Below, piece by piece: positions 1 through 64,000 of a stretch of DNA of 64,000 bases. A model generated the notes under the pieces. It made no database searches. It was given only the letters and a program-made list of their open reading frames with translations, and was not told the DNA's origin. The stretch comes from an uncultured archaeon (lineage in GTDB: Archaea; Asgardarchaeota; Thorarchaeia; Thorarchaeales; Thorarchaeaceae). Made by a program: the position numbers and the translations under genes. The stretch covers positions 1-64,000 of the forward strand of contig CAYYQL010000008.1 of NCBI GenBank assembly GCA_964473825.1, written 5' to 3'. Position 1 is the stretch's first letter. Every line of letters begins with the position of its first letter.

Positions 1-164
1 TTGTTCCAAAACTCAAGAACCTTCTAGCATCTGGATCGAGCAAGCCGCCCACGGAGCTGGCGGCAGAGCTTGGCTTCGACATCGGAAGCACCAAGTTCTG
101 GCAGAAGGGCATGGATCAGGCCGCTGAGTTCATCGAGATGCTGAAGGAAAACATGGATGAATAG
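1..164 (+). CDS. pepF: C-terminal fragment of M3B oligoendopeptidase F (5' truncated by window edge)
   Basis: Frame from nt 3 reads VPKLKNLLASGSSKPPTELAAELGFDIGSTKFWQKGMDQAAEFIEMLKENMDE*, matching the PepF C-terminal pattern (LLxxGGSxxPxEL...G.D....FWqkG). Not in ORF track. Confidence 0.75.
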   Translation, partial: VPKLKNLLASGSSKPPTELAAELGFDIGSTKFWQKGMDQAAEFIEMLKENMDE

Positions 165-570
165 TCCAATCCATTCTGCGCATGAGAAGGGGGCTGGCAG
201 AGCCGCAAGCCTCCCTGCCAACTCCTCTAGTCCACTACTCAACGCGAAGGAATGGGTTCAGGAATCGAATACTCCTGATTGTGTCATGGGAGTTTCCATA
301 AGTAAGACCTGAGCCTCAATTTCATGTGTGGGGCTTATAGGACTGGGTCACTGTTCATTTTTAGGTGGACAGTGCTGGACACCAAAGCATTGTCCGTCCA
401 GAAACGGTACTGGAACTGGCTCTGTCATGGTCAGTGATCTTGTGTCTTTCAACCAGTCTCTAATATCTGCTCAGACCTAATGAATTCCTATCAAATTCTG
501 TCCAACAATGTCAAAGTTTCTTCGCAGCTGTTTGCAACCCATGAGTTTTGCAACAGAGCCAATGAATACA

Positions 571-590
571 CCAAAGCTTATAATAGCTCA
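571..590 (+). promoter_or_regulatory. Putative archaeal BRE/TATA promoter of the giant surface-protein gene
   Basis: CCAAAGC-TTATAATA, with the TATA box starting 27 nt upstream of ATG 605; spacing fits a leaderless transcript. Confidence 0.45.
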
Positions 591-604
591 AGCTCGCATT
601 CATT

Positions 605-3600
605 ATGGATGTGCCGCCAATTACATCAGATAGCATGCCTTCTATTAGATTAGTAGCGATTCTTGGATTTCTGTTTTTACTCTTTATGAATTCGGGAGTC
701 ACTGTGAATGATCATAATGATGTCAGCTCTGAAATAGCGATTGAACCAACTCGATTCACCGAGAGTGCTTCATCTGGTGATGTAAATATCACTGAGGATA
801 CACTTTGGGCTGATGATACAATGGACCTCGAACGAGGTATATCAATTCAGTCTAGTGCTACGCTTACACTCAGAAATGTTACTCTAAATCTCAATCAAGA
901 CAATTATTCATCCTGCAGTATAGAAGTTGAAGATGGTGGAACACTCATTATTGAACAAGGAAGCAGTCTAAATACATACTCTAATACTACGAATATGTAT
1001 TCGATCGAGTACAAGAGTGGAGCTAATGGTAATATCTCAGACTCAACTATAACGCGCTGTTATACTATTTACTTGCTTACGACTGAGAATGGTCCTAATT
1101 ATATTCTGATTTACAACAATACATTCTACGACTGGGGCAATTATCATTATGGAATAATCCATGGTCAACATGCTAATCAGATCAATATCACAAACAACGA
1201 CTTCTGTAATCCTGACCATGACTCGCTTAGAACGATATATCTCAGGTATGCTCAGAATGCTACTATTGTCGGAAATAGATTCCATGATTATTCAATAGTG
1301 AATGAATCTATTTTGTCTTCCGAGGATAGAAATATCATAACTCTCCATCTACATGAAACTCTTGGTCCAATCCATTCAACCATCTCTGGCAACACCTTCG
1401 AGAACCTAGGAATATCAGGTCATGACGGCGTGACTTGCATTTTTACAGGTCCTCCGAACGTAACAATTTCTAATAACACATTCACTAACATTCGCGGCTT
1501 TGGGATTTTTAGTAAAGGTGCTGATACGATAATCGAAGGTAACACTTTTTCAAATATGTATGCGAGTAGGAAAGGGATGGTTGGAGATCCACTACCAAGT
1601 ACAGCTATCTATCTTTTTGACTCTTCTTTCCGAAATACTATCCAAAGGAATTCCATTGAGAACTGCGCAGGTGGTGGAATCTGGGATCATAGAGCCTCTA
1701 ATACTACAATATCCGAGAATACCATTGTTGATTGCACTGCTGGAATTCTACTGGGATCTGGGGTCTATATCTGGGGGGGATCTGGTCACACCTCTGACAA
1801 TGCTACTATTACTGGGAATCTATTGGTCTCAAATGGATACGGATTGAAAATCAACGATGCTGCAAATGCTACAATCTATGAGAACGCATTCATCATGAAT
1901 GATGAAGCTGCTCAGAGTAATATGGTGACTGATATCAATTGGAATAAATCATCAGTAGGAAACCTTTGGTTCGGTCATTTCACGGGTATAGACTCTGACC
2001 ACGATTGGATTGCTGATGCTGGTGATACTCCCTTTGTCTATTCTCAAAACATAACAGATCATAGCCCAACCTTCAAGGTTGGAGCCCTCCCTCCTGGTTC
2101 CGGAGACTGGTACATTGATACTCCTACAGTATTCCAGTGGAATGAGATTACTGTGGACGGGGACATAGATGTCGTATCTCCAGCTGGCAGTCTTATTCTA
2201 TTGAATACCTCTGTAGCTCATGCAGGTCAATTAAATATTAACAATGAAAAGGGTGCTCTTGTTGGATACATTAATGCATCATTTGCTGATGACGTGGCTA
2301 TGTATTCCTATCACAGCCCTGCATTATACAATTGTACCTTTGATGGATCACTCCACCTCTATTTGAATGGTTATGAAGTCATGATGGATGCAACAGAGGT
2401 TGCCGGAATGCTCTATGTTCACAATGCAACTTCTGGTTTTGTTTCAAGATGTAATCTCTCTACCTTCCAGCTCTACCGTTCATCCGATATCACAGTGTCC
2501 GATTGTTCAGTAAGTGAAAGATTGTACATTCTTAGATCTATTGGTATTGAATTACAAGACTGTCATCTTGATTTTACATCATCAACTCAGGCTACACCCC
2601 TTGAGTTCCGCGAGAGCTCAGATGTCCTAGTATATTCAAATGAGATTATCTGTGCGGGTAAGACCATCAGTGCCTCTTATTCACCTCATATTACATTCCT
2701 TGAAAATGACTTCTATCATGCCAGCTTGCAAGCCCATTCTACAGATTTCATGAATTTCACATACAACGATTTCTATTATGGCGGTCTCCGGATAGGACTG
2801 GATTGGGCTCTTAGTCACAATGTGACCTTTTCATACAATACTGTTGACGGTAATGGAGGGTATGGAATAGTCGTTAGAGGTGAGAATGCGACGATAACCC
2901 ACAACACTCTCTACAACTGTTCCTCGGGTGTTTATCTTGCGTATTCTTCAGCAAGTGTCCTTTCACATAACACGATCTACAATTGCTCAAGTGAAGGCAT
3001 CAGAATGGGTTCGAATCCAGATGGTATTGTAGAAGGTAATACAATCTTTGATATTGCTGGTGATGGAATACAGCTTTGGTCCAGCAATAATTCTTGGGTA
3101 CTCTCAAATAATGTTTCATTTACAGGCCAAGATGGACTATCATTGAAATATGGTTGTGAATATGCAGTTGTAATGCACAATCTACTCACACACTGTGCAC
3201 GTCATGGGCTCTCACTTTATGAAGCCGATAATTCTGAGTTCTTCAACAATACAATGGCATTCAATGATGCTGCAGGCATCTATGTCGAGGGGCTTCAACT
3301 AAGTAGATTCTGGTTAAACGTTCTTTACGAGAATGGACAACAGAATATTGCTGAGAGTTGGAGTTCCCCGACAACTCTCTACTTCGATAATGGAACGCAT
3401 GGCAATTTCTGGGGTCCATCAGGGCCTGAAGGAAATGACTATTGCACAAGTTATGATACCGGTGGCAATCCTTGGATAGGCGATATCCCATTCGATGTGG
3501 AATCCGGTGGCGGAGTATACTATGACAATCATCCAATACTAATGAGCAATATGGCTTACTTGGGCTATCCGAATACAATTCCTGTAACGTTCATGATACA

Positions 3601-6600
3601 TGAGAGACTCTATGTTCTAAACACCACAATTTTCTGTCAAGATGGGATGTACATTAGTACTATTGGTAACATTACTTTCATTGGAACAACACTCGTGTTT
3701 GAAAGTGATGGTTCCTATGTACAGCATATTGAAGTTGATAGTGGTGGTTCTCTCACACTGAGAGGTGGAACTGTTATCACAGCAGACCAGACAATTGGCA
3801 CCTACGGATTCATCTTCCGCCCAAGTAGCTACCTTGTCGTGAATGATGCAACTGTTGACCGTTGTGGTTATGGAGCCGGAAACAATGGTTTCAGAGTCAA
3901 TACTACAACTGTATCAATCGAGAGCATCACTGTGTCTAATGCATATTATGAAGGAATGATACTATCCAGTGCACCAAATGTCATGTTATCAGGTTTAACC
4001 GCAATCAACTGCTCTTATGGTCTCTATGTAGAGTCATCCGACTTGGTCGTCGTAAACAATACATTTGTCATTAACTGCTCTTATGGTGTCTATGTGGAGT
4101 CATCCGACTTGGTCGTCGTAAACAATACATTTGTCATTAACTGCAATTATGGCATTTATATAGACTCATCAGCGTCTGTTGACATTTTGAATGCTCAATT
4201 CGATGATTGTGATGTTGGTGTTCAAATAGATGGTACGGATGACGCTTATGTTAAATACAGCGACTTCACAGGATGCAACGATTATGGGCTCTTCGTTTCG
4301 AATGCAAATACTCCTACCATTATGTACAATAAATTCGCTAACATAACCACTGGTATTGGACTAGTGTCAACTACAAATGCACTTGTCTATCTGAATTTCT
4401 TTGGCGACTGTGATACACCCATTGATGATAGTGGAACGGGTACTACTCTCTACAATGGAACTCATGGTAATTTCTATCTGGATTATACTGGTTCGGATCC
4501 TGATGGTGACTTGATTGGCAATTCCATTCACGTCTTAAGTGGAGGTACAGACATTTATCCAATAATGGTTTGGGGCTCATGGCCATCTGTTTCTCAATGG
4601 AGTGTAACAATGGACACCTATTGTCTGGCAACCAACTATACAATAACAGGAAACATCGAGATCTTTGACGGGGCAACACTCTATCTCTATGATGCTCAAT
4701 TGTGGTTTAACTGCTCTTTCGATTCTGAATATGGTTTCTTGATTCATAATGGCGGAGTTTTGAGGTATCTTGGTGGTGCCATAAGAGCCACCAACAATAC
4801 GAATCGCTTTTTGGTTGTTGCTGACGGTTTTGCGTCAATTCATATGCGTGATGTCGTTCTAGAAGGTCTCTACTATATCAGAACGGACACAAATTCAACA
4901 GTACTTGAGAGTTTAACAATTCAGACTTGCTACAAAGGTATCGAGGTAAAGGGCACGAACCTTTGGGGATTATACATTGCTGATATCAATATCGCAGACA
5001 TCGAGCATACAGGAATCTACATAGAGAACTCATATGGGCTTATGGTGAGCAACATCAATATCACTGATTCTCAATATGGTTTCTACCTCGAAGGAAATTA
5101 TGATCTAACACTTTCGAACGTAAACATTGAGGATGTAACTAACACCGGCCTCTACCTTTCTTCATGTGGGAACATCACTGTGATTGGTTGTACATTCAAA
5201 CAAGCAGACACCTCAATATACATTTATTCACATCTCTATGGAACTCTAAATGTAACAAATTGTCATATGGAAGATGCAACACGCGGAATCTATACGGGTA
5301 TTGCTTTCGATGACAATTCTCAACTAGTCATTCAAGATACAACCATGATATCAATAGGAACTGGTGTGCAAGTTGCGAGATTAGATGAGTTATTGATTCG
5401 AAATTGCACATTCAATCCGCATGGTGGTGTGGCTATTAAAATGGAATATCCTGTCGAGTCATTCTCAATCTCCGATTGTATTGGATTCAATGGAAGTGAT
5501 TTCCTTTACATCACTTATGTCACGAATGGAGTCATGGATGCCTGTGAAATCAGTAATTTTACATACGGTGTGCAATATTATCATACTGCCTCTATGTCAA
5601 GTTATGTGAACATTACTTCCAACTACTTCTATGGCTGCGAATATGGAGTTATGACTCGTGCAGTACAGATGTATGTTGTTGGCAACTCTTTTGAATATGG
5701 TACTGATGCAATTCATACTAGTGAAACACATGAACTGATAGTGGCAAATAACACGATTTCGCATTTCAACAATGGTGTCTTTTGTGGTGATGGACCAGTT
5801 AATATATCTCTGTCTGGGAATGTGTATAGTGATTTGACAAATGAAGCTATCTCACTTACGACCGATGTTGGTGTAGGTTGGATATACAATGAAACTATTG
5901 ATGGTTGTAGATATGGAATCTTACTACAGGGTACAACCAATGTTACTGCAGACCATGTGACTGTTTCAAATGCAGAAAGAGGAATCTTTCTTTCTCAGGC
6001 TGTAAATGCAACCCTCTCTAACCTCACAATCAATCTCTGTGAGACAGGAATCTATATCTACTATTCAAAGGATGTGACTCTGCGAGATTGTACCATTACA
6101 AACACAGATACGGGCATTGATTATGCTATCTTTTCCTACGATACTGCAGATCTGGATATTGATACATCAAATCTCTACAATGGATTACCAATCTACTACT
6201 TCTATGACATTGACTCGTACACCTACAGTAATATCGAAACTTACCACTTGACATTAGCATACTCCAGTTTTGTCATCATTGATGATTCGGTTGTTAGAGG
6301 AGATGATTTCAGTGCTTTCTTCTCCAATAATTGTACAGTAGTCAATTCAACAATCAATACATCGCTCTACTTACACTATTGTGAGGATATTCTGATTAAA
6401 GGCAACAGTTTCTCAGATAGTAAGACTATTGTCATTGACAGAGATTCAGGTAGTAATATCACATTTGTAGAAAACGCATTCTGGACACACTATACTTTCT
6501 GGGAAACTGGCTATAATCTCAATGGTTCTGTGTACGGGAACTATTGGTATAACTATGATGGTACAGATGCTGATTTCGATGGCATCGGGGATACCCCATT

Positions 6601-7669
6601 CGAAGTCATAGCCGGGCTCACTGACTACCACCCATTGATTTCTGATCCTTGGAGCTACGAGGTAATCATAACCTTTGAAGGTATAAGTGATGATGATACA
6701 ATAAGCCACAAGACTCCAATTGTTGTGAATATTGCTGTCATCACCGGACTCTACTTTACTGGCACCCCAAGTATTGAAACCAGTATGCTCCTTAATCTAA
6801 CACCAGTTGAAACTGGAACCACTGGTGTGATTGAGTACTCAATTGCGTCTTCGTTCTCTGACGGTTGGTACAATTTATCCGTATCTTCAACTGATGGCAC
6901 TAGAGTTTGGTTCTTATCAATTGGTATCACCTTGGATACAACCGCACCAATACTATCAACAGATAATGAGGATATGCAAACGTCATCATCATCATCAATC
7001 GATATCTCCAGTACTGCGACCGATGAATTATCAATGATTGGATGGATTGCAATATACATAGATGGAGCTGTTGTAGTGAATAGAACCAGTTCCTACCATA
7101 TATGCCATGTCGGTTATTCGCTACCCTACGTTGAAGATAGAAGTCACAATGTCACAATTGTTGCAGTTGATGAGATTGGCAATATGGTTGTTGAAACTAT
7201 CACCGTATACTTCGATACGACACATCCAATTCTCAGCAGTCCAGAAGACATAGTATTAGAGCTAGGTGAGTCTTATTCTCTGACTTGGACAGTCGACGAT
7301 TTGACACCCTTTTACTACAATATCACAATCGGTGGCATATCATATGAGAATGGACTCATTGAGAATGGTGTAATCACATACGATATTCCCTTCTTGGATG
7401 TTGGATACTACACTATTGGGATCACGGTGACTGATAGAGCCGAACATCAGTCTTATGATAGTGTAGAGATTCAGATTACTGAGCAGTCAACAACTACTAC
7501 GACAACTACAACCACTGTCACGACGACTGATACCTCAACGACAGCTACACCCACCCCACCAGCTGATGGTGATGACCCTATGATGACTGTCATAGTAATT
7601 GCAATTGGTGGAGTGGCAGTAGTTATTTTGATGGTGGTACTCCAGAAGAAGGGCATAATTAAAAGATGA
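605..7669 (+). CDS. Giant cell-surface protein: tandem right-handed parallel beta-helix (NosD/pectin-lyase-like) modules, Ig-like domains, Thr-rich stalk, C-terminal TM anchor
   Basis: N-terminal hydrophobic signal; many 'I.gN.f.n...GI.l' coils; four NosD-type caps (e.g. GNYWYNYDGTDADFDGIGDTPF); DTTAP/DTTHP Ig-like boundaries; poly-Thr; TM followed by KKGIIKR; many N-x-S/T sequons. Confidence 0.85.
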   Translation: MDVPPITSDSMPSIRLVAILGFLFLLFMNSGVTVNDHNDVSSEIAIEPTRFTESASSGDVNITEDTLWADDTMDLERGISIQSSATLTLRNVTLNLNQDNYSSCSIEVEDGGTLIIEQGSSLNTYSNTTNMYSIEYKSGANGNISDSTITRCYTIYLLTTENGPNYILIYNNTFYDWGNYHYGIIHGQHANQINITNNDFCNPDHDSLRTIYLRYAQNATIVGNRFHDYSIVNESILSSEDRNIITLHLHETLGPIHSTISGNTFENLGISGHDGVTCIFTGPPNVTISNNTFTNIRGFGIFSKGADTIIEGNTFSNMYASRKGMVGDPLPSTAIYLFDSSFRNTIQRNSIENCAGGGIWDHRASNTTISENTIVDCTAGILLGSGVYIWGGSGHTSDNATITGNLLVSNGYGLKINDAANATIYENAFIMNDEAAQSNMVTDINWNKSSVGNLWFGHFTGIDSDHDWIADAGDTPFVYSQNITDHSPTFKVGALPPGSGDWYIDTPTVFQWNEITVDGDIDVVSPAGSLILLNTSVAHAGQLNINNEKGALVGYINASFADDVAMYSYHSPALYNCTFDGSLHLYLNGYEVMMDATEVAGMLYVHNATSGFVSRCNLSTFQLYRSSDITVSDCSVSERLYILRSIGIELQDCHLDFTSSTQATPLEFRESSDVLVYSNEIICAGKTISASYSPHITFLENDFYHASLQAHSTDFMNFTYNDFYYGGLRIGLDWALSHNVTFSYNTVDGNGGYGIVVRGENATITHNTLYNCSSGVYLAYSSASVLSHNTIYNCSSEGIRMGSNPDGIVEGNTIFDIAGDGIQLWSSNNSWVLSNNVSFTGQDGLSLKYGCEYAVVMHNLLTHCARHGLSLYEADNSEFFNNTMAFNDAAGIYVEGLQLSRFWLNVLYENGQQNIAESWSSPTTLYFDNGTHGNFWGPSGPEGNDYCTSYDTGGNPWIGDIPFDVESGGGVYYDNHPILMSNMAYLGYPNTIPVTFMIHERLYVLNTTIFCQDGMYISTIGNITFIGTTLVFESDGSYVQHIEVDSGGSLTLRGGTVITADQTIGTYGFIFRPSSYLVVNDATVDRCGYGAGNNGFRVNTTTVSIESITVSNAYYEGMILSSAPNVMLSGLTAINCSYGLYVESSDLVVVNNTFVINCSYGVYVESSDLVVVNNTFVINCNYGIYIDSSASVDILNAQFDDCDVGVQIDGTDDAYVKYSDFTGCNDYGLFVSNANTPTIMYNKFANITTGIGLVSTTNALVYLNFFGDCDTPIDDSGTGTTLYNGTHGNFYLDYTGSDPDGDLIGNSIHVLSGGTDIYPIMVWGSWPSVSQWSVTMDTYCLATNYTITGNIEIFDGATLYLYDAQLWFNCSFDSEYGFLIHNGGVLRYLGGAIRATNNTNRFLVVADGFASIHMRDVVLEGLYYIRTDTNSTVLESLTIQTCYKGIEVKGTNLWGLYIADINIADIEHTGIYIENSYGLMVSNINITDSQYGFYLEGNYDLTLSNVNIEDVTNTGLYLSSCGNITVIGCTFKQADTSIYIYSHLYGTLNVTNCHMEDATRGIYTGIAFDDNSQLVIQDTTMISIGTGVQVARLDELLIRNCTFNPHGGVAIKMEYPVESFSISDCIGFNGSDFLYITYVTNGVMDACEISNFTYGVQYYHTASMSSYVNITSNYFYGCEYGVMTRAVQMYVVGNSFEYGTDAIHTSETHELIVANNTISHFNNGVFCGDGPVNISLSGNVYSDLTNEAISLTTDVGVGWIYNETIDGCRYGILLQGTTNVTADHVTVSNAERGIFLSQAVNATLSNLTINLCETGIYIYYSKDVTLRDCTITNTDTGIDYAIFSYDTADLDIDTSNLYNGLPIYYFYDIDSYTYSNIETYHLTLAYSSFVIIDDSVVRGDDFSAFFSNNCTVVNSTINTSLYLHYCEDILIKGNSFSDSKTIVIDRDSGSNITFVENAFWTHYTFWETGYNLNGSVYGNYWYNYDGTDADFDGIGDTPFEVIAGLTDYHPLISDPWSYEVIITFEGISDDDTISHKTPIVVNIAVITGLYFTGTPSIETSMLLNLTPVETGTTGVIEYSIASSFSDGWYNLSVSSTDGTRVWFLSIGITLDTTAPILSTDNEDMQTSSSSSIDISSTATDELSMIGWIAIYIDGAVVVNRTSSYHICHVGYSLPYVEDRSHNVTIVAVDEIGNMVVETITVYFDTTHPILSSPEDIVLELGESYSLTWTVDDLTPFYYNITIGGISYENGLIENGVITYDIPFLDVGYYTIGITVTDRAEHQSYDSVEIQITEQSTTTTTTTTTVTTTDTSTTATPTPPADGDDPMMTVIVIAIGGVAVVILMVVLQKKGIIKR
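4007..4153 (+). repeat. Intragenic 66-bp tandem duplication (2 copies plus partial third)
   Basis: 4007-4072 and 4073-4138 differ at only 2 nt; the unit encodes NCSYG(L/V)YVESSDLVVVNNTFVI, i.e. one 22-aa beta-helix coil. Confidence 0.95.
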
Positions 7670-8109
7670 ATACTGAGCGGGGAGTATTGCTCACTATGCC
7701 CTGTCCATTCATCTACAACACCAAGGAAGAATGCGAATTCTCTATTCTCATCACACAGTATTATATATACTGCAGATAGGGGTGTTGAGCTCCCGTAATG
7801 CAGTAGATTCAGCTCTGCAGTGAAGCGGCCCAAGTCTGCTATCGCCATGCGTGTGGGCAAGAACTTCACGAAAGAAGGGCCATGCCGTGACGAACCACAA
7901 CTATCGGAATGTGTCTGTACTTCTCGTAAATAGGCAATAAGGCGTTTCTGTTACTGTTCAGAGCCTAAAAGGAGGACAAGGCCACCATCAACGGATAGCA
8001 TAGACCTGATTGCCAACCACAATCTCATGAGGGATTTTCAAACGCCGGGTCTGTTAAGGTAGAACATCATGCGGCCTTTCTTGGCACGCTGCTCGGCATA
8101 GTACAGAAT

Positions 8110-9405
8110 CTATGATTCGGCCAACTTGAACCCAAGCTCAAAGAGAGTTCCCCGTTGGCCTTGCTCATTCACGTGTTTTCTGACTTTCATCGAGACGTCG
8201 CAGAGCAAAGACAATCCCTTGATGATTATTATCCCAACTCCAACACCCGGTGCTGAAGAATCTGAGAGCGCATCGGGGTTGTTCAGAAACTGCTGAACGT
8301 CTTCAGGCAATCCTCCTGCGTCATCGACGATATTGACAACCAATTCTTGGCCCCTGCTTGAGGCAATAAGGTGAAGCCGGGAAGCTCCGTGTTTAAACGC
8401 GTTGTCGAAGATGTTCCAGAAGAGATCTTTCACAATGGGACATGACAGAACCATGACATCTTCCTCAAGCTCCATTGAGATTGTTCCGGATTCCAGTCCG
8501 TACTCCCTTCTTACTCTTGTCGATACATCATCCAGCACGTTTTTGAGATTGACTGGTGCTGCCTCGATTTCAAATCGACTCATTTTCGCAGTAAGGTCCC
8601 GCATGTCCTGTACGAATTCATACATGCTGTTGATGATCTCTAAGGACAGCTGCAACCACGTTTCACGTTCTTCTTCCGAAGCGATACTCTGTTCTATGGA
8701 CTCTCGGGCTGTTCCCACGTAATTACGAATATCGTGCCGAAATATGCTTCCTACGAGCCGGTTTATTTTATACTGCGCTTCGAGTTTCTCATTTGTTTCT
8801 CGAATGAAGTGCATGAGAAACCCAGCTCCGGTGAGAATGACTCCCGTCGCAGTGAGCATTACTTGAATCTCGACTAGACGGAACACCTCAAGAGGTAGAA
8901 AGAGTAGTGTTGAGACTCCCCAGAGTAAGAGCCCTGAATACGCGATCCAGAAGCCCGTACCTGGGTTGTTCACATCATTCTTGAGGTGCGCAGCGGTGGA
9001 CCAACAAGAAAATGTGGTGAAGATTCCAACAATCGAGAAGACAACACCGTAAGAGGTTCCAATCCAGAGCCCAATTGGGACAATAGCGAAGCCGATTGCT
9101 GGTGCTATGACATACATCGCTAGTTCCTTTCCGACCCTTCGCTTGTTCATTGTTCCATCGAGTAGGAACAGAGACCCCAAGAGCATCCCTGAAGTTGATA
9201 TGACATCCATCATCAGCAAGCCATGTCCCTCTATGACAATGGTCGTTATAGCTGCAAAAGAGTATGTTGTGAATCCCAAAGCCCAAAGCCGGTATCGAAC
9301 TCCCCGCGAAAATCTGTATAGACCGTAAGAAACTAGCACAAGAAAGGCAATCAGAACTTCAAAGTATAGAACAAGCTCAGGTGGGACCAAGGTGAAATTC
9401 TGCAT
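8110..9405 (-). CDS. Membrane-bound sensor histidine kinase (about 7 TM plus HisKA/HATPase)
   Basis: H-box FRHDIRNY, N-box NIFDNAFKHG, G1-like DDAGG, G2 GVGVG; hydrophobic N-terminal half. Confidence 0.85.
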   Translation of the reverse strand: MQNFTLVPPELVLYFEVLIAFLVLVSYGLYRFSRGVRYRLWALGFTTYSFAAITTIVIEGHGLLMMDVISTSGMLLGSLFLLDGTMNKRRVGKELAMYVIAPAIGFAIVPIGLWIGTSYGVVFSIVGIFTTFSCWSTAAHLKNDVNNPGTGFWIAYSGLLLWGVSTLLFLPLEVFRLVEIQVMLTATGVILTGAGFLMHFIRETNEKLEAQYKINRLVGSIFRHDIRNYVGTARESIEQSIASEEERETWLQLSLEIINSMYEFVQDMRDLTAKMSRFEIEAAPVNLKNVLDDVSTRVRREYGLESGTISMELEEDVMVLSCPIVKDLFWNIFDNAFKHGASRLHLIASSRGQELVVNIVDDAGGLPEDVQQFLNNPDALSDSSAPGVGVGIIIIKGLSLLCDVSMKVRKHVNEQGQRGTLFELGFKLAES

Positions 9406-9670
9406 TTGGAGGTACGTCCTTGTCGATGCAGTGTTAACAGCGGAGTTGACAGATTAGTGAATGTACCCAATTGTATTATCCTTTCTGGTGATGAATGGAG
9501 CCAATGCGGATAGGGAGTAAAATCTCTTAAGAGAGGACTCTTGAGGGGTTTGAATCTGACCACAGCTCAAGGCTGGAGCGGTTTCAATACAGGATGGCCC
9601 ATCCTCTGCAGACTGACCACTAGTATAACCGTGGTGTTCTGCAGATCATTTTCGTAGCAGAGGGGTATCT

Positions 9671-9973
9671 CTACGTCCACTCGTCCGTGTCGTCAGAGTT
9701 ACTCGCTTGTGTTAGAAACTGTTTGTAGACGAAAAGCGCTTCCTCTTCATCCTTTGCGCCTTGCACAAGTGCACTTCCTGTTGACATCAGGGTCACAGTA
9801 ACCTCCTCATCGAGTTTCACCATGATAGAGGATTTTCTGTCTGTGATATTGTAGATGTTGGCTAGCCTACTAGCTAAAGCGCTGAGGTCGAGGTTCCTGC
9901 GTTTTAGTGGTGTTACTCTAAAGCTCTTCTCACAGACCATTGTGACAGCAGGTTTTTCGGAGTCATCAGTCAT
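9671..9973 (-). CDS. Small protein resembling the stand-alone C-terminal domain of MoeB/ThiF-like proteins (TBP-like fold)
   Basis: Pattern C...F.V.P....LDL..LA.RL ... VTLMSTGSALVQGAKDEEEA..VY. Confidence 0.5.
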   Translation of the reverse strand: MTDDSEKPAVTMVCEKSFRVTPLKRRNLDLSALASRLANIYNITDRKSSIMVKLDEEVTVTLMSTGSALVQGAKDEEEALFVYKQFLTQASNSDDTDEWT

Positions 9974-10115
9974 ACGTGTCTCTCATGATTAGCGGGTTTC
10001 TTGCTTTTCACGTTTTCCACTCTAGAAGGACGCTGCTGCATATACACTTACCATTTAGAAACTCCACAACTTATTAACCACTAAACAATTGTGAATACGC
10101 GGAGAATTACCTACT

Positions 10116-11306
10116 ATGAAACCGATTGAAGTCGTGAAAGACGTATACTGGGTTGGAGCAATCGACTATGACGTTCGCCATTTTCACGGGTACAGCTACA
10201 CCACACATCATGGCACAACGTATAATGCCTACTTGGTAGTTGGTGAGAAGATAGCTCTTGTAGACGCAGTGCTTGGTTCGTTCTCAGAAGAGATGTTCTC
10301 TAGGATATCTGAGATTGTTGAACCAGAGAAGATTGACTATATGATATCAAACCACACCGAGATGGACCATTCGGGAGCTGTGCCGGATGTTCTGAGGGCT
10401 ATGAAGAATGCCAAGCTCGTATGTACACCAAGAGCGGTGGACGAACTGAAGAAGCACTACGCTGACGGGTGGGATATCGAGACAGTAAGGACTGGTGATG
10501 AGATCGACCTAGGCGGAAAGACCCTCAGGTTTTATGAGGCGCCCATGTTGCACTGGCCCGAATCCATGTTTACCTATTACGTGGAGGAGGAGTTGCTCAT
10601 GCCCAATGATGCGTTCGGACAGCACTACGCCACGGAGAAGCGCTTTGCTGACCAGGTGGACCAACACATCCTCTGGAAAGAAGCGGAGAAATATTACGCA
10701 AATATTCTCTGGCCTCTTAGTTCCATGGTACAGCGGAAGATTGAGGAAGTCTTGGAGCTCGGGCTCCCCATAAAGATCATTGCCCCATCTCACGGTCTGA
10801 TTTGGAGGGAAAACCCCCTAGAGATTGTGACAAGGTATCTTGCCTGGGCCAAAGGGGAGAGAACCTCGGAGAAAGTCATAATCGCTTGGGACACGATGTG
10901 GGCGAGCACAACGAAACTGGCCCGAGCAATTGCTGAAGGAATCGACAGTGAAGGACTCACACCTTTGATGAGGTTGATACCGCACAACGATAGAAGCGAC
11001 ATCATGGCCGAGTTACTCGAAGCCAGGGGGATACTTGTTGGGAGTTCTACACTTCATAATGACATATTGCCGACTGTCGCACCGGTTCTGTCAGACTTCG
11101 AGGTCCTCAAACCAAAGGGCAAGAAAGCTGCAGCATTCGGTTCTTACGGGTGGGGCGGCGGAGCAGTGAAGAAAATTCAGGAATCGATGGAACACGGGAA
11201 AATGGACATTATAATGGAGCCCTTCACAGTGAAGTGGGTTCCGACTCCTGAAGAGCTCACAGATGCCTACGAGTTCGGTCGTGCATTTGCAAGATCGGTG
11301 AAGTAG
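10116..11306 (+). CDS. fprA: Flavodiiron protein (FprA family, O2/NO reductase)
   Basis: GTTYNAYL, NHTEMDHSG, LHWPESM, NDAFGQH, IAPSHG; flavodoxin domain with FGSYGWGGGA. Confidence 0.95.
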   Translation: MKPIEVVKDVYWVGAIDYDVRHFHGYSYTTHHGTTYNAYLVVGEKIALVDAVLGSFSEEMFSRISEIVEPEKIDYMISNHTEMDHSGAVPDVLRAMKNAKLVCTPRAVDELKKHYADGWDIETVRTGDEIDLGGKTLRFYEAPMLHWPESMFTYYVEEELLMPNDAFGQHYATEKRFADQVDQHILWKEAEKYYANILWPLSSMVQRKIEEVLELGLPIKIIAPSHGLIWRENPLEIVTRYLAWAKGERTSEKVIIAWDTMWASTTKLARAIAEGIDSEGLTPLMRLIPHNDRSDIMAELLEARGILVGSSTLHNDILPTVAPVLSDFEVLKPKGKKAAAFGSYGWGGGAVKKIQESMEHGKMDIIMEPFTVKWVPTPEELTDAYEFGRAFARSVK

Positions 11307-11394
11307 TTCCAGCCCGACACTCTACATTCAGGTGTAGTAGACATAAGGACAGGCGAGTGCTGGCCTGGCATCAGTGCTCCTCTTGATTTATAGG

Positions 11395-12300
11395 TCAGAA
11401 GCCAAGGATGACCACTGCTACACCTATAACGCTCATGATGGTGCCTAGAATCACCCGCGGGGTTACCCTTTCACCAAGGAACGGGACTGCAAAGGCAACC
11501 CCGAAGATTGGAGCCATCGAATCTAGCAGTGAGGTTATTGTCGCGCCTACATACTTTGTTGCAGTTGTATATAGAAGTGACCCAAAGCCAAAGCCGAATA
11601 GTGCTGCAACAGCGACAATGCCAGCAGCACGCCGGCCGGGCTTGGCCATGCCTTTCACTCTTGCCCCTGCGTAAATCGGCAGAAATGCAAGAGACCCGAA
11701 CACGGAACGGATGAAGTTGGCTGGCAATGGTTCCACTCCCTCAACTCCCACCTGAAGCAGGGTGACACCAACTGCATATCCTAAGAGAGCTAGCAATGCT
11801 AGAACGATGCCGATCACCCTATCAGCTTGTAGGCGGAACTCTTTGACAGACTCCTTGTTTCGTTCGTACGAGATGATCCCGATTCCAGCTACTGCCAGCA
11901 CGACGCCACCAAGCTTAGCCACCAATAACGCGTCTCCGAGAAAGGCGACGCTGAGAAGATAGGTCATGATTGGATACGAGTACGCAATGGGAAAGGCAAA
12001 TGCAACACCGATTCGGTCTTGTGCTTGGATATAGAGAGTGTCTGCAACAACTGGACCAACAATCGTAAGAGCGAGGATGAAGACAGTGTCGGTGGGAATT
12101 GAGAACGGGAATGCTCCATAGAAGATGAGCACCAGTGTTGTCATGAGTCCCAGAGTAATCCAGATCTTTATCCCACTCACTGCAATAGGTCGAATCTTTT
12201 CAGCCTGCGATTTGTAGACTGTGACGGAGGCTGCATAGAGTACGGCTTCCAAAAGCCCAGCCGATACCCCGATGAACAGAGCTTCTGAGGGCAGTGTCAT
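11395..12300 (-). CDS. DMT/EamA family transporter
   Basis: 10 TM in two repeats, ending FLGERVTPRVILGTIMSVIGV; start moved to ATG 12300 (MTLPSEALF). Confidence 0.85.
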   Translation of the reverse strand: MTLPSEALFIGVSAGLLEAVLYAASVTVYKSQAEKIRPIAVSGIKIWITLGLMTTLVLIFYGAFPFSIPTDTVFILALTIVGPVVADTLYIQAQDRIGVAFAFPIAYSYPIMTYLLSVAFLGDALLVAKLGGVVLAVAGIGIISYERNKESVKEFRLQADRVIGIVLALLALLGYAVGVTLLQVGVEGVEPLPANFIRSVFGSLAFLPIYAGARVKGMAKPGRRAAGIVAVAALFGFGFGSLLYTTATKYVGATITSLLDSMAPIFGVAFAVPFLGERVTPRVILGTIMSVIGVAVVILGF

Positions 12301-12569
12301 GGTATTTCGGATGGGATATCTGTCGACTAATACGCTCTTGGGTGTTGGCATCGTGCTTGCAAAGAGGTTTGCATCTGGAGCTTTTCTTAGACAAGACGCG
12401 AATCTGTTCTTTCGAACGACTGTTGTCATGGTCTGAGATAACGAATGTACAACCTCATACATTCGTCAAATGCCGAACGCAACTAAGACAGAACCGAAAA
12501 CGAGATAACTGTGAAGAGCAATCGTATTAGCGACTCGTTCGGTCGCGTGGCCGAAGAGGTGTTGGAAAA

Positions 12570-13424
12570 ATGAATGGAGATATGGATTTCAAGACGCTAG
12601 TCCTGTATCTGTCGTCAATAGCTTTGGCACTGTTCTACTTGGTTTACATGCCTTGGACAGCAATGTCAGCATTGACTCTTGGCATGTGGGAGTGGGTCTA
12701 CTACTTCTCACTTGTTCTGGGTCTGCTGTTTCCGTTGTTCTATGCCATTGATGAAAAGGAAATGTCCTGGTACTGTCTCGGACTAGGCATCTTGATAAAC
12801 GCGGTAATATGGATGGTCCTCGTGGCCGCCGAAACACTTGCAGCTCTCATGATCCTTCTTGTTGGCTTGTTCTTCTTCTTGACACCAATTTTGAAGAAAT
12901 ATATGTCAGACAATTGGGAGATGCTGAAGAATATCATCCACATCCTGATTGGCCTCTTTCTCATACTAGGGGCAGGCTTCCATGCCAATTGGGTTCTCGA
13001 TGATTTCGTGGGAAACACGAGCATCAACCACTACATGCCTCACTTCATCTTCATTGGAGGCGGTATTGCAGTGGTCTTTGGTGTCGTGCTCTTCATGTAC
13101 GGACTCCTTGATCTGCTCAAGATGTATACTGCAGGTGCCATAGGAGATGTCTTCGGGAAACTGAGCAAGGTCTTCTACATGCTGATGGTCCTAGTGTTCC
13201 TATTGGGAATCACATTCAATGTGACTTTCTACCTTGGAACGAATGCCTGGGGCGCAGCTAGCTTCCCAACTTCGATTGCATTCTTCTCGAACATGTCGGT
13301 ACTCGGCAATTCTAATCTGATTGCGATTCTGCTAATCATCCTCTATGTGTATGGCATGGGAAGAATAGTGGAAAAGAACGAAGAAGAAGAAGAAGAACCA
13401 GTCCAGCCGGCGACAGCCTACTAA
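12570..13424 (+). CDS. Polytopic membrane protein, unknown function
   Basis: About 8 hydrophobic segments; GAGGTG RBS upstream; T-rich tract downstream. Confidence 0.75.
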   Translation: MNGDMDFKTLVLYLSSIALALFYLVYMPWTAMSALTLGMWEWVYYFSLVLGLLFPLFYAIDEKEMSWYCLGLGILINAVIWMVLVAAETLAALMILLVGLFFFLTPILKKYMSDNWEMLKNIIHILIGLFLILGAGFHANWVLDDFVGNTSINHYMPHFIFIGGGIAVVFGVVLFMYGLLDLLKMYTAGAIGDVFGKLSKVFYMLMVLVFLLGITFNVTFYLGTNAWGAASFPTSIAFFSNMSVLGNSNLIAILLIILYVYGMGRIVEKNEEEEEEPVQPATAY

Positions 13425-13437
13425 GTACGTCGCCGCC

Positions 13438-13460
13438 TTTCCCTTTTTTTTATTTTTTTC
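13438..13460 (+). terminator. Oligo-T archaeal terminator
   Basis: TTTCCCTTTTTTTTATTTTTTTC shortly after the stop at 13424. Confidence 0.6.
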
Positions 13461-13596
13461 CTAGCTTGATATTGAGATAGAATGAGCAGGTTCCTTGGAT
13501 TCGACTTTGATACACTCAATACATGTGGTCTTGGATGGTGTGGGAGGTCACCGCGTTTCGAAATCCTTAGTAGACTCAAGAAACCAGACAAGTCGT

Positions 13597-14217
13597 ATGT
13601 ACGGACATGAAGTGTTCTCTGCAAACGCGTACAAGTTTCTCTACTACATCCGGCATCTCAATAAAGGGCATGATGTTGAGATGAGTGTTCTCGATTGTGG
13701 TGCAGGTGGTCCCCGCCCGCCACTCTCAATCTTCCATTTCTATGGGTTCGAGACCTTTGGTGTTGAGATCTCCCGCGAGAGCATCTCAGAGACCGAAGAG
13801 TTCTGCAGGAAGAACGGAATCGACTTGAACATCAAGCAGGGAGACATGCGGCAATTGCCCTTTGCAGACAAGTCCTTTGGCTATGTGTATTCACAGAACT
13901 CCATCTTTCACCTGAAAAAGTCTGATACTGTAAAGGCTATGAACGAGATGAAACGTGTACTGAGTCCTGAAGGTCTACTCTACGTGAACTTCCTTTCAGT
14001 TGACGACCAAGGATTCGGAGAAGGTGAAGCCGTCGGCTCAGGTGAGTGGCGGTCAACGGAACACGGTGAACCAACGATACACAGCTACTTCGAGACTTCT
14101 GAGCCAGACTCGTACTTCGAAGATATGGATATGCTCGTTAAGGAGATTGTAGTATCGGACCGAAGGGCAGTGGGCTACAAAATGGCTACCATAGAGTATA
14201 TTGCGAGAAAGGTGTAG
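13597..14217 (+). CDS. Class I SAM-dependent methyltransferase
   Basis: VLDCGAGG, GVEIS, GDMRQLPFADKSF, VLSPEGLLYV motifs; start refined to ATG 13597. Confidence 0.9.
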   Translation: MYGHEVFSANAYKFLYYIRHLNKGHDVEMSVLDCGAGGPRPPLSIFHFYGFETFGVEISRESISETEEFCRKNGIDLNIKQGDMRQLPFADKSFGYVYSQNSIFHLKKSDTVKAMNEMKRVLSPEGLLYVNFLSVDDQGFGEGEAVGSGEWRSTEHGEPTIHSYFETSEPDSYFEDMDMLVKEIVVSDRRAVGYKMATIEYIARKV

Positions 14218-14294
14218 TCCGTTCAGGCAGTCAATGATTCTTCACTGAATTCCGCTATCAGGTCATTCATTAGACTAGGGGAGGATAATATCTC

Positions 14295-14825
14295 ATGCGA
14301 AAAGCAACATTTGGTGGTGGCTGTTTCTGGTGTACAGAGGCGGTCTTTGAGAGACTGAAAGGTGTGAAATCAGTGACTTCAGGTTACGCTGGTGGCCACA
14401 CCAAGAATCCAAGCTACCAAGAGGTCTGCAGTGGTTCAACCGGCCATGCGGAGGTCACTCAAATTGAGTATGATCCTGATGTCATAAACTACGAGGACTT
14501 ACTCGAGATTTTCTTCGAAACCCACGATCCTACAACCCCCAATCGCCAGGGAAATGACGTAGGCACTCAGTACAGAAGCATAATTCTCTATCATGACGAA
14601 GAGCAAAGGAAGATTGCCGAGAGCATGATAGCGCAGTTGGAGAAGAGTGACAAGTTTGGTCGGGCGATTGTCACTGAGATTGAGCCTTTAGATGAGTTCT
14701 ACGAGGCTGAGGACTATCATCAAGACTTCTACAAGAGGAACCCAAATCAACAGTACTGCCGGTTTGTGATTCAGCCCAAACTCAATAAGGTTGAAGAAGT
14801 CTTCAAACTCAGACTGTCCGAGTAA
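14295..14825 (+). CDS. msrA: Peptide-methionine (S)-S-oxide reductase
   Basis: [40 protein letters not shown]. Confidence 0.97.
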
Positions 14826-14888
14826 TCCCTCCATTTCTCGAATTCAGCCCCTTTGTGCCCCCGGCGAGGCGATCCATAGAATATAGGA

Positions 14889-15332
14889 TCATTTCTCGAA
14901 GCTCTTGAGCACTTCCATCATCTGTTCAAGGCTCCTTACAATCCCGCGAGAGGATTCGATTGCTCCCATAACATACTGATTCTTGTACATCCGCCCTAGA
15001 CCCTTTCGATCTGCCCGGATGTCTGTATACAAGCCGACGACGGGTATGCCTGATGCCCAAGCTACACCGATCTCACATGCAACACCTGCGTCGATTGGAA
15101 ATTGATCGATGCACGCTACGACGATGTCAGACTTGCGTATAGCCTCTGTGTCTACGCGGAATATCTCCTCGTTGGTAGGTGCTGATGCAAACGTCATTGG
15201 GGTTTCTTGGGGGAGAAAGACATCATAGCCCCTCTCCCTAAGAGCCTGAGCACATTTTGCATTAAACTCCCTGTCTGCCTCTGAAAATAGTGCATTGGCC
15301 CAGTAGATCTTCACTGATGTATGTGACATCAT
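14889..15332 (-). CDS. Nucleoside 2-deoxyribosyltransferase family protein
   Basis: IYWANALF...VFLPQE...D.EAIRKSDIVVA...DAGVACEIGVA..SGIPVVGL. Confidence 0.85.
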   Translation of the reverse strand: MMSHTSVKIYWANALFSEADREFNAKCAQALRERGYDVFLPQETPMTFASAPTNEEIFRVDTEAIRKSDIVVACIDQFPIDAGVACEIGVAWASGIPVVGLYTDIRADRKGLGRMYKNQYVMGAIESSRGIVRSLEQMMEVLKSFEK

Positions 15333-15626
15333 AGGTCGATTATCCCAGTGTGCACCAACAATATCAATGCTTCACATTCTCCTTTGGCACGAAGTCTGTA
15401 AACGCAATTTGAAATAGAGGAGATGCAGGCTGGAGGTTTTACACATTGAAATCCTCAAATAAGGTTTCAAATCTTTCCAATGTAAGATTCAGAGTAATAA
15501 TGTGAAGGTATCAGATGGTAAATACATGATTGAGATAGATCATTTCTAGATGATGATTTGTGCTGTCCTCTTTCTTAGTGGTATTCCTCGATATCGCCAA
15601 GATTCCATGACTAGAAATGCGATTGG

Positions 15627-15854
15627 TTAAGAATCTTCGAACTGTGTTTCAATCTGTTCGATATTGTTCCGTATCTCGTTTCCTCGGTTCACGAGTTTCT
15701 GGATTTTTTTTCGGTAGTCAGCAACATCCAGCACTCCGTTTTTTAGCTCGGACAGCAAATCAGTTCGTTGCTTGCGGATGTCCTCAAATGCCTTTCCCAG
15801 AGCCGCGTATCGTATTTTTAGCAAGGCCTTGTTCTGTATCGTTTTGGCTTCCAT
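15627..15854 (-). CDS. Small helical (coiled-coil hairpin) hypothetical protein
   Basis: GAGGGAG RBS upstream; amphipathic helical sequence. Confidence 0.55.
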   Translation of the reverse strand: MEAKTIQNKALLKIRYAALGKAFEDIRKQRTDLLSELKNGVLDVADYRKKIQKLVNRGNEIRNNIEQIETQFEDS

Positions 15855-15982
15855 CGCACACTCCCTCTGAGGATGTAGTTAATATGATATATGAGATGTG
15901 AATAGTGGCATATATAATGCTAATCCCGATGTAATGCCGAAGCATCATAGATTCTCTAGTAAAATGCGTCCAGTTTATTTGC

Positions 15983-16906
15983 ATGCAGGATCAGAACAAT
16001 AACGAGAAAGAGGAGCTGGATAAGTTGTCAGAGGATAGTTCAGAAATGACACCTAAGAAGGACCCTGCCGATCAGGAGCCTGAGTTTCCTGAAGCGGCAG
16101 ATGAGTTTGTAAGACAGAGTCGGAAGAGGCGACAAGAAGGTCATTCTGCTAGAAACAGGAAGAACAATGCTACATTCGCGAGTTTCCTCATCTGGGCAAT
16201 TTTCGTGATATTGTGGTTGTTCTTCTTTGCGGGCGGATTCGGGGTATTCGAGAACATCGCTATTGCGCTATCGTCGTTCTTACTGGTCGGCGGCATTGTC
16301 GGTGCGGTATGGACACCAAGTGGTGCGGGATGGCGACCCAATGTTTCAATCATGAGCGGAGTAATCTGGTTGGCCTTCATCATCCTGTGGCTTCCATTCT
16401 GGATGGAGAGTTTCACTCTATACCAGAACCTTGCTGTATTCCTTGGCTCAACACTGCTGCTCATTCTCGTGAACAGCAGTTCGTGGATCTCGGTTGCTCC
16501 AATCATGAGTGGGATGAAGAATCGTAATGCAGCCGGTAGTATTGTCTTCTTCATATGGATCATCCTCAGCATCTACTGGCTATGGGTCAAAGCCAGGGGA
16601 TACGTATGGGAACAGAATTTTGCCGTCGGAGTACTATCGTTGCTGATTGTGCTCATAGTGGAAACAGGCATCTTCAGACCATCCATAGAAACCTCAGGCG
16701 ACATAGTGAGCCCATATGTCCCGATTGGCCTACTTCTCGTTTGGCTGGCTACACTGTTCGTCTGGTTCTGGTTCTTCGGTGAACCATTCACGGGTTATCA
16801 GAACTTGGCCGTTCTCTTCGCCACAATGCTGCTCTACGGTGGACTTGGATATCTCTATTCAAGAAGTCGAAGAGACACAGTCGAAGATCTTGCATGGGAA
16901 GACTAG
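15983..16906 (+). CDS. Membrane protein with acidic N-tail and four internal 2-TM repeats
   Basis: Motif W-x6-W-x6-(F/Y)-x3-(Q/E)N-x-A occurs four times. Confidence 0.8.
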   Translation: MQDQNNNEKEELDKLSEDSSEMTPKKDPADQEPEFPEAADEFVRQSRKRRQEGHSARNRKNNATFASFLIWAIFVILWLFFFAGGFGVFENIAIALSSFLLVGGIVGAVWTPSGAGWRPNVSIMSGVIWLAFIILWLPFWMESFTLYQNLAVFLGSTLLLILVNSSSWISVAPIMSGMKNRNAAGSIVFFIWIILSIYWLWVKARGYVWEQNFAVGVLSLLIVLIVETGIFRPSIETSGDIVSPYVPIGLLLVWLATLFVWFWFFGEPFTGYQNLAVLFATMLLYGGLGYLYSRSRRDTVEDLAWED

Positions 16907-17076
16907 CACCGGATTGTGTGGATGTACGTCAGTGTGACTCGCTTATGATACGCTGGCATGCTATCCCTCTTTCTGCTTTTGATTGTTGGATAGTTACCAT
17001 GTAGTTAGCCGCTTCCCTTATGAAAACTACTTGCTTGATTAAGAGCATTCACTATCGTGAATACGAGAGGACAAAC

Positions 17077-17619
17077 ATGGTCATGCCAATTGGACCTTTA
17101 ATGATTGAGCACAGACTGATTGAACGGATGATTGTTCTTATGCAGTCGCAAATTGAACGCATCGGTAATACTGGTCAAGCAGATGTCCACTTCATCGCCA
17201 CTGCAGTTGACTTTATTCGTACCTACGCAGATGCATGTCATCACGGAAAGGAGGAGGACATCCTGTTCAGAGATCTACAGGAGAAGACCCTTGACCCCGA
17301 GGACGAACGTATCATGAATGAGCTCATCGAAGAGCATGAGTGGGCGAGAGAAACCACCGGGAAGCTGGTTAACGCTAGAATGCGATACGCTCAAGGTGAG
17401 AAAAACGAAGTAGATGAAATCATCGAGCTCATGGAGAATTTGGTCGAGTTCTACCCCAAACATATCCTCAAGGAGGATAGGGACTTTTTCAAATCCAGCA
17501 TGGAGTATTTCACACAGGAGGAACAGGATGGCATGCTTGATGAGGAGTACGAGTTTGACAGAAAGTTCATACACGATGTATATGAGAAGGTTGTAAAGGA
17601 CCTCGAAACAAGACTCTGA
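17077..17619 (+). CDS. Hemerythrin/HHE cation-binding domain protein
   Basis: LMIEHRLI, CHHGKEEDILF, LIEEHEWAR, HILKED; start refined to ATG 17077. Confidence 0.9.
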   Translation: MVMPIGPLMIEHRLIERMIVLMQSQIERIGNTGQADVHFIATAVDFIRTYADACHHGKEEDILFRDLQEKTLDPEDERIMNELIEEHEWARETTGKLVNARMRYAQGEKNEVDEIIELMENLVEFYPKHILKEDRDFFKSSMEYFTQEEQDGMLDEEYEFDRKFIHDVYEKVVKDLETRL

Positions 17620-17891
17620 ATACCGAGAAGGTCTACCGGAACTGGCAATGGTTCCCCCCTGTTCGAGGGACTCAGCCAAGTCATGCGGTACAGCCCCTGT
17701 CAAGGTCGGTCGTTCTTCAATATCCCTTATTGAAATCATGCGCATCAAAGAGCAGGAATCGACCCACTCGTTGATGAACCTAACTGGTGATAGCCTTTTT
17801 TAGGGGGGGTGTTGTCAGGTAGTCTAGTCAATAGGATTTGACTTTGAAACTCCGGGTTTCCGAAGAGGGAATTCGGGAGGAGAGAAGAAAT

Positions 17892-18941
17892 ATGAGTAAG
17901 AACCAAGTCATTGCGATAGCAATCATTGCAATCATTGGAGTGGCTGGTGTAGGTGTCTACTTCATGCTGCAACCAGTTCCCAACCCATACAATGTTGCGA
18001 TTGTGTTCGCGACAGGTGGTCTTGGAGATAAGTCCTTCAATGATGGCTGCTACGAGGGTGCGCTGAACGCGAAAGAAGACTACAATATCAACTTCACGTA
18101 TTCCGAACCCGATGATATCGCACAGTATGAAACATTCCTGAGGCGATATGCATCACATGCAGGATACATTGAACCTTTCGACCTTATCGTCAGTATCGGT
18201 TTTGATCAGGCTGATGCGGTGATGGCCGTGGCTGAGGACTACCCAGACCAACAGTTTGCAATAATAGACATGTTCATCGATCCGGCAGAGTACCCAAACG
18301 TAGCCTCCGTGCTCTTCACTGAGAATGAAGGAGCTGCGCTTGTAGGGGCAATTGCGGGAATGATGACTGAAACGAACAAGATCGGATTCTTGGGTGGAAT
18401 GGATATTCCTCTCATCAGGAAATTTGCCGCAGGATATGTGTATGGCGCTAACTTGACCAATTCTGGCATTGACCATGTTGAGTCATATGTTGGTGATTGG
18501 GCTGACATTGCCTTGGGCAAGAGCCTCACGGAGGGTATGTATAGCGGTGGTGCCGACATTGTATTTGCTGCTGCGGGTCGTTCTGGACTTGGTGCTTTCG
18601 AAGCAGCCAAGGAGGGCGAAGATGTCTGGGTGATTGGCGTTGACTCACCTCAGATGTATCTCGGAACCGCAGACCCCGATAATCCTGAACCCCCAACGGT
18701 CTGTTTGACATCATGTCTGAAGCGCGTTGATATGGCCATCTATGACATCATGTACGATGCAGTTCTTGGTTCATGGGATGGAGGTCTAATCTTCTATGAC
18801 CTTGAGAACGGTGGTCATGACTATGAGATCAATGAGGCACTTCTTGAGTTGCCTGATGATGTCATTGCCACGGTCGAGATGATAAAGACTGGAATCATCA
18901 ATGGTACTTATGTAGTGCCGGATGATGTCTACTGGACATAG
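17892..18941 (+). CDS. BMP family ABC transporter substrate-binding protein (nucleoside/purine type)
   Basis: GGLGDKSFND, GADIVFAAAGRSGLG, WVIGVDSPQ, KRVD; N-terminal TM anchor; start refined to ATG 17892. Confidence 0.92.
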   Translation: MSKNQVIAIAIIAIIGVAGVGVYFMLQPVPNPYNVAIVFATGGLGDKSFNDGCYEGALNAKEDYNINFTYSEPDDIAQYETFLRRYASHAGYIEPFDLIVSIGFDQADAVMAVAEDYPDQQFAIIDMFIDPAEYPNVASVLFTENEGAALVGAIAGMMTETNKIGFLGGMDIPLIRKFAAGYVYGANLTNSGIDHVESYVGDWADIALGKSLTEGMYSGGADIVFAAAGRSGLGAFEAAKEGEDVWVIGVDSPQMYLGTADPDNPEPPTVCLTSCLKRVDMAIYDIMYDAVLGSWDGGLIFYDLENGGHDYEINEALLELPDDVIATVEMIKTGIINGTYVVPDDVYWT

Positions 18942-18954
18942 GATAAAAATCAAT

Positions 18955-18992
18955 CAGAGGGGTCTATCCCCTCTGCATCTATTTGTTTTTCC
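18955..18992 (+). terminator. Stem-loop plus T tract after BMP gene
   Basis: CAGAGGGG-tctat-CCCCTCTG followed by catctatttgtttttcc. Confidence 0.6.
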
Positions 18993-19079
18993 AATCTACT
19001 TCGAGGGTTGTCTTTGATACCTTATTGTTAAATACCGCCGCGGTGCGATATTCGAACATGATGCGATGCATCATGCCAA

Positions 19080-20915
19080 GTGCAAAAGGAGGCATCTGCC
19101 ATCTACGCTGTTGAAATGGAGAACATCAGTAAGACCTTTCCTGGTGGGGTTGAGGCGAACAAGGACATCACACTAAGAATCAGGCAAGGTGAAGTCCACG
19201 GTCTCTTGGGTGAGAATGGTGCCGGTAAGACCACACTGATGAATATACTTTATGGATTCTTGGCGAGAGATGAGGGGTACGGGAGCATCTCGATTAAGGG
19301 TGAGGTAGTAGAGCTGGAATCTCCGGAGGGTGCTATTCGCCGAGGAGTGGGAATGGTTCATCAACACTACAAGCTCATTCGTCCTCTGACTGTGACTGAG
19401 AATGTGATGATGGGATATGAGACTCCTAGTCAGAAGCCCAATCTGATGCTCAGACTGATGATGGCAATTATTCTGCTATTCATGACATGGATGTTCCTCC
19501 AGTTCACTGATCTCTTCGTTGCCACAATTCTGACTTTATCAATGATGATACTGGTGTTGCTTGCATTCAAGGGTGACATAATCTTGACCCGTATCATCCA
19601 AACTCTGTACGTTATTGAACAGCAACACTCGGGTGTTGTAATGGCAGTTGCTCGATCGCTCTCTGGAGTTCTAAGCAACATCAAATATGGAGTCAGCTGT
19701 TTCTTCACCTTGGGTATCGCTAATGCCGAAGAGAGGATAAGGATAATAGCAGAGGAAAATGGCTTGGTGATCGACCCCAAGGCGAAAGTGCGCGATATCT
19801 CTGTAGGATTACAGCAACGCGTCGAGATCATCAAAGCTCTCTACAGAGAGGCAGAGATACTCATTCTTGATGAGCCAACATCAGTGCTCACTCCTCAAGA
19901 AGTGGACGAACTCTTTGTCACACTTCAGAAGTTCAGAGATGCTGGGAAGACTATCATTCTAATAACACACAAGCTCAGAGAACCAATGGCATTGTGCGAC
20001 CGAATCAGTGTTCTACGGGATGGTGAACTGGTAGGGACTGTTGATCGAGATGAAACCTCCCCTGCACAGCTTGCAAAGATGATGGTCGGACGAGAAGTTG
20101 TCTTTCGAGTAGAGAAGAGCCCACCTCATCCAGGCGATGTGATTCTCAGAGTTGAAGGCCTGGTCGTCGAAGATATACGCGGAGCTGTAGCAGTGGATAA
20201 TCTCTCGCTTGAGCTTCAACAAGCTGAGATTCTTGGCATTGCCGGAGTCGAAGGGAACGGTCAGACAGAGCTGGTAGAAGCACTGGTTGGCCTCACTGAG
20301 GCTGAATCGGGCCGGGTACTGGTCAGAGATGCTGAATCTGGGCAGTTCAAAGACATTACAGGGCGTAGGCCAAGGAAGGTTCGTGAAGAAGGGATTGCAC
20401 ATATTCCAGAGGACCGTCAGAAACGAGGACTCGTACAGCAATTCTCGGTTGAAGAGAATCTCGCTCTGGGACCCCACTACAGAGAACCTATCGCTTCCTC
20501 TACCGGCTTGCTTAGCTCGGATCGGATGCGCAGCAACGCGAACACACTGGTCGAAACCTATTCGATTAAGATTAGTGATGTTACGGATCCTGCCAGCACA
20601 TTATCTGGCGGAAATCAGCAGAAACTCGTGGTTGCCCGAGAGCTGAGCTCTCAGCCGCGTATTCTCATAGCAGCTCAGCCCACAAGGGGGCTTGACGTGG
20701 GGGCAACTGAGTACATCCACAACATGCTTGTTTCTCTTAGAGACTCTGGAGTGGGAGTGCTATTGATTTCTGCTGAGCTGGATGAGATAAGAAGTCTATC
20801 AGACAGAATAGCAGTGATCTTCAATGGTCGTATTGTAGCAGAAAAGGATCCGGATACGGCAACCGCTGAAGAAATCGGCCTGCTGATGGCTGGTCATGCA
20901 GAGGTGGTTCCATGA
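19080..20915 (+). CDS. ABC transporter ATP-binding protein (tandem NBD, CUT2/NupA-like) with hydrophobic insertion
   Basis: GENGAGKT, ISVGLQQRVEI, ILDEPT, ITHKL; second NBD LSGGNQQK, AQPTRGLDVG; ~95-aa extra segment after TENVMMGYE. Confidence 0.93.
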   Translation: MQKEASAIYAVEMENISKTFPGGVEANKDITLRIRQGEVHGLLGENGAGKTTLMNILYGFLARDEGYGSISIKGEVVELESPEGAIRRGVGMVHQHYKLIRPLTVTENVMMGYETPSQKPNLMLRLMMAIILLFMTWMFLQFTDLFVATILTLSMMILVLLAFKGDIILTRIIQTLYVIEQQHSGVVMAVARSLSGVLSNIKYGVSCFFTLGIANAEERIRIIAEENGLVIDPKAKVRDISVGLQQRVEIIKALYREAEILILDEPTSVLTPQEVDELFVTLQKFRDAGKTIILITHKLREPMALCDRISVLRDGELVGTVDRDETSPAQLAKMMVGREVVFRVEKSPPHPGDVILRVEGLVVEDIRGAVAVDNLSLELQQAEILGIAGVEGNGQTELVEALVGLTEAESGRVLVRDAESGQFKDITGRRPRKVREEGIAHIPEDRQKRGLVQQFSVEENLALGPHYREPIASSTGLLSSDRMRSNANTLVETYSIKISDVTDPASTLSGGNQQKLVVARELSSQPRILIAAQPTRGLDVGATEYIHNMLVSLRDSGVGVLLISAELDEIRSLSDRIAVIFNGRIVAEKDPDTATAEEIGLLMAGHAEVVP

Positions 20916-22384
20916 CGCAAGAACGAATGCTGGAAGAAGAACAGGTGGCAGACAAGAGCTCGGGTTTCGCTGTGCTGAATAAGATCATTGCTAAGTTCTC
21001 AAGTGAGAGCTTCAAGAAGGAACTCGTGACCACGGTGGTAGCCATCTTTCTCTCGTTTGGTATCGCTGCTTTGATCATTGCAGCAGCTGGATATGACCCA
21101 GGTAGTGCCTTTGCAGCGCTGGGACTGGGAGCAATACTGAATCTAGATGAAGTCTTATGGGCGGCAACTCCACTATGTCTTACAGGTCTCGCAGTAGCTC
21201 TCGCCTTTAGATGTGGTCTTTTCAATATCGGCGCTGAGGGTCAGTTGTACATAGGTTCTATCGCAGCGACAGCCGTCGGCTATATGATTGCACTGCCGAT
21301 CGTGGTACATCAGATAGCTTGCATCGCAATCGGAGTTCTTGCAGGTTTTCTCTATGGCCTCCTACCGGGGCTGCTTAAGGCCTATCGAGGTGCTCATGAA
21401 GTTGTAACTACCATGATGTTAAGCTACTCGGCAGTCTACTTGACTCAGTGGCTCGTATCACAGGGGCCCATGCACAATCCTGGTGATTGGAGAAGTGTTT
21501 CTCCATTCATCTTTGACACTGCACGACTTCCCAAGTTGTTCGGGAGCCCGTTTCTCAATCTCGGTTTTCTGATTGCGGTGGCTTGCGTCGTTCTTGTTGA
21601 TGTCTTCATCAACCGTACTGTTATGGGATATGAAATGAGAGCAGTCGGACACAATCAGGATGCGGCTGAGACTGCGGGTATCAATTCAAAACGTAACGCT
21701 GCAATGGCACTTGCACTCAGTGGAGGTCTGGCAGGACTGGCAGGGGCACAGGAAATCATGGGCTACTACAATCGCTTCTATGATGGCTGGTCTGCTGGGA
21801 TTGGGTTCGATGGGATCACTGTGGCTGTCTTTGGCAGAAACAATGCTTGGGGTGTTTTTGGAGCAGCTCTCTTCTGGGGCGCTCTCAAGGCGGGAGGTGG
21901 GTATATGCAGACAAACGCGAATGTTCCAGTGGAGATTGTGAAAGTAATCCAAGGTCTCGTGGTGCTATTCGTTGCGGCGCCAAGACTCATTGACTGGCTT
22001 GCGAACAAGGGAGTTGAATATGCTGAATGGTTGCGTGAGTCTCGGCCAAGCCATGCAATACTGAACGTTACGGCGTTAGGTCACAGCATTCTGGGCTTCT
22101 TTCTTGCTGTGCTTATACTGAGAGTATCTCTCTTCCTCGCAGTCATCGGGTTTGTCCTCTGCTTCACAAGTCTTGTCGCTTCCGTGTTCCACTACAAACG
22201 TGACCGTAGACGTGTTGCTACAACTGCTGTTGCTGGAGTCCTCTGGTTTGGCCTGCTTGTTGTCGGATGGTCGCTCAGTGGTGTTGCATTGACCGCGATA
22301 ACTATGGGACTAGTTGCACTCGTGCTTTCTTGCCTTCTTGTAAGAATACGCGGCCAGGTGCACTCTGGAGGTGAGAGTCAGTGA
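20912..22384 (+). CDS. ABC transporter permease (NupB-like) with C-terminal extra TM extension
   Basis: GLFNIGAEGQ, HEVVTTMML, GYEMRAVGHN..AA..AGI, GFDGITVA; ATGA overlap with the ATPase gene. Confidence 0.92.
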   Translation: MTQERMLEEEQVADKSSGFAVLNKIIAKFSSESFKKELVTTVVAIFLSFGIAALIIAAAGYDPGSAFAALGLGAILNLDEVLWAATPLCLTGLAVALAFRCGLFNIGAEGQLYIGSIAATAVGYMIALPIVVHQIACIAIGVLAGFLYGLLPGLLKAYRGAHEVVTTMMLSYSAVYLTQWLVSQGPMHNPGDWRSVSPFIFDTARLPKLFGSPFLNLGFLIAVACVVLVDVFINRTVMGYEMRAVGHNQDAAETAGINSKRNAAMALALSGGLAGLAGAQEIMGYYNRFYDGWSAGIGFDGITVAVFGRNNAWGVFGAALFWGALKAGGGYMQTNANVPVEIVKVIQGLVVLFVAAPRLIDWLANKGVEYAEWLRESRPSHAILNVTALGHSILGFFLAVLILRVSLFLAVIGFVLCFTSLVASVFHYKRDRRRVATTAVAGVLWFGLLVVGWSLSGVALTAITMGLVALVLSCLLVRIRGQVHSGGESQ

Positions 22385-23334
22385 TGCAGTTAGATGCCAT
22401 TTCTGTTGCAATGCTGGGGTTCTTACTAAGAACTACACTCCAAATGGCGACACCACTAGTGCTGACCGCTCTTGGCGGAATGTACAGCGAGAGGTCGGGA
22501 ATTGTGAACATCGGTTTGGAGGGGATGATGCTGATAGGTGCCTTCAGTGCAGCAGCAGCCACCTACTTCTCTGGAAATCCGTGGCTTGGTCTCATTGTTG
22601 GTGTGTTCTCTGGCGGGGCGCTAGCAGCTGCTCACGCAGTACTATGCGTCAAACTGAAGGGAAACCACATAGTCAGCGGTACTGGTGTGATTCTATTCGC
22701 CACGGGATTTACAACGCTGATGCTGGAGGTCATCTGGCAGCAGAAGGGGGTTTCAGACCCAGTCACACCCCTTCCCAAAGTTCGAATTCCTTGGGTTCAG
22801 GACATTCCCCTTCTGGGGAACATAATCGGTGCTCTTTCTCCGATTGTATACATGATGTTCTTCGCAGTCATCATAAGCTGGTTTATACTTTTCAAGACAT
22901 CTTTCGGTTTGAGACTGAGGGCCGCTGGAGAAGATCCAAGCACACTTGATGCGGCAGGCGTCAATGTGGAGACTATGCGGATGATAGGAGTGATTGTTAG
23001 CGGGTGCTTGGCTGGCTTGGGGGGTGCCTATCTCTCTATCGGGTTTGGCTCGAGCTTTGGGAAAGTGATGACTTCAGGCAGGGGTTTCATAGCACTGGCT
23101 GCGCTGATTTTTGGTAACTGGACTCCCATAGGATGCTTCTTAGCGGGCACCTTCTTTGGCTTCTTGGATGGTCTTCAGATTGTCATCAAGGTCAGTTTTC
23201 CTGCGCTACTGCCCTATAGCAATTTTGTGCAAATGTTGCCTTACGTGCTAGTGGTGATTGCATTGGCGGGGATTCGCCGTTCGATACCTCCCAAGGCAAT
23301 AGGGCAACCATACGAAAAAGAGAAAAGTCTTTAG
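22381..23334 (+). CDS. ABC transporter permease (NupC-like)
   Basis: SERSGIVNIGLEGMML, GLRLRAAGEDP, GRGFIALAALIFGNW, P.AIGQPY. Confidence 0.93.
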   Translation: MMQLDAISVAMLGFLLRTTLQMATPLVLTALGGMYSERSGIVNIGLEGMMLIGAFSAAAATYFSGNPWLGLIVGVFSGGALAAAHAVLCVKLKGNHIVSGTGVILFATGFTTLMLEVIWQQKGVSDPVTPLPKVRIPWVQDIPLLGNIIGALSPIVYMMFFAVIISWFILFKTSFGLRLRAAGEDPSTLDAAGVNVETMRMIGVIVSGCLAGLGGAYLSIGFGSSFGKVMTSGRGFIALAALIFGNWTPIGCFLAGTFFGFLDGLQIVIKVSFPALLPYSNFVQMLPYVLVVIALAGIRRSIPPKAIGQPYEKEKSL

Positions 23335-23408
23335 TGTGAAGCGATGGCGGGAATCTATCCAATTCCCCCATCACACATCTCTTTCGTCACTCAGTCCTTC
23401 ATATCTCA

Positions 23409-23660
23409 TTACTTGACCAGAAAGACTTTGTCGCCTTCTCTGACGCGATTCTTGACTTTGATGGCAATCTCCTGACCTGATTCTCCTCGTTCAATGGACT
23501 CTCGGTTCAGTTCCATCGATCTGATTTCTTGATTGAAATCAGTGGTTGCTCCCTTGAAACGAACTGTTTCCCCTTCACTTAGAGTATCTGAGAGCATGAT
23601 CGCACAGACGCTTATGTTTGAGTAGTAGTTTGTTACTTCACCTATCTCCTTCTCAGTCAT
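23409..23660 (-). CDS. Stand-alone EF-Tu domain-II-like beta-barrel ('translation elongation factor-like protein')
   Basis: IGEVTNYYSNISV...F.G.TTDF.Q.I.SME....GQEIAIKV..RVREGDKVF. Confidence 0.75.
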   Translation of the reverse strand: MTEKEIGEVTNYYSNISVCAIMLSDTLSEGETVRFKGATTDFNQEIRSMELNRESIERGESGQEIAIKVKNRVREGDKVFLVK

Positions 23661-23846
23661 GTTCCATCACTCATACTATGATAACTTCCAGAGCAGAAAA
23701 GGTCTGGGGTTGCTCAATTCTCTGTCTGAATTCCCTTTAGTTACTTATCTTGCGGTGTTCTCCTGTTAGCTTGGTGTGTAGTGATTCTCAAAATCCTGCT
23801 TCAAAAACCATGCCTGACCTAACTGGCCAATGCAAAGTCTGCACTA

Positions 23847-25211
23847 TCATCCCAGAACCAATTCGGTAATCTGCCTGTATGCTTTGTAGGTGAGCTTCAG
23901 AGTGCCAAGAGACACCCTCTCGTTGTCTGCATGTGGCATGGAGATGAGTTCTGCACCAGACATGCGGTCATCGAAAATGCTGAACCCATACGCATCTGTT
24001 CCAAACTCCTTTCTGAAGAACCTGGAGTCTGTCTGACCCGGAGAGAAGAGAGGAACCAACTCCGCTTCCTGTCCAATAAGCCTCTTAAGAACCACTTCTA
24101 TCGCTGATAACAGAGGAGAGTTCAATGAGCTTTCATTGCCTCTGATAGGTTCGTAACCTGGAATGGGTATCAGTTCGATCTCGACATCCGAGGCTAGGTT
24201 CCCGAGATGCTGTTCTATTCCAGCTATCACTGAGTCTGTACTCTGATCGGGCAGTGTCCTGATATCCACATCAACGTATGCACGACCCGGAACGACATTC
24301 GTCTTGGTTCCGCCATGAATAACGTTGGGAGATACGGTAAGTCTGCTGATGGCATGGAGCAGTCTTGCTTGGGCGGGGTCCGTTTTTGCCAAATGCCCCA
24401 ATACAATTGGTAGTAGCCTCTTTCTGTTCAAGAGCCACTTCGTGACGCGTGAGATTGGCATCTTCTCGACCAGGATCTTGACATAGTCTGTGCACACCTC
24501 TGGTTGATATTCACCGAGTCGTTCTATGGCCTTTGAGAGTTTCACTACGGCATTGTCACTTCCAAAAGGCATGGAACCATGTTGCTCCTTTCCCGTTGCA
24601 GTTATTCTGATCCAGCAGTCTCCCTTCTCGCCATGTTGGATGGCGTATCTATTCTCTGCAACCGGGAACCCTCCCAACTCAGTAACTAGATAGTCGGTCT
24701 TCACCATGTCTCGATGGTGTTCAATCACCCAGCGCACGCCATTCAGTCCGTGCGTTTCTTCATCTGAAACGATGAGAAGCTTGAGAGTTCCGTGTGGTTC
24801 GAAACCGTCATTGTAGAGGTGTGCGAAAGCCACCACTTGACATGCGACGATAAACAGCATGTCGAAGGTGCCTCTTCCCCAGATGAAACCACCGCGTATC
24901 TTGCCTGAGAACGGGGGCACATCCCATTTCTCTTCATCTTCGACGGGAACAACATCCACATGGGCCGGACCCAGCATGAAACTTGGGCCTTCTCCGCCCT
25001 CAATCTGCGCATAGAGATTTCCTCGTTGTGGGGCAGACTCAAAGACCTCCGACTTTACTCCGTAGCCTTCTAGGAATCTCTCTATTGTTCTGATTGACTT
25101 CATCTCATTTCCGGGAGGATTGACGCATCGATTTCTGACCATTTCTTGAATCAGACTGACTACCTCTTCCTGGGTTTCCACGGCCTTCACTCTGGACTCC
25201 AATGAACTCAT
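23847..25211 (-). CDS. M20/M25/M40 family metallopeptidase (ArgE/DapE-like)
   Basis: AHVDVVP, GRGTFDM, SDEE, HGSMP, TNVVP, DIRTLP, TDSRFFR, HADNER. Confidence 0.93.
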   Translation of the reverse strand: MSSLESRVKAVETQEEVVSLIQEMVRNRCVNPPGNEMKSIRTIERFLEGYGVKSEVFESAPQRGNLYAQIEGGEGPSFMLGPAHVDVVPVEDEEKWDVPPFSGKIRGGFIWGRGTFDMLFIVACQVVAFAHLYNDGFEPHGTLKLLIVSDEETHGLNGVRWVIEHHRDMVKTDYLVTELGGFPVAENRYAIQHGEKGDCWIRITATGKEQHGSMPFGSDNAVVKLSKAIERLGEYQPEVCTDYVKILVEKMPISRVTKWLLNRKRLLPIVLGHLAKTDPAQARLLHAISRLTVSPNVIHGGTKTNVVPGRAYVDVDIRTLPDQSTDSVIAGIEQHLGNLASDVEIELIPIPGYEPIRGNESSLNSPLLSAIEVVLKRLIGQEAELVPLFSPGQTDSRFFRKEFGTDAYGFSIFDDRMSGAELISMPHADNERVSLGTLKLTYKAYRQITELVLG

Positions 25212-25281
25212 CCCGATTTAAAAGGGAAGTGCAGCATGGTATTCAAGACGCTTAAGTACCCGCAAGTGCTTAGAGAGGGGC

Positions 25282-26556
25282 ATGTCATCCGAGAGTTCGA
25301 AGCGCCATTCGGTGTGGCGTGATTCATATTTTGGAGTCCAAGGGCTGTTCTACTTCGCCCAAGGCGTTTCCCTTGGAGCTCTGCTGTTTATCACCGAGTT
25401 TCTGGACTATTTGGGCCTCAGTGATCCGTTCGAACGCTTGGTGGTTCAAGCAATAATTTGGATTCCATGGTATATCAAGATTGTATTTGGAGTTCTATCC
25501 GACAATGTTCCAGTATCTAGATTCGGAAGAAGGAAACCCTACATCTTTCTGGCCGGTATCCTTGGTGCAATTGGATGGCTTACCCTACCTCTTCATGTCG
25601 TCTATAGTGCTCTACTTCTAAGCTCAGGCATACTTGCTGCATTAGGGACCAGCATGAGTGATGCAGTGATTGATGCAATGGCCGTCGATATCACACCGCC
25701 CCAAAAACGCGGAATGATGCAAGGTGTGTCATGGGGCTCTAGAGGTTTCGGGGCTGGGATTTCATTCATCGCGGTAGGGCTTATGGCAGACCTGGAGATG
25801 TGGTTCTTCATCTATGCTATTCCAGGAATCATTGTGAGTATCTCTTGTTTCCTGGTGCTTCTCTTCGAGGAAAGGCCACTTCCTGATGACTTTCAGAGAA
25901 TCCCGCTGAGTACATATTCTCGCGTGTTCAAGATGGGAAACGTGCAGGTCTGCCTGTTCTTTCAGATTCTGGCAGGTGCTGCAATCGCCATCTTGGGCAT
26001 CATGCAGACCTTCTTGACAGAGGAGCTCGGGTTCAACAATGCAACCACAGGTTTCGTGTTCATGGTGTTCTCAGTGGGTATGTTCAGCGGTGCCCTTATC
26101 TTCGGGCTGCTTGGCGACCGTGCTCCGGTCCGAATCGCTTTATCGGTTACCACTGTTGCCTACGTTCTGGTTGTTCTCTCCGCGCTTTTCGTCAATCTTG
26201 CCATGGTTGCAGTTTCTACTGTCTTTTTCCTCATTGTTGGTTTCGCTAACGGAGGTTATGAGGCGACCCAGATGCGAGTCTCGATGGACAACTCGCCCAG
26301 TGTGGTTGCTGGGACGGTCTATAATCTGTATAACAGCGTGTCCAATATTGGACAGCTTGCCATAGGATCTCTGTTGATAGGATCTCTAGCTGACTATCTC
26401 ATCGGCATGAGAATAGGAAGCTATCAGCAGGCTTGGCAGTTGGCCATTGTCTTCCTGCTGCTTGCTCTCTTACCTGGCTACTATCTCGTCACGCGTTACG
26501 AACCAGTTGGCGAAGACGATGACAACCATATAGCGCTGGAAGAGTCTATGATCTAG
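25282..26556 (+). CDS. MFS transporter
   Basis: 12 TM; PWYIKIVFGVLSD...FGRRKPY; D..IDAMAVD. Confidence 0.9.
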   Translation: MSSESSKRHSVWRDSYFGVQGLFYFAQGVSLGALLFITEFLDYLGLSDPFERLVVQAIIWIPWYIKIVFGVLSDNVPVSRFGRRKPYIFLAGILGAIGWLTLPLHVVYSALLLSSGILAALGTSMSDAVIDAMAVDITPPQKRGMMQGVSWGSRGFGAGISFIAVGLMADLEMWFFIYAIPGIIVSISCFLVLLFEERPLPDDFQRIPLSTYSRVFKMGNVQVCLFFQILAGAAIAILGIMQTFLTEELGFNNATTGFVFMVFSVGMFSGALIFGLLGDRAPVRIALSVTTVAYVLVVLSALFVNLAMVAVSTVFFLIVGFANGGYEATQMRVSMDNSPSVVAGTVYNLYNSVSNIGQLAIGSLLIGSLADYLIGMRIGSYQQAWQLAIVFLLLALLPGYYLVTRYEPVGEDDDNHIALEESMI

Positions 26557-26632
26557 TTGTCGCGTCTGTTCCGGAGTGAGTTATATACGAGAGTGAGCAG
26601 AGGTAGACAGGCATTGATTGGAGCAGGCAAGA

Positions 26633-27400
26633 ATGGTGGAATATGATTTCAGCGGTAAGACAGCTCTGATTACTGGCTGCTCGGCAGGATTGGGGCGAGA
26701 GTTTGCTTATGCGTATGCTGAGGCGGGGGCTAACCTTGTTCTTGCATCAAGACGAACCGAAGTTCTCGATGAGCTGGCGGAGGAATTGTCCGTTGAATCA
26801 GGTGCTGAATCATTGGTTGTGAATTGTGACGTTCTCATTGAAGAAGACATCGCCCATGCCGTTGAGGCCTCAGTTGAGCGATTCGGTGGCCTTGACATCT
26901 TGATAAACACAGTCGGAAACTACCTTGCAAGACCACTCATTGAACAGACGATTGAAGACTGGCGTCATGTCATCGACCTCAATCTGACATCAGCTTTCAT
27001 CGGATCCAGAGAGGCTGCAAGGGTCATGATTCCACAAGAATCTGGTTGTATCATCAATATGGCATCAACATTCGCATTTGGAGCAACTCGCTTTCCTGTG
27101 GTGGGTTATTACGCTGCAAAAGGAGGGGTTGTTATGCTGACTAAGGCTCTGGCTGTGGAGTTAGGTCCTCACAATATTAGAGTTAATGCGATCGCTCCGG
27201 GATTCTTCCCAACAAAGCAGTCGATAGATGCTATGGAAGATGATGAGATCCGTGAGAAAATGATAGAACCTAGAACTGCTCTGCCGTACTTGGCTGAGAA
27301 GGAATGGATTCGTGGGGCGGCGTGTTTTCTGGCAAGTGATGATGCGAAATACGTCACTGGACATGTGCTAAGCGTTGATGGGGGCTGGCTTGCATTCTAA
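26633..27400 (+). CDS. Short-chain dehydrogenase/reductase
   Basis: TGCSAGLG, YYAAKGG (YxxxK), IRVNAIAPG, YVTGHVLSVDGG. Confidence 0.95.
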   Translation: MVEYDFSGKTALITGCSAGLGREFAYAYAEAGANLVLASRRTEVLDELAEELSVESGAESLVVNCDVLIEEDIAHAVEASVERFGGLDILINTVGNYLARPLIEQTIEDWRHVIDLNLTSAFIGSREAARVMIPQESGCIINMASTFAFGATRFPVVGYYAAKGGVVMLTKALAVELGPHNIRVNAIAPGFFPTKQSIDAMEDDEIREKMIEPRTALPYLAEKEWIRGAACFLASDDAKYVTGHVLSVDGGWLAF

Positions 27401-27535
27401 TTCGCACCGCCAACTCTGATCACTGCTAAGAGAGTTGGATAGTATCCAATAAGTTCCCTTTTGAAACACTTGCATCAAAACATTATAGGGGGTTTGACAT
27501 ACGTAGATACAGTCGATTTAAGGAGTGGCTATGGA

Positions 27536-30500
27536 TTGTCTGAGAGAGAGTATACAGATGAGTCTGATGAGAAAGAACGTGAAGATGAACACGAAGATTC
27601 ACCGAAAGAACAGGCACATGACAGCGATGAGGGCGACACATCACGGAGCCCGTTATACGAAGACCTTGGTGTCAGCGAATCAGAGATGAGTGCGTATTCC
27701 GTTGTGCTATCTTTAGGAAACGTAACCAAGGGTGATTTGGTCCTTCTGCTACGGGACCAGGGACTAGATGATGTCGATTTCCTGGTTCAAAGCCTTGTTG
27801 AAAAGGAGATGATAGTGGAGCTACCTGGGATTGTGACCAGATATCAGGCTGTGCCTCCTTTTGATGGTTTGGCTGAAGAAGTGAGCCACATTTCGCAGAG
27901 AATGCAATCACTCAGGGATGAACTCCGCGAACAGATATTGACAGCTTCGAAACAGGTCCGAGATGCGCTTCTTGCACTAAGCTCGCAGAAACTCGAATCA
28001 ATCAGACTAGAGAAAGAGCAGATTCACCAATCCAAAGAGAATGCTATTGACCGCCTTGAGAGGACTATATCGGATTTGGAGTCTGACCGAAATTCCTTGG
28101 AAGATCATCTCGGGGCTCAAATGGGCGAAACTACATCTGCCTGGACACAAGAGACAGTTTCAGTAACACAATCTGCATTGGACGACTCTAAGGGCAATCT
28201 CTCTTCTCTGGGGAGCCAAATAGAGGACGAATTATCGGGAATCAATGTTGACATAGAGGACCAGTTCAAGACATTGAACTCGGAACTCGGTTCCTCGCTT
28301 TCAGATGTGACTTCGCAGGCCATATCAGGAATAGAGGCTAAGAACGAGGAACTGAACCAAGAATTGAACTCAAACTCTGAGGCGCTGTCTGCGCGTCTTT
28401 CGAGCACAGAGAGAAGTCTTGTTAACAGTGTTGAGGATACACACCACAGAACCGCAACATCCCTCGAGGAGATCTCTGACAGGATAAACACAGGGATTGA
28501 GAAAGTCGAGGGTGATGTTGGGGTTTCCATTGACTCTGCAGTGAATATGGTGAATGATCAATACGATGCACTAGAGGCTGAGATGGTACAGGCCCTGAGC
28601 AATCACGCTGCTAGGGAGTATGAGATTCTGGATGAACACTCGAAAGTCCTTGATGATGAAATCTCGGAGTTTGGATCATCAAAGGATGAGGCAGTCTCAA
28701 TGTTGAAGAACCGCCTCGAAAATGCAGTGTCTGAGTATGAATCCTCAGCCGGGACTGCCGTATCATCGATTTCCGAACAGCTTCAGGATATGTCTGAGAG
28801 AGCCAAGTCATCAGTGACCACTGCATCTGATTCAATGCATAGACTTTCTTCACAAGCAGTACAGGATTCTTACGAGCGAGTTGACGAGTATGCAACCACA
28901 ACTCTCGAGCATGTCAGCAAAGAGATGGAACAGAAGAGGCAAGAACTCGGAGAATCTCTCCAGTCAACCGGAAATGAGATAAATGCAATTAACCGTGAAT
29001 CTCTTGATTTGACTACTGGGCTACTGGAGACCTACAGGTCTGAGATCACTCAACAGCTCAGGCAGGTAATGGAGTCGACGAGCACTCAGTTAGAGCAAGT
29101 GTCACATGAAACGATTGCAGAACTTGATTCTCTATCTAGTTCTGTGCGAGATGAGATTGCTAAGGCCATATCTCGCGCGAAATCTCAGACGGAGGCGATG
29201 CAGACACGCGCTGCTGAGCGGATTACAGAGGCAATCACAACCAGTATTGCAGGCCTTGATTCTGAAGTCAGCCAGCGCATCGAGGGCTCTCGAGAGAAGC
29301 ACGATTCGATGGTCAACAAGATTGATGCCACGGTCTCACGCGAGATTTCTTCTGGCTCCGAGGTAATGCAGGAGCTACAGAACAAGATAGACGCCGATAT
29401 GGAAAAGCTTGTTGCCAGCGCTGATGAAACTCGTCGGAATCAACTGGGCGCACTAGAATCCAGTCTGGGAGAGGAGAGAAGGGCCGCAAAGGAATCCTTG
29501 GATCGGGCCGCTGCGGAAACGCAGGAACTCGTAGATCTCCTGCATAGCGGACTGCACGACTCGGTGAACAAGATGCGAGATGGCATAAATGCTGCGAGTA
29601 GCTCTCTTGACGCTTCTACTGAGAGATTGAAGGTAGGGCATACTACAGCGAAGGAGGAGCTGCTTAATTCTACGAGGAATGACTTGGAATTACAAGTCAA
29701 CACGATCTCAGATCAAATACGCTCAATGGCATCTTCTGGCCGTTCGCAAGTACGAGAAGATGCTGCAGCAGGAATGAACACGTTCTCTGAATCTCTTGAG
29801 ACCTTACAGCAGGAATCATCGTCAAAATTTGGCGGCGTTTTGGAGGAAATGAGGTCTGCAATTGGCGGCGCTTTGGAGGAAATTCACAATACCTTTTCCA
29901 ATTCGCGAACAGAGACTGCCACAGTAGTAGGCAGAGTTGGCGACGATATAGTTGCCAGTTTGAATGAAGTCTCATCCGATTTGTCTGAGTACAAACATAC
30001 AGCTCACTCCCGTCTTGATAAGGGCGTTAGCGCCGCATCAAAAGGGGCGCAATCAAGGCTTGAATCTGCCAAGATCATGGTCAACTCAGTTGTCAACACT
30101 TCTCTCCAGGAGCTTGGCTCAAATGACGAGCGACTTGCTGGCTCAATCTCATCTGCGGCGAACAAGCTGTCTTCAGAGTCCATGGCTGCGCTATCGGAGA
30201 CTCTGGAGAAGTCCTCAGCAGCTATTGAGAGAGTATCCGCGGATATGAGAAATGACCTCAGAAGCGGCTATGATGACATCATGGCTCATGCGGGCAGTCT
30301 TGAAGACATACTGGCCGATGCAGTGAATGACCTTGAGAAGAGCCCAACGATAGGAGTCTCTGAGGAGTCAGTTGATCAGGCAGTGTCACCCGCTACAGAA
30401 ACACCCTTGGATACACAACGGGTTGCTGATGTGCTCTCGAAGGTGTGGGAACGTCTAGGTGCTACAGACTTTCCCGGAGCCAAGAAGACTTGGATGATTG

Positions 30501-30904
30501 TCACTCGTGATGCAGTTCTGGCTCACATGAAAGACATGCTGGCGAGGGCAAAATCCAAAGTTACCCTGATAATCCCTGAGGCGCAGGATATTCCTACGGA
30601 CACCCTGAAAGAGCTCAAGAGCACAATCGGTGTTGAAGTGGTGGTAACTGAGAGCCCAGTGTTGAATCGTGAGGTTGGACCGCTAGTTGGACGTGGAAAC
30701 ATTCGTGTCAGGAGCAGGTCTGAGAAGGATGTCTATGCATGCGTCCGGGACAGTGAGGAGGTGCTGCTTGCTCCTGCTGCCTCTACAGATTCAGATGTCA
30801 TTGGCTTCGTATCAGAAGATGATGGTTTCGTGCGTTTCGTCATGAGTATTATCGGGCCTATCTTCCAAGCTCGAACCACTATGCTCAAGCCTGACGATAT
30901 GTAG
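27536..30904 (+). CDS. TrmB-type wHTH + ~850-aa amphipathic helical rod + C-terminal TrmB effector-like (PLD-like) domain
   Basis: LGVSESEMSAYSVVLSLG...LVEKEMI...RYQAVPP (TrmB N-domain); long S/E/L/A-rich helical region; C-terminal MKDMLARAKSKVTLIIP...VRDSEEVLLAP; TTG 27536 follows AGGAGTGG. Confidence 0.75.
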   Translation: MSEREYTDESDEKEREDEHEDSPKEQAHDSDEGDTSRSPLYEDLGVSESEMSAYSVVLSLGNVTKGDLVLLLRDQGLDDVDFLVQSLVEKEMIVELPGIVTRYQAVPPFDGLAEEVSHISQRMQSLRDELREQILTASKQVRDALLALSSQKLESIRLEKEQIHQSKENAIDRLERTISDLESDRNSLEDHLGAQMGETTSAWTQETVSVTQSALDDSKGNLSSLGSQIEDELSGINVDIEDQFKTLNSELGSSLSDVTSQAISGIEAKNEELNQELNSNSEALSARLSSTERSLVNSVEDTHHRTATSLEEISDRINTGIEKVEGDVGVSIDSAVNMVNDQYDALEAEMVQALSNHAAREYEILDEHSKVLDDEISEFGSSKDEAVSMLKNRLENAVSEYESSAGTAVSSISEQLQDMSERAKSSVTTASDSMHRLSSQAVQDSYERVDEYATTTLEHVSKEMEQKRQELGESLQSTGNEINAINRESLDLTTGLLETYRSEITQQLRQVMESTSTQLEQVSHETIAELDSLSSSVRDEIAKAISRAKSQTEAMQTRAAERITEAITTSIAGLDSEVSQRIEGSREKHDSMVNKIDATVSREISSGSEVMQELQNKIDADMEKLVASADETRRNQLGALESSLGEERRAAKESLDRAAAETQELVDLLHSGLHDSVNKMRDGINAASSSLDASTERLKVGHTTAKEELLNSTRNDLELQVNTISDQIRSMASSGRSQVREDAAAGMNTFSESLETLQQESSSKFGGVLEEMRSAIGGALEEIHNTFSNSRTETATVVGRVGDDIVASLNEVSSDLSEYKHTAHSRLDKGVSAASKGAQSRLESAKIMVNSVVNTSLQELGSNDERLAGSISSAANKLSSESMAALSETLEKSSAAIERVSADMRNDLRSGYDDIMAHAGSLEDILADAVNDLEKSPTIGVSEESVDQAVSPATETPLDTQRVADVLSKVWERLGATDFPGAKKTWMIVTRDAVLAHMKDMLARAKSKVTLIIPEAQDIPTDTLKELKSTIGVEVVVTESPVLNREVGPLVGRGNIRVRSRSEKDVYACVRDSEEVLLAPAASTDSDVIGFVSEDDGFVRFVMSIIGPIFQARTTMLKPDDM

Positions 30905-31125
30905 CGTCTATCCAAGAATCAGTCTGAGTCCGTCACTTCGCTAGGAAGAAACTATCTTCAGTTGTACGCATCGCAGAGCATTGTCAGACCGTGAGGATAT
31001 GTAACACATTCATCGACCATCGATCAAAGGACAATTTCCATGACACTACCAATGCTCCGGAGAATCGGATAGACAGATTCATCAAGCAAGCGCTGGTGAC
31101 ATCACAGGAGTGCCGTTTCTGAGTG

Positions 31126-31767
31126 CTAAGCCTTTCTTTTGGTCGATTTGACAATCCCCAGTGTGGCCCGCATCGGATTCAATCCGGTGATTCTTTCTGC
31201 ATACGATCGATTCTTGACCCTGACGATGGCATTGCCTGACTGAGGTTCATACTCCACCAACGAAATCGCCTCTTCCACAGCACTTGGTCCTACTAGCCTG
31301 GCACTGAAACCTAGTAGCAGGATTACTGCAATGAGACCCACGACCGAGAGGGAGCTAGGCCCTCTTCCAGCAATCACTGATTCACCAAGGGTAATGGTCA
31401 GGAAAACCAGGGCAACAAGAGCTATTCCCCCCATCACAGTCAACAGTCCTTTCGCTCTCCCCAGTTCCTCGTAAGAGAGGTCGTGGGACTCACATACGGG
31501 GATTTGGATTGAGGCCATGTTTTGCCTTGCTTCTATGAGTTTCTTGGCCGCAGATCGATCTCTTGGAATCGAAGATCTTGGCATGTTGCCCGGCTGCACG
31601 AATGGTATCCTTGTGTTGCTTGTGGCCTCTCTACCGCATACTGGACAAATGTCTGGAAACTGTATCCTGTTCACGCCATCAAGTTTGACCAGAACATCTC
31701 CCTCATGCAGCATCACAAACACCATCTGGCACTCAGTTCTTTGACTTCTTTCAACACCTTCTACCAA
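31126..31767 (-). CDS. Zn-finger (CPVC...CxxH) 2-TM membrane protein, paralog A
   Basis: FPDICPVC, IPVCESH, two TMs, VRVKNRSYA..I..LNP. Confidence 0.75.
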   Translation of the reverse strand: MVEGVERSQRTECQMVFVMLHEGDVLVKLDGVNRIQFPDICPVCGREATSNTRIPFVQPGNMPRSSIPRDRSAAKKLIEARQNMASIQIPVCESHDLSYEELGRAKGLLTVMGGIALVALVFLTITLGESVIAGRGPSSLSVVGLIAVILLLGFSARLVGPSAVEEAISLVEYEPQSGNAIVRVKNRSYAERITGLNPMRATLGIVKSTKRKA

Positions 31768-31827
31768 ACATGACTATTGCAGTTTTTGGTTTAGGTTTCT
31801 GAATCTACGCTTCAAGTCCTTCAGGAT

Positions 31828-32502
31828 TCAATCTTTCGATGCCAGAATCTCGTAGAAACCTTTGGTTTCGTAACGGTATGTTGATTCAATGCAGAATCCC
31901 AGTGATTCCAAAAGCTCCTGCATCTCATCTGTGCTGAGGACGCAGAAGTATCGTTCATCTGAGTAGAACACCCCTCCCTCTTTCTGTCTCAGATTTGGTT
32001 GGTGTGACAAGTATTCCGGAGAGTATTGGCCAAGCAAGAACATCCCACCTTTCAACAACGACCTGTGTACCAGATTATAGAACTCATCTTTGCTGGGTTG
32101 ACGAATGTGCTGAGATGTGTAGTAGTCGATAACAATGTCATACTGGTCGTGAGGATACTCGAACAAGCTGATGCTGGTGTTGAGCAGGTGATACTGCTCC
32201 TCACTGGCTCCCATCTCCTTGAACTTCTTTGCACAGATCTCGAGGGCCTTTTTCGAGATATCAATTCCAGTGACTTTCAGCCCCTTCTTGAGTAGTGGGA
32301 GAACCGCCTCGCCTGTTCCAATTCCTGCATCAAGGACCATCATGCCTGATTCAGCTGTTGTGACCAGATCGGCAAGACCTCTGAATTCCAGATATCCCTG
32401 TGGATACATTGATCTCCATAGATCGTCTCTCTCGAGATAGGTGTTCTGCCATGACCTGTGGTATACGGAGTGGTCGTCCACGTGGAACACCTCACCGGTC
32501 AA
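31828..32502 (-). CDS. Class I SAM-dependent methyltransferase, directly downstream of nifS-selD
   Basis: VLDAGIGTG, GIDIS, YDIVID, LLKGGMF; TTG start 1 nt after the selD stop. Confidence 0.88.
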   Translation of the reverse strand: MTGEVFHVDDHSVYHRSWQNTYLERDDLWRSMYPQGYLEFRGLADLVTTAESGMMVLDAGIGTGEAVLPLLKKGLKVTGIDISKKALEICAKKFKEMGASEEQYHLLNTSISLFEYPHDQYDIVIDYYTSQHIRQPSKDEFYNLVHRSLLKGGMFLLGQYSPEYLSHQPNLRQKEGGVFYSDERYFCVLSTDEMQELLESLGFCIESTYRYETKGFYEILASKD

Positions 32503-32503
32503 G

Positions 32504-34732
32504 TTATGGGATGACCGTTATCTTCCCTTCACCCTTTGACACAACTCGGCCGATAATTGCCGCTCGATTTACCCCACGCTTAGCAAGCTCTTTCATCAGA
32601 CTATCGGCTCGTTCTTCAGGTATGCTGATCAGCAGCCCTCCGGATGTTTGGGCGTCTGCGAGTAGGATTCTATCCACTTCAGAAATGTCATCATCAAACT
32701 CAACATATGGTTTGACGTAAGCGAGATTGTCCAATGTACCTCCCGGAACAACATTCGCTCCGGCCAAGGCCTTTGCTTTCTGAAGCATCGGTACACTCGT
32801 GGCGTTCAACTCAATATCCACTTTGCTGCCTGCAGCCATCTCTCTCAGATGACCAAGCAGCCCAAAACCTGTGATATCCGTGCAGGCACTGACACCAAGA
32901 CCAGTCATAGCCTCTGCTGCTGCACGATTCAGTTCGGCCATGAGTTCACGAGCCTCCTCAGCTACCTCTTCATCGACGAGACCTCGTTTTATTCCCGTAG
33001 TGATAATCCCAAGCCCAATTGGTTTGGTCAGGATCAGAACGTCTCCCGGTTTGGCTGTGCTATTCCTTAGCACACGATCAGGATGAACAATCCCCGTGAC
33101 TGCGAGCCCGTACTTTGGTTCGGTATCATCGACTGTGTGCCCTCCCACAATCGCAATTCCTGCTTCGGCCGCCTTTTCTTGTGCGCCTCTCAGGATTTCT
33201 TTCAGGACCGACAGGGGTAGTCTATTGGACGGAAACCCCACAACGCTAAGGGCGAAGAGCGGCTTTGCTCCCATTGCGTAGATATCACTAAGTGAGTTCG
33301 CAGCTGAGATGGCTCCGAACCAGTATGGGTCATCCACGATTGGCGTGAAGAAGTCGACAGTTTGCACTATTGCATTGTTCTCATCAAGTCTGTAAACGGC
33401 AGCATCATCTGAGGTTTCAACACCAACCATGATAGCTGGGTCTGAGGGTATCGGAAGATCTCTAAGGACCTCCTCAAGCGCCTGTGGACGAAGCTTGCAT
33501 GCGCAGCCAAGGCCATGAGTATACTGTGTCAGCCTATATTCACCTCTTTCTTCAACCACTATCTCACTTGATTGGAATTCTGTTGGCTGGAGTCTTCTTA
33601 CAGCGTCTGTTACAACTTCAACAGCTCTGTCCACATCTTGCTCGGTAGTGCCCCGACCTACAGAAAACCTGATAGTTCCCATCGCCCATTCAACTGGCAA
33701 CCCCATTGCCTCAAGCACTGGAGAAACATTTACCTCTTCGGCATGGCAGGCTGCTCCGGCCGAGGCGGCGACCCGATCTCCTATCTCTGAGAGCAGTGTA
33801 TTGGCCTCGATGCCTCTGAAACTCACGTTCAGAGTGTTGGGAAGGCGTTCATCTGAATGTCCGTTCAGGCGCAGTCTGTCCTGTCCTAGATTCTCTAGAA
33901 GTTCCTGATAGAGTCGATCCCGCATATTTCTGAAATGAGCCATATTCTTGTCGAGGTCTCTCTCAGCAATCTCGCACGCCTTGCCAAGACCAACTATCTC
34001 TAAGACGTTCTCGGTCCCGGGTCTTCGATTTGATTCGTGGTCGGCACCGTACATAAGCTTGGCAAGATTGGTTCCGGTCCTAATGTAGAGAGCTCCGATA
34101 CCTTTTGGCGCATAGAGCTTGTGGCCTGCTATTGATAATAGGTCCACGCCGAGTTCATCAACACGCACCGGTATCTTTCCAACCGACTGGGCTGCATCAG
34201 TGTGCATAAGTGCCCCGTTTTCATGTGCTATCGCGGCCAACTCACCAACAGGTTGAATCGTGCCTATTTCGTTGTTCGCGTGCATGATTGTTACAAGAAT
34301 TGTATCCTTAGTGATTGCATCTCGCAGGTTGTTCGGGTCGACAAGACCATACTCATCCACAGGGAGCACAGTGATGCGAAATCCTTGGTCTTGAAGCCAC
34401 GCACAGACCTCGGAGACTGCAGGGTGTTCTACAGCAGATGTTATGATATGATTCCCTTTCTCTCGATTTGCCAGAGCAACTCCTCTTATTGCAAGATTGT
34501 TGCTTTCTGTGCCGCCCGAAGTGAAGACAATCTCATATGGGAGGCAACCCAGCAGTGCTGCGACCTGTTCTCTGGCCTTTTCTACTGCTCGCTTGGCCTC
34601 TGCACCGTAGGAATGGTTGCTTGATGGGTTTCCGAAGTGTTCGTACAGGTACGGAGCCATCTCATTAGCCACCTCGCTGGCTATCGGTGTCGTGGCATTA
34701 TAGTCCAGGTAGATTGGATTCTTGTCAGTCAT
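32504..34732 (-). CDS. selD: Fused cysteine desulfurase/selenocysteine lyase (NifS-like) - selenide, water dikinase (SelD, Cys form)
   Basis: N-half: YLDYNATTP, FGNPSS, FTSGGTESNN, HTDAAQ, AGHKLY, SAGAACH. C-half: LTQYTHGLGCACKL, DDAAVY, TVDFFTPIVDDP, ANSLSDIYAMG, GGHT, TDITGFGLLGH, DAQTSGGLL. Confidence 0.95.
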   Translation of the reverse strand: MTDKNPIYLDYNATTPIASEVANEMAPYLYEHFGNPSSNHSYGAEAKRAVEKAREQVAALLGCLPYEIVFTSGGTESNNLAIRGVALANREKGNHIITSAVEHPAVSEVCAWLQDQGFRITVLPVDEYGLVDPNNLRDAITKDTILVTIMHANNEIGTIQPVGELAAIAHENGALMHTDAAQSVGKIPVRVDELGVDLLSIAGHKLYAPKGIGALYIRTGTNLAKLMYGADHESNRRPGTENVLEIVGLGKACEIAERDLDKNMAHFRNMRDRLYQELLENLGQDRLRLNGHSDERLPNTLNVSFRGIEANTLLSEIGDRVAASAGAACHAEEVNVSPVLEAMGLPVEWAMGTIRFSVGRGTTEQDVDRAVEVVTDAVRRLQPTEFQSSEIVVEERGEYRLTQYTHGLGCACKLRPQALEEVLRDLPIPSDPAIMVGVETSDDAAVYRLDENNAIVQTVDFFTPIVDDPYWFGAISAANSLSDIYAMGAKPLFALSVVGFPSNRLPLSVLKEILRGAQEKAAEAGIAIVGGHTVDDTEPKYGLAVTGIVHPDRVLRNSTAKPGDVLILTKPIGLGIITTGIKRGLVDEEVAEEARELMAELNRAAAEAMTGLGVSACTDITGFGLLGHLREMAAGSKVDIELNATSVPMLQKAKALAGANVVPGGTLDNLAYVKPYVEFDDDISEVDRILLADAQTSGGLLISIPEERADSLMKELAKRGVNRAAIIGRVVSKGEGKITVIP

Positions 34733-34806
34733 TCTCTTACAACCTGCAGAGTCTTATGCGCTTGGAGGTTCTAAGCCTCTAAACACTTTTGAAACATACC
34801 ATCTTG

Positions 34807-35418
34807 CTAAGGCGATGGGTGACGCTTTCTCTTGACAGGTGTTGACTTCGTGGGATTCAATCTGAGAATCTCGTCAAGATACTCCTTATTCTTGACTCTC
34901 AGGATGATCTTGCCTGCATTCGGCAGCATGTGCTGAACCGAGATTGCCCTCTCAAGCGCGTTGGGCCCCAGGTCAACGAGTGAAGCAATCATCAGAGATA
35001 CCGCAAGAAAGAACATGATGTACCATTCAAGGGCAATTGGGTTTCCATCATAGAAGCTGAAAGACATGAATGTTCCAAGAAGCAGAGTGGACATGGTTGA
35101 AACACCAGCGATGAAGCCGAAAAAAGTTCTTCTCCGAGAACTCTTATCCGGAGTGTGCGCATGTGCTCTGCATGTCGGGACTCTGAGTCTGCTGACAGAA
35201 GGGGGCAGTAATCGGTTATCATAATCTAGATGTCTGAACCGTGTCGATCTGTAGGACCCAACGAAAGACCTAGCTGGATGTCCTTGGCTGTCACGTTGAG
35301 AGACTGCATGGATTTCTCCCTGATACTCTGCAGCCTTCAGACATACTGGGCAGATTCTTGGAAAATCAAATGGTTGGGTATCGATTCTCACGAAGTAGTC
35401 CTCGGCAAACCATGGCAC
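34807..35418 (-). CDS. Zn-finger (CPVC...CxxH) 2-TM membrane protein, paralog B
   Basis: FPRICPVC, VPTCRAH, two TMs, LRVKNKEYL..I..LNP. Confidence 0.75.
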   Translation of the reverse strand: MPWFAEDYFVRIDTQPFDFPRICPVCLKAAEYQGEIHAVSQRDSQGHPARSFVGSYRSTRFRHLDYDNRLLPPSVSRLRVPTCRAHAHTPDKSSRRRTFFGFIAGVSTMSTLLLGTFMSFSFYDGNPIALEWYIMFFLAVSLMIASLVDLGPNALERAISVQHMLPNAGKIILRVKNKEYLDEILRLNPTKSTPVKRKRHPSP

Positions 35419-35487
35419 TGTGAGTCACGTCACGTTCTATATCTAAGTTAATCCTTAACGTCTCTTCTGGAGATTGCTCACTGCCTC

Positions 35488-35820
35488 TTAGTACCGTTTT
35501 GACTTGCGTGCCCAGTTGGTCAGATTCTCACACGGAAATTGATCGCACTCTGCACAGTGATCCAAGTGCTTACCATCTACACAGCAGGCCAGAATCCAGC
35601 AGTCGGGAGACCAGTGTTCGTCTCGAGGGCCGTGGCATCCCTTGCTGTAGAGTCCTTTCTGAATGGCCTCTGTAACTCCTTCTGTTTCTTCCAGCCAGCC
35701 TTTCTCTCTGAACCATGATAGAGCCTCTGCTGCAGCCTCCGAATCGAACTGAAATGTTCTCAAACTGCATGATTCACAGTCCAGTCCACATGCAGCCATA
35801 TCCACATTTGGAGCTTTCAT
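35488..35820 (-). CDS. DUF3795-like Cys-rich protein (possibly slightly truncated)
   Basis: ACGLDCESC...KGC.G...HWSPDCWILACC...HCAECDQFPC. Confidence 0.75.
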   Translation of the reverse strand: MKAPNVDMAACGLDCESCSLRTFQFDSEAAAEALSWFREKGWLEETEGVTEAIQKGLYSKGCHGPRDEHWSPDCWILACCVDGKHLDHCAECDQFPCENLTNWARKSKRY

Positions 35821-35925
35821 TCCAACAGAGTATCTCTCGTCAACCTTGATATATTCTTGCAGCATTCTTTTTCATCGTAATAATAATTCAGCGTACGACA
35901 GAGTGCTTGACTCTGTGCATCATGT

Positions 35926-36525
35926 ATGGGATGTATCGATATGAACAGTCCGCGGCTATCCATTACAGACGAACAACACGATGAGCTTCATTCTTTTGCC
36001 TTTGATAGATACAATCGCCTAGACCCCACTCACGGTAAGGCCCACGCTGAGAGGACCATGCGTCTTGCAGAGTTCATCGCAAAGAAGGAAGAAGCCAATG
36101 TCATGATCTCGCGATTGGGTGCATTGCTTCATCAATATCACCCTGAAGAGGCTGACCTCGTAGAAGACTTCATGAGAAGAATCGGAATAGACGAACAGAT
36201 TGTGACTGCGGTCATCCATTGCGTATCCTGCGTCGAGCCCCAAACCATCAAGAATGCATTGACGAGAGAGGCAAAGGTTGTCTTTGATGCTGATAAGCTG
36301 CAGACGTTGGGACCCTTTGGCCTGATTCGAGAAGTAGTCTACAGAATGGCGACAAGACAGTTGTCTATGGAAAAAGCCGTTCGTCAGGCTGAAGAGCTAC
36401 AAGAGAACATGATTCATCTGCTCCAGACGGAAACAGGACGCACCCTCGCTCAATCCAGCCGCAGGACCACGAAGGAATTCCTCGAATGCTTCTGGAGATG
36501 GGAAGGACTCTCATTTTTGAAGTAA
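35926..36525 (+). CDS. HD-domain superfamily protein with degenerate HD motif
   Basis: HG..HAER, GALLHQ (HD changed to HQ), EAKVVFDADKLQTLG, TETGRTLA..R. Confidence 0.75.
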   Translation: MGCIDMNSPRLSITDEQHDELHSFAFDRYNRLDPTHGKAHAERTMRLAEFIAKKEEANVMISRLGALLHQYHPEEADLVEDFMRRIGIDEQIVTAVIHCVSCVEPQTIKNALTREAKVVFDADKLQTLGPFGLIREVVYRMATRQLSMEKAVRQAEELQENMIHLLQTETGRTLAQSSRRTTKEFLECFWRWEGLSFLK

Positions 36526-36539
36526 CTACTGGGAATCTC

Positions 36540-37010
36540 CTACTCGAGAGGAGGCCATGAGCCCTGCATCTTCCTGTTTAAGATAATCTGGCCCAAGTGG
36601 TAAGAGTTGTGTGTCGCGAGGACAGCGAAGGCCTTTCCAACAGGTTCGTTCCCCCATGTGGGCATTGGGAGTCTGAGATCTAATGACCCAACCAGTCTTT
36701 CTGCCTCTTTGAGTCCTGTCAGGAACCTCTTCTTCAACGTATTCCAATCACTCTCTTCTGTTTCTGCATATGATGGCCAATCTTTACCTTTCGCCTCTTC
36801 CCAGTCGTATTCCTGTCCTCTTGCTATTGTGAGTGTTGCGTCTTGCCAGAATATCATGTGGTAGAGGATCTCATATGTACTGAAGGCATCGCCGTTTATC
36901 TGCTGCGTTGCAGACTCGTGTGTGAGCCCATCCAACGCTTTGGTCGGATTAACATGGGAGTGTTTCCCGTGTAAAGATTCGCGGAGTATCTCAACAAGAG
37001 GGTCTGTCAT
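36540..37010 (-). CDS. DinB/YfiT family protein
   Basis: STYEILYHMIFWQ, HNSYHLGQI; start refined to ATG 37010. Confidence 0.85.
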   Translation of the reverse strand: MTDPLVEILRESLHGKHSHVNPTKALDGLTHESATQQINGDAFSTYEILYHMIFWQDATLTIARGQEYDWEEAKGKDWPSYAETEESDWNTLKKRFLTGLKEAERLVGSLDLRLPMPTWGNEPVGKAFAVLATHNSYHLGQIILNRKMQGSWPPLE

Positions 37011-37138
37011 GAGCGTAGGTTGTCCTCCATTGCTTCTTATGTTTGTCTGACTTGTTCCATCATTCCTCACTCATCGAAGATATGTTCCTTTCCTGATGTT
37101 TTTAACTACCTATATTATAGTTAACCTGAGATACAAGC

Positions 37139-37567
37139 ATGGCTAATACAGGCGTTAGATCGTTAGACAGTACAGTTCAGAAGACGATAGAGTGGTTCAA
37201 TGCGATGAACGAGGTTCTCGGTTGGCCCGATAATGAGCGGACCTATGCAGCAACGAAGGCTGTTTTGCATGCAATCCGAGACCGTCTACCTTCTGGAGAG
37301 GCTGTTGAGTTTTCAGCACCCATTACGATGCTGATGAAAGGCATGTACTTCGATCAGTACGAGCCGGATGACAAACCTCTCAAGATCCGAAGTCGCGACG
37401 AGTTTTTCGACCTCATCAGAGAGAATTTCGACCAAGGTCCACTTGATGCAGAGAATGCTCTTCGAGCCTTCGTAAAAGTCTATGGTGACAAGACCCAAGG
37501 CGGAGAGTTGGAGGACGTAAGAAAGACCATGCCTGAAGATCTCAGGCCACTCTTTGACCCGGCATGA
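37139..37567 (+). CDS. DUF2267 family protein
   Basis: T..W......LG.....Y.A.KAVLHAIRDRL...EA......; GELEDV...MP.DLR.LF. Confidence 0.85.
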   Translation: MANTGVRSLDSTVQKTIEWFNAMNEVLGWPDNERTYAATKAVLHAIRDRLPSGEAVEFSAPITMLMKGMYFDQYEPDDKPLKIRSRDEFFDLIRENFDQGPLDAENALRAFVKVYGDKTQGGELEDVRKTMPEDLRPLFDPA

Positions 37568-37740
37568 ATGAATCTGGGTCAGAGGAAGCCCGTGGGCTCC
37601 GACAATGTTCGGAGTCCCAATTCCATTTGTCAGCTCATTCTAGTTGTTGATTATGAATTAGAAAGTGTGCCTCTCACTTGGTGAAGAACCCTTCATTGGT
37701 CTTTTCGGCGTCGAAATCAAGTAACCATGACCCATTATTT

Positions 37741-37962
37741 CTAGTCAAGGTGGATTATGGCTACGGGGCAAGCATCAGCAGCTTCCTGTGCACAGTCCTC
37801 GAGGTCATCAGGGATTTCTCCGGTAGATCTATCGCCCTTTCGATACTCCTTAGTGACTGATGCCCAATCGTCGTCGCTCATAACAAACACTTCGGGGCAT
37901 ATATCTTCACATGTCGCACAAGAGATGCATTCCTCTCTATCAATCCTTATTCCCATCGTCAC
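37741..37962 (-). CDS. Ferredoxin (single cluster)
   Basis: CISCATCEDICPEVF ... AADACPVAII. Confidence 0.93.
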   Translation of the reverse strand: MTMGIRIDREECISCATCEDICPEVFVMSDDDWASVTKEYRKGDRSTGEIPDDLEDCAQEAADACPVAIIHLD

Positions 37963-38244
37963 TTCAAATTTACCTCAAATCAGTTTGGAGTAGACGCATG
38001 CCTTTATCAGTGGTAAGTAGGCGGCACTTTGAGAAATTGCTAGATGATTGATGTCCCGGAGAATTGCTAATCAAGATTCTGAGAAAGACCTTCATCTTGT
38101 GGCTTGTTATTTGCTTCACTGCACATTGAAAGAAGGCATAGATTTATGATTTAGCTATCGCCCTCCGAGAACGCCTCGAGAAGAGATTTTATGACGTAAA
38201 TCGAGACTGATGCTTCGACCAGCCTAGAGCTTGTGGGATGAGAA

Positions 38245-38655
38245 ATGGACAAGGACGAACTGTTTGAGTTTTGTGAGAAATGGCTTCACGCCTGGACGGG
38301 CAACAATCCAGAGAAACTAATGGATTATTACACTGAAGATGCGTTGTACGTCGATCCCGCAAATCGGGACGGACTCAGGGGCAAGGCTGAGATCAGAGAG
38401 TACTTCGAGAAACTTCTGGATGTATACCGCGACTGGGTCTGGAAACCGATAGAGGTATTCCCGATCGAATCAGGAACTATCGTCAAATGGGAATGCACAA
38501 TCCCTGTAGGTCCTGAAACACTTTATGAGGTGGGTCTCGACATCGTGGAGCTCGAAGGAAAGAAGATATCCAGGAACGAAGTCTACTTCGACAGAACGAG
38601 GCTTGTTGCGGCTGTCAAGCAGAAGCGAACTAAGCAGAGGCTCATCAATCTTTAG
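38245..38655 (+). CDS. SnoaL/NTF2-like protein
   Basis: WLHAW...YTEDALYVDP...G..EIREYF...GKKISRNEVYFDR. Confidence 0.88.
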   Translation: MDKDELFEFCEKWLHAWTGNNPEKLMDYYTEDALYVDPANRDGLRGKAEIREYFEKLLDVYRDWVWKPIEVFPIESGTIVKWECTIPVGPETLYEVGLDIVELEGKKISRNEVYFDRTRLVAAVKQKRTKQRLINL

Positions 38656-38682
38656 ATTTTTAAAACCTGTTCGAAAGGCATC

Positions 38683-39426
38683 CTACTGTGAGTACCATCT
38701 TGTGATTGCAGTGTTCACCGCGGTCGGTTGTTCAAGCATTACGCTGTGACCAGCATTCGGAACCACAACGAGTTCTGAGTTCGGAATCTTGTCATGAAGA
38801 TACTCAGAGTACTTCAGCGGGGTCATCACATCATCTTCTCCAACCACTAGCAGTGTGGGCACATCAATCTTTTCAACCTCATCCATAACATCAAACTCAT
38901 TGCAGACAGAGAAATCCCTCTTTATGACGCTTGGACTGCACTTTCTTACTTCCACCTGAGAAGCCTCAATTAGCTCTTGTGACGTAGATTCAGAGAACAT
39001 GTATTCTCCCACCGCCTCGACATAGCCCTCGAAATCGTTGTCCAGGAGATCGAATATGAACGGGGCACAACGGAGTCTAGCTCCTGTCCCTATCAGAATG
39101 ACTCTCTCAATGTTCTCCGGATGTTTCAGCAGATATAGCTGCGTGAGGGCCCCACCCATTGAATGGCCACCCACGATAGGTTCATCGAACTTACTGACGA
39201 CCTCATCGATATCCCGGAGATATGCAGAGAGTGTGTCATCTTCATGACAGTCGGGCGTCTTTCCGTGGCCGTTGAGGTCAGGTGCGATGACGTGAAATTT
39301 TCTTGCTAAGCCCTTGAGTTGCATGAACCATGTTGCCGATGATCCCCCTGCGCCGTGGATAAGAATCAAGGGTGGCGAATCTGGGTCTCCGGTCTCTTCA
39401 TAGTGTACTTGCATTTTCTTCGACAT
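38683..39426 (-). CDS. Alpha/beta hydrolase
   Basis: LIHGAGG, DLNGHG, GHSMGG nucleophile elbow, GEDD, AGH. Confidence 0.93.
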   Translation of the reverse strand: MSKKMQVHYEETGDPDSPPLILIHGAGGSSATWFMQLKGLARKFHVIAPDLNGHGKTPDCHEDDTLSAYLRDIDEVVSKFDEPIVGGHSMGGALTQLYLLKHPENIERVILIGTGARLRCAPFIFDLLDNDFEGYVEAVGEYMFSESTSQELIEASQVEVRKCSPSVIKRDFSVCNEFDVMDEVEKIDVPTLLVVGEDDVMTPLKYSEYLHDKIPNSELVVVPNAGHSVMLEQPTAVNTAITRWYSQ

Positions 39427-39473
39427 TGAAAACTACCCTCGATACTTAATCTATTCGGCGAACTCCGACCAAA

Positions 39474-39974
39474 TTGGCCGCTTTGACCGCAGTTACCCTT
39501 AAATTGATAGCCTCTGGCCTCTTCGATGCATTGAAGGAATTCCATAACAAAACGCCATTCTTCCTATGTTTGACGGGAGGATTGCTGTTGGTGCTATCTG
39601 GAACAAGTGGTTCGCTGGCTCTAGCGCGGGAGCTCTCAGAGGATTTTGGTTTCCTCTTCGGCCCTGAGGTTGTCATGTCGTTCGAGATTATCATGGGAAT
39701 CCTTGGAGTTCTGACCTCCATGACGGGAGCGGCAGTGATTATCGGGGGGCTGATTCTCACTACTCACAGGGTAGAATTGGGGAGGAATGTGATCCTTGTT
39801 GCTGTGGGTACTGGAGTACTAAGCCTGGTCATGACACTTGTGGAGTCTGCGATAGCTGGCAGAATCATGATGGACTTGGGGTTACAAGTCACCCAGTCTA
39901 TTGCTTGGATTGGCGCAATCCTCGCACTCCAGGCCCGAATAATCGCCTCACAGAAACCTATGAGGATGCAGTAA
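39474..39974 (+). CDS. 4-TM hypothetical membrane protein
   Basis: Hydrophobic segments; true start probably near 39531. Confidence 0.65.
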   Translation: MAALTAVTLKLIASGLFDALKEFHNKTPFFLCLTGGLLLVLSGTSGSLALARELSEDFGFLFGPEVVMSFEIIMGILGVLTSMTGAAVIIGGLILTTHRVELGRNVILVAVGTGVLSLVMTLVESAIAGRIMMDLGLQVTQSIAWIGAILALQARIIASQKPMRMQ

Positions 39975-39992
39975 GATCAGTGAAGTGGTATA

Positions 39993-40232
39993 ATGGACGC
40001 TGGACGTATCAATCAGATTCTTGGACCGTTGATGCTCTTGATATGGGCTCTTCTTTGGTTCATCTACTGGCTATCTGGAAGGTCTCTAGAGCTGGGCATC
40101 ATGCTGATAGCCATAGGGATAGTTGTGAGCATAGTAGTAATAATGGTTAGAGACTATCTCTGGAGAAAATATCCCGCTGAGCTTCTTGGTTTGAAGAAGA
40201 GTGAAGAGCGTAAACCTGAGAATTCGCCTTAG
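39993..40232 (+). CDS. Small 2-TM membrane protein
   Basis: Two hydrophobic helices and a charged tail. Confidence 0.6.
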   Translation: MDAGRINQILGPLMLLIWALLWFIYWLSGRSLELGIMLIAIGIVVSIVVIMVRDYLWRKYPAELLGLKKSEERKPENSP

Positions 40233-40618
40233 ACATCAAGAATCGAAACTGAGGTTTCTAGGTTCTTCGCAGCCTGAACGCACTCTTTGAGGACTCCTTC
40301 TTTGTTCTCATCCATTGGGACAAAGACGGCAACGAACCAGACACCTTTGCCGGTACCGCATATCAGGCTGACTGCACCATCGGGATTCAGACCGACCAGA
40401 CCGTTCTTCGTGGCCACTGCTGTGAGAAACGGGATCTGTTTGACTGAGAACTCGGCCAGATTGTTTCTCCAAGCGTGTACGATAGTGCTTGTATCTATCT
40501 CGCTAATCGCCATGTTCTCGCTGGTGTAGACGACTCGTCCCTCGTAAGTAAAGACCGCTGCGCCAAGAATGCACTCGTAGTTACTCATAGCGATATCCAC
40601 GGTTCTTCTTATTCTCAT
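40229..40618 (-). CDS. Divergent profilin-like protein
   Basis: 129 aa from ATG 40618; ILGAAVF..EG.VVYTSEN..I......IVHAW....F.V.QI.F......LVG.N....LI....WFVAVFV......EC..AA..L follows the Asgard profilin layout. Confidence 0.6.
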   Translation of the reverse strand: MRIRRTVDIAMSNYECILGAAVFTYEGRVVYTSENMAISEIDTSTIVHAWRNNLAEFSVKQIPFLTAVATKNGLVGLNPDGAVSLICGTGKGVWFVAVFVPMDENKEGVLKECVQAAKNLETSVSILDV

Positions 40619-40694
40619 CAAGGCACATGACCATGTCAGTAGCCGAATTTGGAATTGAAATAGGTATGTAGGGTTTCGTGCAAGGAGTATATCC

Positions 40695-41303
40695 TTAGCC
40701 CGAATTCGTTGCCAGCCGCATGGCACGAGCCATCAATAGAAGGCGACTATGAAGCTCATCATTACTCATAGACGTTGTGATTCTGTCATTCTTCACATGC
40801 ATACCATGTCGGAGAGCCAGGTTCTCCAGTCGAGGATTCCGAATTCGTGATGATTGCACTTGATAGAGAAACCATTGATCCGTCCCCCTCTCCTTGATTC
40901 TGCAAGCGATGTCAATGTATGAATCATCACCAGCTTTGACGCGAAATCTCTTACCAATCAATCTCTCGACCACTGACTTCGATCCAAAAATCCCCTCTAG
41001 GATTGAAGTCGTGAAGGATGCTGCCGGAGCAGGGAGAAACGCCCATTGCCAGAAAGCGTACGCAAAAACCATGAGTGATACGGCCAAAACAAAGCCTGCT
41101 GTGTTGAACGAGTAGACCACTTCGAACCCTTGGACCCAACCCTGGGGGATCCCTTCAGGTGGTTCAATTCCGATGGTGTAAATCCCTGGGCTATAGAAGA
41201 TGTAGGACGTAACGGCAAAGACGATGATGAGTGCAGCTAACGCTATCTTCATCCTCTCTTCATAGAGGCTGCGTGCATTTCTCAACCGAATGTCCATCAT
41301 CAT
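40695..41303 (-). CDS. Hypothetical 2-TM membrane protein with soluble C-domain
   Basis: Two hydrophobic segments; overlaps the stop of the upstream wHTH gene. Confidence 0.65.
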   Translation of the reverse strand: MMMDIRLRNARSLYEERMKIALAALIIVFAVTSYIFYSPGIYTIGIEPPEGIPQGWVQGFEVVYSFNTAGFVLAVSLMVFAYAFWQWAFLPAPAASFTTSILEGIFGSKSVVERLIGKRFRVKAGDDSYIDIACRIKERGTDQWFLYQVQSSRIRNPRLENLALRHGMHVKNDRITTSMSNDELHSRLLLMARAMRLATNSG

Positions 41304-41659
41304 TCCTCCAATGCCTGCTCGTAGAGCTCTCGGGCGTCATCTCCGTGCTCTTTGCAGATTTCGACAAGAAACTCCAGCAGCGGGTGTTCGTGGTTGATTC
41401 TGATTGCATAGAGCTTCGGAGTTAGCTCGTCAATCAGGATCAGCCGGTCCTCGCTTAGATGGGACAGTACACCTCTGTAGAGGCTCCTTGACTTTCCGCT
41501 ATACCCGATCAGGCGGCTCAGTTGGACACCACTGACACTTCTTGGGTAGATATGAGCCAGCGCAATGACAATCGCTCGTCTTGTATCGTTGAGCGACGAC
41601 ATCAGCTGAATCACTTCATACGTTTTGTGTCGTGTGTCCTGATTCATATTCCATCTCAT
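41300..41659 (-). CDS. Winged-helix protein (putative regulator)
   Basis: RRAIVIALA...SGVQLSRLIG....LY...LSHLSEDRLI...Y.I pattern. Confidence 0.65.
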   Translation of the reverse strand: MRWNMNQDTRHKTYEVIQLMSSLNDTRRAIVIALAHIYPRSVSGVQLSRLIGYSGKSRSLYRGVLSHLSEDRLILIDELTPKLYAIRINHEHPLLEFLVEICKEHGDDARELYEQALEE

Positions 41660-41887
41660 TCCGCTATCTAGCTTCTTGTGTCAGTAGGTGCACAATGGGA
41701 TCTCACGGATTAACCATTGGCTTAGCTCTTAGATCGCTTATTGTGAGGCGGTGTATTTCTGTTTATCGAATCCATTTTGAAGGATTGGTTAATCCTGTCT
41801 TACTGTCTACCATCTGAGCACCATAATGTTAATAGTTCAAGATGCGGCTTCTTGCTTGACAAGATTACTCTATAGGAGGTCCTCAAT

Positions 41888-42454
41888 ATCAGTTTTGGAA
41901 GCAAATACTTTGGTTGGTTGGCCGCATTGGTTATAGTCTTGGCCGGTGCCTGGTTCCTCCTTCCATATGGTTACAACACGCTCATACTATGGCTAGCGCC
42001 GCAGCTGGGAAATTATATCCGGCCAACCCTAGTCATGGTTAACGCGCTCTTAGTGAATCCCCTGAATAATGTCATAATGGTCGCCATATGGGCCATCGCT
42101 GGTCTTGTTGGAGGCATCATAGCTGGCACCAAGAAGGGTGCATTCGTAGTAGGTCTCTTAACCTGGTTGAGTTGCATCGGCATACTCGTGTTCTGTGCGT
42201 TCCAGCTCTTTCAATCAGGAGTTGAGCTGGGTACTCTTCCTCCAATGCCACAGGGTGGTTCAATTGTTGATGTACTGTCGATACCGCTCGTTCAATCCCT
42301 TATCGGTGATTTGCTAGGTATCATCGGATTGGGTTCTGGTGGCGAACCAGATATAATGGCGATTTTAACTCCACTGGTCATCTACTTGATTGTACCCGTG
42401 GTTGTTGTCATCATCGCTGGAATGATTGGGGCCACCATTCGTCCAAAGGAGTGA
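41888..42454 (+). CDS. Multi-pass membrane protein
   Basis: Hydrophobic ORF; GGAGGT RBS points to in-frame ATC 41888 (track start TTG 41918). Confidence 0.7.
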   Translation: MSFGSKYFGWLAALVIVLAGAWFLLPYGYNTLILWLAPQLGNYIRPTLVMVNALLVNPLNNVIMVAIWAIAGLVGGIIAGTKKGAFVVGLLTWLSCIGILVFCAFQLFQSGVELGTLPPMPQGGSIVDVLSIPLVQSLIGDLLGIIGLGSGGEPDIMAILTPLVIYLIVPVVVVIIAGMIGATIRPKE

Positions 42455-42455
42455 G

Positions 42456-44138
42456 ATGAAAATGAAGTTTCAATATAAGCACGCGTTTGCAATAGCACTG
42501 TTGGCTTTCTTGGCTGTCGCACCATCAGTAGCAGCAATTAGCAATTCGGGTTTCACCCCTGCACAGGAAGGAGAGGATATTCTCGAACTCATCCTAAACG
42601 AAGGTGCAGAGATAGTATTCACTCACATTGATGACCAGGGCGTTCCCGGAGTAATCTACGGACAAGTCGGAATACCTTCAGATGCTTTAGCTCTCGACGA
42701 TCCAATGTATGATGGATGTCTGGCGATGGCTATGGTGTCAACTCATGGCGAGTTCATTGAAAAGGTCTTTGAGCTTGTCGGAGGAGATCTCTTCGGTGGA
42801 GATGGAGGCATAATGGGAGCTAGAGGCCTTTCTCCGCTTCAGGATGGCATGGACTTCAATCCTGAGGATATCTTCGAGTTGATTGGAACGGAGTTCAACC
42901 TGCTCTTCAATGTCTTCGTCAACGTTGACGAGGCAACATCACAGCAGAGGATGGCTTCAATTCTAAATCATCTTGGATCAGAGTTCCAGTTCAGTTTCTC
43001 CGAACTTTTTAAACTACGTATTGACGAGAATATGTTTCCTCCAGATGAGGAGTTCGATCTGCCATTTGAATCTCTTGACATCTACATCTACCAAGTAGCT
43101 GTTTCGTTCTCTAGTGCTGTAGCATCAGTGTTCTCCGTGATGGATGACTCTGGCTTTCTTGGAGCGATTGACCAGAGCGTATTCACCGAAGCCCCTGCTT
43201 CAGCGGCAGGCCTGTTGGTCATTCCCAGCATGGAAGACCTTGTTTCAGTGTTTGAAGGAGATGATGGAGATGACGGTGGCGAAGGCGACACATTCGCACT
43301 ATCACAAGACGCCTCGCTCAGTAGGTTCTTGACTTCTCAGGCACCGAATATCACAGGTCCTCTTGCTGTGGCTGCGGCAGGCTACCTTGGAGACCAAGTG
43401 GTGACATCTGAAACCGTCAGCATTGGTATCAAGGAGCTGCTGTATGCAGACACGGCTTTCTCGCCACTTGAGAGTGGCCTCTCAATGGTCATCATGCAGG
43501 TTCCTGTGGGCGTCAACATAACAAGCTACCAACCTGCGGCGGAAGAGGCTTCGTTCTACAATGAAGCAGATGCAATGGTGATGTGGAATGCAACCCACTT
43601 TGGCGATGAGCTTGACTACAAGATTTTCTTCAGTAGCAATGAGTTCCCACCTCCAATAGCCATCACCCGCACTTTCAATCCTGCGAGTGTCAGTGTGGGC
43701 GGCACAACTGAAGTCACGGTTACCGTGACCAACGAAGGCGATCTTGCAATACAGAATCTCACGCTGTCAGACCTCGGCATAAGCCAGACCTACAGTAAGG
43801 TTTCGGTTAGCGGAGACCAGGTCTTGCAGTATCTCGAGCTTGAAGGCGGCGAGTTTGTGTCAATAACTTACTCGGTGACATTCCCCAATGAGGGCAGTTA
43901 CACATTCCCGAAAGCGAGTCTGCTCTACGAATATGACGGTGTTGTTTACGAGAAGAGGAGTTCAACCGGTTCTGTGGTTGTTGAGGCAGATCCAGTATCG
44001 GTGCTCTCACAAGCCGTTTCTGATGGCTGGCCTTATACAGGAGGCATCATCGGCCTAGTGGCTATCGTGGGTATCTGGCAGATATTCGGGCTTGTTAGAG
44101 GCTCGAAGTCTGGTGGCGGACAATACTACGAAGTATAG
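42456..44138 (+). CDS. Secreted single-pass protein with C-terminal Ig-like BatD/DUF11/TRAP-beta-like domain
   Basis: Signal peptide; VTVTVTNEGD.AI.NLTLSD...GSYTFPKASLLY; TM followed by GGGQYYEV tail. Confidence 0.7.
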   Translation: MKMKFQYKHAFAIALLAFLAVAPSVAAISNSGFTPAQEGEDILELILNEGAEIVFTHIDDQGVPGVIYGQVGIPSDALALDDPMYDGCLAMAMVSTHGEFIEKVFELVGGDLFGGDGGIMGARGLSPLQDGMDFNPEDIFELIGTEFNLLFNVFVNVDEATSQQRMASILNHLGSEFQFSFSELFKLRIDENMFPPDEEFDLPFESLDIYIYQVAVSFSSAVASVFSVMDDSGFLGAIDQSVFTEAPASAAGLLVIPSMEDLVSVFEGDDGDDGGEGDTFALSQDASLSRFLTSQAPNITGPLAVAAAGYLGDQVVTSETVSIGIKELLYADTAFSPLESGLSMVIMQVPVGVNITSYQPAAEEASFYNEADAMVMWNATHFGDELDYKIFFSSNEFPPPIAITRTFNPASVSVGGTTEVTVTVTNEGDLAIQNLTLSDLGISQTYSKVSVSGDQVLQYLELEGGEFVSITYSVTFPNEGSYTFPKASLLYEYDGVVYEKRSSTGSVVVEADPVSVLSQAVSDGWPYTGGIIGLVAIVGIWQIFGLVRGSKSGGGQYYEV

Positions 44139-44264
44139 ATTATAGATGTGACATGGGGGTTCAAGCCGACCTTCAAGTCACATACTCTCTTTCTTTCATG
44201 GCAATACCAACGGTCATTCAGTATTCTTTATAGTTGAAACAGACCAAGAGATGGATGATTTAAT

Positions 44265-45209
44265 ATGCCTCTTCGCGACGTCCTGAACGGATTCTTGAAA
44301 ACCCCTGATGCTTTCTTTGGCATACCAGGCCCGAATGAGGGTGATTCAGATGTCGGTATCCTCGGGGTTCCATATGACCTCACATCGTCCTATGGTCCGG
44401 GCTGCAGGTTTGGACCAAGAGAGTTGCGGCTCGCAACCACATTGCAGAGGTCTCACAGCAGACCGACGAGTATTGGATTCGACTCCTACGAGGAGCGGCC
44501 CCTTCTATCAGAGGTTATCACTGTGGAGGATATTGGGGACCTCGACGTCGATTTACGATTGCCGGAGGCCGCGATGTACGACATGTCCGATGCAGCAGAG
44601 CGGCTAGCCAAGCGAGATAGCTACTTGCTCTTCCTGGGTGGCGACCATTACATCACTTATCCTCTATTGAGAGGGCTGAACCGTGGTAGAAAAGGCAAGT
44701 ATGGAATTGTTTGGCTCGATTCTCATGCCGACTTCTATGAGGACTACGGCGGTTACAAGCTCTCCCATGCTACTACTCTTCGGAACTGTGTGAGCGAAGG
44801 TTTGGTTTCTATCGAGAATGTTGTTGGTCACGACCTAAGATGTGCACATCCCTCTCAGAGAAGAGAACTTGCAGGGGGAAAAGACATCCCTGTGTATGAC
44901 CTCAAGAGCTTCTCAAGAAAGGTTCAAGACATCGCCGAACGTGTTGATCATCTCTACATCTCGGTTGATTTGGACATTCTCCGCCCCGAGGTGGCCCCTG
45001 GAGTGAGTCACCCAGAATCAGGTGGATTATATGTCGAAGACGTCTGCCGTTATCTCAGAACTGCATTTGCCACGCAGAAGGTTCTCTATGCTGATCTTGT
45101 GGAGTTGAACCCCATGCTCGATTCAGGCGGTATAACTGCAGTCGCAGCAAGAGACATTCTCAAAGAGCTTCTTGCTGGCTTCGCATTGCAGAAGAGTCTT
45201 AAAGAGTAG
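44265..45209 (+). CDS. speB: Agmatinase/arginase family ureohydrolase
   Basis: GVPYD, G.RFGP, GGDH, DSHAD, VDLD...P..APG, VELNP. Confidence 0.85.
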   Translation: MPLRDVLNGFLKTPDAFFGIPGPNEGDSDVGILGVPYDLTSSYGPGCRFGPRELRLATTLQRSHSRPTSIGFDSYEERPLLSEVITVEDIGDLDVDLRLPEAAMYDMSDAAERLAKRDSYLLFLGGDHYITYPLLRGLNRGRKGKYGIVWLDSHADFYEDYGGYKLSHATTLRNCVSEGLVSIENVVGHDLRCAHPSQRRELAGGKDIPVYDLKSFSRKVQDIAERVDHLYISVDLDILRPEVAPGVSHPESGGLYVEDVCRYLRTAFATQKVLYADLVELNPMLDSGGITAVAARDILKELLAGFALQKSLKE

Positions 45210-45277
45210 ATGGGACACCCAGGGTTAGGTTCGCGGGCCATATATGAACCCAGAGATAAGGAAGTGAGGTTCAAGCC

Positions 45278-46648
45278 ATGGTTGACTATGACGTAGTGAT
45301 CGCCGGAGCCGGAACAGGTGGTTCAACCACTGCATATACTCTCGCTAAGAGAGGCCATTCGGTTCTCGTGCTGGATCGGAAAGACCGAGATAAGATTGGT
45401 GACAAGACATGTGGGGACGCCATCGGACAGCACCACATTAATGAACTAAAAGAACTAGTTGACCTGCCAGACTTGCCCCCGGGCATCATCGAGCACGAAG
45501 TCAATGGTATTGACCTTATCGCGCCCGATAGAGAGAATCGCCTTCGACTGAGTGGTCCCACAACAAAGGGTTACTCGTTCAACCGTTTGAAGATGGGACA
45601 ATGGTTTGTTGAGTTGGCGGAACAGGCTGGTGCAGAGATCATGGCTTCGACTAGAGCGAAGCGGCTTGAGTTTGAGGGTGGCAGGATTTCTGGACTCAAG
45701 ATTGCAGCTAGTGATGGTTCCGAGAAGACCCTCACCACTCGGATTGTTGTCGACGCTACTGGTGCAACAGGGATGCTGAGACGACAACTCCCTGAAGAAT
45801 CGCCTATTGAGAAGACGATCGACAAGGCCGATATGATGGTCGCGTGGAGGGACATCTACCGGACTCCAGAATACACCTTTGAGCATCCTGACATCCTTGA
45901 GATCTACTGGAACCAAGACGAGACCCCCGGTGGTTATACGTGGGTATTCCCTCAGGGGAAACACCGTGTGAATGTAGGTCTCGGTTTGATGACCCTGCCA
46001 GGACATAGAAAACCTCAGGAGATATTCGATAGTTTTGTGAAGGAAGACTGGGATTTCATGAAGACGCCTCTCGAAACGATAGACAGCAGCGGAGGGATAG
46101 CACCCGTAAGGCGTCCTATCGATACGCTCGTCGATGACAATTTCATGCTCGTTGGCGATGCAGCTTGCCAGGTGAATCCGGTCCATGGAGGAGGCATAGG
46201 CTCGTCCATTCTTGGAGGTGCGTTAGCAGGCATAACCGCAGCTGACGCTCTTGACAGAAACGATACCAGTATCAAGTCCTTGTGGCCATACAATCCTAGA
46301 TACATGGAGGTCTATGGTGCAAAACAAGCATCACTTGATATCTTTCGATGGTTCCTGCTGAATATAACAAACGATGACATCACCTTCGCATTCGAGAAGG
46401 GTATTATCAAGGCATCCGATCTGCTTGATACAAGCACGACTGGGAAGATGAAGATCGGGACTGGCGAGAAATTCCGAAGGCTTGTTTCGGGTTTTGGAAA
46501 GCTTCCACTTCTGCTGAGAGTATCTAAGATTGCAAAGATGATGGACGAAATAAGAGACCTGTATCTGGAATACCCTGTTGACCCCAAGGACTTGCAGAAG
46601 TGGAAGGCTAGGATTATGCCCATCTATGAAGAGGCAAAAGTTGTATAG
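45278..46648 (+). CDS. Digeranylgeranylglycerophospholipid reductase (GGR family)
   Basis: GAGTGG, KTCGDA, PGGYTWVFP (YxWxFP), LVGDAA.QVNP.HGGG. Confidence 0.92.
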   Translation: MVDYDVVIAGAGTGGSTTAYTLAKRGHSVLVLDRKDRDKIGDKTCGDAIGQHHINELKELVDLPDLPPGIIEHEVNGIDLIAPDRENRLRLSGPTTKGYSFNRLKMGQWFVELAEQAGAEIMASTRAKRLEFEGGRISGLKIAASDGSEKTLTTRIVVDATGATGMLRRQLPEESPIEKTIDKADMMVAWRDIYRTPEYTFEHPDILEIYWNQDETPGGYTWVFPQGKHRVNVGLGLMTLPGHRKPQEIFDSFVKEDWDFMKTPLETIDSSGGIAPVRRPIDTLVDDNFMLVGDAACQVNPVHGGGIGSSILGGALAGITAADALDRNDTSIKSLWPYNPRYMEVYGAKQASLDIFRWFLLNITNDDITFAFEKGIIKASDLLDTSTTGKMKIGTGEKFRRLVSGFGKLPLLLRVSKIAKMMDEIRDLYLEYPVDPKDLQKWKARIMPIYEEAKVV

Positions 46649-46715
46649 TTTCTGAGAGGACTGCGCTCTTGGACAATCCATTTTGGGACTGAATCTTAAC
46701 CAATGAGGCGATCAC

Positions 46716-47669
46716 ATGTTTTGCGTTGGTTCATCTGCAGGCATTGAGATCTTGGCGCCAAGAGACTCTTATCTCTCGTACTTGAACAGCCCGTATGTCG
46801 GACATTCGTTGGGCGCGGCGGTGGATGTCTATCCTGGTCATCAGAAATGGTCAGGTACTGTATTCAGCCCTGTCACTGGTATGGTTAAGAGGATCCAGAG
46901 GATTCGAATGGGCAGACCGAGACCGTTTCCAACTGACGAACTAGATTATGCTGTTGGCATCGAACCAGAGGGAAGGAATGACTACCTTGTAAGAGTGCTG
47001 CATTGCAGACCAAAAGTCTCGGTTGGAGAAACTATTGCAGCTGGTGAATCAATTGGTTCATGCATCCGTTCTCGATACTTCAACTATTGGACTGGGCCCC
47101 ATTATCACGTGGAGATTCTCTCTGAGGAGGTGTTCTCAAGGTCAACTAAGTCGCTACTGCTTGAGTTGCCAGTTGAGCAGGTCAGGGTTGTGAGGCCTTC
47201 AGAAGAGCGAGAACACATCTGCACTGTCATTCTCAGTGAACCGGGGCGGCTTGTGTGTGTCAGTGACACATTGCCTGTTTCCCGTTCTGGACCATTTCTG
47301 GGGCACATGGTCAGGACCAGCTCGGGACGGGCGGGTCTTGTCGACGGTGGCATTCCCCACTATACGCGTGGTGGAGTTGTGATAGATGAATGCTTGGAGG
47401 ATGAGGTGGTGACGTTGTGGCACTCACAGATAGGTGCGATTATCGACGAGTGCTCTTCTCCATCTGTCTTTGCAACTAATCGAGAGCTGAAGGTATTCGT
47501 CAATGATGAGCGTGCACTCGGTTTGTCGCTCTTCCTGTATCCAGCAAGCTCGTTTAGTCCCTCGGGATTGCCCATTGTGATAATTCCTCGAGAGTTCGGT
47601 GCTTACTCTGAGCGCATTAACGCGGACGATACCATCTCCCTCAGGATTGAGGACAGGAGTCTGGACTGA
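46716..47669 (+). CDS. Conserved archaeal protein with peptidase M23-like (hybrid-fold) motifs
   Basis: SPY.GH....AVD.YP, FSPVTG.V, VLHC.P.V.VGE, TGPHYHVE. Confidence 0.6.
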   Translation: MFCVGSSAGIEILAPRDSYLSYLNSPYVGHSLGAAVDVYPGHQKWSGTVFSPVTGMVKRIQRIRMGRPRPFPTDELDYAVGIEPEGRNDYLVRVLHCRPKVSVGETIAAGESIGSCIRSRYFNYWTGPHYHVEILSEEVFSRSTKSLLLELPVEQVRVVRPSEEREHICTVILSEPGRLVCVSDTLPVSRSGPFLGHMVRTSSGRAGLVDGGIPHYTRGGVVIDECLEDEVVTLWHSQIGAIIDECSSPSVFATNRELKVFVNDERALGLSLFLYPASSFSPSGLPIVIIPREFGAYSERINADDTISLRIEDRSLD

Positions 47670-47722
47670 CTCTCACTTCCGCCCAGGATTCGTTTCTTTC
47701 CCTTTCGGTATGATTATAGCAA

Positions 47723-48727
47723 GTGAGCGGTAGGAACCTCATGATGACTTCAGTGGAAGAATTGCGTCTGTCCCTAGGCACTGCAATAAGAATGGGTCTT
47801 TCAGAGGGTAGACTCGACGTTGCTCCCACCACTGCGTTCTTCATGACCTATCACGAGGGCAAGTGCAGTGCAAACTGCGCTTTCTGTCCACAGGCTCAAT
47901 CGAGTACTTCGAAAATTGACAGATTATCGCGAATAGCATGGCCAGAGTTCATGCTATCAGAAGTCATAGACCATCCGGATTCTCTCGGCCTCTTTCAACG
48001 AGTATGCCTTCAGTGTTTGAATTACCCCGACGTTGACAAGGATGCAACAGAGATCATTCGACAAGTACGTCAGGTGTACGATGAGCCCATTTCAGTTTGC
48101 ATCCATCCCATTCCCAAGTCAGCAATGACGAGGCTAAGAACAGCGGGCGCAACTGATATTGGCATTGCATTGGATGCCTGTACAGCAGGGTTATTCGATG
48201 AGATCAAGGGCCACGAACGCAAGAGCGGCTACTCCTGGACGACTCACTTGCACTCATTGAGAACGGCTCTGGACATCTTCGGTCAGGGTCATGTAACTAC
48301 GCATCTCATCATTGGTCTTGGTGAATCCGAGGAAGACGCCGCAAGGATGATTCTAGAGCTCTACTCGATGAATATTCGCGTTGGGCTCTTTGCCTTCACA
48401 AGCATCGAGGGGACTTCTCTTGAGCATGAGCGTCCGCCTTCACTTTCCTCCTACAGGAGGCTTCAGGTAGTAAGGCATCTTGCCTCCACTGGGAATATCA
48501 CTCAAGAGGACTTGGTTGTGAGTTCGAACGGAAGACTGACTCTTGACATTCCCAAGCCTCAACTCAAGGAAGCCTTATCACTCGGAGTACCGTTCATGAC
48601 CTCGGGTTGTCCCGGCTGTAACCGACCGTATTATAACGAGAGCCCTAGAGGAGCAATGTACAATTACCCCCGTCCTCTTAACGATGAAGAGATTCAAGAA
48701 GCAATCCAGGAGACCGAGCTGTTTTGA
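47723..48727 (+). CDS. lipS2: Radical SAM protein, archaeal lipoyl synthase component LipS2-like
   Basis: CSANCAFC (CxxxCxxC) plus TSGCPGCNRP (LipS2 TxGCPxC(N/D)RP motif); adjacent to lipoate ligase genes. Confidence 0.8.
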   Translation: MSGRNLMMTSVEELRLSLGTAIRMGLSEGRLDVAPTTAFFMTYHEGKCSANCAFCPQAQSSTSKIDRLSRIAWPEFMLSEVIDHPDSLGLFQRVCLQCLNYPDVDKDATEIIRQVRQVYDEPISVCIHPIPKSAMTRLRTAGATDIGIALDACTAGLFDEIKGHERKSGYSWTTHLHSLRTALDIFGQGHVTTHLIIGLGESEEDAARMILELYSMNIRVGLFAFTSIEGTSLEHERPPSLSSYRRLQVVRHLASTGNITQEDLVVSSNGRLTLDIPKPQLKEALSLGVPFMTSGCPGCNRPYYNESPRGAMYNYPRPLNDEEIQEAIQETELF

Positions 48728-49497
48728 AACAGGAAACCTTCAGACTAGTTGAACTCGAAACACACAGCGCAAAGGAGAACATGGCTATAGACGAGGCTGT
48801 CATGTTATCCGTGAAGGATGGATTGGCACCCCCTACACTTCGATTATACAGATGGAAACCATCTGCAGTTTCTATTGGCACGTTTCAGAGCATGAAGGAA
48901 GAAGTTGATATTGAATACTGCAAGAAGAATGGTATTGATATGGTCCGACGCCTTACAGGGGGTGGAGCCGTCTATCATGACTATGATGGCGAAGTGACCT
49001 ACAGTGTCATCGTTCCCAAAGGCCATCGCGTAGCTCCTTTTGACATCCAGGAGTCATACAAGATTCTGTGTGGTGGTGTCATCTCTGCGCTTGAGGTGTT
49101 TGGTCTCGAAGCGGAGTTCTGTCCAATCAATGATGTGATTGTTGAGAGACGGAAGATATCCGGCAACGCTCAGACCCGTCGGCATTCGTGTGTTCTCCAA
49201 CATGGAACCACACTGCTTGATTTGAACATCGAAACAATGTTCTCAATATTGAAGGTTGACCCTGAGAAGATATCTGACAAACTGGTGACCGACGTGAAGC
49301 AGAGGGTTGTTTCTCTTCGGCAACTACTCGATGAAGATGTTTCAGTTGAGGAGCTTAGTGAAGCTCTCAAGACCGGGTTCTCTCATGCTCTTGATGTTGA
49401 ATTCGATGCTGAAGGTCTTACAGATCTTGAGATGAAGCGCGCTTCTGAGTTCGCAGAGTCGAAATACGGAACAATGACTTGGAACTTTCTGAGGTAG
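48724..49497 (+). CDS. lplA: Lipoate-protein ligase / octanoyltransferase catalytic subunit
   Basis: NMAIDEA, PTLRLYRW, VRRLTGGGAVYHD, RKISGNAQ, LQHGT. Confidence 0.93.
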   Translation: MKQETFRLVELETHSAKENMAIDEAVMLSVKDGLAPPTLRLYRWKPSAVSIGTFQSMKEEVDIEYCKKNGIDMVRRLTGGGAVYHDYDGEVTYSVIVPKGHRVAPFDIQESYKILCGGVISALEVFGLEAEFCPINDVIVERRKISGNAQTRRHSCVLQHGTTLLDLNIETMFSILKVDPEKISDKLVTDVKQRVVSLRQLLDEDVSVEELSEALKTGFSHALDVEFDAEGLTDLEMKRASEFAESKYGTMTWNFLR

Positions 49498-49499
49498 AA

Positions 49500-49778
49500 A
49501 TGGTGTACGAATCCAGCTATAAGGTTCCCGGAGGCAAGCTCATCAAGGTGAGGGTTGCCGTAGAGGATGACCGGATATCCAGAATTATCATTACTGGAGA
49601 TTTCTTCTTGCACCCTGAGAGCACACTCCCAGAGATAGAGGAGAGTTTGCTTGGCTGCACTCTTGACAAGGAGAAGATTGCCGGCAGAGTACAGTCTGCT
49701 TTAGATGCAAATTCTGCCTATGCAGTTGGCTTCACTGCTTCAGATATGGCCGAGGCGATCATGAAGGCTTTCGGCTGA
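49500..49778 (+). CDS. lplB: Lipoate-protein ligase accessory C-terminal-domain subunit
   Basis: KVPGGKLI.V......I..I.ITGDFFLHPE..L..IEE.L.G; ATG 49500 follows GAGGT. Confidence 0.85.
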   Translation: MVYESSYKVPGGKLIKVRVAVEDDRISRIIITGDFFLHPESTLPEIEESLLGCTLDKEKIAGRVQSALDANSAYAVGFTASDMAEAIMKAFG

Positions 49779-49893
49779 GGGGTCATGAGACTGTAACAAT
49801 ACATCCCGTGAAAACGCTAAAATAGTCTTCAACGTCTTCTAAAGGTAGTGTAGGTGGCCTGGTTGAAGGTCACATCTAGATAATAATCGGGAG

Positions 49894-50889
49894 ATGCTTA
49901 GAATAGTGAACGCATATTTTGCTCTAGTCTTGATTGCAGTGGTTCTTTTCTTCATTGTGTGGGGGCTCGGATGGCTACTCGAGAAGATATCCCAACGCCT
50001 TCTTAGTACAGTGAGCAAGATAGGTTCCAGAGCATGGTATCTCCTAGTAGGTCCGGGAGTGGCGCTGCACGAGTCTTCGCATTGGCTGGGATGCATTCTC
50101 ACCGGAACTCAAGTTGTCGAGTTCAAGCCCATCAACGTTGAGGTCACTGATGAAGGAATCGTTCTTGGTTATGTCAAGTATAGGCGGCCCGCAAGTGCTA
50201 TCAAGAGCACAATCATCAACCTGGCCCCTGTAGTAGTTTCACTTGTACTGCTGGTCTTCTTTGCCCTGGGTGTCACATACTTGGTACCCGGGACTCCAGG
50301 TATAGGAGGTCAGGCATTAGTGTTGCTTGGCGAGTTGATTGAGATGAAGTCTAATCCTATCCTTCTCAATGATCCAAGCTATCCAATTACTCAAATTGTA
50401 GATTTTGTATATCTGTTCCTTCAGACATTTGCGGGGTTTACTGTCCTCAGCCCCGTTTTCTGGATTGTGGCCTTCTTGGCAATGACGATAATGTTCTCTA
50501 ATGCTCCTAGCGATGTTGATATTCGTAATGCAATTCCCGGGCTCAGAGCAATCATTGTGTTCAATATCATTTGGTTGATAATCGCCTACTTCGTTCCTCA
50601 GGCAGGAATACTGCTCTATGGCCTCTTCGAGTTCTTGGCTGTGATGTGGGCTTTGGCGCTGGCCTTTGCAGCACTGGGATATGGATTCTTCATTCTAGTC
50701 TTTGCTCTATCTCGCTTGAAGACACCCCTTCAACTCATTCCTCTTGCTCTATGTCTCGCTTCAGCATTTGTCATCTTGTATTTGGGATTCGGAACTCCGG
50801 CATTTTCCACCATTGGGGCCGTTGCCGTGCTGGTGGCGAGTACGATCGCCATGCTTGGAGTTAGGTCTTTTCGCGTGGGAGATTCATGA
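49894..50889 (+). CDS. Membrane metalloprotease-like protein (M50-like HExxH)
   Basis: PGVALHESSHWLGC, GYV, NLAP, PSDVD; multiple TMs. Confidence 0.7.
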   Translation: MLRIVNAYFALVLIAVVLFFIVWGLGWLLEKISQRLLSTVSKIGSRAWYLLVGPGVALHESSHWLGCILTGTQVVEFKPINVEVTDEGIVLGYVKYRRPASAIKSTIINLAPVVVSLVLLVFFALGVTYLVPGTPGIGGQALVLLGELIEMKSNPILLNDPSYPITQIVDFVYLFLQTFAGFTVLSPVFWIVAFLAMTIMFSNAPSDVDIRNAIPGLRAIIVFNIIWLIIAYFVPQAGILLYGLFEFLAVMWALALAFAALGYGFFILVFALSRLKTPLQLIPLALCLASAFVILYLGFGTPAFSTIGAVAVLVASTIAMLGVRSFRVGDS

Positions 50890-50966
50890 TCTTTCCCGTA
50901 GAAACTGCATATAGTAATACACACCCTTATGTTCGGTGAAAGGTGGATTGTATTCGGTTTCCGAAT

Positions 50967-51314
50967 ATGGCTAAGATTGACTTGGTAAAACGGCCATCAC
51001 TGATCACTCCTAAACATCTTCTGCGTTACATCTTTTTTACAGAAATGCAGGTGGAACAAGCAGCGAAGATACTCAATGTGATTGTGAAGTCCGATGGCGT
51101 TGTTCCTGATTCAGAGTGGGAACGGTTCGTACTATCGAGCAGAGGTCTATATGTCAAAGTCATGCGAAAAATGCGGGACGTTGGGCTCGTTGAGAAACGT
51201 CTTGGAGAGTATCGTCTGGTAACAGATGTGTCATCGGCACTGGAAAAGATGGCTCATTATTGGTCGGAGATAGTTCAGTCCTTTAGAAACGGTGACAGGT
51301 CTATCGAGTTCTAG
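50967..51314 (+). CDS. Small winged-helix-like protein
   Basis: SRGLYVKVMRKMRDVGLVEKR.GEYRL. Confidence 0.65.
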   Translation: MAKIDLVKRPSLITPKHLLRYIFFTEMQVEQAAKILNVIVKSDGVVPDSEWERFVLSSRGLYVKVMRKMRDVGLVEKRLGEYRLVTDVSSALEKMAHYWSEIVQSFRNGDRSIEF

Positions 51315-52885
51315 TCTACTTTGACTTCTCCTTCTTCGATGTCCAAATCTTCGAGAGTCGATATAGCCCTTTCATTATCGATTTTCAGAACGCCCTGTTT
51401 CTCAAGTTCGCGTGCATACTTCGCAGCTAGACCCGCAGGAACCCCCAAAGCCTTTCCCAGGTCTCCAAAGCTGATAGAACCCACCTCATCCACCAGAAGC
51501 AACACCTTAGTGTTAGCCTCTTTCCCGAGAACCTGAATGTAACGCCTTGTCCTCTCTTTCGCAAGGTCTCTCTCCTGGAGGGCCATATCTCTTTCTTTCT
51601 CAATGAGCCTAGTTGCCTTCTCGAAGGCAGTGGCCTGCATTTCGAGGATGTGCATCTCCTTTTCTTTCTCAGCAAGGGTCTGCTTCAGGTCGTAGACTTC
51701 CTCTTCGAGATCCTTTACTTCCATTATTCGATCCTGCATCGACTCAAGCTCATCAAGACGCTTCTTTGCTTCCTCTTCTGCTGCCTTCTGTTCTTTCACA
51801 GCCTCCTCGAGTTTGATTTCAAGCTCCTTGGCAGTAGCTGCGATTTTCTCTACTTCTTCACGCTTCTCGCCAAGCTTGTTCTCTAAGAGCCCGACTTTAT
51901 CTTGAAGTGCCTCGAACTCAGCATCTGTCTTACTTCCAGCTGGAGTCTCCATCTCACGTTCAGTCTTGTAGACCTCAAGCTGACTGAGGACCTCGCCTAG
52001 CTTCATCTGGACTTCCGCTGTTTCTTCCTTGGCACTCTTGATTTCTTCTTCACGGGTCTCTATGACTGTGTCTTTTCGCTCAAGTTCTTGCTCAATCTTA
52101 GCTACGTGTGCCTCTAGTTCCCCTACCTTTCTGCTGAGCTCTTCCTTGTTTGTTTCGGAGGCGGCCTCCATGTCGATTCGGGCATGAAGTTTTTCGATCT
52201 CTCTTTCGAGCCTCTTGATTTCATTCTCCTTTTCTTTTACTTCCTGCCTGATAGATGCACTATCTTCTTCGAGACTCTCCATGAATGATCGGACCACATC
52301 TTGTTGCTCGACAATGGTGGACCGTAGATCCACTTCTGATTCCCTGACCCTGGAAGCAAACTCCTTGAACCTCTCTTGAGTCTGTTCAACTATCTTGTCA
52401 ACAAGTTCCTTCTCTAGTGCCCCAAACTCCTGATCAACAACCTCAGCAAATGATGTTTCGATGAAACCCTTCATCATGGGCATCTTCAGTTTCTCGACCA
52501 TTTCTTCAGATATGCTTGACTTGATTTCGATGACGCGTCCCCTGAAAGCAAGCAGCTGCGATGCGAAGACTCCTACTACTCCTCGCTGTAGTGAGGAGAT
52601 GTCTGACCTGAGAGTCTCCAGCTTCTGGAGAAGGGCATCAAAGCCTGCTACTGCGTCTGCACCCCGTATCTCGGCCTTAGGCTCGGGAGATTCTAACCCC
52701 TCCACAAACTCCAGTGCTGAAGCTGCAGCCAAAACTATGTCTTCTGCCTCGTCGGTCGAAATGGGCTCACCGGTATCAGTTTCGCCCTGAACCATCAGCC
52801 TGATATCTCTGTCCGAGAGAGAGGCCTCTCTGAGGGATTCCTGCAGCGCAGCCTTCTCCTTTTCGGTCATCTTATCATCGGGCAT
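51311..52885 (-). CDS. Long coiled-coil protein with C-terminal winged helix
   Basis: About 350 aa of E/K-rich heptads; C-terminal KVLLLVDEVGSISFGDLGKALGV...ARELEKQGVLKI; no Walker A. Confidence 0.8.
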   Translation of the reverse strand: MPDDKMTEKEKAALQESLREASLSDRDIRLMVQGETDTGEPISTDEAEDIVLAAASALEFVEGLESPEPKAEIRGADAVAGFDALLQKLETLRSDISSLQRGVVGVFASQLLAFRGRVIEIKSSISEEMVEKLKMPMMKGFIETSFAEVVDQEFGALEKELVDKIVEQTQERFKEFASRVRESEVDLRSTIVEQQDVVRSFMESLEEDSASIRQEVKEKENEIKRLEREIEKLHARIDMEAASETNKEELSRKVGELEAHVAKIEQELERKDTVIETREEEIKSAKEETAEVQMKLGEVLSQLEVYKTEREMETPAGSKTDAEFEALQDKVGLLENKLGEKREEVEKIAATAKELEIKLEEAVKEQKAAEEEAKKRLDELESMQDRIMEVKDLEEEVYDLKQTLAEKEKEMHILEMQATAFEKATRLIEKERDMALQERDLAKERTRRYIQVLGKEANTKVLLLVDEVGSISFGDLGKALGVPAGLAAKYARELEKQGVLKIDNERAISTLEDLDIEEGEVKVD

Positions 52886-52966
52886 TTCATTACCTCAAGA
52901 CCAAGTCAATGAATCAACTCTATTCTCTTAGGTATAAGCTTTGTGCGAATGGTTAGTTTCCAGTTG

Positions 52967-53299
52967 TCACTGGTTTATCTGGGGGAACTTGACCTCAAAT
53001 ATCTTGGATTCCAGTTCGTCTGTCAGGATGTAGTGTTCCTCAAATGCTTCCAGAATAACAAAGTCGCCGGGTCGTAGTTGAAGAGTTGCCTTCTCACTTT
53101 GAATTCGCGGCCTACCGGTGACAACATAGATTATCTGGGCATCAGCATGGGAGTGTGGACGGGCTGGAACCTCGCTATTCGGGCCCACCAGACGAACACC
53201 TGCGGTGACCGAAGTATCAATTGCATCCATCACATCTACATAGCCCGATTGCCCGTGCACTCGATTGGTTTCGAGTTCGGATTCATGAATCTTCTTCAA
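52967..53299 (-). CDS. Cupin domain protein
   Basis: PHSHADAQIIYVVTG...LRPGDFV......H. Confidence 0.85.
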   Translation of the reverse strand: MKKIHESELETNRVHGQSGYVDVMDAIDTSVTAGVRLVGPNSEVPARPHSHADAQIIYVVTGRPRIQSEKATLQLRPGDFVILEAFEEHYILTDELESKIFEVKFPQINQ

Positions 53300-53367
53300 G
53301 TCAAATCATCTCCATAGTCGTCGATGTTCTTATGTGGACAACGTGTTCTTGGCTTACCGACTATGTG

Positions 53368-54591
53368 ATGAAGCAACCTTTGTCTGGGAAAAGAATTGCG
53401 GTAGCTGGCTTCAATGCACGTCCGCTGGCCTGTTCAATGAAGACGGCAGGTGCTGAAGTGTACGTGTCCGACTATTGGGGTGATGAAGATCTGTCCTCGT
53501 GTTGTTACAGATGGGTCTCTGTTCTGAATCCACATCCGAACCAGCGACATAGAACTGAACTCGAAGAGCCCGTCCACCGTTCTCTTGCTCAGAATCTAGT
53601 CGACAACTTCGACTGTTCCAATATGGATTACGTCATCGTGGGGAGTTCTTTTGACGATCATCCCGAGAGCCTTAAGCTAATAGAGGAGGTCTGTCCTTTG
53701 ACAGGGAACAGTTCAGATCTGTTCTTGCGAGCGAGAGATTCCAGTAAGGTAGCTAGGTTGGCAAAACAGGTGGATCTTCTGACACCAGAGAGGCACTCAG
53801 TATCGTCGCTCTCAGAGGCACTCAAGTCGGCTGAGCAGATTAGCTACCCCTGTCTGATACGCTCTCACGAGTCTGGAGGCGGTGCTGGCATTCGGTTTGT
53901 GAGAGATAGTAACTGCATGGAAGATATCGGAAAACGCATTCTGTCCTCAGAGGGAAAACTGGACAGAATCATCGAGCAGTATATACCAGGGCTAGACATC
54001 AGTTGCAGCGTATTGGGGACAGGAGATGATGCCATCACTCTCTCACTACAAGGGCAACTCATCGGCCTCCCTTCCGCAGGTAGAAACTGTGATTTCATCT
54101 ATTGTGGCAACTACTTTCCGGCACCAGTAGATACGGAAATTACTGAGCACCTGAGGTCAGCGTGTGCCTACATATGCGCGGAGCTCGGTCTTCTTGGATC
54201 CAATGGGGTTGACTTGGTCACAGACTATGATGGCGCCGTCTGGCTCATGGAGGTCAATCCCAGAATCCAAGGCACAATTGAAATGCTTGAATCTTCCAGT
54301 AACATCAATGTCAGTCACATGCATATCTCCGCATGTGAGGGAAACCTGCCCGTCAGAATCCCAACGTACCTGCCCGCAGTGAAGATGATTGTTTACTCTC
54401 GGCGTGCAGGAACATTGCCCGACCTTTCACAATGGAAGGGAACACATGATAGGTCTCCCAGGGGTGTAAGGGTGAACCGAGGCGACCCCATCTGTACAAT
54501 AGTTGAAAGCAGTGCCCCCCTTTCACAGTGCTATGGTGTTGTGTGCGAGCGTGCTGCATCTATTCAAGCATCTGTTACACCACTGAATTGA
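53368..54591 (+). CDS. ATP-grasp carboligase (COG2232-like, H4MPT/C1-associated family)
   Basis: GFNARPLA.S, DYWGDED, GGGAGI, EQYIPG, FIYCGN, GSNGVD, EVNPRIQGT, G.PICT. Confidence 0.8.
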   Translation: MKQPLSGKRIAVAGFNARPLACSMKTAGAEVYVSDYWGDEDLSSCCYRWVSVLNPHPNQRHRTELEEPVHRSLAQNLVDNFDCSNMDYVIVGSSFDDHPESLKLIEEVCPLTGNSSDLFLRARDSSKVARLAKQVDLLTPERHSVSSLSEALKSAEQISYPCLIRSHESGGGAGIRFVRDSNCMEDIGKRILSSEGKLDRIIEQYIPGLDISCSVLGTGDDAITLSLQGQLIGLPSAGRNCDFIYCGNYFPAPVDTEITEHLRSACAYICAELGLLGSNGVDLVTDYDGAVWLMEVNPRIQGTIEMLESSSNINVSHMHISACEGNLPVRIPTYLPAVKMIVYSRRAGTLPDLSQWKGTHDRSPRGVRVNRGDPICTIVESSAPLSQCYGVVCERAASIQASVTPLN

Positions 54592-54879
54592 GATGTTCGC
54601 TCAATCTGGGACAGAACTAAGTACAAAGCCTGGATTGCGAACGGTCTCCTGTACATAGTTGCTCTGCAATTGCCATCTTCGGTCCATGCTTCTGGGGTTC
54701 GGAATCAGCATCTTCAATTCCGGTATGTCACAAGGCAGATGCCCTTAGCAGTCTTTAGAGCCTCATCAACCACTCCCTCAGTGGTATTTCACCTTCACGG
54801 CCTGCATTCCTAATATAGCAAACGTATATCAGAATCCGCATACAAGATACAACCAGTATTATCTCTTGTAGGTGATTAC

Positions 54880-55923
54880 ATGCGGGTATGCGAGGAATGT
54901 GGAAAGGCCAATCAAGACCTGCGCAAGTTCTGCATCAGGTGTGGGGCAAAGCTGGTCAAGGCTGGCAAAGCCACTGAGATTTCGAAGCCTTCTGCTCGCG
55001 AAACGGGCAAAGTCACCACGAAGGCAACTTACGACAAGGAAGAGTCGAAGGAGCCTCCGCCTCCCTCTCACTCAGCTTCGGTTACAACAGAGGACAGATG
55101 GGTGAGACCTTCAGAAGTGTCTCGGGACCGAGTTCGCAAGATCGGAAAGAGTCGTGGGATGACGGAACTTGAGAAGGCACAAGAGGCCTTCCGCAGAGCC
55201 GAAGAGGTTGGTTTTGACGAACCAAGCTCAGGGGTTGTTGAGTCTAGGATGCTCAGAGCGAGTGATGTGAGGGGTCTGCTTGAAGAACAGGAAACAGCAG
55301 ATATGCTCTCTGAAAAGACCGAAAGCAGTCACGCTGCAGGTATCTCGGAACCGATGGAATCTGACCAGATTGCATCTGAGAGTATAGATGATGAGTCTGA
55401 CGAGGCAGAGAAGAAGATACTCGGATCTCACTCGGCCATTGTCAGAGATTCTATAGATTCGAAAGAGACTGAGGAGTTATCCAAAACTCTGAGTTCAGAA
55501 GGTGAAGAGATGAGCGAGTTTCGATCAGCCAGGTATCAGGAGGTCGATGACGACACTCCTGTGATATCTGCCGTAGATAAGGACTCTGTCGGTCTAGAAT
55601 ACGAGGAGCTTGCCGATGCGGACGTTCAAGAAAAAAAACGGGCTCCTGTCGTCACAAGAAGCGAAGTCACTGCTGATACTCTCATTCCGTGCCCGAATTG
55701 TGGAGAAATGATAGTAGCCGACTCGTTTGATTACCCGTCTGAGGTCTACAGCGCGATGGGTCATGCTCGTCTGAAGCAGGCGCGATTCTTTGTGGTGCAG
55801 GGAAAGGACGATGAAGCGATGCGTTCGGTAAGAATAGCACGATTTCTCTTTGAGAAGTCTCAGGACGAAGGTGGACTCAAGGAGGTCTCGCGTCTTGTAG
55901 ATTCGATGGCCAAGTCACGTTAG
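54880..55923 (+). CDS. Zinc-ribbon protein with long acidic linker and C-terminal CPNC/helical domain
   Basis: CEECG...KFCIRCGAKL at the N-terminus; CPNCG near the C-terminus. Confidence 0.75.
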   Translation: MRVCEECGKANQDLRKFCIRCGAKLVKAGKATEISKPSARETGKVTTKATYDKEESKEPPPPSHSASVTTEDRWVRPSEVSRDRVRKIGKSRGMTELEKAQEAFRRAEEVGFDEPSSGVVESRMLRASDVRGLLEEQETADMLSEKTESSHAAGISEPMESDQIASESIDDESDEAEKKILGSHSAIVRDSIDSKETEELSKTLSSEGEEMSEFRSARYQEVDDDTPVISAVDKDSVGLEYEELADADVQEKKRAPVVTRSEVTADTLIPCPNCGEMIVADSFDYPSEVYSAMGHARLKQARFFVVQGKDDEAMRSVRIARFLFEKSQDEGGLKEVSRLVDSMAKSR

Positions 55924-56711
55924 GCCTCAAGCCAGAGCTTCATGAACTTCTCTCGTTCTTCAGGAAATCTTGATGGATCCGCACACATCATGAGGAAACG
56001 TCCATCATAGTTTCGTTGCTTTAGCTGCTGGAAGATGGATTGAAAGTCTATATCCCCCTCACCAATCGGGAGATGTTCATCATACTTGTTTGCGAGTTCT
56101 CTGATCTCCTCGCGGGACAACCTTCGCTTCTTCCGCTCTTCTAGAACCTCCTTAATCATCTTCTCGCCATGATTGTCATGAACATTCACCATTGCTATTC
56201 GGTCAAAAAAGGAATCTACGTGGCCCAATGACCGGTTCCTATGTGCCATAATCTGCCCATGGCCAATGTCTAGGCAGAGCTTCATCGAAGGTTGTGAGTC
56301 AAACAGCAAAGTCAGTTCCGTATAATAGAGTCCAAGGGTCTCTACGGCAATTGGCACTCCGGCGTTTTCTGCTGCATGTACTGCTAGGTGTACAGCGTCT
56401 AGAAATGTGTCTATGTCCTTGTCTGTGTACATGAGGGTGGAGAGGGTGGAATGAATTGTGACAAGCTCTGCACCAATATCTGCTGCGATGTCTATGTAGG
56501 GTACGATTTCCTGACTGAGGTCCATCGGTTTCCAGTCTGGGTGACTGGGCAAGTGGAGCGTGCAGGGAACGCCTGCATCTTCGAGGTCTTCGGTTGCTTC
56601 ACTGAAGGTTATGCTGTGAGGAAAGTCCATCCGAAGGTCGATGAAGTCCGGGGAATGCTTCAATGCTTCTTTGATCTGGCTGTTGTTACGTGCGAAGGTG
56701 CCTATCTCCAT
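55920..56711 (-). CDS. Sugar-phosphate isomerase/epimerase (AP endonuclease 2) TIM-barrel protein
   Basis: TLHLP, VTIH, IAVET, LCLDIGH, VHDN.G, HLPIGEGDIDF; start refined to MEIGTF. Confidence 0.85.
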   Translation of the reverse strand: MEIGTFARNNSQIKEALKHSPDFIDLRMDFPHSITFSEATEDLEDAGVPCTLHLPSHPDWKPMDLSQEIVPYIDIAADIGAELVTIHSTLSTLMYTDKDIDTFLDAVHLAVHAAENAGVPIAVETLGLYYTELTLLFDSQPSMKLCLDIGHGQIMAHRNRSLGHVDSFFDRIAMVNVHDNHGEKMIKEVLEERKKRRLSREEIRELANKYDEHLPIGEGDIDFQSIFQQLKQRNYDGRFLMMCADPSRFPEEREKFMKLWLEA

Positions 56712-57107
56712 TTGAAGACCCGGGTTCTCGTTGGATATGTGTCTTTTGTTACTTTTGGTACGAGTGGCTCTGTGTGAAAAGTCGACGAAGGGACAAGAAT
56801 TAGAACCATTCACACTATACCGTGCACGAATCTCAAAGGCATCATCACTCTTTGTGACCATAATGATTCATGGTTGATGAGTTTTCACACAGCGCCGGTA
56901 CGAGTGGTGATTTTTCATGACTCGCGTCTTCAGCGTAGAAAGCATATCGGGACTGGAGGCAGAATCAGATGTTGAGAGGACTGGCTTCAGCATGATGCCA
57001 CTCTAGTTTCCTAACCTCTTCTATCTCCAAATGTACTCTGGTTCGATAGTTTTATCTGAGCATCGTACTCTAGTCAATCAACCAATGCCATCTGGAGAGT
57101 AAAACTG

Positions 57108-57641
57108 CTGCAACCCGCCGACTACTTGTTCAAACTTGTTTTTCTGGGTGAGGGGGCGGTAGGCAAGACATCTCTGGTTGGCCGTTATGTATACGATAGC
57201 TTCGAGGGCGATTATCTGGCAACGATTGGCACGGACATACACGTCAAGACCATGGATGTCAATGATACCCGAGTCAAACTCGTGGTGTGGGACATCGCAG
57301 GCCAGAATGACTTCGCGCAGCTCAGAAAGGCTTACTACCAGAACGCTTCCGGTGCCTTTTTTGTCTTTGACACGACACGCCCGGAAACACTTGAGCGGAT
57401 TGATGAGTGGATACAAGCTCTTTACAGTGTTACCGACAAGATTCCTCTGGTGCTCATCGAGAACAAGATTGATCTTGAGAGTAAAATGACTGACGGTCTG
57501 GCGGAGTCTGTGGCAGAACGCCATAGTCTGACGCTCATTCGAACGAGCGCCAAGGAAGACGAGAATGTGGAGCGTGCGTTTGAGAAGATGACCCGTGAGA
57601 TGCTTGAGAAATCCCGAAGTAGACCCATGAAACACACTTAA
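57108..57641 (+). CDS. Rab-like small GTPase 1
   Basis: DYLFKLVFLGEGAVGKTS, YLATIG, WDIAGQ, ENKID, TSAK; probable CTG start after GGAGAG (track start 57126). Confidence 0.93.
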   Translation: MQPADYLFKLVFLGEGAVGKTSLVGRYVYDSFEGDYLATIGTDIHVKTMDVNDTRVKLVVWDIAGQNDFAQLRKAYYQNASGAFFVFDTTRPETLERIDEWIQALYSVTDKIPLVLIENKIDLESKMTDGLAESVAERHSLTLIRTSAKEDENVERAFEKMTREMLEKSRSRPMKHT

Positions 57642-57697
57642 GGCCAATTCATCATTTTGATGTAGTGGTCTATATCAGAATCAGTGAGGCATCCCAC

Positions 57698-58243
57698 TTG
57701 AAACATCGACAACATGATTATGTCCACAAGATTGTGTTCTTAGGGGACACAGCCGTTGGGAAGACTTCACTTGTTCAACGCTATGTTTACGATAGCCTCT
57801 CCGAAGAGATGGGGCGGACCATTGGTGCAATCCTACATGTGAAATCAGTTGAGATAAGGGATCTAATGAACAAACTCGTCATCTGGGACCTTGGTGGTGG
57901 CGAGTCCTTTGCAGAGCTTCGCGAGCAATATTGTTCTGAGGCCTCCGGTGCGTTTTTCGTATTCGACCGAAACCGTCCTGACACTCTTATGAACTACAGC
58001 AAGTGGTTGAGAGCATTACATGCAGCTGCTGGAAGTGTTCCGGTGGTGTTCGTTGAGAACAAGATTGACTTGGAGTCAGAACTGGATCCTCAGAATGTGA
58101 TAGAAATCGCCGAATCGCATGCGACCCGTCTCATTCAGACATCAGCCACAGAGAATCTCAATGTTGATTTAGCTTTCAAGTACTTAGTCGAGGCCATCTT
58201 GGCCCAGGTTGAAGGGGAGGATGTCAAGGTCATAGAGTCTTAA
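57698..58243 (+). CDS. Rab-like small GTPase 2
   Basis: DYVHKIVFLGDTAVGKTS, RTIG, WDLGGGE, ENKID, TSAT. Confidence 0.92.
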   Translation: MKHRQHDYVHKIVFLGDTAVGKTSLVQRYVYDSLSEEMGRTIGAILHVKSVEIRDLMNKLVIWDLGGGESFAELREQYCSEASGAFFVFDRNRPDTLMNYSKWLRALHAAAGSVPVVFVENKIDLESELDPQNVIEIAESHATRLIQTSATENLNVDLAFKYLVEAILAQVEGEDVKVIES

Positions 58244-58929
58244 TGAGGCCCTATCTCTGTTTCTTGTTTCTTATAGGCGAGACCTAACTTCTTGCGTTCA
58301 CCTGTCACCGTGTAATATGCTCTCTCAGCTATCGCAAATGCTTGGTCAGCCGCTCGTTCACAATATCTACCAATTATCACATAGAACATTGACATGGCTT
58401 CGATATTGTCCATCTTTTTGAGAAACTCTGCAATCTCCTCGAACATCTCAGCAGTTTCACGGTCACTCTCAGCCTCCAGCTTCTCAAGTTCATCAAGCTC
58501 TGATAGATCCTTTTCAACCAAGGCCTTCATAGCGATGTCTAGAGTTGACTTTGCAAGCTCGGCTAGATAGGGCAATGACTCGAGTTCCTTGTAGTGGTCC
58601 AGACCATTGCAGAGTTTGGTGATGTAAGCAATCTTGTACGCATAGCGCCCCACTCGATGCAGGTGGTGAGCAACGTGGCTGTATGTTGCCAGAGCTCTGA
58701 GGTCGCTTGCGACCGGTTGTCTTCTTGCTATTGTTTCGAAGACATTGCTCTCAATCCTGTTTGCGAGCTCCTCTATGTCGTCTACTTGTTCTTGAACCGC
58801 AGTGGCGGCGTCTTCGTCAAGGTCCTCAAAGGACTTCATCGAGTCGGTCAGCGCCTTGCTTGCCAACTCATGCATTCTTTCCAGTCTTTTGACAATCTCT
58901 TCCATATAGAACTCAAGTTGCGATCTCAT
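58240..58929 (-). CDS. phoU: Phosphate signalling/uptake protein PhoU
   Basis: IARRQPVASDLR, L.RVG.YA..IA, ERAAD.A..IAE...Y.VTG. Confidence 0.93.
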   Translation of the reverse strand: MRSQLEFYMEEIVKRLERMHELASKALTDSMKSFEDLDEDAATAVQEQVDDIEELANRIESNVFETIARRQPVASDLRALATYSHVAHHLHRVGRYAYKIAYITKLCNGLDHYKELESLPYLAELAKSTLDIAMKALVEKDLSELDELEKLEAESDRETAEMFEEIAEFLKKMDNIEAMSMFYVIIGRYCERAADQAFAIAERAYYTVTGERKKLGLAYKKQETEIGPH

Positions 58930-58939
58930 GACTTCACCT

Positions 58940-59701
58940 CTAACCTATTCGACCTGTAATGAAGGCTTCTGTTCTTGGGTCACTTGGTGCTTCAGCTATT
59001 CTCGAAGTCTTGTCGAACTCGACGAGCTCACCAAGATAAAGAAAAGCTGCACGATCAGATACTCGAAATGCCTGTTGCACGTTGTGGGTTACAAGAATGA
59101 TTGTGTAGTCCTTCTTCAGCTCCACAATCAGGTCTTCTATTTTGGCTGCGCTCAAGGGGTCCAGTGACGAGACAGGTTCATCCATCAATAACACCGGTGG
59201 ATCGACACTCAGAGCGCGTGCGATGCAGAGTCTCTGCTGTTGCCCTCCTGATAGCGTTGTTCCCGGTTGGTCTAGATTGTGACACACCTCATCCCAGAGT
59301 GCTGCCTTCTTGAGGGTGGTTTCCACAATCTCCTCCAGTTTCTCGTTGTCGGTAATCCCATGAAGTTTCGGTCCGAATGTGAGGTTGTCCTTGACGCTCA
59401 TCGGGAACGGGTTCGGCCTTTGAAATATCATGCCCACTCTTTTCCTAAGATTGTACACGTCGGCTGTGGGATCATAGATGTTCTTTCCCTCGATGAGAAT
59501 CTTCCCGGTCATGCTGAAGCTGCCAACCGTGTCATTGAGTCTATTGATGGTTCTCAAAAATGTAGATTTTCCGCACCCCGAGGGCCCCATGACCCCCGTT
59601 ACGCAGTTGTCTTCGAAGTAGCATGTTATGTCTTTGAGTATATGCTTTCGCCCAAACCATGTGTTCAGGTTCTTGACTTCAATCTTAGTTTCTTCAGCCA
59701 T
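58940..59701 (-). CDS. pstB: Phosphate ABC transporter ATPase
   Basis: GPSGCGKST, FQRPNPFPMS, LSGGQQQRLCIARAL, MDEP.S.LDP, VTHN.QQA. Confidence 0.97.
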   Translation of the reverse strand: MAEETKIEVKNLNTWFGRKHILKDITCYFEDNCVTGVMGPSGCGKSTFLRTINRLNDTVGSFSMTGKILIEGKNIYDPTADVYNLRKRVGMIFQRPNPFPMSVKDNLTFGPKLHGITDNEKLEEIVETTLKKAALWDEVCHNLDQPGTTLSGGQQQRLCIARALSVDPPVLLMDEPVSSLDPLSAAKIEDLIVELKKDYTIILVTHNVQQAFRVSDRAAFLYLGELVEFDKTSRIAEAPSDPRTEAFITGRIG

Positions 59702-59704
59702 CTT

Positions 59705-60697
59705 TCAGACCAATCTCCTAGTAATCTTCCTTGAGATGAAGTTCGCAATGAGGTCGATGAACAGGACCATCCCCATGAGGGTGAGTGCTGTGGCCTGTGC
59801 CTTGACGTTGACGTAGTTTCGTGGATCACTGATGTAGCTCCACACAGTGTAGGGCATCGATGCTACCCAAGAAGCTGGTCCACTGACGCCTGTTGGGAGT
59901 CCCAGATTATTGCCAGATGTGAATATGAGTGGAGCAGTTTCGCCCATCACCCTTCCCATTGCCAAGAGGACACCAGTGATGATACCCGGAAACGCCGCGC
60001 GAATAGTGATCTTCCAGGTGGTTGTCCATTTTGTGGCTCCTAGGGCCAGGGATGCCTCCCTCAACGACATGGGCACTTGCCTGAGAGCTTCTTGAGTTGT
60101 TCGCAAGACAGTCGGTATCATCATGAAGGAGAGTGTGAGCCCACCGGCTAGCATCCCCATTCCCATCTTGAGATGAATAACTAGAAATGTGAACCCGAAT
60201 GCGCCGAAGACAATACTGGGTATGCCCGCAAGCACATCAGCGGCGAACTCAACGGAGCTTCGAACGAGTCCCGGCTGAGCATATTCTGTGATGTAGATTG
60301 CCCCAAGAACACTGAGGGGAACTCCAACAAGTATGGCCAACGCAATGAGGTAGGTTGTCCCCGCAATTGCGTTGAGTATGCCTCCTTCCAACCCTGGTCC
60401 AGGGGTGCTAAAGAAGAAGTCTAAGCCCTCACCAGGACCAGAACCTAAGAACACTTCGAGTCCCACAGATCCCACTTGAATCAGAATCAAGAAGAAGGGT
60501 GCACAGACGATGAGTACCGCGAGTATGAGCGCAATCCTAAATATGAGATCCTTGAGGTCGCGTCTTGAGTTGATTGCAGTTTGTCGCTTGATCCATCTTG
60601 CAAACTGAGTCAGCATATCTGTCTTTGGGATGGCGAACCTATAGTCCTTGTACGCCTTTTCTCTATCAAGATGGAGTGATGCGTCTCGTTCGTCCAT
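59705..60697 (-). CDS. pstA: Phosphate ABC transporter permease
   Basis: LAGIPSIVFG.FG, REASLALGATKW, GRVMGETAPL. Confidence 0.95.
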   Translation of the reverse strand: MDERDASLHLDREKAYKDYRFAIPKTDMLTQFARWIKRQTAINSRRDLKDLIFRIALILAVLIVCAPFFLILIQVGSVGLEVFLGSGPGEGLDFFFSTPGPGLEGGILNAIAGTTYLIALAILVGVPLSVLGAIYITEYAQPGLVRSSVEFAADVLAGIPSIVFGAFGFTFLVIHLKMGMGMLAGGLTLSFMMIPTVLRTTQEALRQVPMSLREASLALGATKWTTTWKITIRAAFPGIITGVLLAMGRVMGETAPLIFTSGNNLGLPTGVSGPASWVASMPYTVWSYISDPRNYVNVKAQATALTLMGMVLFIDLIANFISRKITRRLV

Positions 60698-60709
60698 TAC
60701 TCTTCCCTC

Positions 60710-61768
60710 CTATTCCATTCCACGAGTTCTCATCCCCCACTTGATGATCAGCTTGGCTGCAGCTGTAAAGAGTATGGACATGAGCATCAGAGTCAGTGCA
60801 ACTGCAAATAGGGCAGAACGCCAGAGCTCATATGTGTACGCATAGCCAAGCTGGTTTGCGATAATCGAAGTCATGACGTACACTGGGTCAAAGAGCGAAT
60901 ATGCGATTTGGAACGAGTTGCCTGTGACCATGAGTACCGCCATGGTTTCACCCACAGCCCTTCCAAGAGAAAGTATCACTGCTGCTCCGATTCCTGGGAT
61001 TGCAGCTGACAAGACAATGCTTCTAGCGGTTTCTCCAGTTGTTGCGCCGAGGGCTAAAGATGCCTCCCGGTATGATTTTGGCACTGACCTAAGTGCGTCA
61101 TCAGAAACAGCGACAACCGTAGGCAGGAGCATGATTGCCAGAATGATTCCTCCAGCCAGTAGACCTAGACCATTGGACTGCCCGCTAAACCACGGCATCC
61201 AAGCGGTGAGAGGATTCGATTGGACTGCGAGAGCAAATTCATACTTGATAAAAGGCACAAGAACAACATATGCCCAGAGACCGTACACGATAGACGGGAT
61301 TGCAGCCATCATCTCCACAATCATCCGCAGCCCCGTTCTAATTCCGTGTGGGCAGAACTCGCTCAAGAAGATGGCTGCGCCAATACCAAGTGGCACTGCC
61401 ATTGCTATTGCAAGGAATGTACACATAAACGAGCCCATGATGAAGATGGCGATTCCATAGAGGTTGCGATTGGGATCCCACGTTGTTTCAAAGATAATGC
61501 TAGGTCCACCTTCCGGACTCGTGAGTATCGGCACTGATTCGTACCATAAGAAAGTTAGCACAAGGATGATGACACCAATGCTGGCTATGGCCGGGATGAA
61601 CAGCCCGAAGCGTCCCAGTAAATCAACTCTTGCTCCTCCCCTTGCAGTTCTCACTTCATCTATGAAACACCTCACCGATATCTTCAGACTCTCAATGCTC
61701 TTTCTGAATCTGTTTTGTGCTTTATCAGTCAGTCTTGGTCCTTGATGCTTGCATTGTTGACCGTTCAT
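60710..61768 (-). CDS. pstC: Phosphate ABC transporter permease
   Basis: AAIPSIVYGLW, REASLALGAT, LGRAVGETMAV.MV.GN. Confidence 0.95.
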   Translation of the reverse strand: MNGQQCKHQGPRLTDKAQNRFRKSIESLKISVRCFIDEVRTARGGARVDLLGRFGLFIPAIASIGVIILVLTFLWYESVPILTSPEGGPSIIFETTWDPNRNLYGIAIFIMGSFMCTFLAIAMAVPLGIGAAIFLSEFCPHGIRTGLRMIVEMMAAIPSIVYGLWAYVVLVPFIKYEFALAVQSNPLTAWMPWFSGQSNGLGLLAGGIILAIMLLPTVVAVSDDALRSVPKSYREASLALGATTGETARSIVLSAAIPGIGAAVILSLGRAVGETMAVLMVTGNSFQIAYSLFDPVYVMTSIIANQLGYAYTYELWRSALFAVALTLMLMSILFTAAAKLIIKWGMRTRGME

Positions 61769-61841
61769 TGGCTTTTCACCATTTTTGTTGTTTTCTGCGA
61801 ATTAAAAGTCCGACGCTTGTGCGGGTCAGAAATATTGGGGT

Positions 61842-61863
61842 GGAAGTGCCTTGCGGCACTTCC
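61842..61863 (-). terminator. Perfect 9-bp hairpin between pstS and pstC (GCAA tetraloop on the transcript)
   Basis: GGAAGTGCC-TTGC-GGCACTTCC, 13 nt past the pstS stop. Confidence 0.65.
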
Positions 61864-61876
61864 GGGAAGGAGTAAA

Positions 61877-62932
61877 CTATGAAGATGGGGCAAGACTGCC
61901 CACAGCTTCTAAAGAGTAAGCCATTGCCGATGTTCCACCGATTGGAACATAGCCAACATCAGCGATATACTGCTGACCGATGCTTAGAACCCAGTAGAGG
62001 TAGGTGAGTGTCTGCCAATTCAGGTTGTCCTTGTTGACCATGTAGAACAAGAGTCTGGCAATGGGAAAGGCACCAGCTCTATCTGAATTCATCAGGTTTG
62101 CACCTGGATCGCTCAGTGTATCTGGTAGTGCTTTTAGAGCATTCTCAAGAGTGGGCTCAATCCATTCCTCGTTCCCCGGGTTGTAGAGAACAACTTGGGT
62201 TAGGTCGTCCATGAAGGCTAGGCCTACATATCCGATTCCGTTTTCATCGTTCTTAACACCTGATGCAACGCCCGGGTTACCTTCCACGGCATTACTGCCG
62301 GCAATCCACGAAATGGATTCCTTGTGTCCAAGACCCCACTCGTACTCTGCTCCGTTTGGATTCGTATTCTCATCTGCCTTCTCGAGCCAAGTGGCAAACG
62401 TGGCAGTTGTGCCGCTAGCATCTGAGCGAACATAGACGTTGATGTCACCTGTCTGCTGGATTGTGACACCGAAGGTGGTTTCGAAATCCTCCCAGGTAGT
62501 GACATTTCTCTGAAATACTGCAACAGCCATGTCGCAATCCATCTTGAAGGTAGATCCATTAACTGAAGGATGTGCAACGATTCCAAGGGCATCTGCGCTT
62601 ACCGGGATTATCTCAACATGCGTATTCGCAGTCCGATAAGTGCTATCAGGATACGAGCTTGTGGCACCAATGTCTATCAACCCATCTGCAACTTGTGATT
62701 GGCCCAAGCCGGAGCCTCCAGTGCCTGGTGTTACAGTGAACGAGGGCATATCAGCATGGAACTGACTCGCCCACTCCTGTGATAGCGGATACACTGTTGT
62801 GGAACCTGCTGTAGAGATGGTGTAAGTCTCAGTCTCTGCGCCTGTTCCTGGATTCAGGATCCACATTGCACCAGCTCCGATGAGTAGTCCAATGATGATT
62901 CCGACAATGATTGACGTTTTTGAATCTGTCAT
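61877..62932 (-). CDS. pstS: Phosphate ABC transporter substrate-binding protein
   Basis: AGSTTVYP, GGSGLG, RSDASGT, IGYVG, FPIAR.L; N-terminal TM anchor. Confidence 0.95.
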   Translation of the reverse strand: MTDSKTSIIVGIIIGLLIGAGAMWILNPGTGAETETYTISTAGSTTVYPLSQEWASQFHADMPSFTVTPGTGGSGLGQSQVADGLIDIGATSSYPDSTYRTANTHVEIIPVSADALGIVAHPSVNGSTFKMDCDMAVAVFQRNVTTWEDFETTFGVTIQQTGDINVYVRSDASGTTATFATWLEKADENTNPNGAEYEWGLGHKESISWIAGSNAVEGNPGVASGVKNDENGIGYVGLAFMDDLTQVVLYNPGNEEWIEPTLENALKALPDTLSDPGANLMNSDRAGAFPIARLLFYMVNKDNLNWQTLTYLYWVLSIGQQYIADVGYVPIGGTSAMAYSLEAVGSLAPSS

Positions 62933-62999
62933 TCTTGTTTCTCCATATTCTTTGGTGTCGTCGCAGTGGGCTCACTATTTGAGTTAGGCCCATGAGATG

Positions 63000-63205
63000 C
63001 ATGTGCGGTAAATGACTGCATATGCTACATATGCACATGCTGTAAATAGGAGAGTTCTCTTGCCAGTGATGGCCAAAGGGAGCAAAAATCGGAGCTATAG
63101 CGCTCGTGCGTCTCCCCGATCTGAATGAATAGCGCCTTTGAAGTTTCAATGAGAGTTCATGTTCATTCACATGAAGTGTGCATTAACTTCATATGTAATC
63201 ATATG
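63000..63205. promoter_or_regulatory. Candidate operator boxes (paired CATATG) in the divergent pstS / regulator intergenic region
   Basis: CATATG at 63019, 63028, 63190 and 63200; CACATG/CATGTG at 63000, 63034 and 63168. Confidence 0.45.
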
Positions 63206-63227
63206 CGAAATAGGCAAGTGCATTTGA

Positions 63228-64000
63228 ATGATTGTCACACGGAAGCTGAATCAAGTAAGGAACTCTTTCTATGTCTACCTCCCTCGTGCTTGGTGTGACA
63301 AGTTCCACCTAAACAAGGATTCTGAAGTGCGGATTGGTGAAACAGAAGAGGGTCTCTTGACCGTTTTCCCCCCGGAATATGAAACGAGGACCGGCGGGAA
63401 TCTAAGCATAACCATGGAGAACACGAGCAAAGATCGCGTTGAAAGCATCTTGACTGGAGCCTATATTGTCGGGGCCAGCGATGTCGAGATTAGTTTCTCT
63501 GGCAACTTAGATATGGAAACCCGGGAGCGAATCAGCAAGTGGATTCGAAGACTTCCTGGATTTGAAGTTCTGGACGAGCATAGTAGTAGCCTTGACATAA
63601 GCGACACCAGTGAGAAACAGGTGATAATCCCAGTTCTAAGGAGGCAGTTCGCAACCACCAAGTACATGCTCAGTGTTCTTATCAGTGCAACAAAGACGCG
63701 AGATCTTGAGGATAGTCGCCGCCTTGAGGAACGCGATGAGGATGTAGACCGTCATCGATATTTTGTCGAGAGGTTATGTCACCTTGCACTTCAGGATTCT
63801 GCCTATGCAAGAAAGATCGACGTGACTCCTTCAGACTGCCTGCATTTCAGCTTGGCTGCCAAGTACATCGAACGAATCGCAGACCACATCTGCGGTGCTG
63901 CAGCTCAACTAGAAAATGCTGGACGACTCCCGTCTAAGATTGAGAAGGCCTGTCGGGAAACAGGGGATGCCTATGAAGAGATGATGAAGGCCTTCTTCAG
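63228..64000 (+). CDS. Archaeal phosphate uptake regulator (AbrB/SpoVT N-domain + PhoU domain), 3' truncated
   Basis: MIVTRKLNQVRNSFYVYLPRAWC....L....EV...G.L.V.P, later DEDVDR and AKYIERIADH; divergent from pstS; absent from the ORF track because it is open-ended. Confidence 0.88.
   Translation, partial: MIVTRKLNQVRNSFYVYLPRAWCDKFHLNKDSEVRIGETEEGLLTVFPPEYETRTGGNLSITMENTSKDRVESILTGAYIVGASDVEISFSGNLDMETRERISKWIRRLPGFEVLDEHSSSLDISDTSEKQVIIPVLRRQFATTKYMLSVLISATKTRDLEDSRRLEERDEDVDRHRYFVERLCHLALQDSAYARKIDVTPSDCLHFSLAAKYIERIADHICGAAAQLENAGRLPSKIEKACRETGDAYEEMMKAFF

Follow-up and report, generated by a model that had tools for sequence, protein, structure and literature searches.

A conserved insertion with two membrane-class helices in the catalytic nucleotide-binding domain of a Bmp-type importer ATPase of Asgard archaea

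The importer operon and its ATPase

In the window (the whole stretch of 64,000 nucleotides that was analysed), four co-oriented genes lie in a row on the forward strand, and the ATPase gene comes second. The first gene (17838..18941, +) encodes a substrate-binding protein of the Bmp/PnrA family (PF02608 Bmp, E 2.2e-54) with an N-terminal membrane anchor; translation may in fact begin with an ATG around 17892, since the same-genus ortholog is 349 aa long. It is followed by the gene for a tandem ABC ATPase with two nucleotide-binding domains (NBD1 and NBD2; 19080..20915, +; 611 aa, GTG start), recognised from the ORF list, Pfam, and NCBIfam, and by the genes for permease 1 (20912..22384, +; 490 aa) and permease 2 (22381..23334, +; 317 aa; ORF list and Pfam). 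Both permeases match BPD_transp_2 (PF02653), at E 2e-39 and 4.5e-40. In permease 1, this core covers aa 78-354, and a hydrophobic C-terminal tail of ~130 aa extends beyond it. The ATPase stop overlaps the permease 1 start (ATGA), the permease 1 stop overlaps the permease 2 start, and the same gene order was found in 40 related loci. With a PF02608 protein, a two-NBD polypeptide, and two PF02653 permeases all present, the importer is of the Bmp/PnrA type (CUT2-like).

The ATPase is translated from a single uninterrupted frame without internal stops (19080-20915, +), and its start must precede the first ATG because a conserved N-terminal YAVE motif lies at aa 9-12. According to NCBIfam, it is nearest to the tandem ATPases of xylose, ribose, and vitamin B6 importers, with matches spanning both halves; no named equivalog cut-off was reached (best model NF047930, putative B6 transporter ATPase, 417.5 bits vs. 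a cut-off of 670). As the protein falls below every NCBIfam equivalog cut-off, the substrate was left without assignment, and the label “nucleoside-type” would be drawn only from the family of the binding protein. The genome encodes just one Bmp-type ATPase, which is the insert-bearing copy described below; no insert-free copy is present.

Two ABC_tran stretches were detected by Pfam, the first of which (aa 28-268) runs across the insert. The N-terminal half of NBD1 (19209..19415, +) contains the Walker A motif GENGAGKT (aa 44-51), the Q-loop HQH (aa 94-96, with Q95), and TVTENVMMG (aa 104-112), which is helix one of the helical subdomain; its C-terminal half (19725..19976, +) resumes with helix two of this subdomain from aa 216, followed by the signature SVGLQQ (aa 241-246), E265, and H297. 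The catalytic set of NBD1 is thus complete (K50 of Walker A, Q95 of the Q-loop, E265 of Walker B, and H297 of the H-loop). NBD2 (20133..20894, +; motif inspection) carries no insert in this genome and is degenerate, with a Walker A lacking the lysine (GNGQTE), a Walker B lacking the glutamate (AAQPT), and an H-loop lacking the histidine; its signature is canonical (LSGGNQQ). Both the catalytic residues of NBD1 and the degeneracy of NBD2 are invariant across the alignment of the ATPase family. Since NBD1 keeps all catalytic residues and NBD2 is degenerate, the insert sits in the catalytically competent domain.

Two membrane-class helices between Q-loop and signature

The insert was delimited by alignment against 121 + 48 relatives as aa 113-214 (102 aa; 19416..19721, +). 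The alignment comprised the 120 best cluster representatives, the ATPases of 40 related loci, and 8 outgroups, for which mostly bacterial loci retrieved by family alignment with generic patterns were used. The preliminary description had placed an in-frame insertion at 19422-19703, and this was borne out: the range corresponds to aa 115-208 and lies inside the insert, and the strings quoted there as well as two hydrophobic stretches occur in frame between Q-loop and signature. In alignments with PDB entries, the match stops at aa 111 and restarts at aa 219; ABCA4 has 15 residues there. The net gain in length is ~74 aa relative to the nearest Asgard relatives (28-aa loop) and ~90 aa relative to bacterial ones.

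Membrane helices, which had been expected from the preliminary description, are indeed predicted. Helix 1 (aa 122-142; 19443..19505, +) and helix 2 (aa 145-163; 19512..19568, +) reach Kyte-Doolittle 19-residue means of 2.24 and 2.68, respectively, as opposed to a maximum of 1.32 in aa 251-611. They coincide with an AlphaFold2 (AF2) helix at aa 122-142 and with the first half of an AF2 helix at aa 145-182, are uncharged over 19-21 residues, and are joined by a turn of two residues (T143-D144). The remaining part (19569..19697, +; assigned by AF2 and hydrophobic moment) consists of a stalk that continues helix 2 (aa 164-182) and an amphipathic return helix (aa 186-206); the AF2 helices 145-182 and 186-206 have pLDDT values of 75-90, and the hydrophobic moment rises to 1.6 at aa 184-203. 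Of the 47 ORFs with an ABC domain that the genome contains, no other carries membrane-type helices inside this domain.

The flanks of the hairpin are rich in K/R. Averaged over the homologs, the 12 residues preceding helix 1 contain 2.45 K+R and the 12 residues following helix 2 contain 1.68, the turn is free of K/R, and the stretch between the flanking K/R (median 44 residues) is almost charge-free. This is the pattern that would be expected from the positive-inside rule for a hairpin whose two ends are cytoplasmic. A simple Hessa-type sum, calculated on an approximate scale, was negative in most homologs and positive in a few. Alternatively, the hairpin might not span the membrane and instead form a re-entrant or monotopic wedge in the cytoplasmic leaflet, or be buried in an interface with the cytoplasmic loops of the permeases. 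The shortness of the turn, which has 2-3 residues and is often acidic or Pro/Gly in the homologs, would speak for such an arrangement. However, uncharged helices of 19-21 residues are long enough for the bilayer, the K/R-to-K/R span has a median of 44 residues, and four-helix versions (128-193 aa) found at the same site fit true membrane passes more easily, so that we regard a non-spanning hairpin as quite unlikely.

Predicted structure and position of the insertion point

An AF2 model of the ATPase was built on a 76-sequence alignment (mean pLDDT 87.4). In the insert, it shows two short strands that pair with each other (aa 116-120 and aa 209-211) and, between them, helix 122-142, an unbroken helix of 38 residues (aa 145-182), and helix 186-206; pLDDT is 82-96 in blocks across the insert helices. 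The helix lengths suggest a hairpin leading up and back through the membrane, a stalk of ~19 residues, and a return helix along the domain. In the insert-free relative P0113, the same site was modelled as a loop with pLDDT <50, i.e., it is disordered there, and the insert would therefore have arisen from a flexible, permissive loop. With the ATPase model as query, Foldseek searches against the PDB retrieved only ordinary tandem or paired ABC domains (OppD/DppD of Mtb, EttA, ABCB1).

In ABC domains, the helix that precedes the insert (…ENV..G) lines the groove receiving the coupling helix of the permease. It is the counterpart of the F508-carrying helix of CFTR, and the segment that follows it in the helical subdomain is known as the “structurally diverse region”. 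By this known layout of ABC domains, the insertion point would lie on the permease-facing side.

Sequence integrity and origin of the insert

The gene is covered by contigs from three microbial-mat DNA runs, one of which spans all of it at a depth of ~61. The insert is likewise spanned in a strain variant, found in a later sample, which differs by substitutions only, without indels or joints, and dozens of independently assembled related genomes also contain it; sequencing support, which was a point raised at the outset, was thus obtained. No Pfam or NCBIfam match and no splicing or homing domain was found in aa 105-225, and the sequences flanking the insert contain no repeats or target duplications beyond 10-15-nt matches of chance size. 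No similarity was seen between the insert and the permeases or the remaining ORFs of the window (blastp E 4.3; phmmer matches only itself), and a feature search of the ESM Atlas with the insert gave no usable match.

The insert would be an artefact if it stemmed from misassembly, or if it were an intein, intron, or recent mobile element that is lost before the mature protein forms. The search for signs of these yielded no support; the GC content is slightly lower in the insert (0.43 vs. 0.47-0.53), which hydrophobic codons would bring about. Against this explanation stand the indel-free contigs of the three runs and the strain variant, the many independent assemblies, the missing family-model match, and the chance size of the flanking repeats, and its probability is considered negligible.

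Distribution and history

The membrane-type insert in NBD1 was found in 66 of the 121 proteins that comprise the ATPase and its 120 nearest cluster representatives; 52 of the 121 have no membrane-type insert. Database labels of these relatives read plain ABC transporter ATP-binding proteins of Thorarchaeota, Lokiarchaeota, and Promethearchaeota MAGs. The length of the site differs among relatives: it is 9-13 residues in Bacteria, Halobacteria, Hadarchaeota, and the Asgard family f22, and 26-58 residues in many Thorarchaeota-like relatives, in both cases with no membrane-class helix. Most insert-bearing forms have 83-103 residues with two membrane-class helices, and larger ones have 128 or 193 residues with four. 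Some relatives have a second membrane-like insert, located in NBD2 (both sites are occupied in P0059, P0072, P0090, and L129), which indicates that the ATPase gained membrane segments more than once.

Across 301 sampled genomes of the phylum, a Bmp-type ATPase was present in 58 of the 76 genomes of the family to which the window belongs (f1), mostly with one copy per genome. Insert-bearing forms occur in six genera of this family (g1, g5, g6, g9, g11, and g15) and were not seen in the examined loci of genera g2, g3, g4, g10, g12, and g14 and families f12, f14, and f22. Many close relatives are insert-free, some of them belonging to the same genus, and insert-free forms also occur in sister lineages. 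In genus g9, forms with the insert, forms lacking it, and forms with an insert in NBD2 only occur side by side, always in single copy.

A profile built on the insert and short flanking stretches was run against all 1.84 billion representatives clustered at 50% identity. Eight proteins were retrieved at E <0.001, and all of them belong to this Asgard Bmp-type ATPase family; the four best matches reach into the insert, and the weaker ones lie mainly on the conserved flanks. As all matches fall in the same ATPase family, the insert has no detectable relatives elsewhere. As stated in the preliminary description, ordinary relatives (bacterial, haloarchaeal, Hadarchaeota, and family f22) have a short loop at this site. 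Bmp-type ATPases of bacteria and other archaea lack the insertion, so that a refuting outcome named there, namely that it is common in characterised NupA homologs, was not encountered; among Asgard orthologs it is conserved.

In gene trees calculated after removal of the insert columns, insert-bearing proteins formed three well-supported subclades interleaved with insert-free proteins, corresponding to a minimum of three changes. The branches with strong support require no more than one change, and monophyly of the insert-bearing forms was not rejected by the AU test (p-AU 0.38). Possible histories are one gain followed by losses or exchanges, or several gains.

Selection on the insert

Among non-redundant two-helix forms, the median identity is 21% in the insert vs. 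70% in the rest of the protein, and the family alignment shows no invariant polar or motif residues within the insert. Its hydropathy is retained: in 59 two-helix homologs, the maxima of the two helices have medians of 2.42 and 2.55 and minima of 1.92 and 1.70, respectively, as compared to a median maximum of 1.25 in the remainder of these proteins. In a comparison with the same-genus ortholog, the insert has a dN/dS of 0.34 and the rest of the protein one of 0.075, a roughly fivefold difference. These values point to purifying selection on the insert that is weaker than on the core, and the weaker constraint would fit lipid-facing helices.

The relaxed constraint relative to the core could also reflect a neutral, tolerated expansion of a permissive loop that was kept by drift or was hard to lose once embedded. 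The ladder of loop lengths (9-13, 26-36, and 45-58 residues), the disorder of the site in a relative, and the insert-free forms in sister lineages agree with such a history. It does not readily explain why two membrane-class helices with basic flanks were kept across ~60 diverged clusters despite 21% identity, nor a dN/dS well below 1, nor the membrane inserts gained at a second site. Neutral expansion is hence considered decidedly improbable.

A proposed model for a membrane-tethered ATPase

The insert exists, is of the membrane-helix class, is conserved and under purifying selection, and is carried by the sole copy of the ATPase in the genome. The reading that we consider probable is that the hairpin spans the membrane and makes the ATPase an integral protein tethered beside the permeases, with the tether on the catalytic NBD1. 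Of the integrally membrane-anchored ATPase proposed in the preliminary description, the conserved membrane-class helices stand as observed, and insertion into the membrane is what we infer from them; contact with the permeases and a benefit of tethering would follow on the same footing.

In the proposed mechanism, a flexible loop of the helical subdomain of NBD1, located just after the groove-lining helix, would have been expanded into a membrane hairpin and a two-helix cytoplasmic stalk. During synthesis, the ~120 N-terminal residues of NBD1 would be made first and the hairpin then inserted co-translationally, with both of its ends remaining cytoplasmic. The rest of the protein would fold in the cytoplasm, with the stalk base becoming enclosed by NBD1. 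The ATPase would thus be permanently tethered to the membrane beside the permeases, and the hairpin would probably pack against permease helices. With the tether on the catalytically competent NBD1, the active half is proposed to stay at the transmembrane interface during all steps of the ATP cycle. A plausible benefit would be that the motor is kept on the transporter through the nucleotide cycle. Many close relatives work without the insert, so the insert is not required for transport.

Strict co-variation of the permease 1 tail with the insert was considered and rejected, as permease 1 has 490-536 aa, including the tail, with or without the insert in the ATPase (40 operons). The tail being independent of the insert, no dedicated partner of the hairpin was identified; the hairpin may dock on the pre-existing tail of permease 1.

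In ABC domains, the helical subdomain rotates against the RecA-like core upon ATP binding. The hairpin could hence be more than an anchor and act as a coupling or regulatory element, either as an extra lever on the permease helices or as a bilayer sensor that tunes the ATPase. Its position directly after the groove-forming helix of the catalytic domain, the continuous helix aa 145-182 that would rigidly join the membrane part to this domain, and the recurrence of membrane inserts in both NBDs of relatives are compatible with an active role. A lipid-facing anchor nevertheless fits better with an insert identity as low as that observed and with no invariant polar or motif residues, and the permeases of insert-free relatives are the same; a role as active lever or sensor is therefore considered unlikely.

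If the hairpin spans the membrane as in the tether model, several questions arise, namely how a domain folds around a co-translationally inserted hairpin, whether archaeal membranes or lifestyles favour tethered motors, and whether energy coupling involves the helices. Natural matched pairs for the function of the tether are available among close relatives, some of which have the insert while others lack it. For annotation, it is of relevance that the labels of insert-bearing proteins name an ordinary ABC ATP-binding protein and miss the topology. On a wider scale, Asgard Bmp-type importers might repeatedly have moved 2 to ~8 membrane helices into the ATPase, at no fewer than two sites, and might form a distinct class of importers; this generalisation is tentative and we hold it to be rather doubtful. 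If it were true, coupling between NBD and permease would run partly via covalently attached transmembrane helices, beyond the coupling-helix groove, and the “soluble motor” would supply integral parts of the membrane domain.

Comparison with known systems

The operon shares gene order and domains with known Bmp/PnrA importers (NupABC-BmpA/YufNOPQ, PnrA-RfuABCD of Treponema, and Bmp of Borrelia). Outside the insert, the ATPase is 36-52% identical to bacterial Bmp-type ATPases, and in both, NBD1 is catalytic and NBD2 degenerate. At the insertion site, bacterial, haloarchaeal, and Hadarchaeota Bmp-type ATPases have 9-13 residues, in contrast to 102 residues with two membrane-class helices here. 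Insert-free Asgard orthologs (e.g., P0113, 534 aa) are 60-67% identical and share the operon and the extended tail of permease 1; they have a non-hydrophobic loop of 26-58 residues at the site, which is disordered in the AF2 model of P0113.

According to the textbook view, the ATPase of an ABC importer is soluble, and the coupling-helix groove is its only docking site for the permeases. For the ribose system, Clifton et al. reportedly found in 2015 that the association of RbsA with RbsC depends on nucleotide. Unlike the canonical soluble importer ATPase, the protein described here carries membrane-type segments within an NBD, between Q-loop and signature. It appears to be integral, with the hairpin rooted beside the coupling groove, and many uncultured Asgard archaea have conserved this layout. 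The literature searched contained no account of an importer ATPase with internal membrane helices, in line with the earlier suspicion that the architecture had not been described; it is a conserved and apparently undescribed variant of a well-known importer.

Lineage-variable inserts within the ABC domains of tandem-NBD proteins are known from ABCF proteins, where ABC1 carries the Arm, and from eEF3, where ABC2 carries the chromo subdomain (PMC6723617). These subdomains are poorly conserved in sequence and were gained or lost within subfamilies, and the ABCF Arms are rich in Arg/Lys and bind the ribosomal L1 stalk (PMC6723617). The ABCF and eEF3 subdomains are soluble; the likeness to them is one by type of insert, and exact equivalence of the insertion points is not implied. 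Like the insert, the Arm of EttA, a protein that is among the best structural matches of our model, is a variable subdomain inserted in an ABC domain; the Arm is charged, whereas the core of the insert is nearly charge-free over 44 residues and belongs to a transporter protein. In Rad50/SMC proteins, a long antiparallel helical element emerges from the ABC fold and returns to it at a point that separates the Walker A/Q-loop half from the signature/Walker B half, forming a soluble coiled coil of tens of nanometres that serves in DNA tethering. This coiled coil is not homologous to the insert and leaves the fold at topologically the same segment.

Nucleotide-binding domains and ATP sites

The second nucleotide-binding domain (NBD2) of the window ATPase is degenerate in its motifs (20244-20786): the Walker A motif is without its Lys, the H-loop is without its His, and Gln-Pro-Thr occupies the Walker B position where Asp-Glu is expected. 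The signature of the first domain (NBD1), SVGLQQ, is non-canonical too, and this combined pattern was invariant across the ATPase family. Based on these motifs, the ATPase is therefore predicted to have one consensus and one degenerate ATP site.

In some relatives of the ATPase, NBD2 carried a second hydrophobic insert (mean Kyte-Doolittle hydropathy over 19 residues, KD19, of 2.0-2.75), positioned between the strands that follow Walker A and the helix preceding the Q-loop. These inserts comprised either 63-74 aa with two helices or 161-171 aa with four to five helices, and were found both without the NBD1 insert (cluster representatives P0120, P0075 and P0125, and the ATPase of related locus L128) and together with it (P0047/60/66/78/86, L127, P0058, P0059/72/90 and L129). 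At the equivalent site of the window ATPase (20307-20369; aa 410-430), the NBD2 insert was absent.

Within genus g9, three forms of the ATPase were observed, i.e., with the NBD1 insert (genomes G146, G191, G103 and G275), with no insert (G093, G266, G137 and G087), and with the NBD2 insert only (G215). Each form was usually the sole copy in its genome. This distribution suggests that operons were exchanged, or that inserts were lost and gained repeatedly.

Operon organization and permeases

A terminator-like element (18956-18990) was located between the binding-protein and ATPase genes: the arms of an inverted repeat, AGAGGGG/CCCCTCT, enclose a loop of 5 nt, and a T-rich run comes next. This element could render the binding-protein transcript more abundant than those of the membrane subunits.

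Past its BPD_transp_2 core, permease 1 continued for roughly 130 aa as a hydrophobic C-terminal tail (21990-22384; aa ~360-490), in which KD19 peaked at aa 398-416, 435-453 and 458-476. Separately encoded permease-1 orthologs of families f1 and f12 had a length of 490-690 aa (38 of 38 examined), irrespective of an insert in the partner ATPase.

Comparison with distant Asgard relatives

The ATPase of L130 (genome G181, family f14), a distant homolog, carried a 60-aa N-terminal extension (aa 1-60) preceding NBD1, which contained two zinc-ribbon-like CxxC pairs. In the more distant Asgard operons L149 and L150 (genomes G259 and G139, family f22), the ATPase had only 13 residues at the NBD1 insertion site, and both permeases were apparently fused into one 972-aa ORF.
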